A DNA stretch of 35,673 nt from a virus. The position numbers and the translations under genes are program-made. The notes under the pieces are model-generated. The model did not search any database, was not told the DNA's origin, and was given only the letters and a program-made list of their open reading frames with translations. The stretch is taken from the IMG/VR virus record IMGVR_UViG_3300045988_058856, positions 1 through 35,673 of that record. The stretch is one strand, 5' to 3'. Below are positions 1 through 35,673 of the stretch, piece by piece (positions within the stretch are counted from its first letter, which is position 1; every line of letters begins with the position of its first letter).

Positions 1-55
1 CTAAGTACCTGTAATGCACTCCATCGATTAGGGCGATTATATCACCCACATTATA
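1..55. repeat. Terminal 55-nt duplication identical to 35619-35673 (circular-assembly overlap)
   Basis: Nt 1-55 (ctaagtacctgtaatgcactccatcgattagggcgattatatcacccacattata) match the last 55 nt of the window exactly. A minus-strand ORF reads through the junction. Confidence 0.9.
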
Positions 56-70
56 ATTTATCTTCTTCAT
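1..70 (-). CDS. 5' portion of a junction-spanning small gene (78 aa in total). ATG at 70; continues 35618->35452 on the circle.
   Basis: ATG at 70..68 overlaps the TGA (69..67) of the SNF2 gene as ATGA. It reads MKKINYNVGDIIALIDGVHYRYL and joins in frame to ORF 35452..35667. 70+167 nt = 79 codons. Confidence 0.55.
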   Translation of the reverse strand, partial: MKKINYNVGDIIALIDGVHYRYL

Positions 71-1455
71 ACTCTATATTTTTTAATTAGCTCCTTAACC
101 ATGTTCATAAGTCCGTTTTGTGTATCGGCTTTTCCACTTAACGCCGCTATTACCCGCTCGTCTATCGTACCCTTCGTTACAATGTGATGGATAAACACGC
201 TATTCTTCTGACCCTGTCTCCATAACCTCGCGTTGAACTGCTGGTATAACTCCAAGCTCCAAGTAGTACCGTACCAGATGATCCGGTTTCCTCCCTTCTG
301 CATATTCAGACCGTGACCCGCGCTAGCCGGATGAGTCACCAATACGGGTATCTCTCCGGCGTTCCACCGTCTCACGCTATCTACTCCGTCCAGCGCTTCC
401 GCCCCGAAACCTTTCAGGGCTTCCAGTATACGCGCCTTCTCGTGTTGGAAATTGTACGCCACCAGTACGGGCGATCCGTTCGCGGCTTCCACCATCTCAA
501 CCAATGTTTCTAGCTTCTCATCGTGCACGGTTCTTATATTCCGGTCTGCATCGTAAACCGCGCCGCCCGCGAACTGTAAGAGCTTGTTTGATAAGGCGGC
601 GGCACTTAGTGCGGTGATCTCCGCGTAATCGTAGTTGGCGTCCCGCAGCATTTCCAGTACCTGATCCTCCTCAAACTTCTCGTACTGCTTCTTCACCTTC
701 GGGGACAACTCCACATAGTTGTTCACGTATGTAAGTTCCGGCATATCTAGGAAGTCTAGCGCCTTCATCGATAATGTGATGTCCGCTATCTTTTCGCCCA
801 ATACCGCCTCGGTTGTCGCTAGTGGTTTGTACTCGTAAACGATCCCGCCGTTCTGCGCACCCGGTCTGAAATAGTTGGCCCTGTAATCGGTTATCGTCTT
901 CCCCAGCCGTTGCCCGCCATCGATTAAATACATTTGCGCCCATAGGTCAATAAGCCCGTTCGGTGCAGGCGTACCCGTCAGACCCACCACCCGGCTGACG
1001 CTCCGGCGTATGATCTTCGCGGCCTTGAAGCGCTTAGACTGATGGTTTTTAAAACTGCTCAATTCGTCCAGTACCAGCATGTCGTACGGCACTTTCGACC
1101 CGCCCCACATCTGCAATAGCCAAACAAGGTTGTCACGGCTCACGGTATAAACGTCGGCTTCCGCCCTTGCTGCGATCTCGCGCTGCTTCGCCGTACCTTT
1201 AATGACCGACAAACGCAGGTGGCGGATGTGCGCCCAGTTTTCTATCTCGTCCCCCCAGGTCATTTCGGCGACGCGCTTTGGTGCTACTATCAGCACCTTA
1301 GTTACCTCGAACTCATTGATAAGATCGGCTACGGCTGTTAGCGTGCTAACCGTCTTTCCCAGCCCCATATCAAGGAATAGCGCGGCGTCCGGGTGCTGCT
1401 TGATATGGTCTACGGCGGTACATTGATAGCCATGTAAGTTAGTCCGCTGTAACAT
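67..1455 (-). CDS. SNF2/DEAD-like superfamily 2 helicase
   Basis: 462 aa. Walker A-like LDMGLGKT, DExx-like LVLDELSSF, C-terminal helicase motif SAGHGLNMQ. ATG start. Confidence 0.9.
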   Translation of the reverse strand: MLQRTNLHGYQCTAVDHIKQHPDAALFLDMGLGKTVSTLTAVADLINEFEVTKVLIVAPKRVAEMTWGDEIENWAHIRHLRLSVIKGTAKQREIAARAEADVYTVSRDNLVWLLQMWGGSKVPYDMLVLDELSSFKNHQSKRFKAAKIIRRSVSRVVGLTGTPAPNGLIDLWAQMYLIDGGQRLGKTITDYRANYFRPGAQNGGIVYEYKPLATTEAVLGEKIADITLSMKALDFLDMPELTYVNNYVELSPKVKKQYEKFEEDQVLEMLRDANYDYAEITALSAAALSNKLLQFAGGAVYDADRNIRTVHDEKLETLVEMVEAANGSPVLVAYNFQHEKARILEALKGFGAEALDGVDSVRRWNAGEIPVLVTHPASAGHGLNMQKGGNRIIWYGTTWSLELYQQFNARLWRQGQKNSVFIHHIVTKGTIDERVIAALSGKADTQNGLMNMVKELIKKYRV

Positions 1456-1843
1456 GTTCTACAAATTTTATGTGCTCCCCGTCCATCCGTTCGACGGGTA
1501 CACAATTCACGTAATTACATCTATCATGAAAGAAGAGCGCACAATCATAGCACGACTTTTCATCGTTGTTGCCTACCACTTCCACTACTTTACCTTTGAA
1601 CGTTAACAGTTTGCCTACCGGGTATTCCGTGTGCTCCTTAAGCTCTTCCAGTTCTTCAAAGATAACGTGTTGGTCGTCCTCGCGTGAACACTCGGAACAA
1701 TCTACATACATCGCCTTGCATCGTGGCGCATCGCCTATCTTTGTGAGGAAAACGCATCCGCTACATAAGCCATTGCTCCGTACACATTGTACTATCTTAC
1801 CTTCGTCCGTGGTGAATACTTCACCTACTTTATATTCTATCAT
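1439..1843 (-). CDS. Cys-rich protein with two tandem copies of a small CxxC-containing domain
   Basis: 134 aa. The halves align (VGEVF..CSGCVF..C..C and VGKLL..CYDCALF..C..C). Paralogous to ORF 35252..35455. Confidence 0.7.
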   Translation of the reverse strand: MIEYKVGEVFTTDEGKIVQCVRSNGLCSGCVFLTKIGDAPRCKAMYVDCSECSREDDQHVIFEELEELKEHTEYPVGKLLTFKGKVVEVVGNNDEKSCYDCALFFHDRCNYVNCVPVERMDGEHIKFVEHVTAD

Positions 1844-2268
1844 AATCCTAAATCTTTTTTATACAACATATCGTAAATATCATCTAGCGTGTATCTCTCC
1901 GGGAAACATTTAAGTACTTCGGCGATCACGTCCAGTATATCGGGAAACTTCGATTTAATCCCTAACAAGTCCTTCAGGGCTTCTGCCCGGTTAGCGTTAA
2001 ATATTTCCTCCTTGTAAACCTCTGCCACTGTGTCGGGCCCCTCAAACACTACGTTGTCACCCTTGTGCAGTTCCCGGCGGCTGTACTCCCTTCGTAGTAT
2101 GCTGTCCGGTACTTCTGATATTAAATATTGTTGCAGGTTCTCGGGTAATTGATAAATAGCTTCTCCAATCGCGTAGCCCTCGGCGGGCGTTCCGTGCGCC
2201 ATCTTCGTAACCACATCGCAAAACAGTTTGATGCGGTCCATCCTAAGTTTCTCGTTGAAGTCTACCAT
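1840..2268 (-). CDS. Hypothetical early protein (142 aa)
   Basis: ATG start with 1-nt TAATG overlap to the upstream gene. No motif recognised. Confidence 0.6.
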   Translation of the reverse strand: MVDFNEKLRMDRIKLFCDVVTKMAHGTPAEGYAIGEAIYQLPENLQQYLISEVPDSILRREYSRRELHKGDNVVFEGPDTVAEVYKEEIFNANRAEALKDLLGIKSKFPDILDVIAEVLKCFPERYTLDDIYDMLYKKDLGL

Positions 2269-2684
2269 TATTCGATCCCTCCCTGAATTACAATTAAATC
2301 TGAAATGTTCAACGTTACTGCTTTATATCCCAGCTCGTTCGTGTACGAGAAATCAGTATTGGCTTTAACCTCTACCATACCGTTAGGTTTGAACGCTAAA
2401 AACCAACAGGTGTAAATTGACCCGTCTTTCTGAAAGGCTAGCTCTTTGTTGGGGATCATATCAATAAACGTTGATAAGTCCTCGGCTTCTTCATATCGGC
2501 GGGCAAAGAGAGTGGCGCGGTCTGTCATTGCAAGGTGGAATCCCTTGTTATACAGGTGCACGTTGAATTGCTTTTCGTTCTCAAAACTCTTCGTTTCCTT
2601 CCCACATTTCGTTATGATCCGCCCGTTTTGGGCTTTTGATACTTTTAGTAATTGCCCGTTGTTGTTGTTTCTATATACTTCCAT
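2268..2684 (-). CDS. Hypothetical early protein (138 aa)
   Basis: ATG-initiated ORF in the co-directional gene string. No motif recognised. Confidence 0.6.
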   Translation of the reverse strand: MEVYRNNNNGQLLKVSKAQNGRIITKCGKETKSFENEKQFNVHLYNKGFHLAMTDRATLFARRYEEAEDLSTFIDMIPNKELAFQKDGSIYTCWFLAFKPNGMVEVKANTDFSYTNELGYKAVTLNISDLIVIQGGIE

Positions 2685-2691
2685 GATGATC

Positions 2692-3138
2692 TTATTTATT
2701 ATTATTATTATTACTATTAGTTATTGCTTCTGCCATCTTCTTAAGCTCGCTACGCGAGATGTTAACGGTGAACTGATTGCCCGGGCTGAATATCTGCCAC
2801 ACGCCCGCCATCTTCGGGAAACGTGCAGTATGTCCCGCCGGGTTGTTAAGGTGTACGATCTCGTTGCTGCTTGATGGCTTGTACGCTGCCAAACTCGTCA
2901 GCGTCTTAACTGCTGCGTCCGCATCGCCTAGATCAATATCCATTTCTAGGGAGCTAGTTCCGGCTAGCTGTCCGGTGATCTGATACGTTACCGCGTCGCC
3001 TTTCGTGACTTCCACGATCTTGCACGTTCCCAGCCGGAAAGACTTAAGCGTTTTCAGGCTTCCGCTTGCGGTTGATACTTGTGCCATCGCGCTAACTGTG
3101 ATAAACAATACTACTAAAATACTTACTAACTTTTTCAT
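2692..3138 (-). CDS. Secreted protein with N-terminal signal peptide and Asn-rich C-terminus
   Basis: 148 aa. MKKLVSILVVLFITVSAMA|Q looks like a type I signal peptide. C-terminus is NSNNNNNK. Confidence 0.65.
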   Translation of the reverse strand: MKKLVSILVVLFITVSAMAQVSTASGSLKTLKSFRLGTCKIVEVTKGDAVTYQITGQLAGTSSLEMDIDLGDADAAVKTLTSLAAYKPSSSNEIVHLNNPAGHTARFPKMAGVWQIFSPGNQFTVNISRSELKKMAEAITNSNNNNNK

Positions 3139-3153
3139 ACTTTTTGGTGTTGT

Positions 3154-3171
3154 GGGCGGTGTGACCCGCCC
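3154..3171 (-). other. GC-rich hairpin (GGGCGG-N6-CCGCCC) between two early genes
   Basis: 6-bp all-GC stem. It lies 8 nt downstream of the stop at 3179 and 16 nt upstream of the ATG at 3138. No U-tract on the coding strand. Confidence 0.35.
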
Positions 3172-3178
3172 AGGTTTA

Positions 3179-3361
3179 TTAAATTCTTCCGTTTCTTAAT
3201 TGGTTCAACTCGTTCATCTTATTTATAGCGGCTTCTTCTGATATTTCCAAAGACGCCGTACTTTTATCATAACCGTCTATAACGGCAAAATATCCTTTTC
3301 TCAACGGTTTAATGTAAAACTCGTTTTTGCTGTGGTTCTTTAAATAGGCTTGTACTTTCAT
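3179..3361 (-). CDS. Hypothetical small protein (60 aa from ATG 3361; the tracked ORF start at 3397 is GTG inside the promoter cassette)
   Basis: ATG at 3361 lies 39 nt downstream of the -7 box, the same spacing as in the paralogous cassette at 5316/5276. Confidence 0.5.
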   Translation of the reverse strand: MKVQAYLKNHSKNEFYIKPLRKGYFAVIDGYDKSTASLEISEEAAINKMNELNQLRNGRI

Positions 3362-3399
3362 ATCTTTAATTTTTAAGTGGTTATTTCCTTTTGACACTT

Positions 3400-3430
3400 C
3401 AAAGATACGACTAGTTATCAGACTACCAAA
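3400..3430 (-). promoter_or_regulatory. Bacteroidota-type promoter, early cassette copy 1
   Basis: On the coding strand, TTTG (3430..3427), a 19-nt spacer, then TAtcTTTG (3407..3400). The ~50-nt block 3381-3431 is near-identical to 5297-5347. Confidence 0.6.
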
Positions 3431-3475
3431 ATATAGGATAAACTATTAACATCAATTCGCACTAACCGCCATGAG

Positions 3476-3784
3476 TTAACGCCCGTTAACATAAAAGTCT
3501 ATCAAATCCTTCAAATCGTTGTACTCGTCAGGGTTCGACACTACTCGCACATTGAAGTCAAGCGCGGCGATACGATCCAGTATAACACGCTGGATCGGTC
3601 TAGGTTTGCATCCGGTTGACTTGAACTCGACAAAGATAACCGTCCCACCCGGTAACAAGTACATCCGATCCGGCAAACCGTTAATAAATTGGGACAGCAA
3701 TTTGATTGCCATCCCTCCTTTATTCTCCACGTACTTAGACATAGTACGTTCAAATACCTTTTCACTGGTTTCCGTTGCCTTCAT
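3476..3784 (-). CDS. VRR-NUC domain nuclease (PD-(D/E)XK fold)
   Basis: 102 aa. GLPDRMYLLPGGTVIFVEFKSTGCKPRPIQ fits the VRR-NUC PD...E.K...Q pattern. This family is typically found next to an SNF2 helicase. Confidence 0.75.
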   Translation of the reverse strand: MKATETSEKVFERTMSKYVENKGGMAIKLLSQFINGLPDRMYLLPGGTVIFVEFKSTGCKPRPIQRVILDRIAALDFNVRVVSNPDEYNDLKDLIDFYVNGR

Positions 3785-4031
3785 CCGGTCTTTGTATTCT
3801 TAGTACTCCATTGTTCGCCACCTTGCACGCTGCCCTTAACGCTACATAGTTCTTCCGGGCTTGTGACGCCTTCTTCCATGTCAGACCGACGCACCCTTCC
3901 AGGTCTTTCCAGCTGTCGTTAGCCTTGTTATACACTTGCAGCTTAAACATTCCGCAAAAATCTCCTGTGTACTTGTCCGGTGTGATGCGTGTCGCACCGT
4001 CCCTTGATTTTAATTTTTTCTTGTTACTCAT
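3762..4031 (-). CDS. Hypothetical early protein (89 aa)
   Basis: ATG start. Overlaps the downstream gene by 23 nt. Confidence 0.5.
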   Translation of the reverse strand: MSNKKKLKSRDGATRITPDKYTGDFCGMFKLQVYNKANDSWKDLEGCVGLTWKKASQARKNYVALRAACKVANNGVLRIQRPDEGNGNQ

Positions 4032-4494
4032 TGCTGTATTCTTTTAATTCTTTTAATTCTTTTAATTCTTTCAAAATTATCCAGGCCTCCATCATTGAAC
4101 ACCTACTGTTCAAAAAATCTTTTGTTCCGAAATCCCCAAACATTTGGCGCATCACGTGCTTATAATCCTCTAGGCTGTTCCAACAGTCAGGCCTGAAGGG
4201 ACTTTCTCTAAACACTACGATAAAACGCTTATCTGATCTTACATGCCACGCGTTCGTATTCTGAACCATCCACTCGAAAATAACATCTAATTGGTTACGT
4301 GTGAGACGCAAACCGCCTTCTCCCAACACCAGCAAAATAAGGTTACTGGAAACTTTCCCTTCTCTTAAGTCCCGTGTAATTTTAGCCTTCAAGACCTGTT
4401 CAGTACTTTCCATACAATAAAATTTTGTAAGTTTAATTGGATAATACACGGAGATCGCCACAATCGCCGCCGCTAATATAATATATAATATCAT
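4024..4494 (-). CDS. Membrane-anchored hypothetical protein with C-terminal (KEL)n repeat
   Basis: 156 aa. N-terminal hydrophobic helix MILYIILAAAIVAISVYY. The 9-nt unit cttttaatt occurs x3 at 4041-4067 and encodes KELKELKEL. Confidence 0.6.
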   Translation of the reverse strand: MILYIILAAAIVAISVYYPIKLTKFYCMESTEQVLKAKITRDLREGKVSSNLILLVLGEGGLRLTRNQLDVIFEWMVQNTNAWHVRSDKRFIVVFRESPFRPDCWNSLEDYKHVMRQMFGDFGTKDFLNSRCSMMEAWIILKELKELKELKEYSNE

Positions 4495-4685
4495 TCCTTT
4501 GTTACATAAGTTAGATTAACCCGTTTAACCGTAAATCCCGATAGGGTCTGACAATCGGCGATATACCGCCGTTCCGCTTCTATGTCTGATACGACATACA
4601 CACCTAAGCTATCTTGGACTTTCGTGTAGTCCTGTATTATAACACCGTCCGTCGTTATAATCACCGCTTTCAATATCTGTATCAT
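4491..4685 (-). CDS. Hypothetical small protein (64 aa from ATG 4685; the tracked ORF start at 4742 is TTG)
   Basis: ATG 4685 forms an ATGA overlap with the stop of micro-ORF 4682..4768. Confidence 0.5.
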   Translation of the reverse strand: MIQILKAVIITTDGVIIQDYTKVQDSLGVYVVSDIEAERRYIADCQTLSGFTVKRVNLTYVTKE

Positions 4686-4768
4686 ACGCGTGTTGTTGGC
4701 TCGCAACATAATAAAATGAATAATACAAACAGGATCGCCCAAAAAGTGTAAATTACAAACTGTTTCAT
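4682..4768 (-). CDS. Putative 28-aa hydrophobic micro-protein
   Basis: ATG at 4768, 3 nt after the upstream stop. MKQFVIYTFWAILFVLFILLCCEPTTRV. ATGA-coupled to the next gene. Below the ORF-track cutoff. Confidence 0.3.
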   Translation of the reverse strand: MKQFVIYTFWAILFVLFILLCCEPTTRV

Positions 4769-4771
4769 GAT

Positions 4772-5056
4772 CTAAAATATTTTAAAGGTTTTTACTGCGT
4801 GATCGAAATCTGATTCGCTAGCGTTCCGAACTGTGTGCATATCCTCCGTGAAGTATTTGCCCGGATATTTTGTAGCGCGTATTTTGGTAATTTCTTCAAA
4901 GGAAAAGACTTTCAACGCCTTAACCAGCTTCTGCAATCTCATTGAATCTCGCTCGAGGGCTTTTTTAGTAGGCTCTCCGAAAAATCCCTTCTTGTTCCAA
5001 AAGCGGCGGCGGGCTTTTAGCTCCGCCTCCGTTAGTTCCCCTATATTTTGTTTCAT
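4772..5056 (-). CDS. Hypothetical early protein (94 aa)
   Basis: ATG-initiated ORF in the co-directional gene string. Confidence 0.6.
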   Translation of the reverse strand: MKQNIGELTEAELKARRRFWNKKGFFGEPTKKALERDSMRLQKLVKALKVFSFEEITKIRATKYPGKYFTEDMHTVRNASESDFDHAVKTFKIF

Positions 5057-5060
5057 GATC

Positions 5061-5276
5061 TTAAATGTTTATGCAACATACGGACATATCACACTCTGCG
5101 TCGTATTCATGGCCGAAGAGCTTTCCTTCGAAATATTTCTGTAAACGGTTGAATACTTCTTTATCCTCGCCGTCCCACGCCAAAGTTACCATATTGGTAC
5201 GCGCGAACGTTAAGTCTATTTCTACGCCAGCTACTTTTGATAAGGTCTCTTCAAGTTTCTTAATTTGATTCTTCAT
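5061..5276 (-). CDS. Hypothetical early protein (71 aa)
   Basis: ATG at 5276, 40 nt downstream of the promoter -7 box. Confidence 0.55.
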   Translation of the reverse strand: MKNQIKKLEETLSKVAGVEIDLTFARTNMVTLAWDGEDKEVFNRLQKYFEGKLFGHEYDAECDMSVCCINI

Positions 5277-5315
5277 GATTCTAATTTTTTAATTGGTTTA
5301 TTTCCTTTTGACACT

Positions 5316-5376
5316 TCAAAGATACAACAAGTTATTGAACTACCAAAACTTTTCTCAAAAAACTTTAGTATATTAA
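5316..5376 (-). promoter_or_regulatory. Bacteroidota-type promoter, early cassette copy 2, with upstream element
   Basis: TTTG (5346..5343), a 19-nt spacer, then TAtcTTTG (5323..5316). The 22-nt element at 5355-5376 matches 12996-13017 (20/22) at the same 8-nt gap upstream of the -33 box. Confidence 0.6.
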
Positions 5377-5412
5377 CAAAAATAAAGTCTCGCGTATCAC
5401 TACGAAAGACTT
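5374..5412 (-). terminator. Weak intrinsic-terminator-like hairpin downstream of the primase-helicase gene
   Basis: AAAGTCT (5383-5389) and AGACTTT (5406-5412) form a 7-bp stem, followed on the coding strand by ATTTTTGTT. The stem is AU-rich with a long loop, so it is weak. Confidence 0.3.
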
Positions 5413-5472
5413 TTTAACTGAAAAACCACCCTAAAAGTATTAACCTTAAAAATTAGAAAAGAAAGTTTTGCA

Positions 5473-7863
5473 TCACAAAGATAGTAATTTTTTGCTTTCC
5501 TCGCTACCTTTACGCACATAAACTACTTGTTGGCCGTACAATTTCGTTCTTTTTAACTTTCCTTTGTACCAACCTTTCATTTGTCGCATCGCCGTGGACA
5601 ATTCGCGCCCTTTCGCGCTTGTATAATCTTCTTTCCGGCGTCCCAGCGCATCCACCCAAAGCTCCATTAAACAGAACTCGTTTTTAACCGTGTCGCCTAT
5701 CTCGCCCAAACCGCCCGATAGGAAGTCCGCGCGTTGTTGTTCGGTGCGCTCTTCGTAGTCAGCCGGGAAAAGTCTATCTACATAGTTCTCTATAATACCT
5801 ACTAGAGGACTTTCTTCTGTAAATTCTTCGCGACCTTCACTTGCAATCGCTTCTGCTTCATCGGATAAGATAAGACTTTCCCCGCACATGTACAACTCCA
5901 TTGCTTCCGCCCATAGTTGGTCTACGACTTTTTCAAATGACTTGTCAAACAGCTTATGCGTGTTCCGGTTGGCGCGCACCTCTATAGGGAAGAAACGGCG
6001 GTTTCCGGTCTTATCCTTCAAAAACTCATCATCATTGGTAGACCCAAAAAATACGCACTGCCTCCTGTGTGTCTTGACACGGCGGGCGTATGCGCTACGG
6101 TACGTATCCTCGCGCTTGCTGATAAAATTCTTCGTGGCTTCTACGTCCGAACGGCGAAGGGCTGACAACTCGGCTAGCTCCACTATCCAGGCATGTTGTA
6201 TCGCTTCGTATGCTTTTTGGCCGGACACGTCCGTTAATGAATCATTAAACCAACCTTTTGAAAGCGCCTGTATAAGCGTGGACTTCCCCGCGCCCTGCCC
6301 GGAATACATCACAAGCGCGGTGTCAAATTTGCGTCCCGGCTCGTACACCCTAGTAACGGCGGCTACCAGCATTTTACGGAACGCCTCGGAAACATATATG
6401 CTAGGCTCTGCTCCCATGTAGTCAACTAAGAAATTATCTATCCGTTTCACGCCGTCCCATACCAGGCTCTCCAAGTATTTCTTGATAGGGTGGAAAGCGT
6501 TTTCGCTGCAAACCTTTTCCAGCGCATCAGTTAATTTGCTGTCATTGTAAATACCGTGCAAATCCTCGATGCGTCCGCGGATAATCGCTACTGCTGTATC
6601 GTCCAGCATGTCGCCCTTCTTGATATCATTCGAGAAAAACGGCGTACGGGTGTACACTATCGTATCAAGAAACAAGTCATACGCTAATAGATCATTGAGG
6701 AGAGGATCACATTTGAACGCGTTGACGAAGTTACGGACGGTGCACATTTTATCGCCCTTCTTATCCAGGTCCCAAACAAGCTCGGCGGCGGTCTGCGCGT
6801 CGCTCTTAACCTCGTCCGTGTATTCCTCGAAGTCACTTAGATTATCGTCAACGGCTACCATATCTTTAACGCATTCCTTATCGGCGCAAACTAGCTTGTT
6901 CATCTCGCGAGTACTGTCTTCTTTACCCAGGTGCCCGAACTTGTGCACCCGTACGAGATCATAGGCGTTGTATGCGTGTCCGTCTCCGATCGGATCGGTT
7001 GAGTGGTGGGAAAAACAAAGTACATCGTCATACACTACCAAGCCCGCCGCGCCTGATCCAAGCGTGTAGGTATAGCGTCCGTTGTCTACTTCCGTGTAAA
7101 CGTCCGGTAGGTATTTCTCTATGGCTTCCGGTATGGTGTACGAGCGGCAAAACGCGCCCACCAAACCCTCTTTGTCTCTAGGGTCTTTCACCATCTCCTT
7201 ACTAATCAGCGCGCGGGTATCGCGTTCCACATCTGAATGGAACGCCCATTTGCGCACGTCGCGCCATTCTTCATTGTCTCCGTACAAGCCTACCAGATAC
7301 TCGGCGTCGATCGGCTCGCCTTCAAACACTTCGAATAGCCCTTCTTGATCCTTAGAAAGGGATTGCCAGTACATCATACGTTCCGGCTGAAACGTTGTTT
7401 TGTCGAACAAGTCGATACCTAACAGCTCGGCTACTTTCCGCGCGGCTGCCTCGTACATAACCACGTCTGTAACCTCTTCTTTGAACGGCATAATAAGACG
7501 GTAACGGCGCGCGCCTGGTCTATCCGAACGCGTCGTATATATAACCGCTGCATAACCGTGAAAACGATCCTCAAAGTCTATCGGGAATAGATCATCGGCA
7601 AAGTCAATATCTAGCGTTATCATTGTGCGGGACATAACTGCCTTCTTGAGGCGTTGCGATCCTGACAGCTCGCCCGCCATGAATCCGCCTACATCCTTCA
7701 AAGACGATTTAGCGGGCTTATCCAGTTTGTCGTACTCGCGTACCGTTTCATTAGTGATAACAGGCTCGCCTAAACGTTTAACAAAATCGTCCCATGTGAG
7801 GCGCACCGCCTTCCATTTCAGAGACGCCGAAGAACCTGCGAGCGATAAGGTGTATTTTTCCAT
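5473..7863 (-). CDS. DNA primase-helicase: AEP/PrimPol-like N-terminus fused to a VirE/D5-like P-loop NTPase
   Basis: 796 aa. DxD-type motif ITLDIDFADD near the N-terminus. Walker A GQGAGKST and Walker B-like WIVELAEL in the C-terminal half. Confidence 0.8.
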   Translation of the reverse strand: MEKYTLSLAGSSASLKWKAVRLTWDDFVKRLGEPVITNETVREYDKLDKPAKSSLKDVGGFMAGELSGSQRLKKAVMSRTMITLDIDFADDLFPIDFEDRFHGYAAVIYTTRSDRPGARRYRLIMPFKEEVTDVVMYEAAARKVAELLGIDLFDKTTFQPERMMYWQSLSKDQEGLFEVFEGEPIDAEYLVGLYGDNEEWRDVRKWAFHSDVERDTRALISKEMVKDPRDKEGLVGAFCRSYTIPEAIEKYLPDVYTEVDNGRYTYTLGSGAAGLVVYDDVLCFSHHSTDPIGDGHAYNAYDLVRVHKFGHLGKEDSTREMNKLVCADKECVKDMVAVDDNLSDFEEYTDEVKSDAQTAAELVWDLDKKGDKMCTVRNFVNAFKCDPLLNDLLAYDLFLDTIVYTRTPFFSNDIKKGDMLDDTAVAIIRGRIEDLHGIYNDSKLTDALEKVCSENAFHPIKKYLESLVWDGVKRIDNFLVDYMGAEPSIYVSEAFRKMLVAAVTRVYEPGRKFDTALVMYSGQGAGKSTLIQALSKGWFNDSLTDVSGQKAYEAIQHAWIVELAELSALRRSDVEATKNFISKREDTYRSAYARRVKTHRRQCVFFGSTNDDEFLKDKTGNRRFFPIEVRANRNTHKLFDKSFEKVVDQLWAEAMELYMCGESLILSDEAEAIASEGREEFTEESPLVGIIENYVDRLFPADYEERTEQQRADFLSGGLGEIGDTVKNEFCLMELWVDALGRRKEDYTSAKGRELSTAMRQMKGWYKGKLKRTKLYGQQVVYVRKGSEESKKLLSL

Positions 7864-7868
7864 GTTAA

Positions 7869-9869
7869 TTAATCTTTCTTATAATAATTACTAGTGAATC
7901 CTTCCGCTTTTAGCGGAATACCGAAAACTTCCGCCCATTTTGGCGTAGCTGCCATCGCTGTACAAATTTCCTCTAGCGAAACAACCGGGTCACCAAAATC
8001 ATCTAAAGGCGTCTCGTTTACGGTTTCGTCGTGGATATGTCCCACGATTTTAACCATAGGATAACGTTGTACAATTGTCTGCATACCATACGCCAAAAGG
8101 TCGCGGCTGATAGCCTGCGTTATATTTTCGGTTAGTTTTCCGCCGTACGTATCCAAGTCCGCCCATTTGCCTGTAAGGTCTTGACCTCTGTACGTAATCA
8201 CCTCTCTATCGCGTCCGTGCACGTTTTTTGTGGCGATCCGGCAAAACGGGTAAAACAAACGGCGCCCCGAAGGTAATAAAATTGCTAGAGAATTATTTTC
8301 ATTAAACCATTGAAATGTACAAACGTGTACACCGTACCGGATAACCTGCACGTCCTTCTTGTTCCTTATGCACAGTTTCGCCCGGCTGTCCAGGGCTTCC
8401 CAAAATTCCACGATACGCGGTGATGCGTCGCGCCACCTCAAAATAATATCCTTGTACAACGACGGATCGATAGCGTTTTCATAGTCCATTGCAGACATAG
8501 CGCCTACCCAACCACCATACCCTAATGCAAGCTCGGTTACTTTGCCCTGCTGGCGGTAATGTGTCCCTTTGCCGCACTCCTCAACTGGCAGCCCGAACGT
8601 CATACTAGCGGAAACGGCGTAAATATCCTTGCTGTGTTTGAAAGCGTCTATGCGCCACTCTTCGCGGCAAAGACAAGCCAGTACACGGGCTTCGATGGCT
8701 GAATAGTCGGCGATATGGAATGTAGTGCCCTCCGGTGCTACAAACGTTGTTCTGATAAGCTGCGATAACGTGTCGGGCACATTCCCCCAAAACGTTTGGA
8801 AGTCTGCCAAACAGAAGTGTTTGGCGTTGTCACGCGCGCCATCCAGGTCGTGTATGTAGTTACGCGGCAAATTTTGCATTTGTACCAACCTTCCCGCCCA
8901 TCTTCCGGTACGTCCTGCTCCATAGAATCTATATAAGCCGTGTACACGTCCGTCGAAGCACACGCAATTGCGCATGGAGGTATATTTGGCGTTGCTCGTC
9001 TTATTTATGATCTTCCGGGCGTTTAGTACCTCGTCTACGCGTTCGTTGTCGCACTCGGCTATAATGGTGTCTATGTCCTCTTTGCGGAAAGAATCGAAGT
9101 TTTTTCCGGTTTGGATCATTACGAAGTTTTTTAGCTGGATCGTAGATTTAAGCGATGAGATACCGTACTTCGTCTTTATCTCATTCTTAAGTCCGTCGCA
9201 ATACTCATCATTTAGAGCTTCCGCGCGTTCGGCTAGCTCCAAGTCTATGGCTATACCGTTGTCGTTGATGTCCTGATCCAGTTTATACAGTTCTATTTCC
9301 GACTGTGGGAAGTCACAATAATCTAGGCGTCCCAGGGCTTCGCGCTCTGAAAGGACATCATAGCGTAGGTAGTCTATAAACTCGTCCCACTTATCATGAA
9401 AATCTTTCGGATCGTTCCGGTACTCTTCCGGCCTATCCTTCGTAGGCTTCTGCGGTTGGCAGAAGAATTTTATCAGGGCTAGCCCTGTACCCTTCTTACC
9501 CTCTTTCAAATCAAGTGCTTTAGAAAGGTTTCCCAGGCTCTCCGGAAATCCTGCGTATAATGCCAATGTCGCGGTACACATGAAGCGATCCGCGGGAATG
9601 TCAACCTTATACGCCTTCAAACACAGGCGTTCAAATTGCGCGTTGTGCGCTACGATCGTGTATTGCGGTGATGAGATGAGGCGAACAAATGCGGCAAACT
9701 CCATGATAGACCCGGTCTGCGTCATATCTATAATATTTACGTCTCCGTCCTCAATGGCGTAGCCTATAAGAAGTATTTCGAAGTCAGGCGATTGCGTGTA
9801 TCTATACGCTCCGCCGCTCTTGATGTCCTCTCTTGAATAAGTTTCAAAATCTATAAAAATTGGTTTCAT
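7869..9869 (-). CDS. Family A DNA polymerase with 3'-5' exonuclease domain
   Basis: Exo motifs FIDFETYS, HNAQFE and YLRYDV. Pol motif A ADYSAIEARVLA, motif B RQQGKVTELALGYGG, motif C HIHDE. ATG 9869 (MKPIFIDFE) is preferred over the tracked GTG 9917, which lies inside a terminator hairpin. Confidence 0.9.
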   Translation of the reverse strand: MKPIFIDFETYSREDIKSGGAYRYTQSPDFEILLIGYAIEDGDVNIIDMTQTGSIMEFAAFVRLISSPQYTIVAHNAQFERLCLKAYKVDIPADRFMCTATLALYAGFPESLGNLSKALDLKEGKKGTGLALIKFFCQPQKPTKDRPEEYRNDPKDFHDKWDEFIDYLRYDVLSEREALGRLDYCDFPQSEIELYKLDQDINDNGIAIDLELAERAEALNDEYCDGLKNEIKTKYGISSLKSTIQLKNFVMIQTGKNFDSFRKEDIDTIIAECDNERVDEVLNARKIINKTSNAKYTSMRNCVCFDGRVHGLYRFYGAGRTGRWAGRLVQMQNLPRNYIHDLDGARDNAKHFCLADFQTFWGNVPDTLSQLIRTTFVAPEGTTFHIADYSAIEARVLACLCREEWRIDAFKHSKDIYAVSASMTFGLPVEECGKGTHYRQQGKVTELALGYGGWVGAMSAMDYENAIDPSLYKDIILRWRDASPRIVEFWEALDSRAKLCIRNKKDVQVIRYGVHVCTFQWFNENNSLAILLPSGRRLFYPFCRIATKNVHGRDREVITYRGQDLTGKWADLDTYGGKLTENITQAISRDLLAYGMQTIVQRYPMVKIVGHIHDETVNETPLDDFGDPVVSLEEICTAMAATPKWAEVFGIPLKAEGFTSNYYKKD

Positions 9870-9882
9870 GTCTTTTAGGGTT

Positions 9883-9924
9883 TTTAAAATTAAAGCCGCG
9901 CCGCTTCTACTCGGCACGGCTTTT
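9883..9924 (-). terminator. Rho-independent terminator after the SSB gene
   Basis: Arms 9892-9903 and 9912-9923 pair over 11 bp with one mismatch and an 8-nt loop. The stem is flanked by an A-run and then UUUAAUUUU on the coding strand. Confidence 0.6.
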
Positions 9925-9998
9925 GAAAATCATTTTACCCCTGTTTTAACGAGATTGATTAATAATTAATTTAATTGTTTATACTTGAAATAATTGTT

Positions 9999-10565
9999 TT
10001 AGTTGAAGTCTGCCAGACCGTCGTTTTCATCCTCCATATTCTCGAAGTCGTTGACGCTTGATCCGCCGTCCAGTCGATCATCATCGGTTACCTTCTGTAT
10101 TCCGTTCAATCCGGCTGTGATACCGCGGTTGTCGGCGCTCATATTGTAACCGTAAATTGAGATGGAAGCTACTCCCCAAGAGCCGGAATACATATCCTCT
10201 TTCACTGTGATCGGGCGTTTTCCCTTGTCGATTACGATCGGTTGTCCGTGCTCCTCCTTGCGTTTTGCAGTAATGTAATACATACCTTCGTACCCGGCTT
10301 TTCCTTCTTTCTCCGGAGCATCGCCATCCCTTAACGGGCTTTTGTAATTTTCCGGCACGCGTCCCTTGAATTTAGGGTCTTTAGAGAAATAGTCTTGCGC
10401 TTCCGCCTTGACCGCATCATTAATTTGCTTAACTAGCGCCGTGTCTGTTTTGGGGATCAGGAGTACTACGCTATAATTATATTCGCCAACTCCGTTATAC
10501 TGTTCCGGTTCAAAAACTCTTACATAAGAGAAACGCACGTTTTTTAAGATCAATTTTCTACTCAT
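9999..10565 (-). CDS. ssDNA-binding protein, T7 gp2.5-like (DUF2815-type), with acidic C-terminal tail
   Basis: 188 aa. N-terminus KNVRFSYVRVFEP, with SGSWG..ISIYGY in the core. The tail FENMEDENDGLADFN ends in an aromatic-containing acidic peptide. It sits between the nuclease and the polymerase. Confidence 0.7.
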   Translation of the reverse strand: MSRKLILKNVRFSYVRVFEPEQYNGVGEYNYSVVLLIPKTDTALVKQINDAVKAEAQDYFSKDPKFKGRVPENYKSPLRDGDAPEKEGKAGYEGMYYITAKRKEEHGQPIVIDKGKRPITVKEDMYSGSWGVASISIYGYNMSADNRGITAGLNGIQKVTDDDRLDGGSSVNDFENMEDENDGLADFN

Positions 10566-10594
10566 AATTTTTAAGTTTAATTTGTTTCACGGTT

Positions 10595-10624
10595 CAAAGA
10601 TATTACTTTATTTTAGACTTCAAA
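10595..10624 (-). promoter_or_regulatory. Bacteroidota-type promoter for the SSB gene
   Basis: TTTG (10624..10621), an 18-nt spacer, then TAtcTTTG (10602..10595). It lies 30 nt upstream of ATG 10565. Confidence 0.55.
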
Positions 10625-10660
10625 CCTGTTATACATTCTTTAATTGTTTTTTAACTTCCG

Positions 10661-11824
10661 TTAGCCTTCTACGTCGAAGTCACAGAGCGGGCTATATTCT
10701 ACGCCCTTAGCGGATTCCGGCACTAGCTTTGGCGCTCCGGGTCTAGATTCGATCGCGTCTCCGAACCTCGCGCTAAACACCTTCTTGCCTACCAGCTTTT
10801 CGAGGTCGCCTATACCCTTTAACTTGATGTTTAAAACCTCGTCCTCTAGGAACTCGTTTAGAAGCGCTTGGCGTATCTTCGCCTCGTCCTTGATAACTCG
10901 GCTGGTTCTACCCGCTACGAGCTTGTAGCCCTCCCATTTGTGCCCCTGTATCGCTCTATCGTAGACGTACTTATTAACTGATTCGATCCAGCTCTTATAC
11001 GTGTCGATCTTGCCGATTAGGTCTACTATCTCCTCGTCTGATAATAACAGGGGCTCGGGCTTTTCTTCGAAGTCTGCAAGAATGGCGTCACGTTGCGCCC
11101 TGCATTGAGCCTTAACCGGACAGAATCCGCACCAACTTCCGATAACCTGCTTTCCTTTGCCCTGTATTGCTGCTTTTGCGGCCGGTTTCAGTACTTTTTC
11201 CGCCCAGTCGAGTAACTCACCCTTCGACATCTCGAAAGTGTCGTAGTGGTCTAGTCTTACCTGTGCGATCGTCATTCGAATTTTCTCGATATGATCCGTT
11301 TCCAGGCTTTTCAAGGTTCCAAGGGCGTACATTAACATTTGCTCGTTCATGTCGGCATACACCTTCACGCCTGCACCGTATTTCAGGTCTATGATGTGTA
11401 TCGTCTTGTCAGATACTAGCGTTACGTCTACCGATCCGAACGAATCCGGCGCGAAGTCTGTAATGTCTACCCGACGCTCTAGGAACGTACGGCACGCGCC
11501 GTCCTGCTTTTGCATCTCGTAGCCTTCCCCGATAACAAACTCACAATAGCTCCTTATATAGTCCGCCATATCGATACCGAAGAGCGGGTTTTCGAGATGT
11601 TCGTTTTTCAACGGTACTGCATCATCAATTATCGGATCGTATTCACCTTCCAGGTATTTGGTCAAAGCGTATTCGGCTATCTCGTGGGCTAGTGTCCCCT
11701 CCTCTGCGTAAACGCTTGACTTGCTGCCTGCGGCTTCCGCTAGTAGCGCCGATGGAGTGCAATTTATCCATCGTTTTGCGCTACTCGGCGATAAAATCGC
11801 GTGATCTCTTTCTGCGTGTCCCAT
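10661..11824 (-). CDS. PD-(D/E)XK exonuclease, Cas4/RecB-like (DUF2800-type), with Cys cluster
   Basis: 387 aa. N-terminal SPSSAKRWINC plus C-terminal CGFCPVKAQC give a 4-Cys pattern. IDLKYG is a nuclease-core-like motif. Confidence 0.75.
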   Translation of the reverse strand: MGHAERDHAILSPSSAKRWINCTPSALLAEAAGSKSSVYAEEGTLAHEIAEYALTKYLEGEYDPIIDDAVPLKNEHLENPLFGIDMADYIRSYCEFVIGEGYEMQKQDGACRTFLERRVDITDFAPDSFGSVDVTLVSDKTIHIIDLKYGAGVKVYADMNEQMLMYALGTLKSLETDHIEKIRMTIAQVRLDHYDTFEMSKGELLDWAEKVLKPAAKAAIQGKGKQVIGSWCGFCPVKAQCRAQRDAILADFEEKPEPLLLSDEEIVDLIGKIDTYKSWIESVNKYVYDRAIQGHKWEGYKLVAGRTSRVIKDEAKIRQALLNEFLEDEVLNIKLKGIGDLEKLVGKKVFSARFGDAIESRPGAPKLVPESAKGVEYSPLCDFDVEG

Positions 11825-12387
11825 TACAGACGAGTTGAGATGTATTCGATGAACTCCGCAAACATAGATTCCTTAAGTGTCGGGAAAGACGTTGCGCCTA
11901 CCTGTTCAAATGCTTCTTGCACTAGGGGTCTTTTCTTTGCGTTTAGTGCCTTCATAGCCCATTGCTTACACTCTTCAACTGTGTGTTCCGTTTCGTCCTT
12001 AGCGGGCTTCTCTACGGGCTTCTCTACGGGCTTCTCTACAGGCTTCTCTACGGGTGCTTTCGGGGCAGGCGCGGCTACTTCTTCCACTGGCGCGGGCGCT
12101 TCTTCCGGTTCTTCGATCGGGGCAGGCGCTGGTTCTTCCACCTTCTTCGTGCGGCTCGCTCTAGTCTTAGCGCGTTCCTCCTCCACGTGTTCGGCTACGG
12201 TCTTAACTGGCGCGGATTCTTCGCGCACTTTGGTTGCTTCTACAACTGTGTCCGCCAGTTTGTCAAGGTCGGTTTTACGTTCCGTTACTTCTGGCACGGC
12301 TTCTCCTGCTAGTTCGCGCAAATAGTTAGACGTCGCCAACAAATCCTGTTTACTCTCGTTTCCTAATAATTCGATTACTACTTTCAT
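11824..12387 (-). CDS. Hypothetical acidic protein with (PVEK)4 tandem repeat
   Basis: 187 aa. The 12-nt unit gggcttctctac occurs x4 at 12004-12051. TAATG overlap downstream and ATGA overlap upstream. Confidence 0.6.
   Translation of the reverse strand: MKVVIELLGNESKQDLLATSNYLRELAGEAVPEVTERKTDLDKLADTVVEATKVREESAPVKTVAEHVEEERAKTRASRTKKVEEPAPAPIEEPEEAPAPVEEVAAPAPKAPVEKPVEKPVEKPVEKPAKDETEHTVEECKQWAMKALNAKKRPLVQEAFEQVGATSFPTLKESMFAEFIEYISTRL
12004..12051. repeat. In-frame 12-nt tandem repeat x4
   Basis: gggcttctctac x3 followed by aggcttctctac. Encodes the PVEK repeats. Confidence 0.9.
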
Positions 12388-12563
12388 TTTTTCTTAAAAT
12401 TAAAAATTGTTTCTAATAGCTCATTTTTGTTCACTCTGATTTTTCCCACGCCGTTCTCGTAACGGGTGAGCTTTCCCGCATTGAGTTGATAGCGTATCGC
12501 GTTCTCCGTAACCTCGGCGATCCGGGCGGCTTCCGCAACTGTAATTAACTCGACTTTTTCCAT
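12384..12563 (-). CDS. Small helix-turn-helix DNA-binding protein (59 aa, Xis/MerR-like HTH)
   Basis: Not in the ORF track because it is under 60 aa. MEKVELITVAEAARIAEVTENAIRYQLNAGKLTRYENGVGKIRV. ATG 12563. The stop overlaps the next ATG as ATGA. Confidence 0.6.
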   Translation of the reverse strand: MEKVELITVAEAARIAEVTENAIRYQLNAGKLTRYENGVGKIRVNKNELLETIFNFKKK

Positions 12564-12880
12564 TGCATCTTTTTATTGAATTTAAAACTAAGTTCATTAG
12601 AGCCTCTAAAGGTTTTAACGTGATCGGAAAAAGCGGCTTTCCGGGCTTGCTCGAAAATGCTCTCATACCGTTTGGCGTGTGGAATAATAAAGCCTCGGAT
12701 TTTATACTTAAACTTTTTTCCGGCTTCTTCTTCTCGTTGCAAATCTTTGTAGACCATTCCCGACACACCCGGATAACCGTATATGTTCGTGACCTCGCCT
12801 ATAGTTTCGCACGCTTTAATCCTCTCCGTTATCGCTTTGTAAAAGAACGCTTCTAATCTATAAATGTTTATCTCTGCCAT
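12545..12880 (-). CDS. Hypothetical protein, first gene of the early block (111 aa)
   Basis: ATG 12880, 77 nt downstream of promoter P_A. Overlaps the HTH gene by 19 nt. Confidence 0.6.
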   Translation of the reverse strand: MAEINIYRLEAFFYKAITERIKACETIGEVTNIYGYPGVSGMVYKDLQREEEAGKKFKYKIRGFIIPHAKRYESIFEQARKAAFSDHVKTFRGSNELSFKFNKKMQWKKSS

Positions 12881-12956
12881 ATCTAGTAATGTTTAAAACG
12901 ATTCTCCGGTATCGGAATAGTTCAACAAATTTAGTTGGTTTCTCATTTCGGTGTTA

Positions 12957-13017
12957 CAAAGGTACAGCTTTATTCTGAACTGCCAAACGTTTTCCCAAAA
13001 AACTTTAGTAATTTAAC
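12957..13017 (-). promoter_or_regulatory. Early-block promoter P_A with upstream element
   Basis: TTTG (12987..12984), a 19-nt spacer, then TAccTTTG (12964..12957). The -33 region and the 22-nt upstream element (12996-13017) are homologous to the cassette at 5331-5376. Confidence 0.55.
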
Positions 13018-13048
13018 TCTGATTAACTGTTTTGAAGGTTTGATAACA

Positions 13049-13438
13049 GTGTAAAAGATGAATGGCCGTTTTTCAACGTATCTTTTACACCTTAACTGCG
13101 TGCGTATCAGATAGTTAAGTGGCAAAAACGGGAGAAATGTAAAAGATGGAAAGATGTTTTCTATAAAGTTTAAAATAAAATATTTCCATAAATTCATTCA
13201 CATATTAATTCATATATTTACATATTTTATAGATTATAGTACTTTTTCATTTTTATCTCTATATAACATCTTTACATCTTTTACAAATGATATATACAGA
13301 TAGATAAAATACTAGTTATTAGTGAGTTAAGTGTAAAAGATACAAATTTTAATCTTTTACATGCAAAAACGCCAACTCGTTAAGAATCAGCGTTTTAAAT
13401 TTTTGAGTGTAAAAGATGAAAAGCGTTTTGTAAAAGAT
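13049..13438. repeat. Iteron array A: eight full TGTAAAAGAT boxes (plus one degenerate copy) around an AT-rich core
   Basis: Forward boxes at 13050, 13138, 13332, 13408 and 13429. Reverse boxes at 13080, 13276 and 13352, plus a degenerate copy at 13268. AT-rich core about 13157-13267. No credible ORF. Confidence 0.85.
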
Positions 13439-13446
13439 GGAAGGCG

Positions 13447-14025
13447 TTATTTGCTGAAATCGGCTGAAAAATTCACGTGAATTGTAGATTTCGGGTTTTT
13501 ATTCGAAACCGTGATTTTTTGGACCGGTTTCCCGATTTTGAAGAAGAGAAACTTTTTTTGCTTGACCGATCCGATCACGTCCAGCGTATCAACGCTATTA
13601 AAATCTATTTTAGTCGTATCCGTCCCGGCAGAAATTTCTATATTATTCCAACCGTCATTGTATTTTGCCGTCCGGACGTCCCCGACGTGTACCGTCTTGA
13701 TAATCGTGTCGATCTTCGTTACCACTTCGGTACGGGTCGCGCTCTTCAGCTCCCTGATCTTTATCCCCGCCTCGCGTACCTTACTATATAGATCAGCGTT
13801 GTATAATTCCAGCTCGCCCTTCTCCAATTTCAGTTGCCTAGCCTCTTCCGCATAATCTCCTGCCGTAGTCCTGAATGCCATGGCTTTGGAATTAAGAGCG
13901 CTAATGTTGTTTTCCTGCCTCTCTAGCTCTATTCTCTGCTTCTGTACTGTCTTGTATGATGTGTACAATAAAATGGCTAGAAGGACAAGCAAACACACTA
14001 AAATCTTATCTAATGTTATCTTCAT
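13447..14025 (-). CDS. Membrane-anchored coiled-coil protein, spanin-like by position
   Basis: 192 aa. N-terminal TM helix ILVCLLVLLAILLY followed by coiled-coil-like sequence. ATGA overlap with the endolysin stop. Last gene of the late block. Confidence 0.4.
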   Translation of the reverse strand: MKITLDKILVCLLVLLAILLYTSYKTVQKQRIELERQENNISALNSKAMAFRTTAGDYAEEARQLKLEKGELELYNADLYSKVREAGIKIRELKSATRTEVVTKIDTIIKTVHVGDVRTAKYNDGWNNIEISAGTDTTKIDFNSVDTLDVIGSVKQKKFLFFKIGKPVQKITVSNKNPKSTIHVNFSADFSK

Positions 14026-14420
14026 AAGTGTAAGATTTGACGTTTCACGTTGTTCTTATCGTATGAGATGTGCACCCAGGAGAAATTCCTTTCGTCGATG
14101 AGCTGGCAAAAAGGCAAATTCAGTTTTTGCGCCAGCTCGAAGAGTTTCTTATTCTCCTGTTTGCTTCCCGCTGTAATGTCCGCCGCCTGCCCCTTCATGT
14201 GCTGCGACGTCTTAGAGCCTTTCACCGCCGCGTTTAGGGCGGGCGATCTGTACCCGCTGTTAACTCGGATCGGTTTGCCGTAGGCGTTCCGTAGCGGGTC
14301 TAGTACGTTATTGATTAGCTGTTTCAGATTCTCCAATACCTCCGGCGTCGGGTCGTTGTTGATCTTCTTCGCCTTCGCCGTTGTTGACGCGGTTAGTTCT
14401 TGAATTGTAAAGTTTACCAT
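14022..14420 (-). CDS. Endolysin, peptidase M15 (D-Ala-D-Ala carboxypeptidase-like)
   Basis: 132 aa. SGYRSPALNAAVKGSKTSQHMKGQAADI matches the SGYR..N...S.H..G.A.D zinc-peptidase signature. Confidence 0.8.
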   Translation of the reverse strand: MVNFTIQELTASTTAKAKKINNDPTPEVLENLKQLINNVLDPLRNAYGKPIRVNSGYRSPALNAAVKGSKTSQHMKGQAADITAGSKQENKKLFELAQKLNLPFCQLIDERNFSWVHISYDKNNVKRQILHL

Positions 14421-14853
14421 TTTTCAAGTGTTTTATGAAGTCTAAATACTTCGTATTAATAATTATATCCAGTACCGTAATAAACTCGTTATCCGGTTGG
14501 ATCTGCTTAAAATTACGGATAATGTTTTTCGAGTACACAAGCGCAAATAGCGTTGTCAACAACCGCAATAAGTCCGTATAATTCCCGTGCGGTTCAATAA
14601 GGCGCGCGCCGGCCGCCGTGAATAGTATAACTATGGTGGCTATCGCGTACTCAAAAAACGCGTGAAACGCCTTTTTATGGCTGTACTTTTCGCCTGCCCT
14701 TAACCCTGCAATAAGTCCTACTATAAAGTTCAACGTGCCGAATAACACTATAAGGACGAAGAACGTCATTACATCATTGGTAACCGTTAGTAGAAACGCG
14801 ATTGACGCTACGCGTGCCGTATCAAAAACTCCATCCATTACTTTATTAAACAT
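14308..14853 (-). CDS. Holin-like multi-pass membrane protein
   Basis: 181 aa with 3-4 hydrophobic helices, directly upstream of the endolysin. The 3' end overlaps the endolysin by 113 nt out of frame. The alternative start ATG 14838 makes a TAATG overlap with the upstream stop. Confidence 0.55.
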   Translation of the reverse strand: MFNKVMDGVFDTARVASIAFLLTVTNDVMTFFVLIVLFGTLNFIVGLIAGLRAGEKYSHKKAFHAFFEYAIATIVILFTAAGARLIEPHGNYTDLLRLLTTLFALVYSKNIIRNFKQIQPDNEFITVLDIIINTKYLDFIKHLKNGKLYNSRTNRVNNGEGEEDQQRPDAGGIGESETANQ

Positions 14854-15275
14854 ATCCGTGATTGTACCCTATGTGAACACTCCTCCTCAATCAGTTTAGC
14901 GTCTTTAAACGCCTTGATTAGTGGGACTATAAATAAATCAGCTTTGCCGCGTTCCGCTTCAAACCGCCTTGCTTTGTTGTCATCCGCTAAAACGTAGCTG
15001 CCCCCATAGTTTTGTATTTTTAGGCCGCTAGCCGTGCTCTGCTGCTCGCTTGTCTGCAAGTAGCGCGCAAAGGCATAATAGCACAACACTTTATTAGCTC
15101 CTGTACGCTCCGTGGTATCACCTAGGTATTCCGACGGTATCTCTTCATACGATCGGTGGAGCTGTGGCGACATGTCAAGCATATCAGCCTCGTAAAATGC
15201 CTTTTCAATGTCGCTATCTTTAACGTCCTTGGCGATCGAAAACAGATCGCGTAATTGTTGAATAGGATATGCCAT
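14838..15275 (-). CDS. Hypothetical virion or morphogenesis protein (145 aa)
   Basis: ATG ORF directly downstream of the portal-like gene. No motif recognised. Confidence 0.5.
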   Translation of the reverse strand: MAYPIQQLRDLFSIAKDVKDSDIEKAFYEADMLDMSPQLHRSYEEIPSEYLGDTTERTGANKVLCYYAFARYLQTSEQQSTASGLKIQNYGGSYVLADDNKARRFEAERGKADLFIVPLIKAFKDAKLIEEECSHRVQSRICLIK

Positions 15276-15276
15276 T

Positions 15277-16437
15277 TTAATCTGTTTTTACTTGGTCGGC
15301 GGGCGTAGCCGGAACGGTTACCGCTTCGCCTTCCAAATCATTTTTAATCTTAGTTATCTCCGGGTCTAAATCGAATATATACGCCAGGTCACGGGAAATC
15401 TTATCACGGACACGCGCCAATGAACGGCGGTAAACGCGCTGCATTTCCTTAACCACCTCGCCCGACGCGTTCGAAAAGCTGATAAGCGAAGAATCAATAA
15501 GCGGGATCGGGATAGTGAAACAGGAAATAGCAATGTCTTTCCGCAATGGTTCACAATACGATTTGTAAAGATCGGAATCAATAGGCGTACCGATTTGATC
15601 CACCCGGATAAATGGTTTCTCCGTAATACCTACATTCTCGTCTCTTACTGTGAGTACCGCGCCAGTTCCTTCTACCCCCATCATTTCGGTAATTGCGTCC
15701 CGGAACTCGTTTTGTTCTTGGTCGCTTTGAAACATTCCATGCGATACAACACTGCAAGCGTGGAAACCGCGCGCTAGAACGTTCTCAACGTACAAGGCGT
15801 TTCCGTGTTCCGCTCCCATTTCCGGCTGTACCGCGTGAAACGGGCTGATAGGGTACGGGCGCCGGTTTGAGAAATTAGCGTAATACAATTGTCCCGGATG
15901 GTTTTCAATACCTCCGTACTCTTCGCACTCTTTCCAAAAATTTTTCGGGTTGAAGTTCGGGTAAATTACGCCCGTCTTTACATTCGTGTCCTTCAGCATC
16001 TCACGTTCCCAGTTATCGAATACGCGCCATTTGCGCACGATCGAATCCCGCTTGTAATCTTCATTAAGAACGGCACGAACATAGCTGAACGGAACGGGAT
16101 AACAGTACAACGGGCGACCGTCGCCGCCGTATTGTACTATTAACGCGTAACCTCTATATCTAGGTATTTCGTCGGCTACGAACTCTAAAACGTCGTTCAG
16201 GTCCTGCCCGTGCTCGTTTGTTCTCGCTGCAAACTCTTCGTTAACGAACCCCTCGCAAATGATGTTTTCTTTCGCCTTGTCGCAACACGCCGTAGCCGTT
16301 TTGCTAGCGTCGATAAGATTTGCGATGCGCTGCGGGTACAAGTTGTCCACGTCATAGCTAACTACCCCTTCCGAAGTACGCGGCACTAAATTCAGTGCCC
16401 TGCGTACTATTAACTCTATTTTCTTTGCTGCGATCAT
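15277..16437 (-). CDS. Portal-like protein
   Basis: 386 aa. Size and N-terminal pattern (NLYPQRIANLIDASKTATACCDKA..GF) resemble small phage portal proteins. Assigned by eye only. Confidence 0.45.
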   Translation of the reverse strand: MIAAKKIELIVRRALNLVPRTSEGVVSYDVDNLYPQRIANLIDASKTATACCDKAKENIICEGFVNEEFAARTNEHGQDLNDVLEFVADEIPRYRGYALIVQYGGDGRPLYCYPVPFSYVRAVLNEDYKRDSIVRKWRVFDNWEREMLKDTNVKTGVIYPNFNPKNFWKECEEYGGIENHPGQLYYANFSNRRPYPISPFHAVQPEMGAEHGNALYVENVLARGFHACSVVSHGMFQSDQEQNEFRDAITEMMGVEGTGAVLTVRDENVGITEKPFIRVDQIGTPIDSDLYKSYCEPLRKDIAISCFTIPIPLIDSSLISFSNASGEVVKEMQRVYRRSLARVRDKISRDLAYIFDLDPEITKIKNDLEGEAVTVPATPADQVKTD

Positions 16438-16455
16438 TGATTTGCTTTTTAAATA

Positions 16456-16971
16456 TTACTCTTCGAACTCCTTAAGACCCTCGGCGGCTTTCGCTTCTGC
16501 CGCTGCCTTGTTTGCTGCACGTGTGGCTGCTGCCTTCTTCGCTGCTTCGCTGCGTTTTGCCGCCGCGATCTCCTCCTCTGTCAGTTCCTCCACTGCCGCC
16601 GGGGCTGCCACTTCTGGTTCAGCTTCCGGTTCAGCTTCCGGTTCTACTACTTCGACTCCGTCTACTTCGGGGATAGTCACGGCTTCCGCCTGCAAGTCTA
16701 TGAAATAGTCCTTGTAATCGTCGCTCGCTTCCATCAGCTCAATAGCTTTTTCATCGGAAGTGTTAAATGCGCGGTACACCCTTCCGTCTTCGATAGAGTT
16801 GATGAATAGTCCCGGCTTCATCACGTAACGTGTGTGTTTCCCGGTCGCGTACTGTTCATCATACCAGCGTTGCGCAAATAACCTGTCAGCCCCGCACGAG
16901 ATATTCAGTTTCAAATGTGTCATTGTTTCGCAGAGCGAAACGATCTGCCCTATATCTGTAATTTTTTCCAT
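16456..16971 (-). CDS. Hypothetical protein with acidic PEAE repeat and Ala/Lys-rich tail
   Basis: 171 aa. The 12-nt unit ggttcagcttcc is repeated at about 16615-16640, encoding EPEAEPEAEPE. Confidence 0.55.
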   Translation of the reverse strand: MEKITDIGQIVSLCETMTHLKLNISCGADRLFAQRWYDEQYATGKHTRYVMKPGLFINSIEDGRVYRAFNTSDEKAIELMEASDDYKDYFIDLQAEAVTIPEVDGVEVVEPEAEPEAEPEVAAPAAVEELTEEEIAAAKRSEAAKKAAATRAANKAAAEAKAAEGLKEFEE

Positions 16972-16992
16972 CTTTTAATAAATTAAATTGTT

Positions 16993-17532
16993 TTAAACTT
17001 TCGGTATCTTTAGACCGTCATAAGCGGCTTTAGTAAGGGTTACAAGTCTGTCACCCGTCGCTCCTTCCGGCGTCTTAAGTGTCACGGTTGAAATACCGCC
17101 AGTACTTGAATCGGTTGCAAGGTCTGATGCTTCCAGACCGCAAAACGCGCCCGCCAAATGATAGTTACCTGATTTAGATTTCAGAGCCACTCGGAAATTC
17201 CCCCCTAAAAGTTGGCTAATCACCATACGATAAGCGTTCGATCCCCCTTGTCTTAGTACCTTAATAACTACGCTCTGATCTTCCCCTGGCGGTACAATAT
17301 CGTTAACCTTGATAGCGTCCTGATACATCACAGAGTTATTAACAGAGTTTACAGTGTACCCCTTAGCCCCAGTCATCATGGTTATAGTTCCTTCGCCTCC
17401 CGTTTCGGATATTGTGGAAATGTCAGAAGAATTTATAATAATCGCTTCATCAATTTCACCTAAGCCCCCAACATCCGCTATAAGTTCGCAATTGTACGTA
17501 ATATCAGCTCCTAGTTTTTTTATACATGCCAT
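16993..17532 (-). CDS. Structural paralogue 3 of 3 (179 aa), function unknown (tail-tube or capsid-associated candidate)
   Basis: MACIKKLG..YNC N-terminus and SSTGGISTVTLKTPE C-terminal motif, shared with the two upstream genes. Confidence 0.65.
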   Translation of the reverse strand: MACIKKLGADITYNCELIADVGGLGEIDEAIIINSSDISTISETGGEGTITMMTGAKGYTVNSVNNSVMYQDAIKVNDIVPPGEDQSVVIKVLRQGGSNAYRMVISQLLGGNFRVALKSKSGNYHLAGAFCGLEASDLATDSSTGGISTVTLKTPEGATGDRLVTLTKAAYDGLKIPKV

Positions 17533-17546
17533 AAATTTTTCCTCCT

Positions 17547-18080
17547 CTATGATTCTGTTACAATAGCTGCATTTCTTAACGTAGTATATGAAGCGCCCGC
17601 GAAACTTACACGCATTTCACCAATTACATTTTCCGGTGTGGATAGGGTAATAGTTGTGAAGCCGCCGTTTGCGTTCATATCCTCGGTGAATGCCGACAAT
17701 GTTAACCCGTAGTTGTACCCGTAAACGCGTAGGTTCCCCGCTTTAGTTTTAACAATAGCTAAAAACGTACCGTTCAAAATCTGGTTTACTATTATCGTAC
17801 CCGTAGGATTCCCTTGATACAAGGTAAACGTAACCGCCTGTGTTAATGCCGTCGGTGCGTTGTCGTTCTGTTTCACCTCTTCCGTAGCGTTCACACCCTT
17901 CTTATTACTCTCAACCAACACGGCCTTAGCACTCGCCGCTAGCGTAATTGAGGCTATGCCGTCTATCACGCCTTTAGTCGCGATGTCGGCAAAGTTGATA
18001 AGAAGCATTTCGGCTACACCTGTTGCCCCTCCGTCGCAATCAACCAAGATCGCCTTATTTAATTTAGATAAACATCCCAT
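17547..18080 (-). CDS. Structural paralogue 2 of 3 (177 aa)
   Basis: MGCLSKLNKAILVDC and NANGGFTTITLSTPE align with its neighbours. Confidence 0.65.
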   Translation of the reverse strand: MGCLSKLNKAILVDCDGGATGVAEMLLINFADIATKGVIDGIASITLAASAKAVLVESNKKGVNATEEVKQNDNAPTALTQAVTFTLYQGNPTGTIIVNQILNGTFLAIVKTKAGNLRVYGYNYGLTLSAFTEDMNANGGFTTITLSTPENVIGEMRVSFAGASYTTLRNAAIVTES

Positions 18081-18082
18081 AA

Positions 18083-18619
18083 TTAAGTTAATTTAGCGGT
18101 TCGGATCGTGCTCCAAGCCGTACCGTTTAGAATTATACGATTCTCACCTCTTGCATCGTCCGGCGTCTTGATCGTTACCGTAGTAAAACCGCCGTTCGCA
18201 CTTGAATCCGTATCAGCTTGAGAAATTTCAAGCCCACATTTATATCCTGCCATAATAGGCGCAGAATTAAGATCGTTCAACTTAAGAGCCACCATAAACC
18301 GTCCGGATAATAATGCCGACATGATCTCACTAGCGTTTAGAACGCCCTTCTCGTAAACGGTGAATATAACCGATTGGTCTAAACCCGCTGAAACATCTGA
18401 TAGCTTAAGAGCTTCTACCAACTTCGCGCCATTCTTGTAACATTCAACCGGAACTGTTTTCGCTCCGGACTTCAACGTAATAGCCGTCATATAGTTAGAC
18501 CTGGTTACCGTTGACGCTGTTACGTCGTCAAAGTTAATCAGATACATTTCAGCGATACCTACGCTGCCGGGTTGGCAGTCGTAGGTAATTGCTTTATTCA
18601 ATGTCTTAATACAAGCCAT
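18083..18619 (-). CDS. Structural paralogue 1 of 3 (178 aa)
   Basis: MACIKTLNKAITYDC and SSANGGFTTVTIKTPD. Immediately downstream of the capsid gene. Confidence 0.65.
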   Translation of the reverse strand: MACIKTLNKAITYDCQPGSVGIAEMYLINFDDVTASTVTRSNYMTAITLKSGAKTVPVECYKNGAKLVEALKLSDVSAGLDQSVIFTVYEKGVLNASEIMSALLSGRFMVALKLNDLNSAPIMAGYKCGLEISQADTDSSANGGFTTVTIKTPDDARGENRIILNGTAWSTIRTAKLT

Positions 18620-18631
18620 CTATTTTTGTTT

Positions 18632-19588
18632 TTAAACGCCTGCCGCCAGGCACATTTTAGTAAATTCGGGAACTGCAAGCATCGCGTCTGCTGCAAATAC
18701 AGTAGTACTGTAATATTTGCGATCCTTCGCGTCTCTCATGAACGGCGCAATATCCAGTGTGGAATCTTCCAACGCCAACTGCATGTTACGTTTCGGCCCG
18801 AAAACGATGAAGCTCTGAACTGTCAAAGCGTCAGCTTTTGCGCTATTAGAAACGTGGCGCAATTCGTTGATCTTGTATCCTTCGAAGTAATAGGCGGGTT
18901 TTCCGTCCTCGAAATTAGCCTGTGCCAAATGATTGTCTTTGGCTTCTACCAAATCTTTGTAAGCGCGCATAATGTTACTTGATACGAAGAATTCGCTTTC
19001 TTCAAGCATGTCCGGGCGCTGATTGTCAACACACCATTTCAGGCACTCCAATACGTTAGCGCCTGCACCCGACGGAACAAGTGCTTTGATCTCCTGCGCA
19101 CTATTCTGCATCTGCTTAATAATACCGCCGTTTTTGAAAACAGTGTAAACACCTGCTGTATCAGAAGTTTTCAGACCGTCCAACCAAGTAAGACGCAACA
19201 TGTCAGCCTCCAAAACCTTAAGAATTTCGTTCTGCATGAATGCAGCCAACTGTGTTTGGTCGAAATCAGCCGACAAATGTACACCTTTCGCTACCATTTT
19301 GCCCCACAGGTCTTGCAGACATACCACGATAGGAAGCTCAATTTGCGCGTGATCGTAATATTTCACCTTATCGCTCATGGAGCTATAAGTATATTCGCTA
19401 TCGCATCCCGAAGAACGTCTTACTGCCTTGTCTACGGCTGTAAACGACACGATAGGAAAGCCCTTTTCAATTCCGGAAAGAACGGTTACACCTCTCTCCA
19501 ATTCACCTTCTAGTCCCAGCGTCAATGTGATAACGTCCGAGAGGGTGTTGATATTCAACTTGTTTAAGTCGCTAAATGTAAATGCCAT
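18632..19588 (-). CDS. Major capsid protein candidate
   Basis: 318 aa, directly after the scaffold-like gene. Assigned by size and position, with no database search. Confidence 0.55.
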   Translation of the reverse strand: MAFTFSDLNKLNINTLSDVITLTLGLEGELERGVTVLSGIEKGFPIVSFTAVDKAVRRSSGCDSEYTYSSMSDKVKYYDHAQIELPIVVCLQDLWGKMVAKGVHLSADFDQTQLAAFMQNEILKVLEADMLRLTWLDGLKTSDTAGVYTVFKNGGIIKQMQNSAQEIKALVPSGAGANVLECLKWCVDNQRPDMLEESEFFVSSNIMRAYKDLVEAKDNHLAQANFEDGKPAYYFEGYKINELRHVSNSAKADALTVQSFIVFGPKRNMQLALEDSTLDIAPFMRDAKDRKYYSTTVFAADAMLAVPEFTKMCLAAGV

Positions 19589-19608
19589 AATTTTAATATT
19601 TTATTGGT

Positions 19609-20628
19609 TTAGTAATTGAATTTTTTGCGCATCGCTGCTGCTGCTGCCTGAACGGCTTCACGGCTCAACTTGCTCTCGCCCTTCTTCTCGGTCTTTACCT
19701 CGGTCTTTGATGCCACTGGTGTTCCAGTACGTTTGCTTAGTTGAGTTTTGAGGCTTGAAACGGTTGCCTTTAGTTCGGTAACCTCTTTCTGTATCGCTGC
19801 CAGTTCTTCCGGTGTAGCCGTTTTCTTTTCGTCTTTCGGCTCTTCTTCTGTCTTTTCTGCAAATTCTTCTTGTCCCTCTTCTTCGCGTTTCTCTTCGCTC
19901 TCAACTTCTTTCACATCGGAAATCTTTCCGGCAATGACTGATATGATCATGTCTTCACCCTCTCCAATCGAAATATAGTAGTCACCATCTTCTACCGGGT
20001 TGCCCTCGGCGTCCTGTACCTCGTCACCTAGAGCGGCTTGATCGCCTTGCGCGATGATAACAAGCTCTCTCCCTTCCTTGGTTGTGACGGTTTCTCTAGC
20101 TAGTTTAGTTGACTTAACCAGCTTTGCCAAATTCGTCCAAAATTTACTCATTGATAAATTGTTTAAATTGTTATTAAATAAAGAACTAGTAGCCGCGGGG
20201 AGTCCCACCAAATCGGCACTAAATAATTCACGAACTTCTACTACGGTCGCCGTTCCGGTCTCTTCGTCCAGTTCCTTAACGTCTGACTGATTGACCGATA
20301 CACCTAATAGTTCCGGCTCCTTCTCAATCATTGCAACCATAAAATTAAACTCGCTAGGGTACGCCGTTTCCAGTGCTTCCGACATAACCAGGTCAGCGTA
20401 AACGGCTGTCTCGTCGTGTTGGAAGTTGGTAAAATAGCCTACATACCCGTCTAGCAAATCAGCACCGTTGTGTGTACGGCGCGCATGGATCGGGCGGGAA
20501 TTGCCAACTGCCACGAGAGAAGGGAAAGCACTTGCAGAGATGACTAATTTATAAGTCTTTCCACCCTCCTCGTAGCTGTTGGCGGTTTCGCCCGCCTCTA
20601 TAATACGTAATTTTTCAAACTTTTTCAT
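19609..20628 (-). CDS. Scaffold-like protein (possibly a protease-scaffold fusion)
   Basis: 339 aa. The C-terminal half is highly acidic and coiled-coil-like (EEKREEEGQEEFAEKTEEEPKDEKK..LKATVSSLKTQL). Immediately upstream of the MCP candidate. Confidence 0.4.
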   Translation of the reverse strand: MKKFEKLRIIEAGETANSYEEGGKTYKLVISASAFPSLVAVGNSRPIHARRTHNGADLLDGYVGYFTNFQHDETAVYADLVMSEALETAYPSEFNFMVAMIEKEPELLGVSVNQSDVKELDEETGTATVVEVRELFSADLVGLPAATSSLFNNNLNNLSMSKFWTNLAKLVKSTKLARETVTTKEGRELVIIAQGDQAALGDEVQDAEGNPVEDGDYYISIGEGEDMIISVIAGKISDVKEVESEEKREEEGQEEFAEKTEEEPKDEKKTATPEELAAIQKEVTELKATVSSLKTQLSKRTGTPVASKTEVKTEKKGESKLSREAVQAAAAAMRKKFNY

Positions 20629-20649
20629 TCTATTACTTTATTATCGTAA

Positions 20650-20657
20650 CAAAGATA
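20650..20657 (-). promoter_or_regulatory. Possible internal late promoter -7 box (TAtcTTTG) upstream of the head genes
   Basis: -7 box lies 22 nt upstream of ATG 20628. The -33 position reads TTCG rather than TTTG. Confidence 0.3.
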
Positions 20658-20696
20658 TATTATTTAACGGCACGAAGCCGCGGTATTACCTATGAT

Positions 20697-23210
20697 TTAC
20701 AGGCTAGCCGCTACTTGTACACTATTATATTGCTGTTGACCCTCGTCTATGTCGGTTACTGCCACCTGCGGAGCCGGAACGCTAGCCACTGAATCGTACA
20801 TGATCGCCGCCAGTTTTTGAAGGCTGTCATTCGATAGGCTAAAATTGCTAGGTAACGTCATAGTTGATCCGCTGCCTATGTCTATTTTTCCGCCGTTGGC
20901 GTACCGATACACACCGGACGAACCGAACGAACGCCCGCCGTACTCCATATTAAGAGCTGATAGGGCGTTAATCGCGCCCGACGCCTTACGGTTCAAAATA
21001 TACATGTTCTCTCCGCCCTCGGCTTCGAACTGTTGACCGTTTGATCCGGTGAACGTCACGCCGCCAGCCGCATGGCTAGGGCCATATATTTGCCCGCCCT
21101 TCGCGTATTTCTTCACGCTCGTGTTAATCTTGGTGTCCGGGTCTTTGGTCTTGTTAATGCTCATAACGTTTTTCATACCCGCCGCCACTACGATAGCCGC
21201 CTGCGCGATACCCCAGATACCGCCCTGCGCCAGTGCTTTAGACGCTCCTAAATACGTGTTTATGAGCGCCTGCGCCGTGGCAAATGCTTTTCCCGCTGCG
21301 CTCTCTTCGCCTAACAGGCTTGAGAGTTGTCCGGCTGTGCCCGCCGCCATTTCCAATTGCGCGTTATAGTACTTCCGTCTCACATCGTCCTTCATCATTT
21401 CGAAACGTTCGGTTATCGCGGTTGTTTCCGCTCCGATGGCTTCCGCGTTCGCGATCTCCGCCGCTTTTTGCGCGTCCAATCTTGCAAGCTGGCTTTCCAG
21501 ATCATTAGTCATTTTCATGTCAGCTAATGATCGCTCGTTCTCTAGGTTGAGGGCTTGGCGGTCTCGTTCTTGCTGGTCTTCCTCGTCCTTCCGGGCCTTG
21601 ACCTCCGCGGCGTACTCTAGTTCCAATTGGCGAACGTTATTAATGTACTCTTGTTCCCCGATAAGCCCCTGCGCCCGTCTGTACGTTTCAATCTCTATCT
21701 TTTGATCGTTGACCGCTTGCAGTTCTTGCAACGATATTTTAGCGCCTTCCAGCTCCCGTTGTGCTATGTCAAGTTGCATACTTGTAACGGCTTCTGAATA
21801 CTTCTTCAGCTGTGCGTCCTGCGCCGCCTTGATCGCGTCCTGCGCCTTCTTTTGCGCGTCTGCTTCTCTCTTCGCCGCGTCTTCCGCCGCCTTCGCTGAC
21901 TTCGCTGCCGCCGCTTGTGCTGCTGCTGCCTGCTTGTCACGCTCCTGTTTGATGAATCCGGACACCTGACCCGCCATTTCCCTCTCCTGCGTGGCATATT
22001 GGGCGCGCGCTGCTTCCAGCGCTGCAAGGGCTTCCTGTTCTTTCCGTGCGTCCTCGTCGCTAGTATATCCTAGTTGGTTCTCGGCTTTTATCTGCTTATA
22101 TTTCGCATCCAGTACGGACAACTCCATATCACGGATGGCGTGCAATTTTTCCCTAGCTTGTTCCAGCAACTTGGTGCGCTCCGCTGCCGATTTGTTTTGG
22201 TCTGCTGCCAGCGTTTTAAGTTCTTCCATCTCGCGCCGCATTTGCGCCATCGGTACAAGTGCCGCCGTTTCAGCCTGGTAAATGCGCTGCGTCTCGCCTG
22301 CCAGCCGTGCGCCTTCCGCCGCTGCCCTCTTCGTCTCCTCACTGATAAGCCCTAACTTATCCAGAAGCCATGTAACTCCCTTGGCAAGGTTTTCAAGAAG
22401 AAAGGCTACGCCTTCAAACAAACCGGTTATCCAGTCCAGCAAACGCCCGAAAACGACCTTAAACGGCGCGAACGCCGCATTTAAACTAGTCGCCAACTCG
22501 CTGTTACGTTTCATCAGTTTCTCAATGATGCCGATAAGGGTTAAGACAAGCGACACGACAAATATAATCGGGTTCGCCTTTAACGCCGCGTTGAACGCCT
22601 GCACCCCGGCGATGCCACTCTTCATCTGTCCCACCAGCGCGCCAGTGCCCCCGGTTAGTCCCTGCGTTTGGAGTATGCCGTCCTTGACGCTTTCGGCGTA
22701 GTTACCCACGTTACGGCGGTTGTCACCTACCGACTTTTCCAGCTCCTTGAGCTTGTCCGATAACGCTTTGGTCTGCTCGGTTAGGTCTTGCCCTTCTTTG
22801 CTGGTAGTCCGTTGCGCCTCGCTCATCTTGTTTAGCTCGGCGGTGTTTTGCGCCAGTTGGGCGCGTAGCGCGTTAACGCTCGTAGCCTCGTTGTCCAGGA
22901 GCGTTTTTGTAGACTTGATCTCGGCGTTATTCTGTTTGTTCGCCTCGGCATTGTCCAGTATTGCTTTCTGCGTCTCGATCAGAGACTTGTTCAGCTTCTT
23001 AACCGTCGCGTCGTACTTGTCCTGTTGTACAAGTCCGTCCGCGTAGTTCTGATTTAGCGCGTCCAGCTCCTTCTTCTCGGAGGCGTACGCCGCTTGCAAA
23101 TCCTTCTTAGTTTTTGCAAGGGCTATACTCTTGGCTATTAACGCGTCTAACCCCTTCTCGGCTTCAGAAGTGCCGAAATTGAGGTCTAATAGTGTTACTT
23201 GATCCGCCAT
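20697..23210 (-). CDS. Tape-measure-like protein
   Basis: 837 aa. Long Ala/Gln/Lys/Glu coiled-coil tracts, internal hydrophobic segments (PIIFVVSLVLTLIGII; GIWGIAQAAIVVAAG) and a Gly-rich C-terminus with GPSHAAGG. Confidence 0.6.
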   Translation of the reverse strand: MADQVTLLDLNFGTSEAEKGLDALIAKSIALAKTKKDLQAAYASEKKELDALNQNYADGLVQQDKYDATVKKLNKSLIETQKAILDNAEANKQNNAEIKSTKTLLDNEATSVNALRAQLAQNTAELNKMSEAQRTTSKEGQDLTEQTKALSDKLKELEKSVGDNRRNVGNYAESVKDGILQTQGLTGGTGALVGQMKSGIAGVQAFNAALKANPIIFVVSLVLTLIGIIEKLMKRNSELATSLNAAFAPFKVVFGRLLDWITGLFEGVAFLLENLAKGVTWLLDKLGLISEETKRAAAEGARLAGETQRIYQAETAALVPMAQMRREMEELKTLAADQNKSAAERTKLLEQAREKLHAIRDMELSVLDAKYKQIKAENQLGYTSDEDARKEQEALAALEAARAQYATQEREMAGQVSGFIKQERDKQAAAAQAAAAKSAKAAEDAAKREADAQKKAQDAIKAAQDAQLKKYSEAVTSMQLDIAQRELEGAKISLQELQAVNDQKIEIETYRRAQGLIGEQEYINNVRQLELEYAAEVKARKDEEDQQERDRQALNLENERSLADMKMTNDLESQLARLDAQKAAEIANAEAIGAETTAITERFEMMKDDVRRKYYNAQLEMAAGTAGQLSSLLGEESAAGKAFATAQALINTYLGASKALAQGGIWGIAQAAIVVAAGMKNVMSINKTKDPDTKINTSVKKYAKGGQIYGPSHAAGGVTFTGSNGQQFEAEGGENMYILNRKASGAINALSALNMEYGGRSFGSSGVYRYANGGKIDIGSGSTMTLPSNFSLSNDSLQKLAAIMYDSVASVPAPQVAVTDIDEGQQQYNSVQVAASL

Positions 23211-23216
23211 ATTATG

Positions 23217-24962
23217 TTATTTTAAATCCATTTTGTACAAAGATAGCTTACATTCACCTGTTGATACGTCAAATTCACCTAACGATTTAATGTAGAAATA
23301 GCTGTTTAGCTGCGAAAAGTAATAAGCATCCCCTAACCGAAGGTTTTCCACGTCCGCATATTCTAATTGTGCCTTGATCTTCACCTGTACCCGTGACCTG
23401 AACATCTTGAAATGTCGGTTGATATACGGATAATATATGTTCTTAACAAACGTATAATAGTAATCATAGCTGCTAGGTTTGGCAAATGCCGCTGTTAGCC
23501 CCATAATCGGGAATACCCGGTTATTATAAGAGAACTTAACGGCGGACTTGTACGCCTCCTTAACAGGCGTTACCGTTCCCGGGCCATTGGAGTAACTGAA
23601 TTTTTCCGAACCGACCGTGCACACGTATTGATCCGCGAACTCGTCCGGCACGTCCACAGTCTCTACGCTGCGTAGCTTGTCGCTCCAATCGTGTACACGT
23701 GTCCACGCCGCACTTGTCCCGTCCCGTAGATCGGCGTCCACTACCGGCTCTACGCGTAACGTTCCGTTGCGATAAATTTTCCGCCAGTGCCACGCGGTAC
23801 ACATGTCGTCTACTATGTTTTTAACATCAGTATACGGGAAATCGATTGCCACGTTGGCGACCGAATCGTACTGCGGCTTGATGGCCGCATCATACACCGC
23901 TTGTCCCGCTCCGCATCTTATCAGCTCCTCCGGGTCGTAGCCGTCGGGGAACTTGAAATAGTCCGTACGGGTCACACCCCCAATAGTCGCCGCCAGTTGC
24001 ATATACGCGTCCTGTTTAGGGTAAACCGTCATTTGAGCGTTATCCTCCGTAACGTAAATCCAAATACGGTCGGTTATGCTCCCATAGTATGACATTGACC
24101 GCCCTATCGTCGAAGTAACGCCGCGTAGAGTTATAACGGGCTTCGTAGCCGGTATTATGTCTCCCTTGTATTCCACGATCATCCGGAACTGTTGGTTCGC
24201 CCCCGCCGAGATCAGGAATCCCGCAGGGCCGCCCCCCGTACGGCCGCCGAAGTAAGAAGCGTACATATAGATTTGCGAATTGTCCAGCACAACCGCCGCG
24301 GTGTTTGGGTACTTATACCCCCCGCGCCCCTTAGTGCTGTCTTTGGGCACTAACTTAACCGTTCCAGTCGCCACGTTGTCCTGCCACGTGATACTGCCTC
24401 GGGCGCAAACCATGGTGGGCGCCAGCACGGCGGCATCTTCCGGCTGCGGAAGCAAACCGCCTGGGTTGTAAAACGGGTTAATTGGTGGGAATGTTATTTG
24501 CGGAAAGTTCACATATTGGCGGACTATCTTTGCAAGGTTGGCGGCGCTTAAATTTATCCCCCCATCCTTCACGAGGCTAAAATCGGGTAACGTCGATATA
24601 GGTTTGCTCACGTCCGCCCACTTGTCCGTGCTCTCTATCAAGTTGATCGTGTACTCCGTTTCTGTCGCCGATACTTTGGCGTAAAATTCCGTTGGCTCGT
24701 CGGACACATAAGCGTAATACTTGAACGGAATAGACGCTATTTGTAGTTGTGCCGAATAGTATTCGCAATTCAAAAGCCCTTTGTTAAGCCCTATAAACGT
24801 TTCGTCGTTGTTAGGCGTCCTCGGTACTTTGACCGTCGCGCTGAAAGCAACGCTATCCCCAGTCATAGTGATTGGGGACACGTTGTTTATAGTGATCTTA
24901 ACCGTTGCATTTTCCAAACCGTCGATCCTGTGACCGTTAACAATTAATGATGTTACTTGCAT
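23217..24962 (-). CDS. Tail or baseplate structural protein (581 aa)
   Basis: Large ORF between the fibre gene and the TMP-like gene. The N-terminus (LIVNGHRIDGLENATV..) loosely resembles distal-tail proteins. Confidence 0.45.
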   Translation of the reverse strand: MQVTSLIVNGHRIDGLENATVKITINNVSPITMTGDSVAFSATVKVPRTPNNDETFIGLNKGLLNCEYYSAQLQIASIPFKYYAYVSDEPTEFYAKVSATETEYTINLIESTDKWADVSKPISTLPDFSLVKDGGINLSAANLAKIVRQYVNFPQITFPPINPFYNPGGLLPQPEDAAVLAPTMVCARGSITWQDNVATGTVKLVPKDSTKGRGGYKYPNTAAVVLDNSQIYMYASYFGGRTGGGPAGFLISAGANQQFRMIVEYKGDIIPATKPVITLRGVTSTIGRSMSYYGSITDRIWIYVTEDNAQMTVYPKQDAYMQLAATIGGVTRTDYFKFPDGYDPEELIRCGAGQAVYDAAIKPQYDSVANVAIDFPYTDVKNIVDDMCTAWHWRKIYRNGTLRVEPVVDADLRDGTSAAWTRVHDWSDKLRSVETVDVPDEFADQYVCTVGSEKFSYSNGPGTVTPVKEAYKSAVKFSYNNRVFPIMGLTAAFAKPSSYDYYYTFVKNIYYPYINRHFKMFRSRVQVKIKAQLEYADVENLRLGDAYYFSQLNSYFYIKSLGEFDVSTGECKLSLYKMDLK

Positions 24963-24967
24963 ATCGT

Positions 24968-27205
24968 TTATCCTTCTTGTTCAATTATACAAATCGCGAT
25001 CTCACCCGTAACGTTTTCCGTTACTTTCAGATACCCGCTACGCTTCGTTCCGGTGCTGTTGGCAGTGTATGTAATACTAACAGGTACAAGTCCCGCCGCG
25101 TCGCTATTAGGGGAAACCGCCACCCAAGACGGCTTCTCGGTCATCGCCCAACCGTTTGTAGATCCGCAAATTACCTGCCTAACAGTCCCGGACGTTTTCT
25201 GCGCGGTTACCTTTGTCGGATCCATGTTTATGCTAGTCGGCTTTCCGTCCTGATTAACGGTGACTACCGCGATCTGCTGCGTAACCTGATCATAGAACGT
25301 TATTGTCCCTGTTCTCGGATCGGTAGTAGTATTATCCCCGATCGTTAACGTCACGTTGGTCGTACCGATCGGCCCGTCGTATTGGCTGGGTGTGATCCAC
25401 GGGTCACGCTGCGAAATACTCCATGTACCAAAAGACGTCAGAGCAACCGTAACGGGGATATGAACGTACCCCGCGGCGATCGTAGACGGCGTGGAGGTTA
25501 TATTTTCTGTAACTCCTGCCTGCGCGATCGGTATCGTATAAGTAGCTGCGCCCGCCTTGCTCTTCAATACGATGTTACCCGTTCTAGCATCGCCGGTATT
25601 TGGGGCGATAGTTCCGTATACGTATTGTGTTCCGGCTTCTCCGATCCGGGTGTATATACTGTTATCAGACACCCCGATTTGCGCGGCTGTTGCGTCGTTA
25701 GGTGTGATATTTGACAGTGGCTCTCTCTGCAACCTAAAAATAGCATATACTGCTCCGCTTATATTTATGGTTTTAGTTTGATTCGCACCCGATATTAAAT
25801 TACTCCCTGAAATAAATGTCATATTCGCATCAAAAGCGTACATTGTTACGTTGAATCCGGGAACAAACGCCCTGATGAATACGGGTTTTCCGTATATAGG
25901 AATGAGGTTCTTCGATCTTATATAACTGTTAGACGTAAATTTCATGTCCTCATAAGACGTTCCGGGCGCGCCTGTTAGCCCGCCTTGCTCGAAATCGTTC
26001 GGCGTTAATGTTATCATATCACCAAACGAGAACCAATCAGGTTTACTCTGTACTTCCCATGCCGCATTGCTATAAATGTTGTTCCACATTCCTTCCATGT
26101 ATCTAGCTGACGCATTCTGCCACGGGTTTACCTGCGCACTGAATTGAATAGCGGGCGTAGGCGGTTGGTCCGGTGCTGGCGGGAACATGTAATTGTCTGT
26201 TAGCTCGGTTGTCCTGAAACGTACCTGTTGACGGTATGTCCTGGTACTGTTAGACCACCGCGCGCCGGTGTCGCCCATAACCTCGGCTCTAAACCGCTTG
26301 TTCTGGTATTGGTTTATGCCGGGAAGGTTCAAGTCAAACACGACGTTAGACGACACCAGCAACTCCTGGTAGACGTTATACCACTCTTCGCCGTACTCTA
26401 GGTTAATGGTTAGCTCCGCTTGTTCCGTCACGCCTCCACGTCCTCTAATAGGCGTGAACTTGTTAGACCAGAAATAGTCCTTGAACGCAGCCCAAAACCA
26501 CTGACCGTTCCGCATGTTCCATCTAGCGCGAAGGGCGCATTGCATACTCTCGTCATAAACAACGTCGGACATTAGGCGGTCTTCGTAGTTAATAACTTGA
26601 TCCAGTCCAGACCCCCAAACGTTCTTAATAGTAAGCTTCTTGATGTACGTAATATCTATTGTGTTTCCCAGCACGTAGGTAGTGGGAAAGATCGCGCTTG
26701 ACGGCGCTCCCGTTACGGGTTCTACCTCTACTTGGAACGCGTCTAGCGGATGAATCCGATAAGGGAAATATATGTCTAGCGTCTGGTTAGGTATGCGCGG
26801 TTTTGGTGGTTGGGGAAGCGCTCCGTCAACGCCCAAAGTGTCCCAATACGTCTCGTCACAATGGAAGACGGGAAGCGTTATGTGGTTCGCAAAGCTAGCG
26901 CTCCATATTGCTACCTCCTGTTGCGGGAACGCCGGATCGCCCTCTGATTTGTTACGGTCCGCCCGTGTTAGCAAGGGAGCTGCAAACGATAGGTCTAAAT
27001 ACACTTCCTCCTGGTAGGGGAACGTTATTTCCTTCTTGATCGCTCCGCCGTTTGATACACGGACATATACCGGGTACTCATTGCCGCTTATGAAGTCCGG
27101 CGTCACCCGGATCATCAAAGGGCGCGTAGCCCACACGGGTAACTGACCATTGTATGTCTGTCCGTCGCTTAGTGTTAAACCTGCTATCGGTATTTGTACA
27201 TTCAT
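24968..27205 (-). CDS. Tail fibre or receptor-binding protein with C-terminal BACON-like repeats
   Basis: 745 aa. aa 397-515 share a module with the 792-aa protein. aa ~565-653 and 655-745 fit the BACON-like pattern (W..S....W......G......T....N.....R.G.I.........V.Q.G). Confidence 0.6.
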   Translation of the reverse strand: MNVQIPIAGLTLSDGQTYNGQLPVWATRPLMIRVTPDFISGNEYPVYVRVSNGGAIKKEITFPYQEEVYLDLSFAAPLLTRADRNKSEGDPAFPQQEVAIWSASFANHITLPVFHCDETYWDTLGVDGALPQPPKPRIPNQTLDIYFPYRIHPLDAFQVEVEPVTGAPSSAIFPTTYVLGNTIDITYIKKLTIKNVWGSGLDQVINYEDRLMSDVVYDESMQCALRARWNMRNGQWFWAAFKDYFWSNKFTPIRGRGGVTEQAELTINLEYGEEWYNVYQELLVSSNVVFDLNLPGINQYQNKRFRAEVMGDTGARWSNSTRTYRQQVRFRTTELTDNYMFPPAPDQPPTPAIQFSAQVNPWQNASARYMEGMWNNIYSNAAWEVQSKPDWFSFGDMITLTPNDFEQGGLTGAPGTSYEDMKFTSNSYIRSKNLIPIYGKPVFIRAFVPGFNVTMYAFDANMTFISGSNLISGANQTKTINISGAVYAIFRLQREPLSNITPNDATAAQIGVSDNSIYTRIGEAGTQYVYGTIAPNTGDARTGNIVLKSKAGAATYTIPIAQAGVTENITSTPSTIAAGYVHIPVTVALTSFGTWSISQRDPWITPSQYDGPIGTTNVTLTIGDNTTTDPRTGTITFYDQVTQQIAVVTVNQDGKPTSINMDPTKVTAQKTSGTVRQVICGSTNGWAMTEKPSWVAVSPNSDAAGLVPVSITYTANSTGTKRSGYLKVTENVTGEIAICIIEQEG

Positions 27206-27651
27206 TATTTAATATTTAAAGTGTCAATAATAGCGTATCTAATTATAGTTACTATCTCGTTTTGCAACTTTAGCACCCTGGCCGGGTTAAGCACATCAGA
27301 TACCACGCCGCCCGGGTTGTGCTTGTTGGGAACTTTTATCCCCATTTCCCCAATAGCTTTCGCGATCGGATACGCGGCGGATAACGGTATGGTAGCTCCC
27401 TGCTTGTTCTTGTCCTCGATCCATTTACGGATGATCCAAAGCGGCGGGCGTTTTCCCGCAATGCGTCCGCCCTCCATAGCCCCGACATATCGCGGCGCGG
27501 TGATTTTGGCGTTATTACCCCCTACGACTAACTTTAGCTCCTTGGCGAAGTTGCCCGACGCCATAAGCCCTTTGGCTTTATAAGAGGCTTCTATGTCGTC
27601 CCGTAGCTTGGTTAACAGGACCTCAATTTCTAACATTGCGTTTCGTGCCAT
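27205..27651 (-). CDS. Small virion protein, possibly HK97 gp10-like head-tail/tail-completion (148 aa from ATG 27651)
   Basis: The tracked start 27654 is GTG. ATG 27651 gives a TGATG overlap with the upstream stop. The functional call is weak. Confidence 0.4.
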   Translation of the reverse strand: MARNAMLEIEVLLTKLRDDIEASYKAKGLMASGNFAKELKLVVGGNNAKITAPRYVGAMEGGRIAGKRPPLWIIRKWIEDKNKQGATIPLSAAYPIAKAIGEMGIKVPNKHNPGGVVSDVLNPARVLKLQNEIVTIIRYAIIDTLNIK

Positions 27652-28049
27652 CACTCGGATAAATTAAGGGTTATCTCCCAACCTGATTTGGGACTGTCGT
27701 ATATGTTTTGGCGCTTGGTTACCGCTGCGCCCTCGGACTCATAGAGGCAAACCGCTTTTTTCGCTATGTCGGTTATCACTGTAAACGTCCGATCCAGTAC
27801 GTCAATCTCTTCCATATCGTCACGCTCGTAGAACGATGTGCCCAGTACCTGGATAAGTACGGAGATCGAGAACGTTTCGGCGGCGTAGTCGTTATAGTCT
27901 TGACGCCCGCCCGGAATGTCCACAAAGATAAAATCACCCGTTATATCGTTCGCCAGTCGATTACGTGTGGATTCATCTCCGAAGAATACGGGAAGCGCGT
28001 GTTGCGCCCCCCATGTTCCAACCTGATCCAATATCCCTTTAAAAGTCAT
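27651..28049 (-). CDS. Small virion protein (132 aa)
   Basis: ATG ORF in the structural block. Overlaps the 792-aa gene by 11 nt. Confidence 0.5.
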   Translation of the reverse strand: MTFKGILDQVGTWGAQHALPVFFGDESTRNRLANDITGDFIFVDIPGGRQDYNDYAAETFSISVLIQVLGTSFYERDDMEEIDVLDRTFTVITDIAKKAVCLYESEGAAVTKRQNIYDSPKSGWEITLNLSE

Positions 28050-30417
28050 ATTGCGTTTTTACGTTATTGTCGTACTCGGGCGCGTCATGCGAAGCAATTA
28101 CACGTTTGCCCGTCCACGTTTTAATAGACGTAGACACGTAATCACCGCATAGAGTTATGTCCCCCACCAAGGTTATAGAGGTGTTTATTACCGCATTATC
28201 TTTAACGGTAATGACACCCGCACTCGCACCTGATAAATTGCCCGCTGCTGTTATTGTAGCGTTATCCCTCATAATCAAAGTGGGAACTATAGATCTAAGT
28301 TCCCCTAGTACCTTAGAATTGTCGTACATAAACGCCTTCAAGCCATTGGAAGCTAGCGAAGCGGTAGAGTTGTACACGGCGTTACCCTCCATAACAAGGC
28401 TTGTAAATGTTTGTACGTTTTCGGAAGTCTTAGTGCATAACGTATTATCCTTCATATAGGCGTAACCATTTACAGCCATTCCCGACATAACGCAGTTACC
28501 GCCAAAGTAGCCTGCTCCCACTACGCTAGCATTGACAAGTGTAGCGTTATCCTCTACTCTGATATTGCCCTTCATGTTAATCGCCGTTTCTCCTGTGTTC
28601 ACGATCTTACAACCGTTGTACACCGTTACGGTTACTCCTGCAAGGTCTTCGGGTGTGATGGCAGCGTCCCCCGTTTTACGGAACATTATGTAAGCATACG
28701 ATTTTGTTAGTTGTATGGCTGGAACTATAGTGCTTCCGGCGTACCAGTCCCCTAAGGCTGCATAATTACCCAATCTGTCAAAGTAGACTATGCGCGCTTC
28801 TAATCCCGCCGGGACATTTTGAACACCAATACCATTAGCCCCGTTAAGCCTAAAGTATTTTTCGGTCCGTACACGTGCAGAGTCTGTACTAGGCACAGGT
28901 GGCTGTCCCGCTGTGATCACGAAGCCTCCTTGTACCGCTATAGGTTGAACGTTCAGAACCTGTGCCATTGGATGGCTACGTACTTTGTTACCGAACACGT
29001 TCGTACCTGCAATGTCAAAAACCCCGCTAAAATATGCATCTTTGTAAATGGTTGTGCCATAAGAGTTTGCAGTGCTCACCATGCGTAGAGACTTAACACT
29101 ATCGTAGCTCTCAACTAGACCGCCGATCACGCCCGAAGCGGGTGCAGCCACCCGATACATCCCCTCAACTTCTGAACTAGCAAGTATTTCACCGGATGCG
29201 ATAGATTTACCCAAATCCGCGCTAGCCTTCGCAAAATCAATGTTCTTGTAAGTGTTGGCGATCTGTGCGTGATGATAGAATACGCCGTTCGGGACGTTAC
29301 AACCTTGGAAGATGAAAGGCATGTTAGCCGATAAGGCTGCCGCCAGTCCCGGAAAGTTCGTGATGTTCACTACCATGTTGTCACAGTCGTACGCCTGAAT
29401 CAGTGAACGCACCTTTGTTGACCTGCCAGGTGCCGATAAACTATCAAACACTAAGTTTTTAACGTTGGAATACCTTCCGACTATATGAATATTCGAAGAT
29501 GTTATATCTATTTTAGCACTTACGTTTGAAAATTCAGCCAATAATGTGACGGTTCTGTTATTCGTAGCGTTCGTTATTATAGATACCTTCGAATTTTGCA
29601 TAACGCTATCGGGGTATTTTGCTCCCGACAACATGGTATAAGTTCCGCCCGGCCTAATGGTCGCAATCGCCGCGCTAGTCGCCGGGCCAACTTCTAACCG
29701 TGAATCAATGACGGAAAGTTTAGTTTCATAAGTGCCTGTAAACGTGATTTGTGCGGCTGTCGCGTCTGCCGGAACGATTGCCGCGATAGGGTCTTTAGCA
29801 AGTCTAAACACGAAAGAGTGACAAGCCGGGACAACCGTAGTGATGCCTCCACCTGAAATAATATCACCACCATAAGCTATTACATTGCTGTCACGGTCTA
29901 ATGCAAACCAATTAAGCTTGTAGCCCGGTACGTCTAACTTCAATGTCTTAGGCGCACCGCCCGCGAATATAGGTTTAACGGTTCTTATATAGTTTGGGCT
30001 GATTACTTTCCAGTTCTCCCAATTAGTCCCTATTGGACTGGTGTACCCAAATCCACCTTGCTCGAAGTCAGAGGCCGTTAGCACCACCGCGTCCGCCGCT
30101 GTTTGCTCTGACTCGAAAAATAGTTTGCTACCCACTACGACACTAGACCCTAGAATGTCTACGGCGGGTGCGCCTGTGGTGCTTAATGCCGCTTCTCCTA
30201 CATCTACGATCGAATCCCCCCCAATGCGTGCACCGGGGAAACCGAAGTTGCCCCTAAACAGCCAGCACGCGCCGTCCTGTGATAATGTCTTCTCGTCGTA
30301 CACGATGCCGCCCACGTCGCCAATATTGACGTATCGGTCCTGCACCCGCCACGAACGAAGGGCGCGTACTCTCTTGTCGCTCCCTACTGTAATGATTTCA
30401 TACTTCTTTAATCCCAT
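28039..30417 (-). CDS. Tail spike or fibre protein with beta-helix-like repeats and two copies of a shared binding-like module
   Basis: 792 aa. The C-terminal third has repetitive short beta-strand periodicity (NAVYNST..DNSKVLG..DNATITAAG..DNAVINTS). Shared modules at aa 112-228 and 491-602. Confidence 0.6.
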   Translation of the reverse strand: MGLKKYEIITVGSDKRVRALRSWRVQDRYVNIGDVGGIVYDEKTLSQDGACWLFRGNFGFPGARIGGDSIVDVGEAALSTTGAPAVDILGSSVVVGSKLFFESEQTAADAVVLTASDFEQGGFGYTSPIGTNWENWKVISPNYIRTVKPIFAGGAPKTLKLDVPGYKLNWFALDRDSNVIAYGGDIISGGGITTVVPACHSFVFRLAKDPIAAIVPADATAAQITFTGTYETKLSVIDSRLEVGPATSAAIATIRPGGTYTMLSGAKYPDSVMQNSKVSIITNATNNRTVTLLAEFSNVSAKIDITSSNIHIVGRYSNVKNLVFDSLSAPGRSTKVRSLIQAYDCDNMVVNITNFPGLAAALSANMPFIFQGCNVPNGVFYHHAQIANTYKNIDFAKASADLGKSIASGEILASSEVEGMYRVAAPASGVIGGLVESYDSVKSLRMVSTANSYGTTIYKDAYFSGVFDIAGTNVFGNKVRSHPMAQVLNVQPIAVQGGFVITAGQPPVPSTDSARVRTEKYFRLNGANGIGVQNVPAGLEARIVYFDRLGNYAALGDWYAGSTIVPAIQLTKSYAYIMFRKTGDAAITPEDLAGVTVTVYNGCKIVNTGETAINMKGNIRVEDNATLVNASVVGAGYFGGNCVMSGMAVNGYAYMKDNTLCTKTSENVQTFTSLVMEGNAVYNSTASLASNGLKAFMYDNSKVLGELRSIVPTLIMRDNATITAAGNLSGASAGVITVKDNAVINTSITLVGDITLCGDYVSTSIKTWTGKRVIASHDAPEYDNNVKTQYDF

Positions 30418-30421
30418 AACG

Positions 30422-31102
30422 TTATGATTTATAATGTTTCTTCATCTCTGCTTTCTGTTTCTCGTTCTCTTCGTGACGCTTTGAAAGCGCTAGCATAGCA
30501 TCTAGATAATTGATCCGCTTTGCCTCCTCGAACGTGCATTTGAACAATTCCGCCGTAGCCTGTACAAGTGTCAACACGTTCTTTGCCTCCTTGATCGGAT
30601 CATCTTCCGGCGTGCTCCCTGCATCGAAAGGGAACAGGCGTTTTTCCAGTCCGTTCGCGATCTCGATCTGTTCCTTGATATACTTCATAGCACACAGCAA
30701 ATGGTAGATGTTATCCGGCGCGTATTCGCTCGGCTCATGTTCGATCGGCGTGCACCACTTCGTCACCTTCTCGCTTGCTGTCTCCGACCGCCTAGCCTCG
30801 ATAACCTGCCATAGCGTTACATCCTCGATCCGCGGTATGCGGTACACGAGCTTTCGGTTTTTAACGATAAAAGGGTCGCCCTTGACGTACTCCGCCACCG
30901 CGTTTAATGTCGCTGCTTGGTCGGAAGTTAGGGCGCCCTTGTAATTCGGATGCAAGTTACAAATAAATTCCAATTGCTTGGCGTTGTAACGCCTACATAT
31001 TTTCCACCACAAGCGGCGGAAGACGTTTTTAACCTTCCCCCGCCAGTCGGTTCGCTCGTTCAATATCAACCATTCCACGCCATAAAACGCTGTCTTACTC
31101 AT
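30422..31102 (-). CDS. Hypothetical protein (226 aa from ATG 31102; the tracked start 31108 is TTG)
   Basis: ORF between the terminase genes and the spike gene. No motif recognised. Confidence 0.55.
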   Translation of the reverse strand: MSKTAFYGVEWLILNERTDWRGKVKNVFRRLWWKICRRYNAKQLEFICNLHPNYKGALTSDQAATLNAVAEYVKGDPFIVKNRKLVYRIPRIEDVTLWQVIEARRSETASEKVTKWCTPIEHEPSEYAPDNIYHLLCAMKYIKEQIEIANGLEKRLFPFDAGSTPEDDPIKEAKNVLTLVQATAELFKCTFEEAKRINYLDAMLALSKRHEENEKQKAEMKKHYKS

Positions 31103-31253
31103 ATTCAATCAATTCTATTTCTTCGTAATAATACCATTCCTCAACGTTCGATCCGTCCCACTGTACGACCACTCCCGGCACCTCAACGTCTGTGACTGTC
31201 CCGGTGTTTCCGGCGTAATCGTATTTAATGCGTACCCGATCGTCCACTCTCAT
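31095..31253 (-). CDS. Putative 52-aa small protein
   Basis: ATG 31253, 9 nt after the terL stop. MRVDDRVRIKYDYAGNTGTVTDVEVPGVVVQWDGSNVEEWYYYEEIELIEYE. Below the ORF-track cutoff. Confidence 0.35.
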   Translation of the reverse strand: MRVDDRVRIKYDYAGNTGTVTDVEVPGVVVQWDGSNVEEWYYYEEIELIEYE

Positions 31254-31262
31254 GCTGCAAAT

Positions 31263-32435
31263 CTAATCATTTCTCGCGTACTTCGGGCGGTATTTACGTA
31301 TAAGATAGTCAACGCCGTAGCGCACCGCATCCAATGCATGGTTATAAGCGTCTACCGGCTCGTTCGTATACGTGTCGGTCAGGTTGTCCTTGACGTAGGT
31401 GTAATTGTCCGCCTCGTCCAGTACGTTAGTACTCCGCTTCGTTACGAACAGATTGAACTGCTTCACCTGCTGGATGCCCGCCCTTATCGATCCCTTTCCC
31501 TTGATGCAGGGGATCGTGTTACAGCCTAGGCCGCGTAGCTCTATGATAGACTTCTGCTCGGCGTTGTCGCATACCGTAATGGTACGGTCCAGTCTTTCCG
31601 CCTTAAGGCGTTCGGCGATCGTGCGGTTCAGCATCTTCGTCTGATAACAAACCTCGTCTATATACAAGTTCATTCCCCGCATGTAGATTTTGACAATAGC
31701 GGTCGGGTCGTTCTGGAAGCCAAAATCAAGCCCTGTGACGAACTTTACGTCCTCACCCGTTAAATCCTCCGGCAGCGCCTCGATCGTCTCAATTTGGGGG
31801 TATACAAGCCCTTCCAGCCCGCCCGTCAGTCCTTCACCGTAGACGCGCCACCAATTGGCATCCTTTGCGTTCCGTTCGATCGCCTCAACCTGCTGCTTCG
31901 ATAAGTACGGGTTGTCCTTATAGGTTGAATGGATCGTGACGTACTTGTCCCCTACGAAGTCCGTCTCGCCCCAGAAGCGGCGTACCGGGTTAAAGTCGAT
32001 GATAACCTTAAGCGTGGTACGTACGTCCAACTGACGAAAGATTTCGCGGGGTATGCGCTGCGCCTCATTGATGAAAAGAATGTCACGTGCAGGGCCGTGA
32101 ACCTTTGACGCGTTATCACACCCGAAGAATTCGATACACACGCCCGGTTTAACCGTGTAGATCATATCAGACTTGTTGAGGGCGTTATCGTCCCAAAGTC
32201 CCTCGTCCAGTAACATGTTTTGGAAGTCACGGAACATACCGCGCTTCACGGCGGGGAGCGTGTCCGTAACGCATGAGATCATCAGGGGGTCGGGGCTTTC
32301 CCTCGCCACGAGATAAAGGAGCTGTAACACGCTCCACGTCTTAGAGGAACGCGTACCGCCTTTGCTCGCGATCCCTCTTATGTTCGGGTCGACAAAATGA
32401 TCTATCATCTTATTGAAGACATAGGTACAATTCAT
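31263..32435 (-). CDS. terL: Terminase large subunit (PBSX/Terminase_3-like)
   Basis: 390 aa. Walker A-like SKGGTRSSKTWS, Walker B-like DILFINEA, nuclease-half motifs GLDFGFQNDPTA and NHALDAVRY. Confidence 0.9.
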   Translation of the reverse strand: MNCTYVFNKMIDHFVDPNIRGIASKGGTRSSKTWSVLQLLYLVARESPDPLMISCVTDTLPAVKRGMFRDFQNMLLDEGLWDDNALNKSDMIYTVKPGVCIEFFGCDNASKVHGPARDILFINEAQRIPREIFRQLDVRTTLKVIIDFNPVRRFWGETDFVGDKYVTIHSTYKDNPYLSKQQVEAIERNAKDANWWRVYGEGLTGGLEGLVYPQIETIEALPEDLTGEDVKFVTGLDFGFQNDPTAIVKIYMRGMNLYIDEVCYQTKMLNRTIAERLKAERLDRTITVCDNAEQKSIIELRGLGCNTIPCIKGKGSIRAGIQQVKQFNLFVTKRSTNVLDEADNYTYVKDNLTDTYTNEPVDAYNHALDAVRYGVDYLIRKYRPKYARND

Positions 32436-33142
32436 TTCTTCTCCTCCTCGCCCTTATGGTCCTTCTTGAAATCTTTCAGTTTCCCCATCCTCGCGGACGC
32501 TTTCGGATCGGTGACGTTAACCGTCAAGCCGCCCTTGATACTCTCGCCGTTGGACGTGTAGTCCATCTGCATCTTGATCCCTCGTAGTGCCCTGATATAT
32601 TGCGCGTCGAACTGCCCGACGCTCGCACCCTGATCCATGTCCGCCGCGATCTCGGCGCGTATGCGGTCTATCGTATCTACGAAGTCCTTGCAAACCGATA
32701 AGCCGAACTCCTCGAAGTTCTTCATGTAGGTCTGCCTCCGCTCTGATATATAAGATACGGACGCCCCCAGGAAAGCCGTAAACTCACTTTCGCTTTGCAA
32801 GTGCTTCTTCGGCACTTCATAGAGCGTCCCGGCGGCCGGGCCGGACTTTATCGCCTCGTACACTATAACGGGCGTGGCCTCGCACCAAGCCGCGTAAATG
32901 GCATAGGCTTCCCATAGCTCGGCGGGGTCCTGCCAGACGGGCGTTTTACCGAACCGGCGCGTAGCCAGCTGGTAACAACGGGTGCACTCGAACGAATCAG
33001 AGAGGTATTGCGTAGTCGCGTACATAGGTTTTAGAGCACGAGCGCCACACGCCGCTTTAATTCGCTCCTCCGCTACGGGCTTCTCCTTTGGAAGCTCCAC
33101 GGGCTTCGTGGTTTCTGTTATTTGTTTCTTCTTTGTAGCCAT
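32432..33142 (-). CDS. terS: Terminase small subunit candidate
   Basis: 236 aa, ATGA-coupled to terL. Basic N-terminus, PAELWEAYAIYAAWCE motif and HTH-like FTAFLGASVSYISERR. Confidence 0.55.
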   Translation of the reverse strand: MATKKKQITETTKPVELPKEKPVAEERIKAACGARALKPMYATTQYLSDSFECTRCYQLATRRFGKTPVWQDPAELWEAYAIYAAWCEATPVIVYEAIKSGPAAGTLYEVPKKHLQSESEFTAFLGASVSYISERRQTYMKNFEEFGLSVCKDFVDTIDRIRAEIAADMDQGASVGQFDAQYIRALRGIKMQMDYTSNGESIKGGLTVNVTDPKASARMGKLKDFKKDHKGEEEKK

Positions 33143-33166
33143 ATAATTTTATTTTACATTCCTGTA

Positions 33167-33194
33167 CAAAAGTAATCATTTCACCCGTCTCAAA
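33167..33194 (-). promoter_or_regulatory. Late-block promoter candidate P_B
   Basis: TTTG (33194..33191), a 16-nt spacer (shorter than the 18-19 nt seen in the early promoters), then TActTTTG (33174..33167). It lies 25 nt upstream of the terS ATG. Confidence 0.4.
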
Positions 33195-33275
33195 CGCCCT
33201 GTACGCCTACATAATCCGTAAAATTCGCTCTAACTGATTCAAACACAGCACTTTAGCTAAATAGGCCGTTTTTAG

Positions 33276-33653
33276 TGTAAAAGATAGAATTATACCATCT
33301 TTTACACCCTAACTAATTGCGTATCAGTGAGTTACAGGCAAAAAACGGCTAATGTAAAAGATGAAACATACTTTCTCTATTAGTTCTAAAATAAAAAAAA
33401 AGACGAAATAAATTATTTAAAATAACAATAGTATATTTATGTTAACTATATTTCTTCTTTTTAAAAGGTACTCTATAGTAATCATCTTTACATCTTTTAC
33501 AAACAGTATATATTACAGTATAAAGTATTATAAATAAGCAAGTTAGGTGTAAAAGATACAAATTTTAATCTTTTACATCAAAAACTTGAAAAGTGCGTTC
33601 TGCGTCCTGTGAGTGTGGTAGGTGTAAAAGATGAAAGGTGATTTGTAAAAGAT
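33276..33653. repeat. Iteron array B: same eight-box syntax as array A
   Basis: Forward boxes at 33276, 33353, 33548, 33623 and 33644. Reverse boxes at 33297, 33492 and 33568, plus a degenerate copy at 33484. The 32-nt block 33547-33578 is identical to 13331-13362. AT-rich core about 33363-33483. Confidence 0.85.
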
Positions 33654-33782
33654 GTATTTGACTACTTTTTTGTCAAAAACACGCTTTTTAGTTAAAATAC
33701 CGTTAAATTCAAACATTTTCTCTAAAAAGTTTTCTCTCACAAAGTTTTTTCCGAAGTGCGTCAGAAGCATGTTAACAATTTT

Positions 33783-33819
33783 AACACAAAAAGGGATTAA
33801 CGTTTTTATACATTAACCC
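33783..33819 (-). terminator. Rho-independent terminator ending the early block
   Basis: Coding strand reads GGGTTAATG-N8-CGTTAATCCC (9 bp including one G-U pair, with one bulged nt) followed by TTTTTGTGTT. The stem starts 8 nt after the stop at 33828. Confidence 0.55.
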
Positions 33820-33827
33820 CTCAATCC

Positions 33828-34367
33828 CTACATAACCAACCCGTATAAAACTTTCCAGTCGTCCAAAATATCTTTACATTTCCATTTCTCCGCCCTTTCT
33901 ATGGTCTCCCATCTCAAAGTACGGTGGTTCAACTTGTCTAGTATCCTGCTACCGTCACAGTACATATTCACCCTGTACAGCATTGAAACCTCTATGCCAT
34001 ATTTGTTCGTCTCGGTGTCTTTGCTCGGATAGATCGGTCGCTCTATGTCGTCATTCTCATAAGGCCCTACGCGCTTCTTGTCCTTGTCACGGTACAGCAT
34101 ATTTTCTATTGTCGGTATGCGTTCCGGTTGCATCCGCGTATTACGGTCGTCCCGTACCTTGCTTGCCGCATATATTATATCCCGGATCACCTCGCAGAAT
34201 ATCTTGGCATTTACGGCGTGAAATGGTTTGCCCATCACTTTGGCATACTTCACACCGTTCGCCTCAAGCCAATTGAATATAAAAAACGCATGAAGATTAT
34301 AAACGCGTGCCATATCTTCGATAAGCAGCACTTTTCTTTGTTTCTTCTTAATATATGGTGTCGGCAT
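33828..34367 (-). CDS. Hypothetical protein, last gene of the early block (179 aa); possible N-terminal HTH
   Basis: ATG ORF. The N-terminus KVLLIEDMARVYNLHAFFIFNWLEANGV is HTH-like by eye only. Confidence 0.5.
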   Translation of the reverse strand: MPTPYIKKKQRKVLLIEDMARVYNLHAFFIFNWLEANGVKYAKVMGKPFHAVNAKIFCEVIRDIIYAASKVRDDRNTRMQPERIPTIENMLYRDKDKKRVGPYENDDIERPIYPSKDTETNKYGIEVSMLYRVNMYCDGSRILDKLNHRTLRWETIERAEKWKCKDILDDWKVLYGLVM

Positions 34368-34368
34368 A

Positions 34369-34467
34369 CTATAAATTATTTAAGATACATACTAAAATAT
34401 AGCCAAGCGCGATCCCTGCCGCGATTGCTAGGACCATTTGCCCTAGCATTTTCATTACTTCCTTCAT
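34369..34467 (-). CDS. Putative 32-aa single-TM micro-protein
   Basis: ATG 34467 is ATGA-coupled to the upstream stop. MKEVMKMLGQMVLAIAAGIALGYILVCILNNL. The stop lies 1 nt before the next ATG. Confidence 0.3.
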   Translation of the reverse strand: MKEVMKMLGQMVLAIAAGIALGYILVCILNNL

Positions 34468-34769
34468 AGCTTCAATGCTTCTTTAAGTTCACCGATCAAA
34501 CGGAGCGCCTCAACTCTTGATAAGTCCACCCGGCGTTCCGGCTCGCTCTTCCGGTATATCGTTATGGTCGTTATCTCCTTCGCGTTTCTCGGTACGCGTT
34601 CTGCGTAGACCATAACTCTCTCGGCTTCCGCCTTGTCTATCTTAACTCTCATATTGTATTGCGCCTTCTCCGCGCGGTCCAGTGCGGTTTTAAAACGTCC
34701 GGTTCTGATGCCCGCTACTTCTTGTTCCTTCATCTCCTGTTCTCTGAATAAATGATCCACGTCTGCCAT
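34464..34769 (-). CDS. Hypothetical early protein (101 aa)
   Basis: ATG-initiated ORF in the co-directional gene string. Confidence 0.55.
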   Translation of the reverse strand: MADVDHLFREQEMKEQEVAGIRTGRFKTALDRAEKAQYNMRVKIDKAEAERVMVYAERVPRNAKEITTITIYRKSEPERRVDLSRVEALRLIGELKEALKL

Positions 34770-34772
34770 AAT

Positions 34773-35255
34773 TTAAAATATTAATTTGATTAATGTCATT
34801 ATTAAACAGTCCAAACCAATAAGGCGCATTGCCCCGTGCCCAATCAATCCACCGGCCGCGGTTAGCGCGAAGTCCACGAAGTCAGCCTTACCGCCGTACA
34901 AATGATCCTTCACCTCCATACCCAGACCTACGCCCGTAGTGAAATGCGCACCACACACTGCGCCTAGCGGTATGGCGAATAGGAAATGCTTCCACCGGTT
35001 CGACGCTTTCCACCAATCAAGTATTTTAGTGTACCACTTCATATTTACCATCTCGGCGGATAACTTGGTATGGAACGGCGCGAACTCGCCCGCGGCGTTC
35101 TTCATTAGCGCAAAACCTGTCTCTCCGTCCAGCGGCTTATATGCGTGCGACATATAACCCTTAACAGGCACTTCGCCTAAATACTCGAAGCGTGCGCTAC
35201 GTCCGCAGTCATTCAATAACACTACGTCACCTTTTTTGTAATCTGTTGTTTTCAT
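34773..35255 (-). CDS. Membrane protein with Gly-rich C-terminal helices
   Basis: 160 aa. FLFAIPLGAVCGAHFTTGVGLG and FALTAAGGLIGHGAMRLIGL. The N-terminus resembles neighbouring small proteins (Y.KGD..L.D...YLG). Confidence 0.6.
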   Translation of the reverse strand: MKTTDYKKGDVVLLNDCGRSARFEYLGEVPVKGYMSHAYKPLDGETGFALMKNAAGEFAPFHTKLSAEMVNMKWYTKILDWWKASNRWKHFLFAIPLGAVCGAHFTTGVGLGMEVKDHLYGGKADFVDFALTAAGGLIGHGAMRLIGLDCLIMTLIKLIF

Positions 35256-35455
35256 ACCTTCTTAAATATTATATTACTACTGTCTATTACATCTACACAC
35301 ACCCAGCGCCTAGGACACATGCACGGCTCACCGCGTTTGTTGAACGCGCACCCGGCGCATAGTCCGCCTTTCTTCTGTAACTCCGCTACGTACGTCACGC
35401 CTTCGTGCTCGGCCTTCTGTCCTGGATCGAAAAATATAAGTTTTACTTTTCTCAT
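35252..35455 (-). CDS. Cys-rich small protein, single copy of the domain duplicated in 1439..1843
   Basis: 67 aa. CAGCAF..C.C..C pattern and IIFKKV C-terminus. ATGA-coupled on both sides. Confidence 0.6.
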   Translation of the reverse strand: MRKVKLIFFDPGQKAEHEGVTYVAELQKKGGLCAGCAFNKRGEPCMCPRRWVCVDVIDSSNIIFKKV

Positions 35456-35673
35456 ACTTTCTTTATTATTATATTAACATCCATTTTCCGCGCAAAAGGT
35501 ACGGTACCTTTATTTAGCTTGTACTCCTCGCACTCTTCATCTGTCAAGGCGAAGAATATAGAATCTATTTGAGGCTCTATTGGCTCGTACAAATAGCTCC
35601 CTAATTTCCTGTTACGTCCTAAGTACCTGTAATGCACTCCATCGATTAGGGCGATTATATCACCCACATTATA
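35452..35673 (-). CDS. Junction-spanning small gene (3' part plus duplicated region); the true ATG is at window position 70
   Basis: The tracked start 35667 is GTG. The frame stays open to the window end and continues through the 55-nt overlap to ATG 70. Confidence 0.55.
   Translation of the reverse strand, partial: YNVGDIIALIDGVHYRYLGRNRKLGSYLYEPIEPQIDSIFFALTDEECEEYKLNKGTVPFARKMDVNIIIKKV

Follow-up and report, generated by a model that had tools for sequence, protein, structure and literature searches.

What is the function of a block of repeated, AT-rich DNA that lies between the late and early genes of a gut Bacteroides phage? The window analysed here, meaning the whole 35,673-nucleotide stretch of the virus record, is a closed ~35.6-kb Bacteroides siphovirus genome (35,618 bp as a circle) in which every gene is on the minus strand. 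The GC skew of the genome is monotonic and, because all genes share one strand, uninformative about an origin. At the late-to-early junction, between a DUF6549 lysis-block gene (13447-14025) and an early operon starting at 12880, lies an array of 10-bp boxes (array A, 13049-13438) which a preliminary description had considered equally likely to be an iteron origin or a multi-operator control region. Our analysis favours the origin: the boxes are laid out as in SaPI Rep origins, a full-length homologue of Rep is among the proteins of the phage, and the boxes co-vary with the predicted DNA-binding domain of that protein. A role as an operator is possible as a second function of the same complexes. 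Literature searches returned no description of these arrays, nor of an origin in Bacteroides phages. A large group of gut Bacteroides/Phocaeicola siphoviruses has been proposed as the 'Bacteroiduroviridae' (PMC12694917), and viruses of this type form a group without a previously defined replication origin.

Array A contains eight perfect copies of the box TGTAAAAGAT, all at the positions first described: on the plus strand they start at 13050, 13138, 13332, 13408 and 13429, and on the minus strand at 13080, 13276 and 13352. The outermost box (13050-13059, plus) pairs with the box at 13080-13089 (minus) to form a palindrome with an N20 spacer. The next (13138-13147, plus) is followed by a degenerate 9-mer, TGGAAAGAT, at 13147-13155, and abuts an AT-rich core (13157-13267) which we regard as a putative DNA unwinding element. 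On the opposite side the core is abutted, in inverted orientation, by a box pair on the minus strand (13268-13285) in which the expected degenerate copy ATCTTTACA (13268-13276) overlaps a perfect box (13276-13285). The core is thus flanked by a 26-nt inverted repeat, 13138-13163 / 13260-13285, built of tandem boxes. Beyond it lie an N10 palindrome (13332-13361; boxes 13332-13341, plus, and 13352-13361, minus), whose spacer TACAAATTTTA is invariant in both arrays of this genome and in aligned relatives, and two direct plus-strand boxes (13408-13417 and 13429-13438) spaced 21 nt start to start; both palindrome spacers and this final spacing are as originally reported. The strong AT bias of the core is also borne out: 13157-13256 is 87% AT and, of all 100-bp duplex windows in the genome, has the lowest stability (-99.8 kcal/mol; mean -138.4, sd 9.6). 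The suggestion that the boxes are helically phased holds for the 20-21 and 30 nt spacings but not for the recurring spacing of 55-58 nt (~5.3 turns). Similarly, the view that the gap has no credible open reading frame needs qualification, since a 75-aa ATG reading frame is present (12970-13197, minus strand), but stop codons or frameshifts disrupt it in 31/31 aligned relatives and it is therefore not a gene. Searches of the whole window with Rfam (gathering thresholds) and ARAGORN gave no match.

Array A is not, as had been supposed, a unique element without perfect copies of the box elsewhere. A paralogue, array B (33276-33653), occupies the other junction, early-to-late, and carries eight further perfect boxes whose order and orientations are those of array A (plus strand 33276, 33353, 33548, 33623 and 33644; minus strand 33297, 33492 and 33568), with a degenerate box at 33484-33492. 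A scan of the window allowing at most one mismatch gave 17 matches against 2.6 expected, a number reached by 0/100 shuffles, and all 16 perfect boxes of the genome fall within the two arrays, which are separated by 20,226 and 15,392 bp on the 35,618-bp circle. Each has eight perfect and one or two degenerate boxes, three on one side of the core and five on the other, and in both the boxes that border the core on either side point in opposite directions. The start-to-start spacings are nearly the same (30, 58, 130, 8, 56, 20, 56 and 21 in A; 21, 56, 131, 8, 56, 20, 55 and 21 in B), and identity between the arrays is complete in the box columns (80/80) and falls to ~60% in the core (70/116) and in the other inter-box columns (107/177). 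Core B (33363-33483) includes the second least stable 100-bp duplex stretch of the genome (33378-33477, -101.8 kcal/mol). The boxes are non-random and selected.

More than 100 relatives keep both arrays, and neither their two positions nor their orientation differs in any relative examined; among the metagenomic relatives, the majority of contigs come from one dataset, IMG 3300045988. Naive top-k-mer discovery was dropped because AT-rich low-complexity words dominated many gaps, and box classes were instead read through the frame ATC-N4/5-CA. In this frame the box varies by clade (TTTTA, TTTGA, TGTGA, TATTA, TATG/AATG and TATC), and it does so even within one host species, since phages of B. 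ovatus carry either T-type or G-type boxes. Within one genome, arrays A and B carry the identical box type; across relatives the directly repeated and inverted boxes change together, and the pattern '> < > << [AT core] >(>) .. >' was found in both gaps of each box class examined. In LG-type genomes the inter-box sequence is as conserved as the boxes (identity to the window 0.78 versus 0.845). Boxes are degenerate in many relatives, which, together with the conserved inter-box sequence, counts against the boxes as the whole story and argues that other constraints also act on the module; promoter or regulatory elements, sites for host factors or some further function would be examples.

The protein that we propose as the reader of the boxes is encoded at 5473-7863 on the minus strand. 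This 796-aa polypeptide fuses a primase, a VapE-type SF3 helicase (PF05272, E=2.2e-76) and a C-terminal domain, and we propose that it is a self-loading helicase-initiator of the 'PriRep' type. It matches SaPI1 Rep1 (PDB 7PDS) with E=2.8e-74 in phmmer, and a profile of 48 homologues spanning the helicase and C-terminal domain aligns with residues 13-468 of the 477 in the 7PDS chain (E=3.6e-158). An AlphaFold model (pLDDT 90.7) superposes on 7PDS over 429 columns with a TM score of 0.85 and E=4e-38 (foldseek). In this model the C-terminal domain (about residues 722-796, encoded at 5476-5700, minus strand) folds as strand-helix-helix-strand-strand over residues 729-784, with block-mean pLDDT values of ~86-94; residues 762/763 close the putative recognition helix, and residue 778 opens the second strand of the wing. 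The homology of this domain to SaPI1 Rep1 is resolved only by the longer helicase-plus-C-terminal-domain profile and model: a profile of the C-terminal domain by itself found no meaningful match in PDB sequences or Pfam, and an AlphaFold prediction of the isolated domain from a 12-row alignment reached a pLDDT of 59 and gave only noise in foldseek. Taken together, the profile and the model indicate that the protein is a full-length homologue of SaPI1 Rep1, predicted C-terminal winged-helix domain included. There is no box near the 3′ end of its gene (5473); array A is ~5.2 kb upstream of the start of the gene, and array B lies beyond the early block.

Co-variation between boxes and proteins points to the same polypeptide. 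When box classes are compared, no other part of the helicase diverges as much as its C-terminal domain. Among 2,049 alignment columns scanned in nine proteins, residue 778 was the most strongly associated with box type (p=8.8e-6, without phylogeny correction). At the level of genomes, a G at box position 7 was found in 10/11 with Arg778 and 2/21 with another residue (p=1e-5, again without correction for phylogeny), and in the closest clade the ratio of G to T at this position was 47:17 in Arg778 genomes and 4:111 in those with Gln, Ala or Val778. The rule linking residue 778 to base 7, fixed beforehand, was correct for 13/13 held-out GenBank genomes, an unbalanced set (11 Arg, 2 non-Arg). The window protein has Gln778, and the G-type relative BK745P3 has Arg778. 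A second association, between an RQMKGW motif and 'crisp' arrays, was strong in the discovery set (p=8.6e-7) yet correct for just 10/13 held-out genomes; it is weak or overfitted, and we do not rely on it. The binders proposed in the preliminary description, namely a 59-aa helix-turn-helix protein (HTH59) and proteins of 111 and 179 aa, show no association with box variation: no column in HTH59, p111, p187, p179 or p101 was associated with box type (best p >= 7.5e-3). HTH59 is 92-100% identical across genomes with differing box phenotypes, and is 100% identical to that of the window in 044847 and 020353, where the boxes are degenerate. The correlation, and it is a correlation only, suggests that Rep and iteron specificities are matched within a genome and differ between relatives.

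Based upon these observations, arrays A and B are probably origin modules of the SaPI-Rep type. In the mechanism that we envisage, the primase-helicase would use its C-terminal winged-helix domain to bind the 10-bp boxes. The boxes that abut the core would present the same (ATC) end to the ~110-bp AT-rich sequence, and this arrangement would allow two helicase hexamers to assemble in opposite orientations. The core would then melt, the fused primase would prime synthesis, and the family-A DNA polymerase of the phage would take over together with its gp2.5/Enc34-type SSB. The outlying boxes, that is the two palindromes and the 21-nt direct pair, may increase occupancy locally or help to build a larger nucleoprotein complex. 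Array anatomy, the full-length homology to SaPI1 Rep1, the conservation of both arrays across the family and the co-variation are observed here; binding, melting and firing, at one copy or at both, are inferred.

The other half of the initial proposal was that the arrays are multi-operator regions at which a phage factor, for example the 59-aa HTH_17 protein, sets the early-to-late switch while replication starts elsewhere. Each array does immediately precede the gene that opens a transcription block (the early operon; terS/terL), and the second gene of the early operon encodes the HTH protein. Downstream of array A we read directly, as had been described, the minus-strand promoter TTTG-N19-TACCTTTG at 12957-12987 (-33 TTTG, 19 nt, -7 TACCTTTG), which we take to be of Bacteroides type from its resemblance to the consensus; it lies 60 bp past the last box and outside the segment common to arrays A and B. 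A promoter-like site upstream of terS (33167-33194, minus strand; TTTG, 16 nt, TACTTTTG), also read directly, is tentative because its spacer is below the usual 19-21 nt. A strong hairpin on the minus strand (33791-33822, 13 pairs and a T-run), resembling an intrinsic terminator, lies between the last early gene and array B. A scan with a sigma-70 model, which does not apply to Bacteroides promoters, gave counts near shuffle expectation. In BKR1 and BK735P3, two direct boxes are located directly upstream of the -7-like element of terS. In the window, however, the boxes do not overlap the promoters but precede them by 60-480 bp (the nearest box is 60 bp from the -33-like element in A and about 80 bp in B, and none abuts a core promoter), the near-identity of HTH59 across box phenotypes and the lack of any associated column in the five small proteins speak against such a reader, and the AT-rich core between inverted boxes is left unexplained. 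We therefore consider an operator without an origin improbable. The operator reading is not exclusive, and Rep bound there could in addition influence the neighbouring promoters. Three further explanations account for less of the data. The pac sites of several phages have repeated boxes on bent, AT-rich DNA, and array B is just upstream of terS, so that the boxes might be recognised by the small terminase. Array A, however, is 20 kb away from terS, and a genome with two pac sites would be unusual. Furthermore, TerS occurs as two alleles, 90-100% and 64-67% identical to that of the window, which track neither box type nor crispness, and it is the promoter-proximal end of gap B, rather than the boxes, that differs along with the allele; we rate packaging as a highly unlikely role. 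The inverted boxes might alternatively form a structured non-coding RNA or a DNA cruciform or hairpin. The transcribed strand does fold far better than shuffles (z = -6.2 for A and -4.7 for B), but this signal comes from interchangeable inverted boxes whose pairing partners differ between A and B, and no Rfam family matches. Pairing also fails to explain the boxes because the direct repeats change in step with the inverted ones. Changes in box arms across 31 relatives break pairs 324 times against 16 compensatory changes, and an explanation by pairing, to which we give hardly any credence, is already largely refuted. Finally, the boxes could be bound by a host protein (DnaA, a regulator of the host or an IHF/HU-like protein), or the arrays could be a mobile or recombination element. 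The ATCTATCCAC box of B. thetaiotaomicron phages presumably resembles a DnaA box, AT-rich repeat-bearing intergenic modules at mosaic boundaries can be recombination hot spots, and the gene alleles flanking the arrays do reassort. A conserved host protein would nevertheless not predict different boxes within one host genus or species, and two fixed positions in every relative are unlike a mobile element; both forms of this idea strike us as very unlikely.

Two proposals concern the division of labour between the arrays. One array might be the firing origin and the other an auxiliary site bound by Rep, acting either as a fork barrier in a theta-to-concatemer transition or as an enhancer like crr of P4. 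This would be a refinement of the SaPI-Rep-type explanation, not a contradiction of it. SPP1 provides a precedent in two similar gp38-bound origins about 13 kb apart (PMC6316719; PMC3485210). The phage studied here has the corresponding proteins, namely a DUF2800 PD-(D/E)XK exonuclease, an SSB-annealing protein of the Enc34/gp2.5 type and the product of a gene (3476-3784) with orthologues annotated as VRR-NUC endonucleases in BKR1, BO1 and BKO1-1, and the unchanged orientation of both arrays in every relative examined fits such a role. Against it, both arrays have the complete grammar and an equally unstable core, and neither is marked as defective by its sequence; we regard an auxiliary site as possible, if somewhat doubtful. 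Less likely still, though far from negligible, is that A and B work as a pair and are not redundant, with the primase-helicase at both junctions coupling replication to gene expression by bridging or as a fork barrier. In one variant, bridging between A and B (handcuffing or looping) would insulate the early and late blocks and switch the adjacent promoters, compare SV40 T antigen; in another, one copy would be a programmed fork barrier that turns theta replication into recombination-driven concatemer synthesis. If the arrays do act as a pair, the Arg778/G7 versus Gln/Ala778/T7 code would be a ready handle with which to rewire each site separately.

Should arrays A and B indeed be SaPI-Rep-type origins, the origin or origins and the initiator would be assigned for more than 100 sequenced relatives, origins of the SaPI type with self-loading helicases would be extended to phages of Bacteroidota, and a two-origin layout at the early/late junctions would emerge as a conserved feature. 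The natural specificity series, with at least six box classes and a single residue-to-base switch, would let winged-helix/iteron recognition be tested directly, and the modules are possible parts for Bacteroides replicons and phage engineering. There is also a warning here for annotation, as these gaps are functional DNA and not missed genes.

Parts of this arrangement recur in several known systems. In SV40 and the papillomaviruses, inverted sites for the initiator (large T antigen or E1) flank an easily melted centre on which a double hexamer assembles, and the origin lies between early and late units that the initiator also regulates. Arrays A and B share the inverted sites around an AT-rich centre and the position between early and late units, but the relationship is distant and lies in the helicase fold alone, the DNA-binding domains being different. 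Comparison of the AlphaFold model with poxvirus D5/E5 and ASFV PrimPol by foldseek gave TM scores of 0.3-0.48. The satellite phage P4 uses its alpha primase-helicase, which has a C-terminal origin-binding domain, and one short iteron at both ori and crr, which are needed in cis. A multifunctional primase-helicase and the same short iteron at two distant loci are common to P4 and the present phage, whereas ori and crr differ in architecture and the arrays here are full paralogues. No P4 alpha chain appeared in searches of PDB sequences, with the C-terminal-domain profile (E<=10) or with the helicase profile (E<=0.01).

For the duplication of the module, a parallel is Bacillus phage SPP1, whose oriL and oriR are similarly organised, with repeats and AT-rich DNA, lie about 13 kb apart when the genome is circularised, and are bound by gp38 (PMC6316719). 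Forks are proposed to stall at gp38 on oriR and to restart by recombination (PMC6316719; PMC3485210), and an exonuclease, an annealing protein, an SSB and a resolvase are proposed as helpers in the theta-to-sigma switch (PMC6316719). The present phage has analogues of these proteins, and likewise two similarly organised repeat-plus-AT-rich modules kilobases apart. On the other hand, the SPP1 repeats are direct and oriL is inside gene 38, features which differ here, and SPP1 employs the initiator gp38, the loader gp39 and the DnaB-type helicase gp40 in place of a self-loading SF3 helicase; our scan of the early proteins, which took in part of the small ORFs, turned up neither a loader nor a DnaB-type helicase.

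The closest overall likeness is to the Rep/PriRep origins of the SaPIs. Several features set the present arrays apart from them: the SaPIs are Gram-positive satellites and this is a virulent-type Bacteroides siphovirus; their iterons are penta- or hexanucleotides (5-6 bp) and the boxes here are 9-10 bp; their origin is immediately downstream of rep, whereas the nearest array is ~5.2 kb off; and the module occurs twice per genome, at both early/late junctions, with additional palindromic box pairs. SaPI-type Rep binds and melts its origin without ATP and initiates replication there, and the phage protein may do likewise. The SaPI5-like origin of Enterococcus phage Abitsa (Efquatrovirus) is likewise a computational prediction; a single origin is placed near the genome terminus, and the text available mentions neither a second copy nor iteron-protein co-variation (PMC13517437). 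The points of agreement with the SaPIs are nonetheless extensive. Their initiator, too, is an SF3 helicase of the VapE type and reads the iterons with a winged-helix domain at its C terminus (PMC9371898; PDB 7PDS, 7OLA), and in SaPI5 the primase is fused to the initiator, as in the window protein. In their origins an AT-rich centre divides 6-12 iterons into two groups of two or more that point in opposite directions (PMC9371898), and arrays A and B match both this number and the AT-rich centre with opposed boxes. In the SaPIs, as appears to be the case among these phages, the specificity of initiator and iteron varies among relatives.

The box array of the window (array A, 13049-13438) is real and highly non-random, and its preliminary description was incomplete because it is one of a pair. 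All eight perfect copies of the box, the 10-mer ATCTTTTACA, lie where that description put them, and the degenerate copy at 13268, the palindromes with N20 and N10 spacers, the direct pair 21 nt apart and the AT-rich core (13157-13267) are also as it had them. The genome scan that it called for, allowing up to one mismatch, found the 10-mer 17 times against 2.6 expected, a count reached by 0/100 shuffles. Its remark that the genome holds no other perfect copy was mistaken: eight more lie at 33276-33653, in an array (array B, core 33363-33483) that repeats the box order, orientation and spacing of array A, the two being direct paralogues 20,226 bp apart. With ATCTTTTACA abbreviated as b and the complement as B', each array in gene orientation runs b b, a B'/b palindrome, B'B', a core of ~110 bp, b with a degenerate b, and another B'/b palindrome. 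The boxes adjoining the core make up an inverted repeat of 26 nt and turn the same (ATC) end toward it, and the cores are both the genome's two most AT-rich 100-bp windows and its two least stable 100-bp duplexes (-99.8 and -101.8 kcal/mol; genome mean -138.4, sd 9.6). When A is aligned to B, the 80 box columns are 100% identical whereas the core (70/116) and the other inter-box columns (107/177, with indels) are each 60% identical, which argues that selection acts on the boxes themselves. Wholesale gene conversion was considered as a cause of the likeness and rejected, since orthologous arrays in other phages are closer (~85%) than A is to B. The intergenic region of array A (gap A) had been said to lack a credible ORF; there is one, of 75 aa and the sole one there, but it is broken in 31/31 aligned relatives.

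Other repeats accompany the boxes. An inter-box element common to both arrays (13090-13131 and 33307-33348), TAACT-N15-AGTTA around an invariant TGCGTATCAG, is retained in array A of relatives, but BKR1 and BK735P3 have other sequence in its place in array B; the element could serve as another protein site or form a hairpin. Two to three copies of a GAGAAAACTTTNT-type motif occupy the stretch that separates array B from the early-operon terminator (33690-33765), and AAAACTTTT (up to one mismatch) occurs 11-14 times in the intergenic region of array B (gap B) in loci of the B. caccae clade (e.g. L107, L110, L112, L114, L116, L117, L150). These motifs are a second repeat system, distinct from the boxes.

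A repeat search found the window's ends to be identical over 55 nt (1-55 and 35619-35673), which marks it as a circularly closed assembly with a unit of ~35,618 bp. Its nearest relatives by megablast are siphoviruses of B. ovatus, B. kribbi and B. koreensis (e.g. BK735P3 and BKR1; ~83% identity over >80% of the query), which fall in group 3 of the proposed 'Bacteroiduroviridae' (PMC12694917). The - strand carries nearly all long ORFs, and in gene orientation the circle reads array A, early block, terminator, array B, late block and again array A. The early block opens with genes for a 111-aa protein, a 59-aa HTH_17 protein, a 187-aa repeat protein and a DUF2800 exonuclease, continues with an Enc34/gp2.5-type SSB, a family-A polymerase and a 796-aa primase-helicase (5473-7863, -), and closes with a gene whose annotation in relatives is VRR-NUC, one for an SNF2 helicase and, last, one for a 179-aa protein; the late block holds terS, terL, structural genes, an M15 peptidase and DUF6549. 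A strong terminator-like hairpin stands ahead of array B. Bacteroides promoters carry a -33 TTTG and a -7 TAnnTTTG element, and promoters of this type fall outside the sequence common to the two arrays. A module of ~60-90 nt with these elements on the - strand and a conserved AAAGTTTTTTGGGAAAA-type stretch upstream occurs three times upstream of early genes (3370-3460, 5287-5377, 12957-13017), and these copies are probably early promoters. In phage BT03 (L005, PV788058), three tandem, G+C-richer units of ~122 bp, which the window does not have, separate the early promoter from the first early gene (20985-21310) and may be a repeated structured 5' leader. The 187-aa gene (11824-12387, -), just downstream of the HTH gene, contains ~5 copies of the 12-nt tandem repeat CTTCTCTACGGG (11983-12070) and, in relatives, 4-11 copies of 18-nt repeats (L001 35019-35073; L002 36325-36475); its product is a length-variable repeat protein. 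TerS is 64-67% identical to that of most close relatives, against 93-96% for the neighbouring TerL, and the stretch between array B and terS is replaced together with it (32432-33275), which looks like a swapped cassette and possibly reflects a difference in pac specificity.

The pair of arrays is a family trait. Two copies are present in each of the 19/19 close GenBank relatives matched by an array query, and in remoter phages of B. caccae and B. thetaiotaomicron each of the two junctions still has a large gap free of genes. Across IMG/VR loci collected in three sets (with the DUF6549 gene as anchor for 72 loci, TerL for 80 and the primase-helicase for 80), the dominant gap repeat varies by clade, always in the frame ATC-N4/5-CA: ATCTTTTACA, ATCTTTGACA, ATCTGTGACA, ATCTATTACA, ATCTATGCA/ATCAATGCA or ATCTATCCA. 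Where boxes are well defined, the types found separately in gap A and gap B agree per genome; inverted boxes abut the AT-rich core in every class and both gaps, and the two copies, at both early/late junctions, always share orientation. In many relatives the inter-box sequence is as conserved as the boxes, and some genomes tolerate very degenerate boxes. Concerted change at at least 16 sites per genome, in direct and inverted copies and differing within one host genus, points to a reader that would be phage-encoded and sequence-specific. Some boxes of the B. thetaiotaomicron-phage class (gaps of L004/L005, e.g. L005 38170-38182) are TATCTATCCAC, in which TATCCAC resembles the bacterial DnaA box (consensus TTATCCACA); this may be coincidence or a link to host DnaA.

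The best candidate reader is the 796-aa protein, which comprises a primase, a VapE-like SF3 helicase (PF05272) and a C-terminal domain of ~100 aa. Its helicase core matches PDB 7PDS (E=2.8e-74), which is SaPI1 Rep1 in complex with DNA (PMC9371898), and with a profile built from 48 homologues the match spans Rep1 residues 13-468 of 477, C-terminal domain included (E=3.6e-158). An AlphaFold model of residues 382-796 (pLDDT 90.7), with a strand-helix-helix-strand-strand C-terminal domain, superposes on 6/6 chains of 7PDS (TM 0.84-0.85, E ~1e-37, 418-430 columns). On these sequence, profile and model matches, the protein is a member of the SaPI Rep/PriRep family. Between box classes the most divergent part of the helicase is its last ~100 residues (25-40% identity to B. 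thetaiotaomicron phages vs 55-60% overall).

Gene alleles reassort within the closest clade, which makes association mapping possible, with the proviso that the tests ignore phylogeny and that a single IMG dataset supplied most contigs. Over boxes of the form ATCNTT[G/T]ACA, the tally at box position 7 is 47 G : 17 T in genomes with Arg778 (in the wing, motif YG-x-Q) and 4 G : 111 T in those with Gln, Ala or Val778; with whole genomes as the unit, the split is 10/11 against 2/21 (Fisher p=1e-5, phylogeny ignored). Residue 778 ranked top (p=8.8e-6, phylogeny ignored) among 2,049 alignment columns in nine proteins (primase-helicase residues 397-796, p111, HTH59, p187, DUF6549, TerS, p179, p101 and TerL), with residue 771, in the first wing strand, as runner-up; no column of the other eight proteins fell below p=8e-3. 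The position-7 rule, drawn from these data and fixed before further genomes were brought in, was correct in 13/13 held-out GenBank genomes, an unbalanced set (11 Arg genomes, 50 G : 11 T; two non-Arg genomes, 0 G : 6 T). Array crispness, meaning many identical boxes, was associated with residues 762/763, where the putative recognition helix ends (p=8.6e-7, phylogeny ignored): crisp arrays accompanied RQMKGW in 8/8 genomes and non-crisp arrays RQ[LI]GGW in 23/24, and the RQMKGW rule was right in 10/13 held-out genomes, so that this tie is a weak one. In the ATCWATGCA class, the C-terminal-domain helix begins TSKAREV in ATCTATGCA-dominated genomes (e.g. L056-L062) and VAKARE[IL] in ATCAATGCA-dominated ones (e.g. 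L047, L051, L075), with one exception, contig 034673, known from array B only; the contrast may amount to a further residue-to-base correlation, here for box position 4.

The iteron origin suggested in the preliminary description is the best-supported reading, of the SaPI-Rep type and with a PriRep-like reader, but the origin-like array is one of two and not single. Array A is likely to be such an origin module, read by the phage's own primase-helicase, and we infer binding, melting and firing at the arrays. The boxes might instead be operators of a regulator other than Rep, as the position of the arrays upstream of both operons would allow. Against this, none of the small early DNA-binding candidates varies in step with the boxes among relatives, and these include the three proteins proposed earlier as binders (the 59-aa HTH protein, p111 and p179); the HTH protein does not differ between genomes whose boxes are perfect and those whose boxes are degenerate. 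Rep bound at the arrays may nevertheless have a regulatory side-effect.

Use of the arrays as pac sites fits poorly with the distance of array A from terS and with TerS alleles that do not follow the boxes. Strong folding z-scores favour an ncRNA or cruciform, but these are a by-product of interchangeable inverted boxes, and arm changes in relatives break pairs 324 times vs 16 that are compensatory. Sites for a host factor would not readily account for box classes that vary inside one host species. Under the preferred origin reading, the PriRep-like primase-helicase would read the boxes of a SaPI-Rep-type module.

SaPI Reps load themselves as helicase-initiators and recognise iterons through a C-terminal winged helix, and SaPI origins place a central AT-rich region amid 6-12 iterons, at least two per side in opposite directions; in SaPI5, Rep and primase are fused (PMC9371898). 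Array A has the same origin grammar, and the phage protein belongs to the same initiator family. A 2026 report on an Enterococcus phage with a PriRep5-like helicase describes a predicted origin of seven 10-bp iterons around an AT-rich region (PMC13517437), the same family and grammar again. For the two array copies, SPP1 offers a documented analogue: one initiator is bound at two similarly organised origins, and a fork stall at the second is proposed to set off a switch to making concatemers, in which an exonuclease, an annealing protein, an SSB and a resolvase take part (PMC6316719); the phage encodes counterparts of these proteins. Compared with the SaPIs and the Enterococcus phage, the modules here differ in that they belong to a Bacteroides phage family, are duplicated at the early/late junctions, lie apart from rep, and come with a naturally occurring range of iteron/winged-helix specificities.

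Follow-up and report, generated by a model that had tools for sequence, protein, structure and literature searches.

The α protein of satellite phage P4 is a single polypeptide with primase and SF3 helicase parts and, at its C-terminus, a winged helix that binds the origin, and in P4 the same short iteron is found at two loci of one small circular genome, ori and the auxiliary element crr, which lie 4.5 kb apart. The Rep proteins of SaPIs (Staphylococcus aureus pathogenicity islands) are at once self-loading helicases and initiators, and recognise iterons through a C-terminal winged helix (PMC9371898). A SaPI origin has an AT-rich centre surrounded by 6 to 12 iterons; each side bears two or more, pointing in opposite directions, and two Rep hexamers are believed to be loaded there, flanking the centre (PMC9371898). 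Bacillus phage SPP1 possesses two similarly organised origins, both bound by gp38; replication has been reconstituted from oriL, while oriR is proposed to stall forks, triggering the switch to concatemers (PMC6316719).

Iteron origins read by SF3 initiator-helicases and phage genomes with two initiator-binding loci are both known already. We report here on a Bacteroides phage genome in which two distant intergenic gaps carry the same array of 10-bp boxes. The interpretation that we favour, with a probability of roughly 0.7, is that the boxes are iterons of the phage primase-helicase and that the arrays are two replication-origin modules of the SaPI type. A search of the literature found no published origin for Bacteroides phages of this group; at the level of full text there was no paper on isolates BK687P1, BK735P3, BC422P2 and BO668P1, and nothing was found on phages BKR1 and BKO1-1.

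Two box arrays at the boundaries of the gene blocks

The stretch of DNA analysed (the window) is 35,673 nt long and closes into a 35,618-bp circle through a 55-bp terminal overlap. It is the genome of a virulent gut Bacteroides siphophage, with an AT content of 53%; its nearest relatives (Megablast, ~83% identity) are virulent Bacteroides ovatus isolates from sewage (OP172xxx series, BKR1, BKO1-1, BO1). Every substantial ORF is on the minus strand, and PHROG and Pfam scans delineate two gene blocks. The late block comprises terS (33142-32432, starting at 33142 and coding for a P22 gp3-like small terminase), terL, the structural genes, an endolysin gene and, in last position, the gene of a DUF6549 protein (14025-13447). 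The early block is headed by the genes of a 111-aa protein (12880-12545) and of a 59-aa HTH_17 protein, just after array A; next come an exonuclease, a Gp2.5-like SSB, a family-A DNA polymerase (9917-7869), the primase-helicase (7863-5473) and small ORFs. It crosses the circle junction and ends with a 179-aa protein (34367-33828). Within it, a 462-aa ORF (1455-67) has orthologues in BKR1, BT16 and BO1 that carry a DNA helicase annotation. The replication block holds the fused primase-SF3 helicase, PolA, SSB and exonuclease, and neither a DnaB-type helicase nor a loader was found there. The GC-skew profile is monotonic and gives no origin signal because all genes are co-oriented.

Inside early gene 11824-12387, positions 11983-12070 form a coding 12-nt tandem repeat (CTTCTCTACGGG, ~6 copies) whose unit and copy number differ among relatives. 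Behind the SNF2-type helicase gene, some relatives have genes for DNA methyltransferases (dmt, DAM, a cytosine methyltransferase) and others do not: they are found in L059 (11811-12530), L060 (12464-13189), L065 (12551-13522) and L067 (18246-19887), and none is annotated at that place in the window.

The gaps at the two block boundaries, A (12881-13446) and B (33143-33827), contain or adjoin the following features:

33276-33653: array B, with perfect boxes at 33276 (+), 33297 (-), 33353 (+), 33492 (-), 33548 (+), 33568 (-), 33623 (+) and 33644 (+)
33484-33492, minus strand: degenerate box copy of array B, ATCTTTACA
33363-33483: AT-rich core of array B (81.8% AT), a putative DNA-unwinding element at which boxes are aimed
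13050-13438: array A, with perfect boxes at 13050 (+), 13080 (-), 13138 (+), 13276 (-), 13332 (+), 13352 (-), 13408 (+) and 13429 (+)
13268-13276, minus strand: degenerate box copy of array A
13148-13267: AT-rich core of array A (about 83% AT; 82.8% over 13148-13275)
33791-33822, minus strand: intrinsic terminator closing the early block and, in gene orientation, preceding array B
33167-33194, minus strand: candidate late promoter before terS, TACTTTTG, read by eye, with a TTTG 16 nt upstream (non-canonical spacing)
13366-13396, minus strand: late-block terminator hairpin (13-bp stem, -13.9 kcal/mol, z = -3.9)
12957-12987, minus strand: early-operon promoter of the canonical Bacteroides type (TTTG-N19-TAnnTTTG), downstream of array A in gene orientation

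The box, TGTAAAAGAT, is present in 16 perfect copies in the window, eight in each gap and all of them within the gaps. When up to one mismatch is allowed the number of matches is 17, against 2.6 expected; none of 100 shuffled sequences reached 17. Read in gene orientation, each array begins with two direct boxes 21 nt apart, continues with an inverted pair (10-nt spacer) and then with a box and its degenerate copy, both aimed into an AT core of 120-128 bp (82-83% AT); on the far side, a box aimed back into the core is followed by a second inverted pair. Each array therefore contains eight perfect boxes and one degenerate box, inverted on both sides of an 82% AT core, as in the iteron layout of SaPIs. 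The two loci are also alike in organisation (repeats plus AT-rich element) and have their box in common, as in a two-origin layout. From start to start, the 32-nt blocks that the arrays share (13331-13362 and 33547-33578) are 20,216 bp apart.

A preliminary description of the window, made from the sequence alone, had drawn up the box series of array B. All its positions are correct, including that of the degenerate reverse copy at 33484, and array A has the equivalent series; the 32-nt identity between 33547-33578 and 13331-13362 and the division of the 35,618-bp circle into arcs of about 20.2 and 15.4 kb hold too. The similarity of the flanks had been set too high, at about 80%: we measured ~70% per block, only the second palindrome (100%) and the pair of forward boxes (90%) being above this value. 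Conversely, the cores had been called not alignable, whereas they align at ~71%, a level which is weak for AT-rich DNA. The description had further proposed that what selection maintains is where the boxes are placed and how AT-rich the region is, and not a peptide or an RNA. Our results are consistent with this proposal: an Rfam scan of the whole window returned zero family matches, and the pairing of the arrays persists in relatives with different boxes (see below). Putative hairpins with a conserved loop, CTGATACGCA, lie between boxes, and their stability was no better than that of shuffled sequence (z ~ -0.2).

The upstream part of gap B carries, at 33725-33765, another set of repeats (AAAACTTT and TCTC...GAGA), distinct from the boxes, which may constitute a separate operator. 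These words also rank among the top k-mers of the BKR1 and BC669P1 gaps.

Since all genes are on the minus strand, array B is upstream of terS and the late block, and array A upstream of the early block; the earlier assignment of the arrays to the blocks is thus right once the strand is taken into account. Each array occupies a junction where one block's terminator gives way to the promoter of the following block. The late-block terminator is even located within array A, between the box pair 13408/13429 and the palindrome 13332/13352. The strict TTTG-N19-TAnnTTTG pattern has no match before terS, and transcription of the late operon may need an activator.

This arrangement raises the question of whether the arrays are mainly devices of transcriptional control, on which a DNA-binding protein, possibly the helicase, would shut the early promoter and turn on the late one. 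Besides this position of each array, the lack of a strict canonical promoter in front of the late block and the 59-aa HTH_17 protein encoded just after array A speak for it. However, the boxes closest to a promoter are at least 60 bp (about 60-80) upstream of the -33 element and do not overlap the promoter, and inverted boxes around a 125-bp AT core are the layout of an origin. Together with the association data given below, this makes a mainly transcriptional role unlikely in our opinion; binding of an initiator may have a secondary effect on the early-to-late switch.

Canonical promoters recur within the early block. Three copies of a ~60-90-nt module (3370-3460, 5287-5377 and 12957-13017) each bear a canonical Bacteroides promoter on the minus strand, and a fourth promoter is at 10595-10624; all four are in the early block. 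Six relatives (L010, at 3731-3859; L017, L026, L032, L052 and L054) have ~140 bp inserted after the early promoter, ahead of the first early gene; the insertion, which the window lacks, may represent a small ORF or some leader element. A scan for sigma-70-type promoters gave counts near the shuffle expectation and was discarded as unsuited to Bacteroides.

Conservation and variation of the arrays among relatives

The preliminary description had suggested a search for paired arrays in related genomes. Both arrays were found in 19 of the 19 close GenBank relatives, and the pairing extends to distant syntenic phages. An assembly artefact is ruled out because the arrays differ by ~30% and both occur in all relatives; the 19 isolate genomes and dozens of IMG/VR contigs carry both loci, in forms that differ from each other. 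The distant phages examined, all with the same gene order, were BT16 (B. thetaiotaomicron), C2_18_80S2P (B. uniformis), BV283P3 (Phocaeicola), PM682P4 (Parabacteroides) and BC669P1 (B. caccae), and they keep the same two gaps. In three of them a lineage-specific box is common to both gaps and nearly confined there: GGATAGGTA in BT16, CTGTGCAG in C2_18_80S2P and TGTCGGAACA in BV283P3; in PM682P4 and BC669P1 no box as clearly common to both gaps was apparent. Wherever a lineage was mapped, each of its two arrays has an AT-rich core with inverted boxes about it. Searches of GTDB genomes and IMG/VR, aimed at host copies or satellites with the same iterons, gave for the exact palindrome single scattered matches, none of them in Bacteroides, and box arrays were confined to the known relatives.

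Around the helicase gene of 48 IMG/VR loci, the boxes belong to a family, TGT-N-A-N-AGAT, with TGTAAAAGAT, TGTCAAAGAT and TGTAATAGAT as variants. Both arrays of one genome always agree in box variant: genomes with a higher share of C at box position 4 in array A also have a higher share in array B (Spearman 0.90, p = 4e-4, 10 genomes). Such concerted evolution of dispersed boxes points to a phage-encoded reader. One IMG/VR lineage has two variants, TGTCACAGAT and TGTAATAGAT, each at fixed slots; a single reader offers no obvious explanation for the presence of both boxes. In this lineage (L034, at 3245-3895 and 18210-18984; L037, L038, L042, L055), in which the helicase is 69% identical, both arrays display two tandem TGTAATAGAT upstream of the AT core and TGTCACAGAT downstream.

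In the window and in two relatives (L009 and L018), the terS-proximal half of array B (33143-33362 in the window) copies the A version. Most relatives (e.g. L001, L002) have instead a B-specific terS-proximal half with two direct TGTAAAGAT. As judged from these sequences, the copied half is evidence of recombination between the arrays, and intragenomic conversion thus contributes to the concerted pattern. The box-for-box symmetry of A and B put forward in the preliminary description is due to this A-to-B conversion: it is real in the window but specific to its sub-lineage.

The arrays must also hold sequence-specific information beyond the boxes. In array A, ~60 nt of the core (~13175-13235) are nearly invariant in 21 aligned relatives, far more so than the coding DNA (~83% identical), and conservation of the box columns does not exceed that of the interbox columns among close relatives (divergence of 0.152 versus 0.155). 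The near-invariant stretch contains ATATGTRAAT-like repeats.

The AT cores of A and B differ from each other, and each is conserved among relatives. This, and the B-specific downstream half of most relatives, would be expected if only one array were the true origin, the other being an auxiliary initiator-binding locus, either an enhancer akin to P4 crr or a fork barrier akin to SPP1 oriR that would mediate the passage from theta replication to concatemers; the proposal that oriR is a stall site provides a precedent (PMC6316719). On the other hand, the full layout, with inverted iterons around an AT core, is kept by both arrays in every lineage examined, and the conversion of B towards A in the sub-lineage of the window argues against strongly divergent roles. 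We hold such a division of labour to be possible rather than probable, and retain two origin modules as the preferred reading.

The primase-helicase and the specificity of the boxes

The protein that the co-variation analysis singled out is encoded as follows:

5473-7863, minus strand: primase-helicase gene (796 aa: N-terminal primase, VapE/SF3 ATPase, C-terminal winged helix), the proposed initiator
5476-5742, minus strand: C-terminal winged-helix domain, ~residues 708-796
5530-5532, minus strand: codon 778 (CAA, Gln), at the wing tip, first residue after the wing turn

Close relatives were classed by the base at box position 4 (A or C), and every column of 27 window proteins (those of the early genes, of the two late genes beside array A, terS and terL) was compared with this classification, which amounts to 6,767 tests. 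The top match was residue 778 of the primase-helicase, which is Arg in 10 of the 11 C-type genomes and in 1 of the 20 A-type genomes (p = 2.6e-6). It is ahead of the next best of the 6,767 tests (p = 1.2e-3) by ~450-fold in p-value. The correspondence is of Arg778 with TGTCAAAGAT, and of Gln, Ala or Val778 with TGTAAAAGAT. A stricter test, for private residues, missed residue 778 owing to one exception genome.

Neither linkage nor common descent accounts for the association. Physical linkage is not the cause, because the genes nearer the arrays (coding for the 111-aa, HTH, 192-aa and 179-aa proteins and for terS) show no comparable association. When codon 778 was left out of the helicase tree, a minimum of 8 changes was required for the Arg state and of 9 for the box type, the two tracking each other; since both changed repeatedly, a single clade is not the cause either. 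The association was replicated in 12 isolate genomes outside the discovery set: the nine with Arg778 all had C boxes (36-100%), and the three without it had none (0%; Fisher p = 0.0045). When all box positions were compared with all residues from 660 to 796 in 46 pooled genomes, C at position 4 again went with Arg778 (p = 1.5e-8; mean C fraction of 0.52 versus 0.02), the next pair being at 8.6e-5. There are exceptions to the rule, namely L024 (Arg with A-type boxes) and L023 (Ala with mixed boxes).

The co-variation shows a functional coupling between residue 778 and base 4, and the two may be in direct contact. Pairing of Arg with a C:G base pair at position 4, where the guanine is on the other strand, is chemically plausible. 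The residues on either side of position 778, G777 and Q779, are invariant across 40 homologues, and it is in its last 100 residues that the protein diverges most between lineages with different boxes. On these sequence comparisons, the 796-aa primase-helicase is the likely reader of the box.

The small proteins considered as box readers (111 aa, 59-aa HTH_17, 187 aa, 160 aa, 179 aa and terS) gave no signal comparable to that of the helicase, and no transcription factor among the proteins scanned was associated with the boxes. That the HTH protein and the other small early proteins lack an association with box type which the helicase has is a further point against a mainly transcriptional role. 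The preliminary description had envisaged one regulator acting on both arrays; one protein does probably read both, but it would be a replication initiator and not a transcription factor.

Its weaker alternative, a pac role for array B, finds no positive support here. Array B adjoins terS, so that this array, or both, could be read by the small terminase; the GenBank records of relatives are circularly permuted, in a way compatible with headful packaging, and columns 59 and 66 of terS are weakly associated with box type (p = 0.003). That association is nonetheless ~1,000-fold weaker than the helicase's (0.003 versus 2.6e-6), and it is to the helicase that the box reader maps. A pac site would also have to be reconciled with two equivalent arrays 20 kb apart, and with the many GenBank and IMG/VR records that begin or stop in the coding tandem repeat and not in the arrays, which suggests that their ends are assembly breakpoints rather than genome ends. 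A packaging function is, in our estimation, very improbable.

The primase-helicase has, in sequence and in fold, the features of a SaPI-type initiator, i.e. an SF3 helicase of the VapE type followed by a C-terminal winged helix. It contains the Pfam VapE-like_dom (2.2e-76), and residues 386-711 match SaPI1 Rep1 (PDB 7PDS) with E = 2.8e-74 (phmmer against PDB). A homologue search with the C-terminal domain alone yielded 9 shallow matches, and residues 386-796 were used instead: the AlphaFold2 model of this segment (411 aa, 40 homologues) has a pLDDT of 90.5, and in it the C-terminus displays the order H-S-H-H-S-wing-S of a canonical winged helix. The best Foldseek matches of the model were the six chains of 7PDS (TM 0.83-0.87); these extend over ~425 columns, so the structural match includes the C-terminal domain.

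Proposed mechanism and comparison with known systems

The suggestion of twin origins made in the preliminary description is the one that the evidence favours, in view of the inverted iterons beside an AT core and of a probable reader resembling SaPI Rep; either or both modules may fire. In the mechanism that we propose, the early promoter would drive expression of the primase-helicase, and the C-terminal winged helix of the latter would bind the 10-bp iterons of both arrays. On the model of SaPI Rep, hexamers of the helicase would assemble at either edge of the ~125-bp, 82% AT core and melt it. The N-terminal primase would then prime synthesis, with a handover to the family-A polymerase and the Gp2.5-like SSB. 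Iteron specificity evolves in concert, with a single wing residue, 778, tracking box position 4.

A more speculative extension, to which we attach a low probability, is that the initiator sits at both block boundaries, possibly bridging them, and not only fires replication but also shuts the early and opens the late promoter, or else arrests forks and so leads to concatemers; rapid, concerted switching of the iterons would then shield co-infecting relatives from one another's initiators.

If the preferred reading of two iteron origins is correct, it provides concrete origin and initiator candidates for a large and abundant group of virulent Bacteroidales phages of the human gut, parts which might be of use in phage engineering and for shuttle replicons. 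It would also carry the SaPI-type mechanism of self-loading helicases beyond the satellites of Firmicutes, into tailed phages of Bacteroidales, where the layout is duplicated and rep-distal. The variants suggest a rule of one residue and one base for the wing of a winged helix (Gln, Ala or Val with A; Arg with C), and their series offers a system for studying the joint change of an initiator and its iterons at ~16 dispersed sites.

Among the systems described, the P4 α protein is like the phage helicase in its described domain architecture, and P4, like our phage, repeats one short iteron at two separate loci. P4 crr differs from the phage loci in that it is an auxiliary element and not a second AT-cored origin, whereas A and B are near-duplicates.

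SPP1, like our phage, is a lytic siphophage; each of its two origins combines repeats with an AT-rich unwinding element, and a single phage initiator binds both. They are ~13 kb apart on the circle (PMC6316719), and one of them is intergenic and bracketed by transcription signals. SPP1 differs in that gp38 is unrelated to the phage helicase and depends on two further proteins, a loader and a DnaB-type helicase, in that oriL lies inside the initiator gene, and in that its repeats are direct, unlike those of the phage arrays.

The closest relationship is with the SaPIs. SaPI Rep (PDB 7PDS, 7OLA) is a homologous initiator, C-terminal winged helix included, and SaPI5 PriRep5 is, like the phage protein, a primase fused to a helicase. 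Both systems place multiple iterons, oppositely oriented, about a central AT-rich region, and iteron specificity is not the same from one element to the next. The differences concern the length of the iterons (10 bp in the phage versus 5-6 bp in SaPI), the number of arrays per genome (two versus one), the type of element and host (a virulent tailed Bacteroides phage versus a Firmicutes satellite) and the long interbox stretches, which are conserved in the phage arrays, unlike in SaPI. Moreover, the SaPI ori is directly 3' of rep, whereas the phage arrays are away from the initiator gene, ~5 kb upstream and ~7 kb downstream of it, and the 196-bp gap that follows the helicase gene (5277-5472) contains no box. 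To conclude, what the phage adds to these systems is the combination of both known features, the Bacteroidales host group, a rep-distal duplicated layout at two block boundaries that is conserved across a wide phage family, and a natural specificity series with one identified determinant, residue 778.
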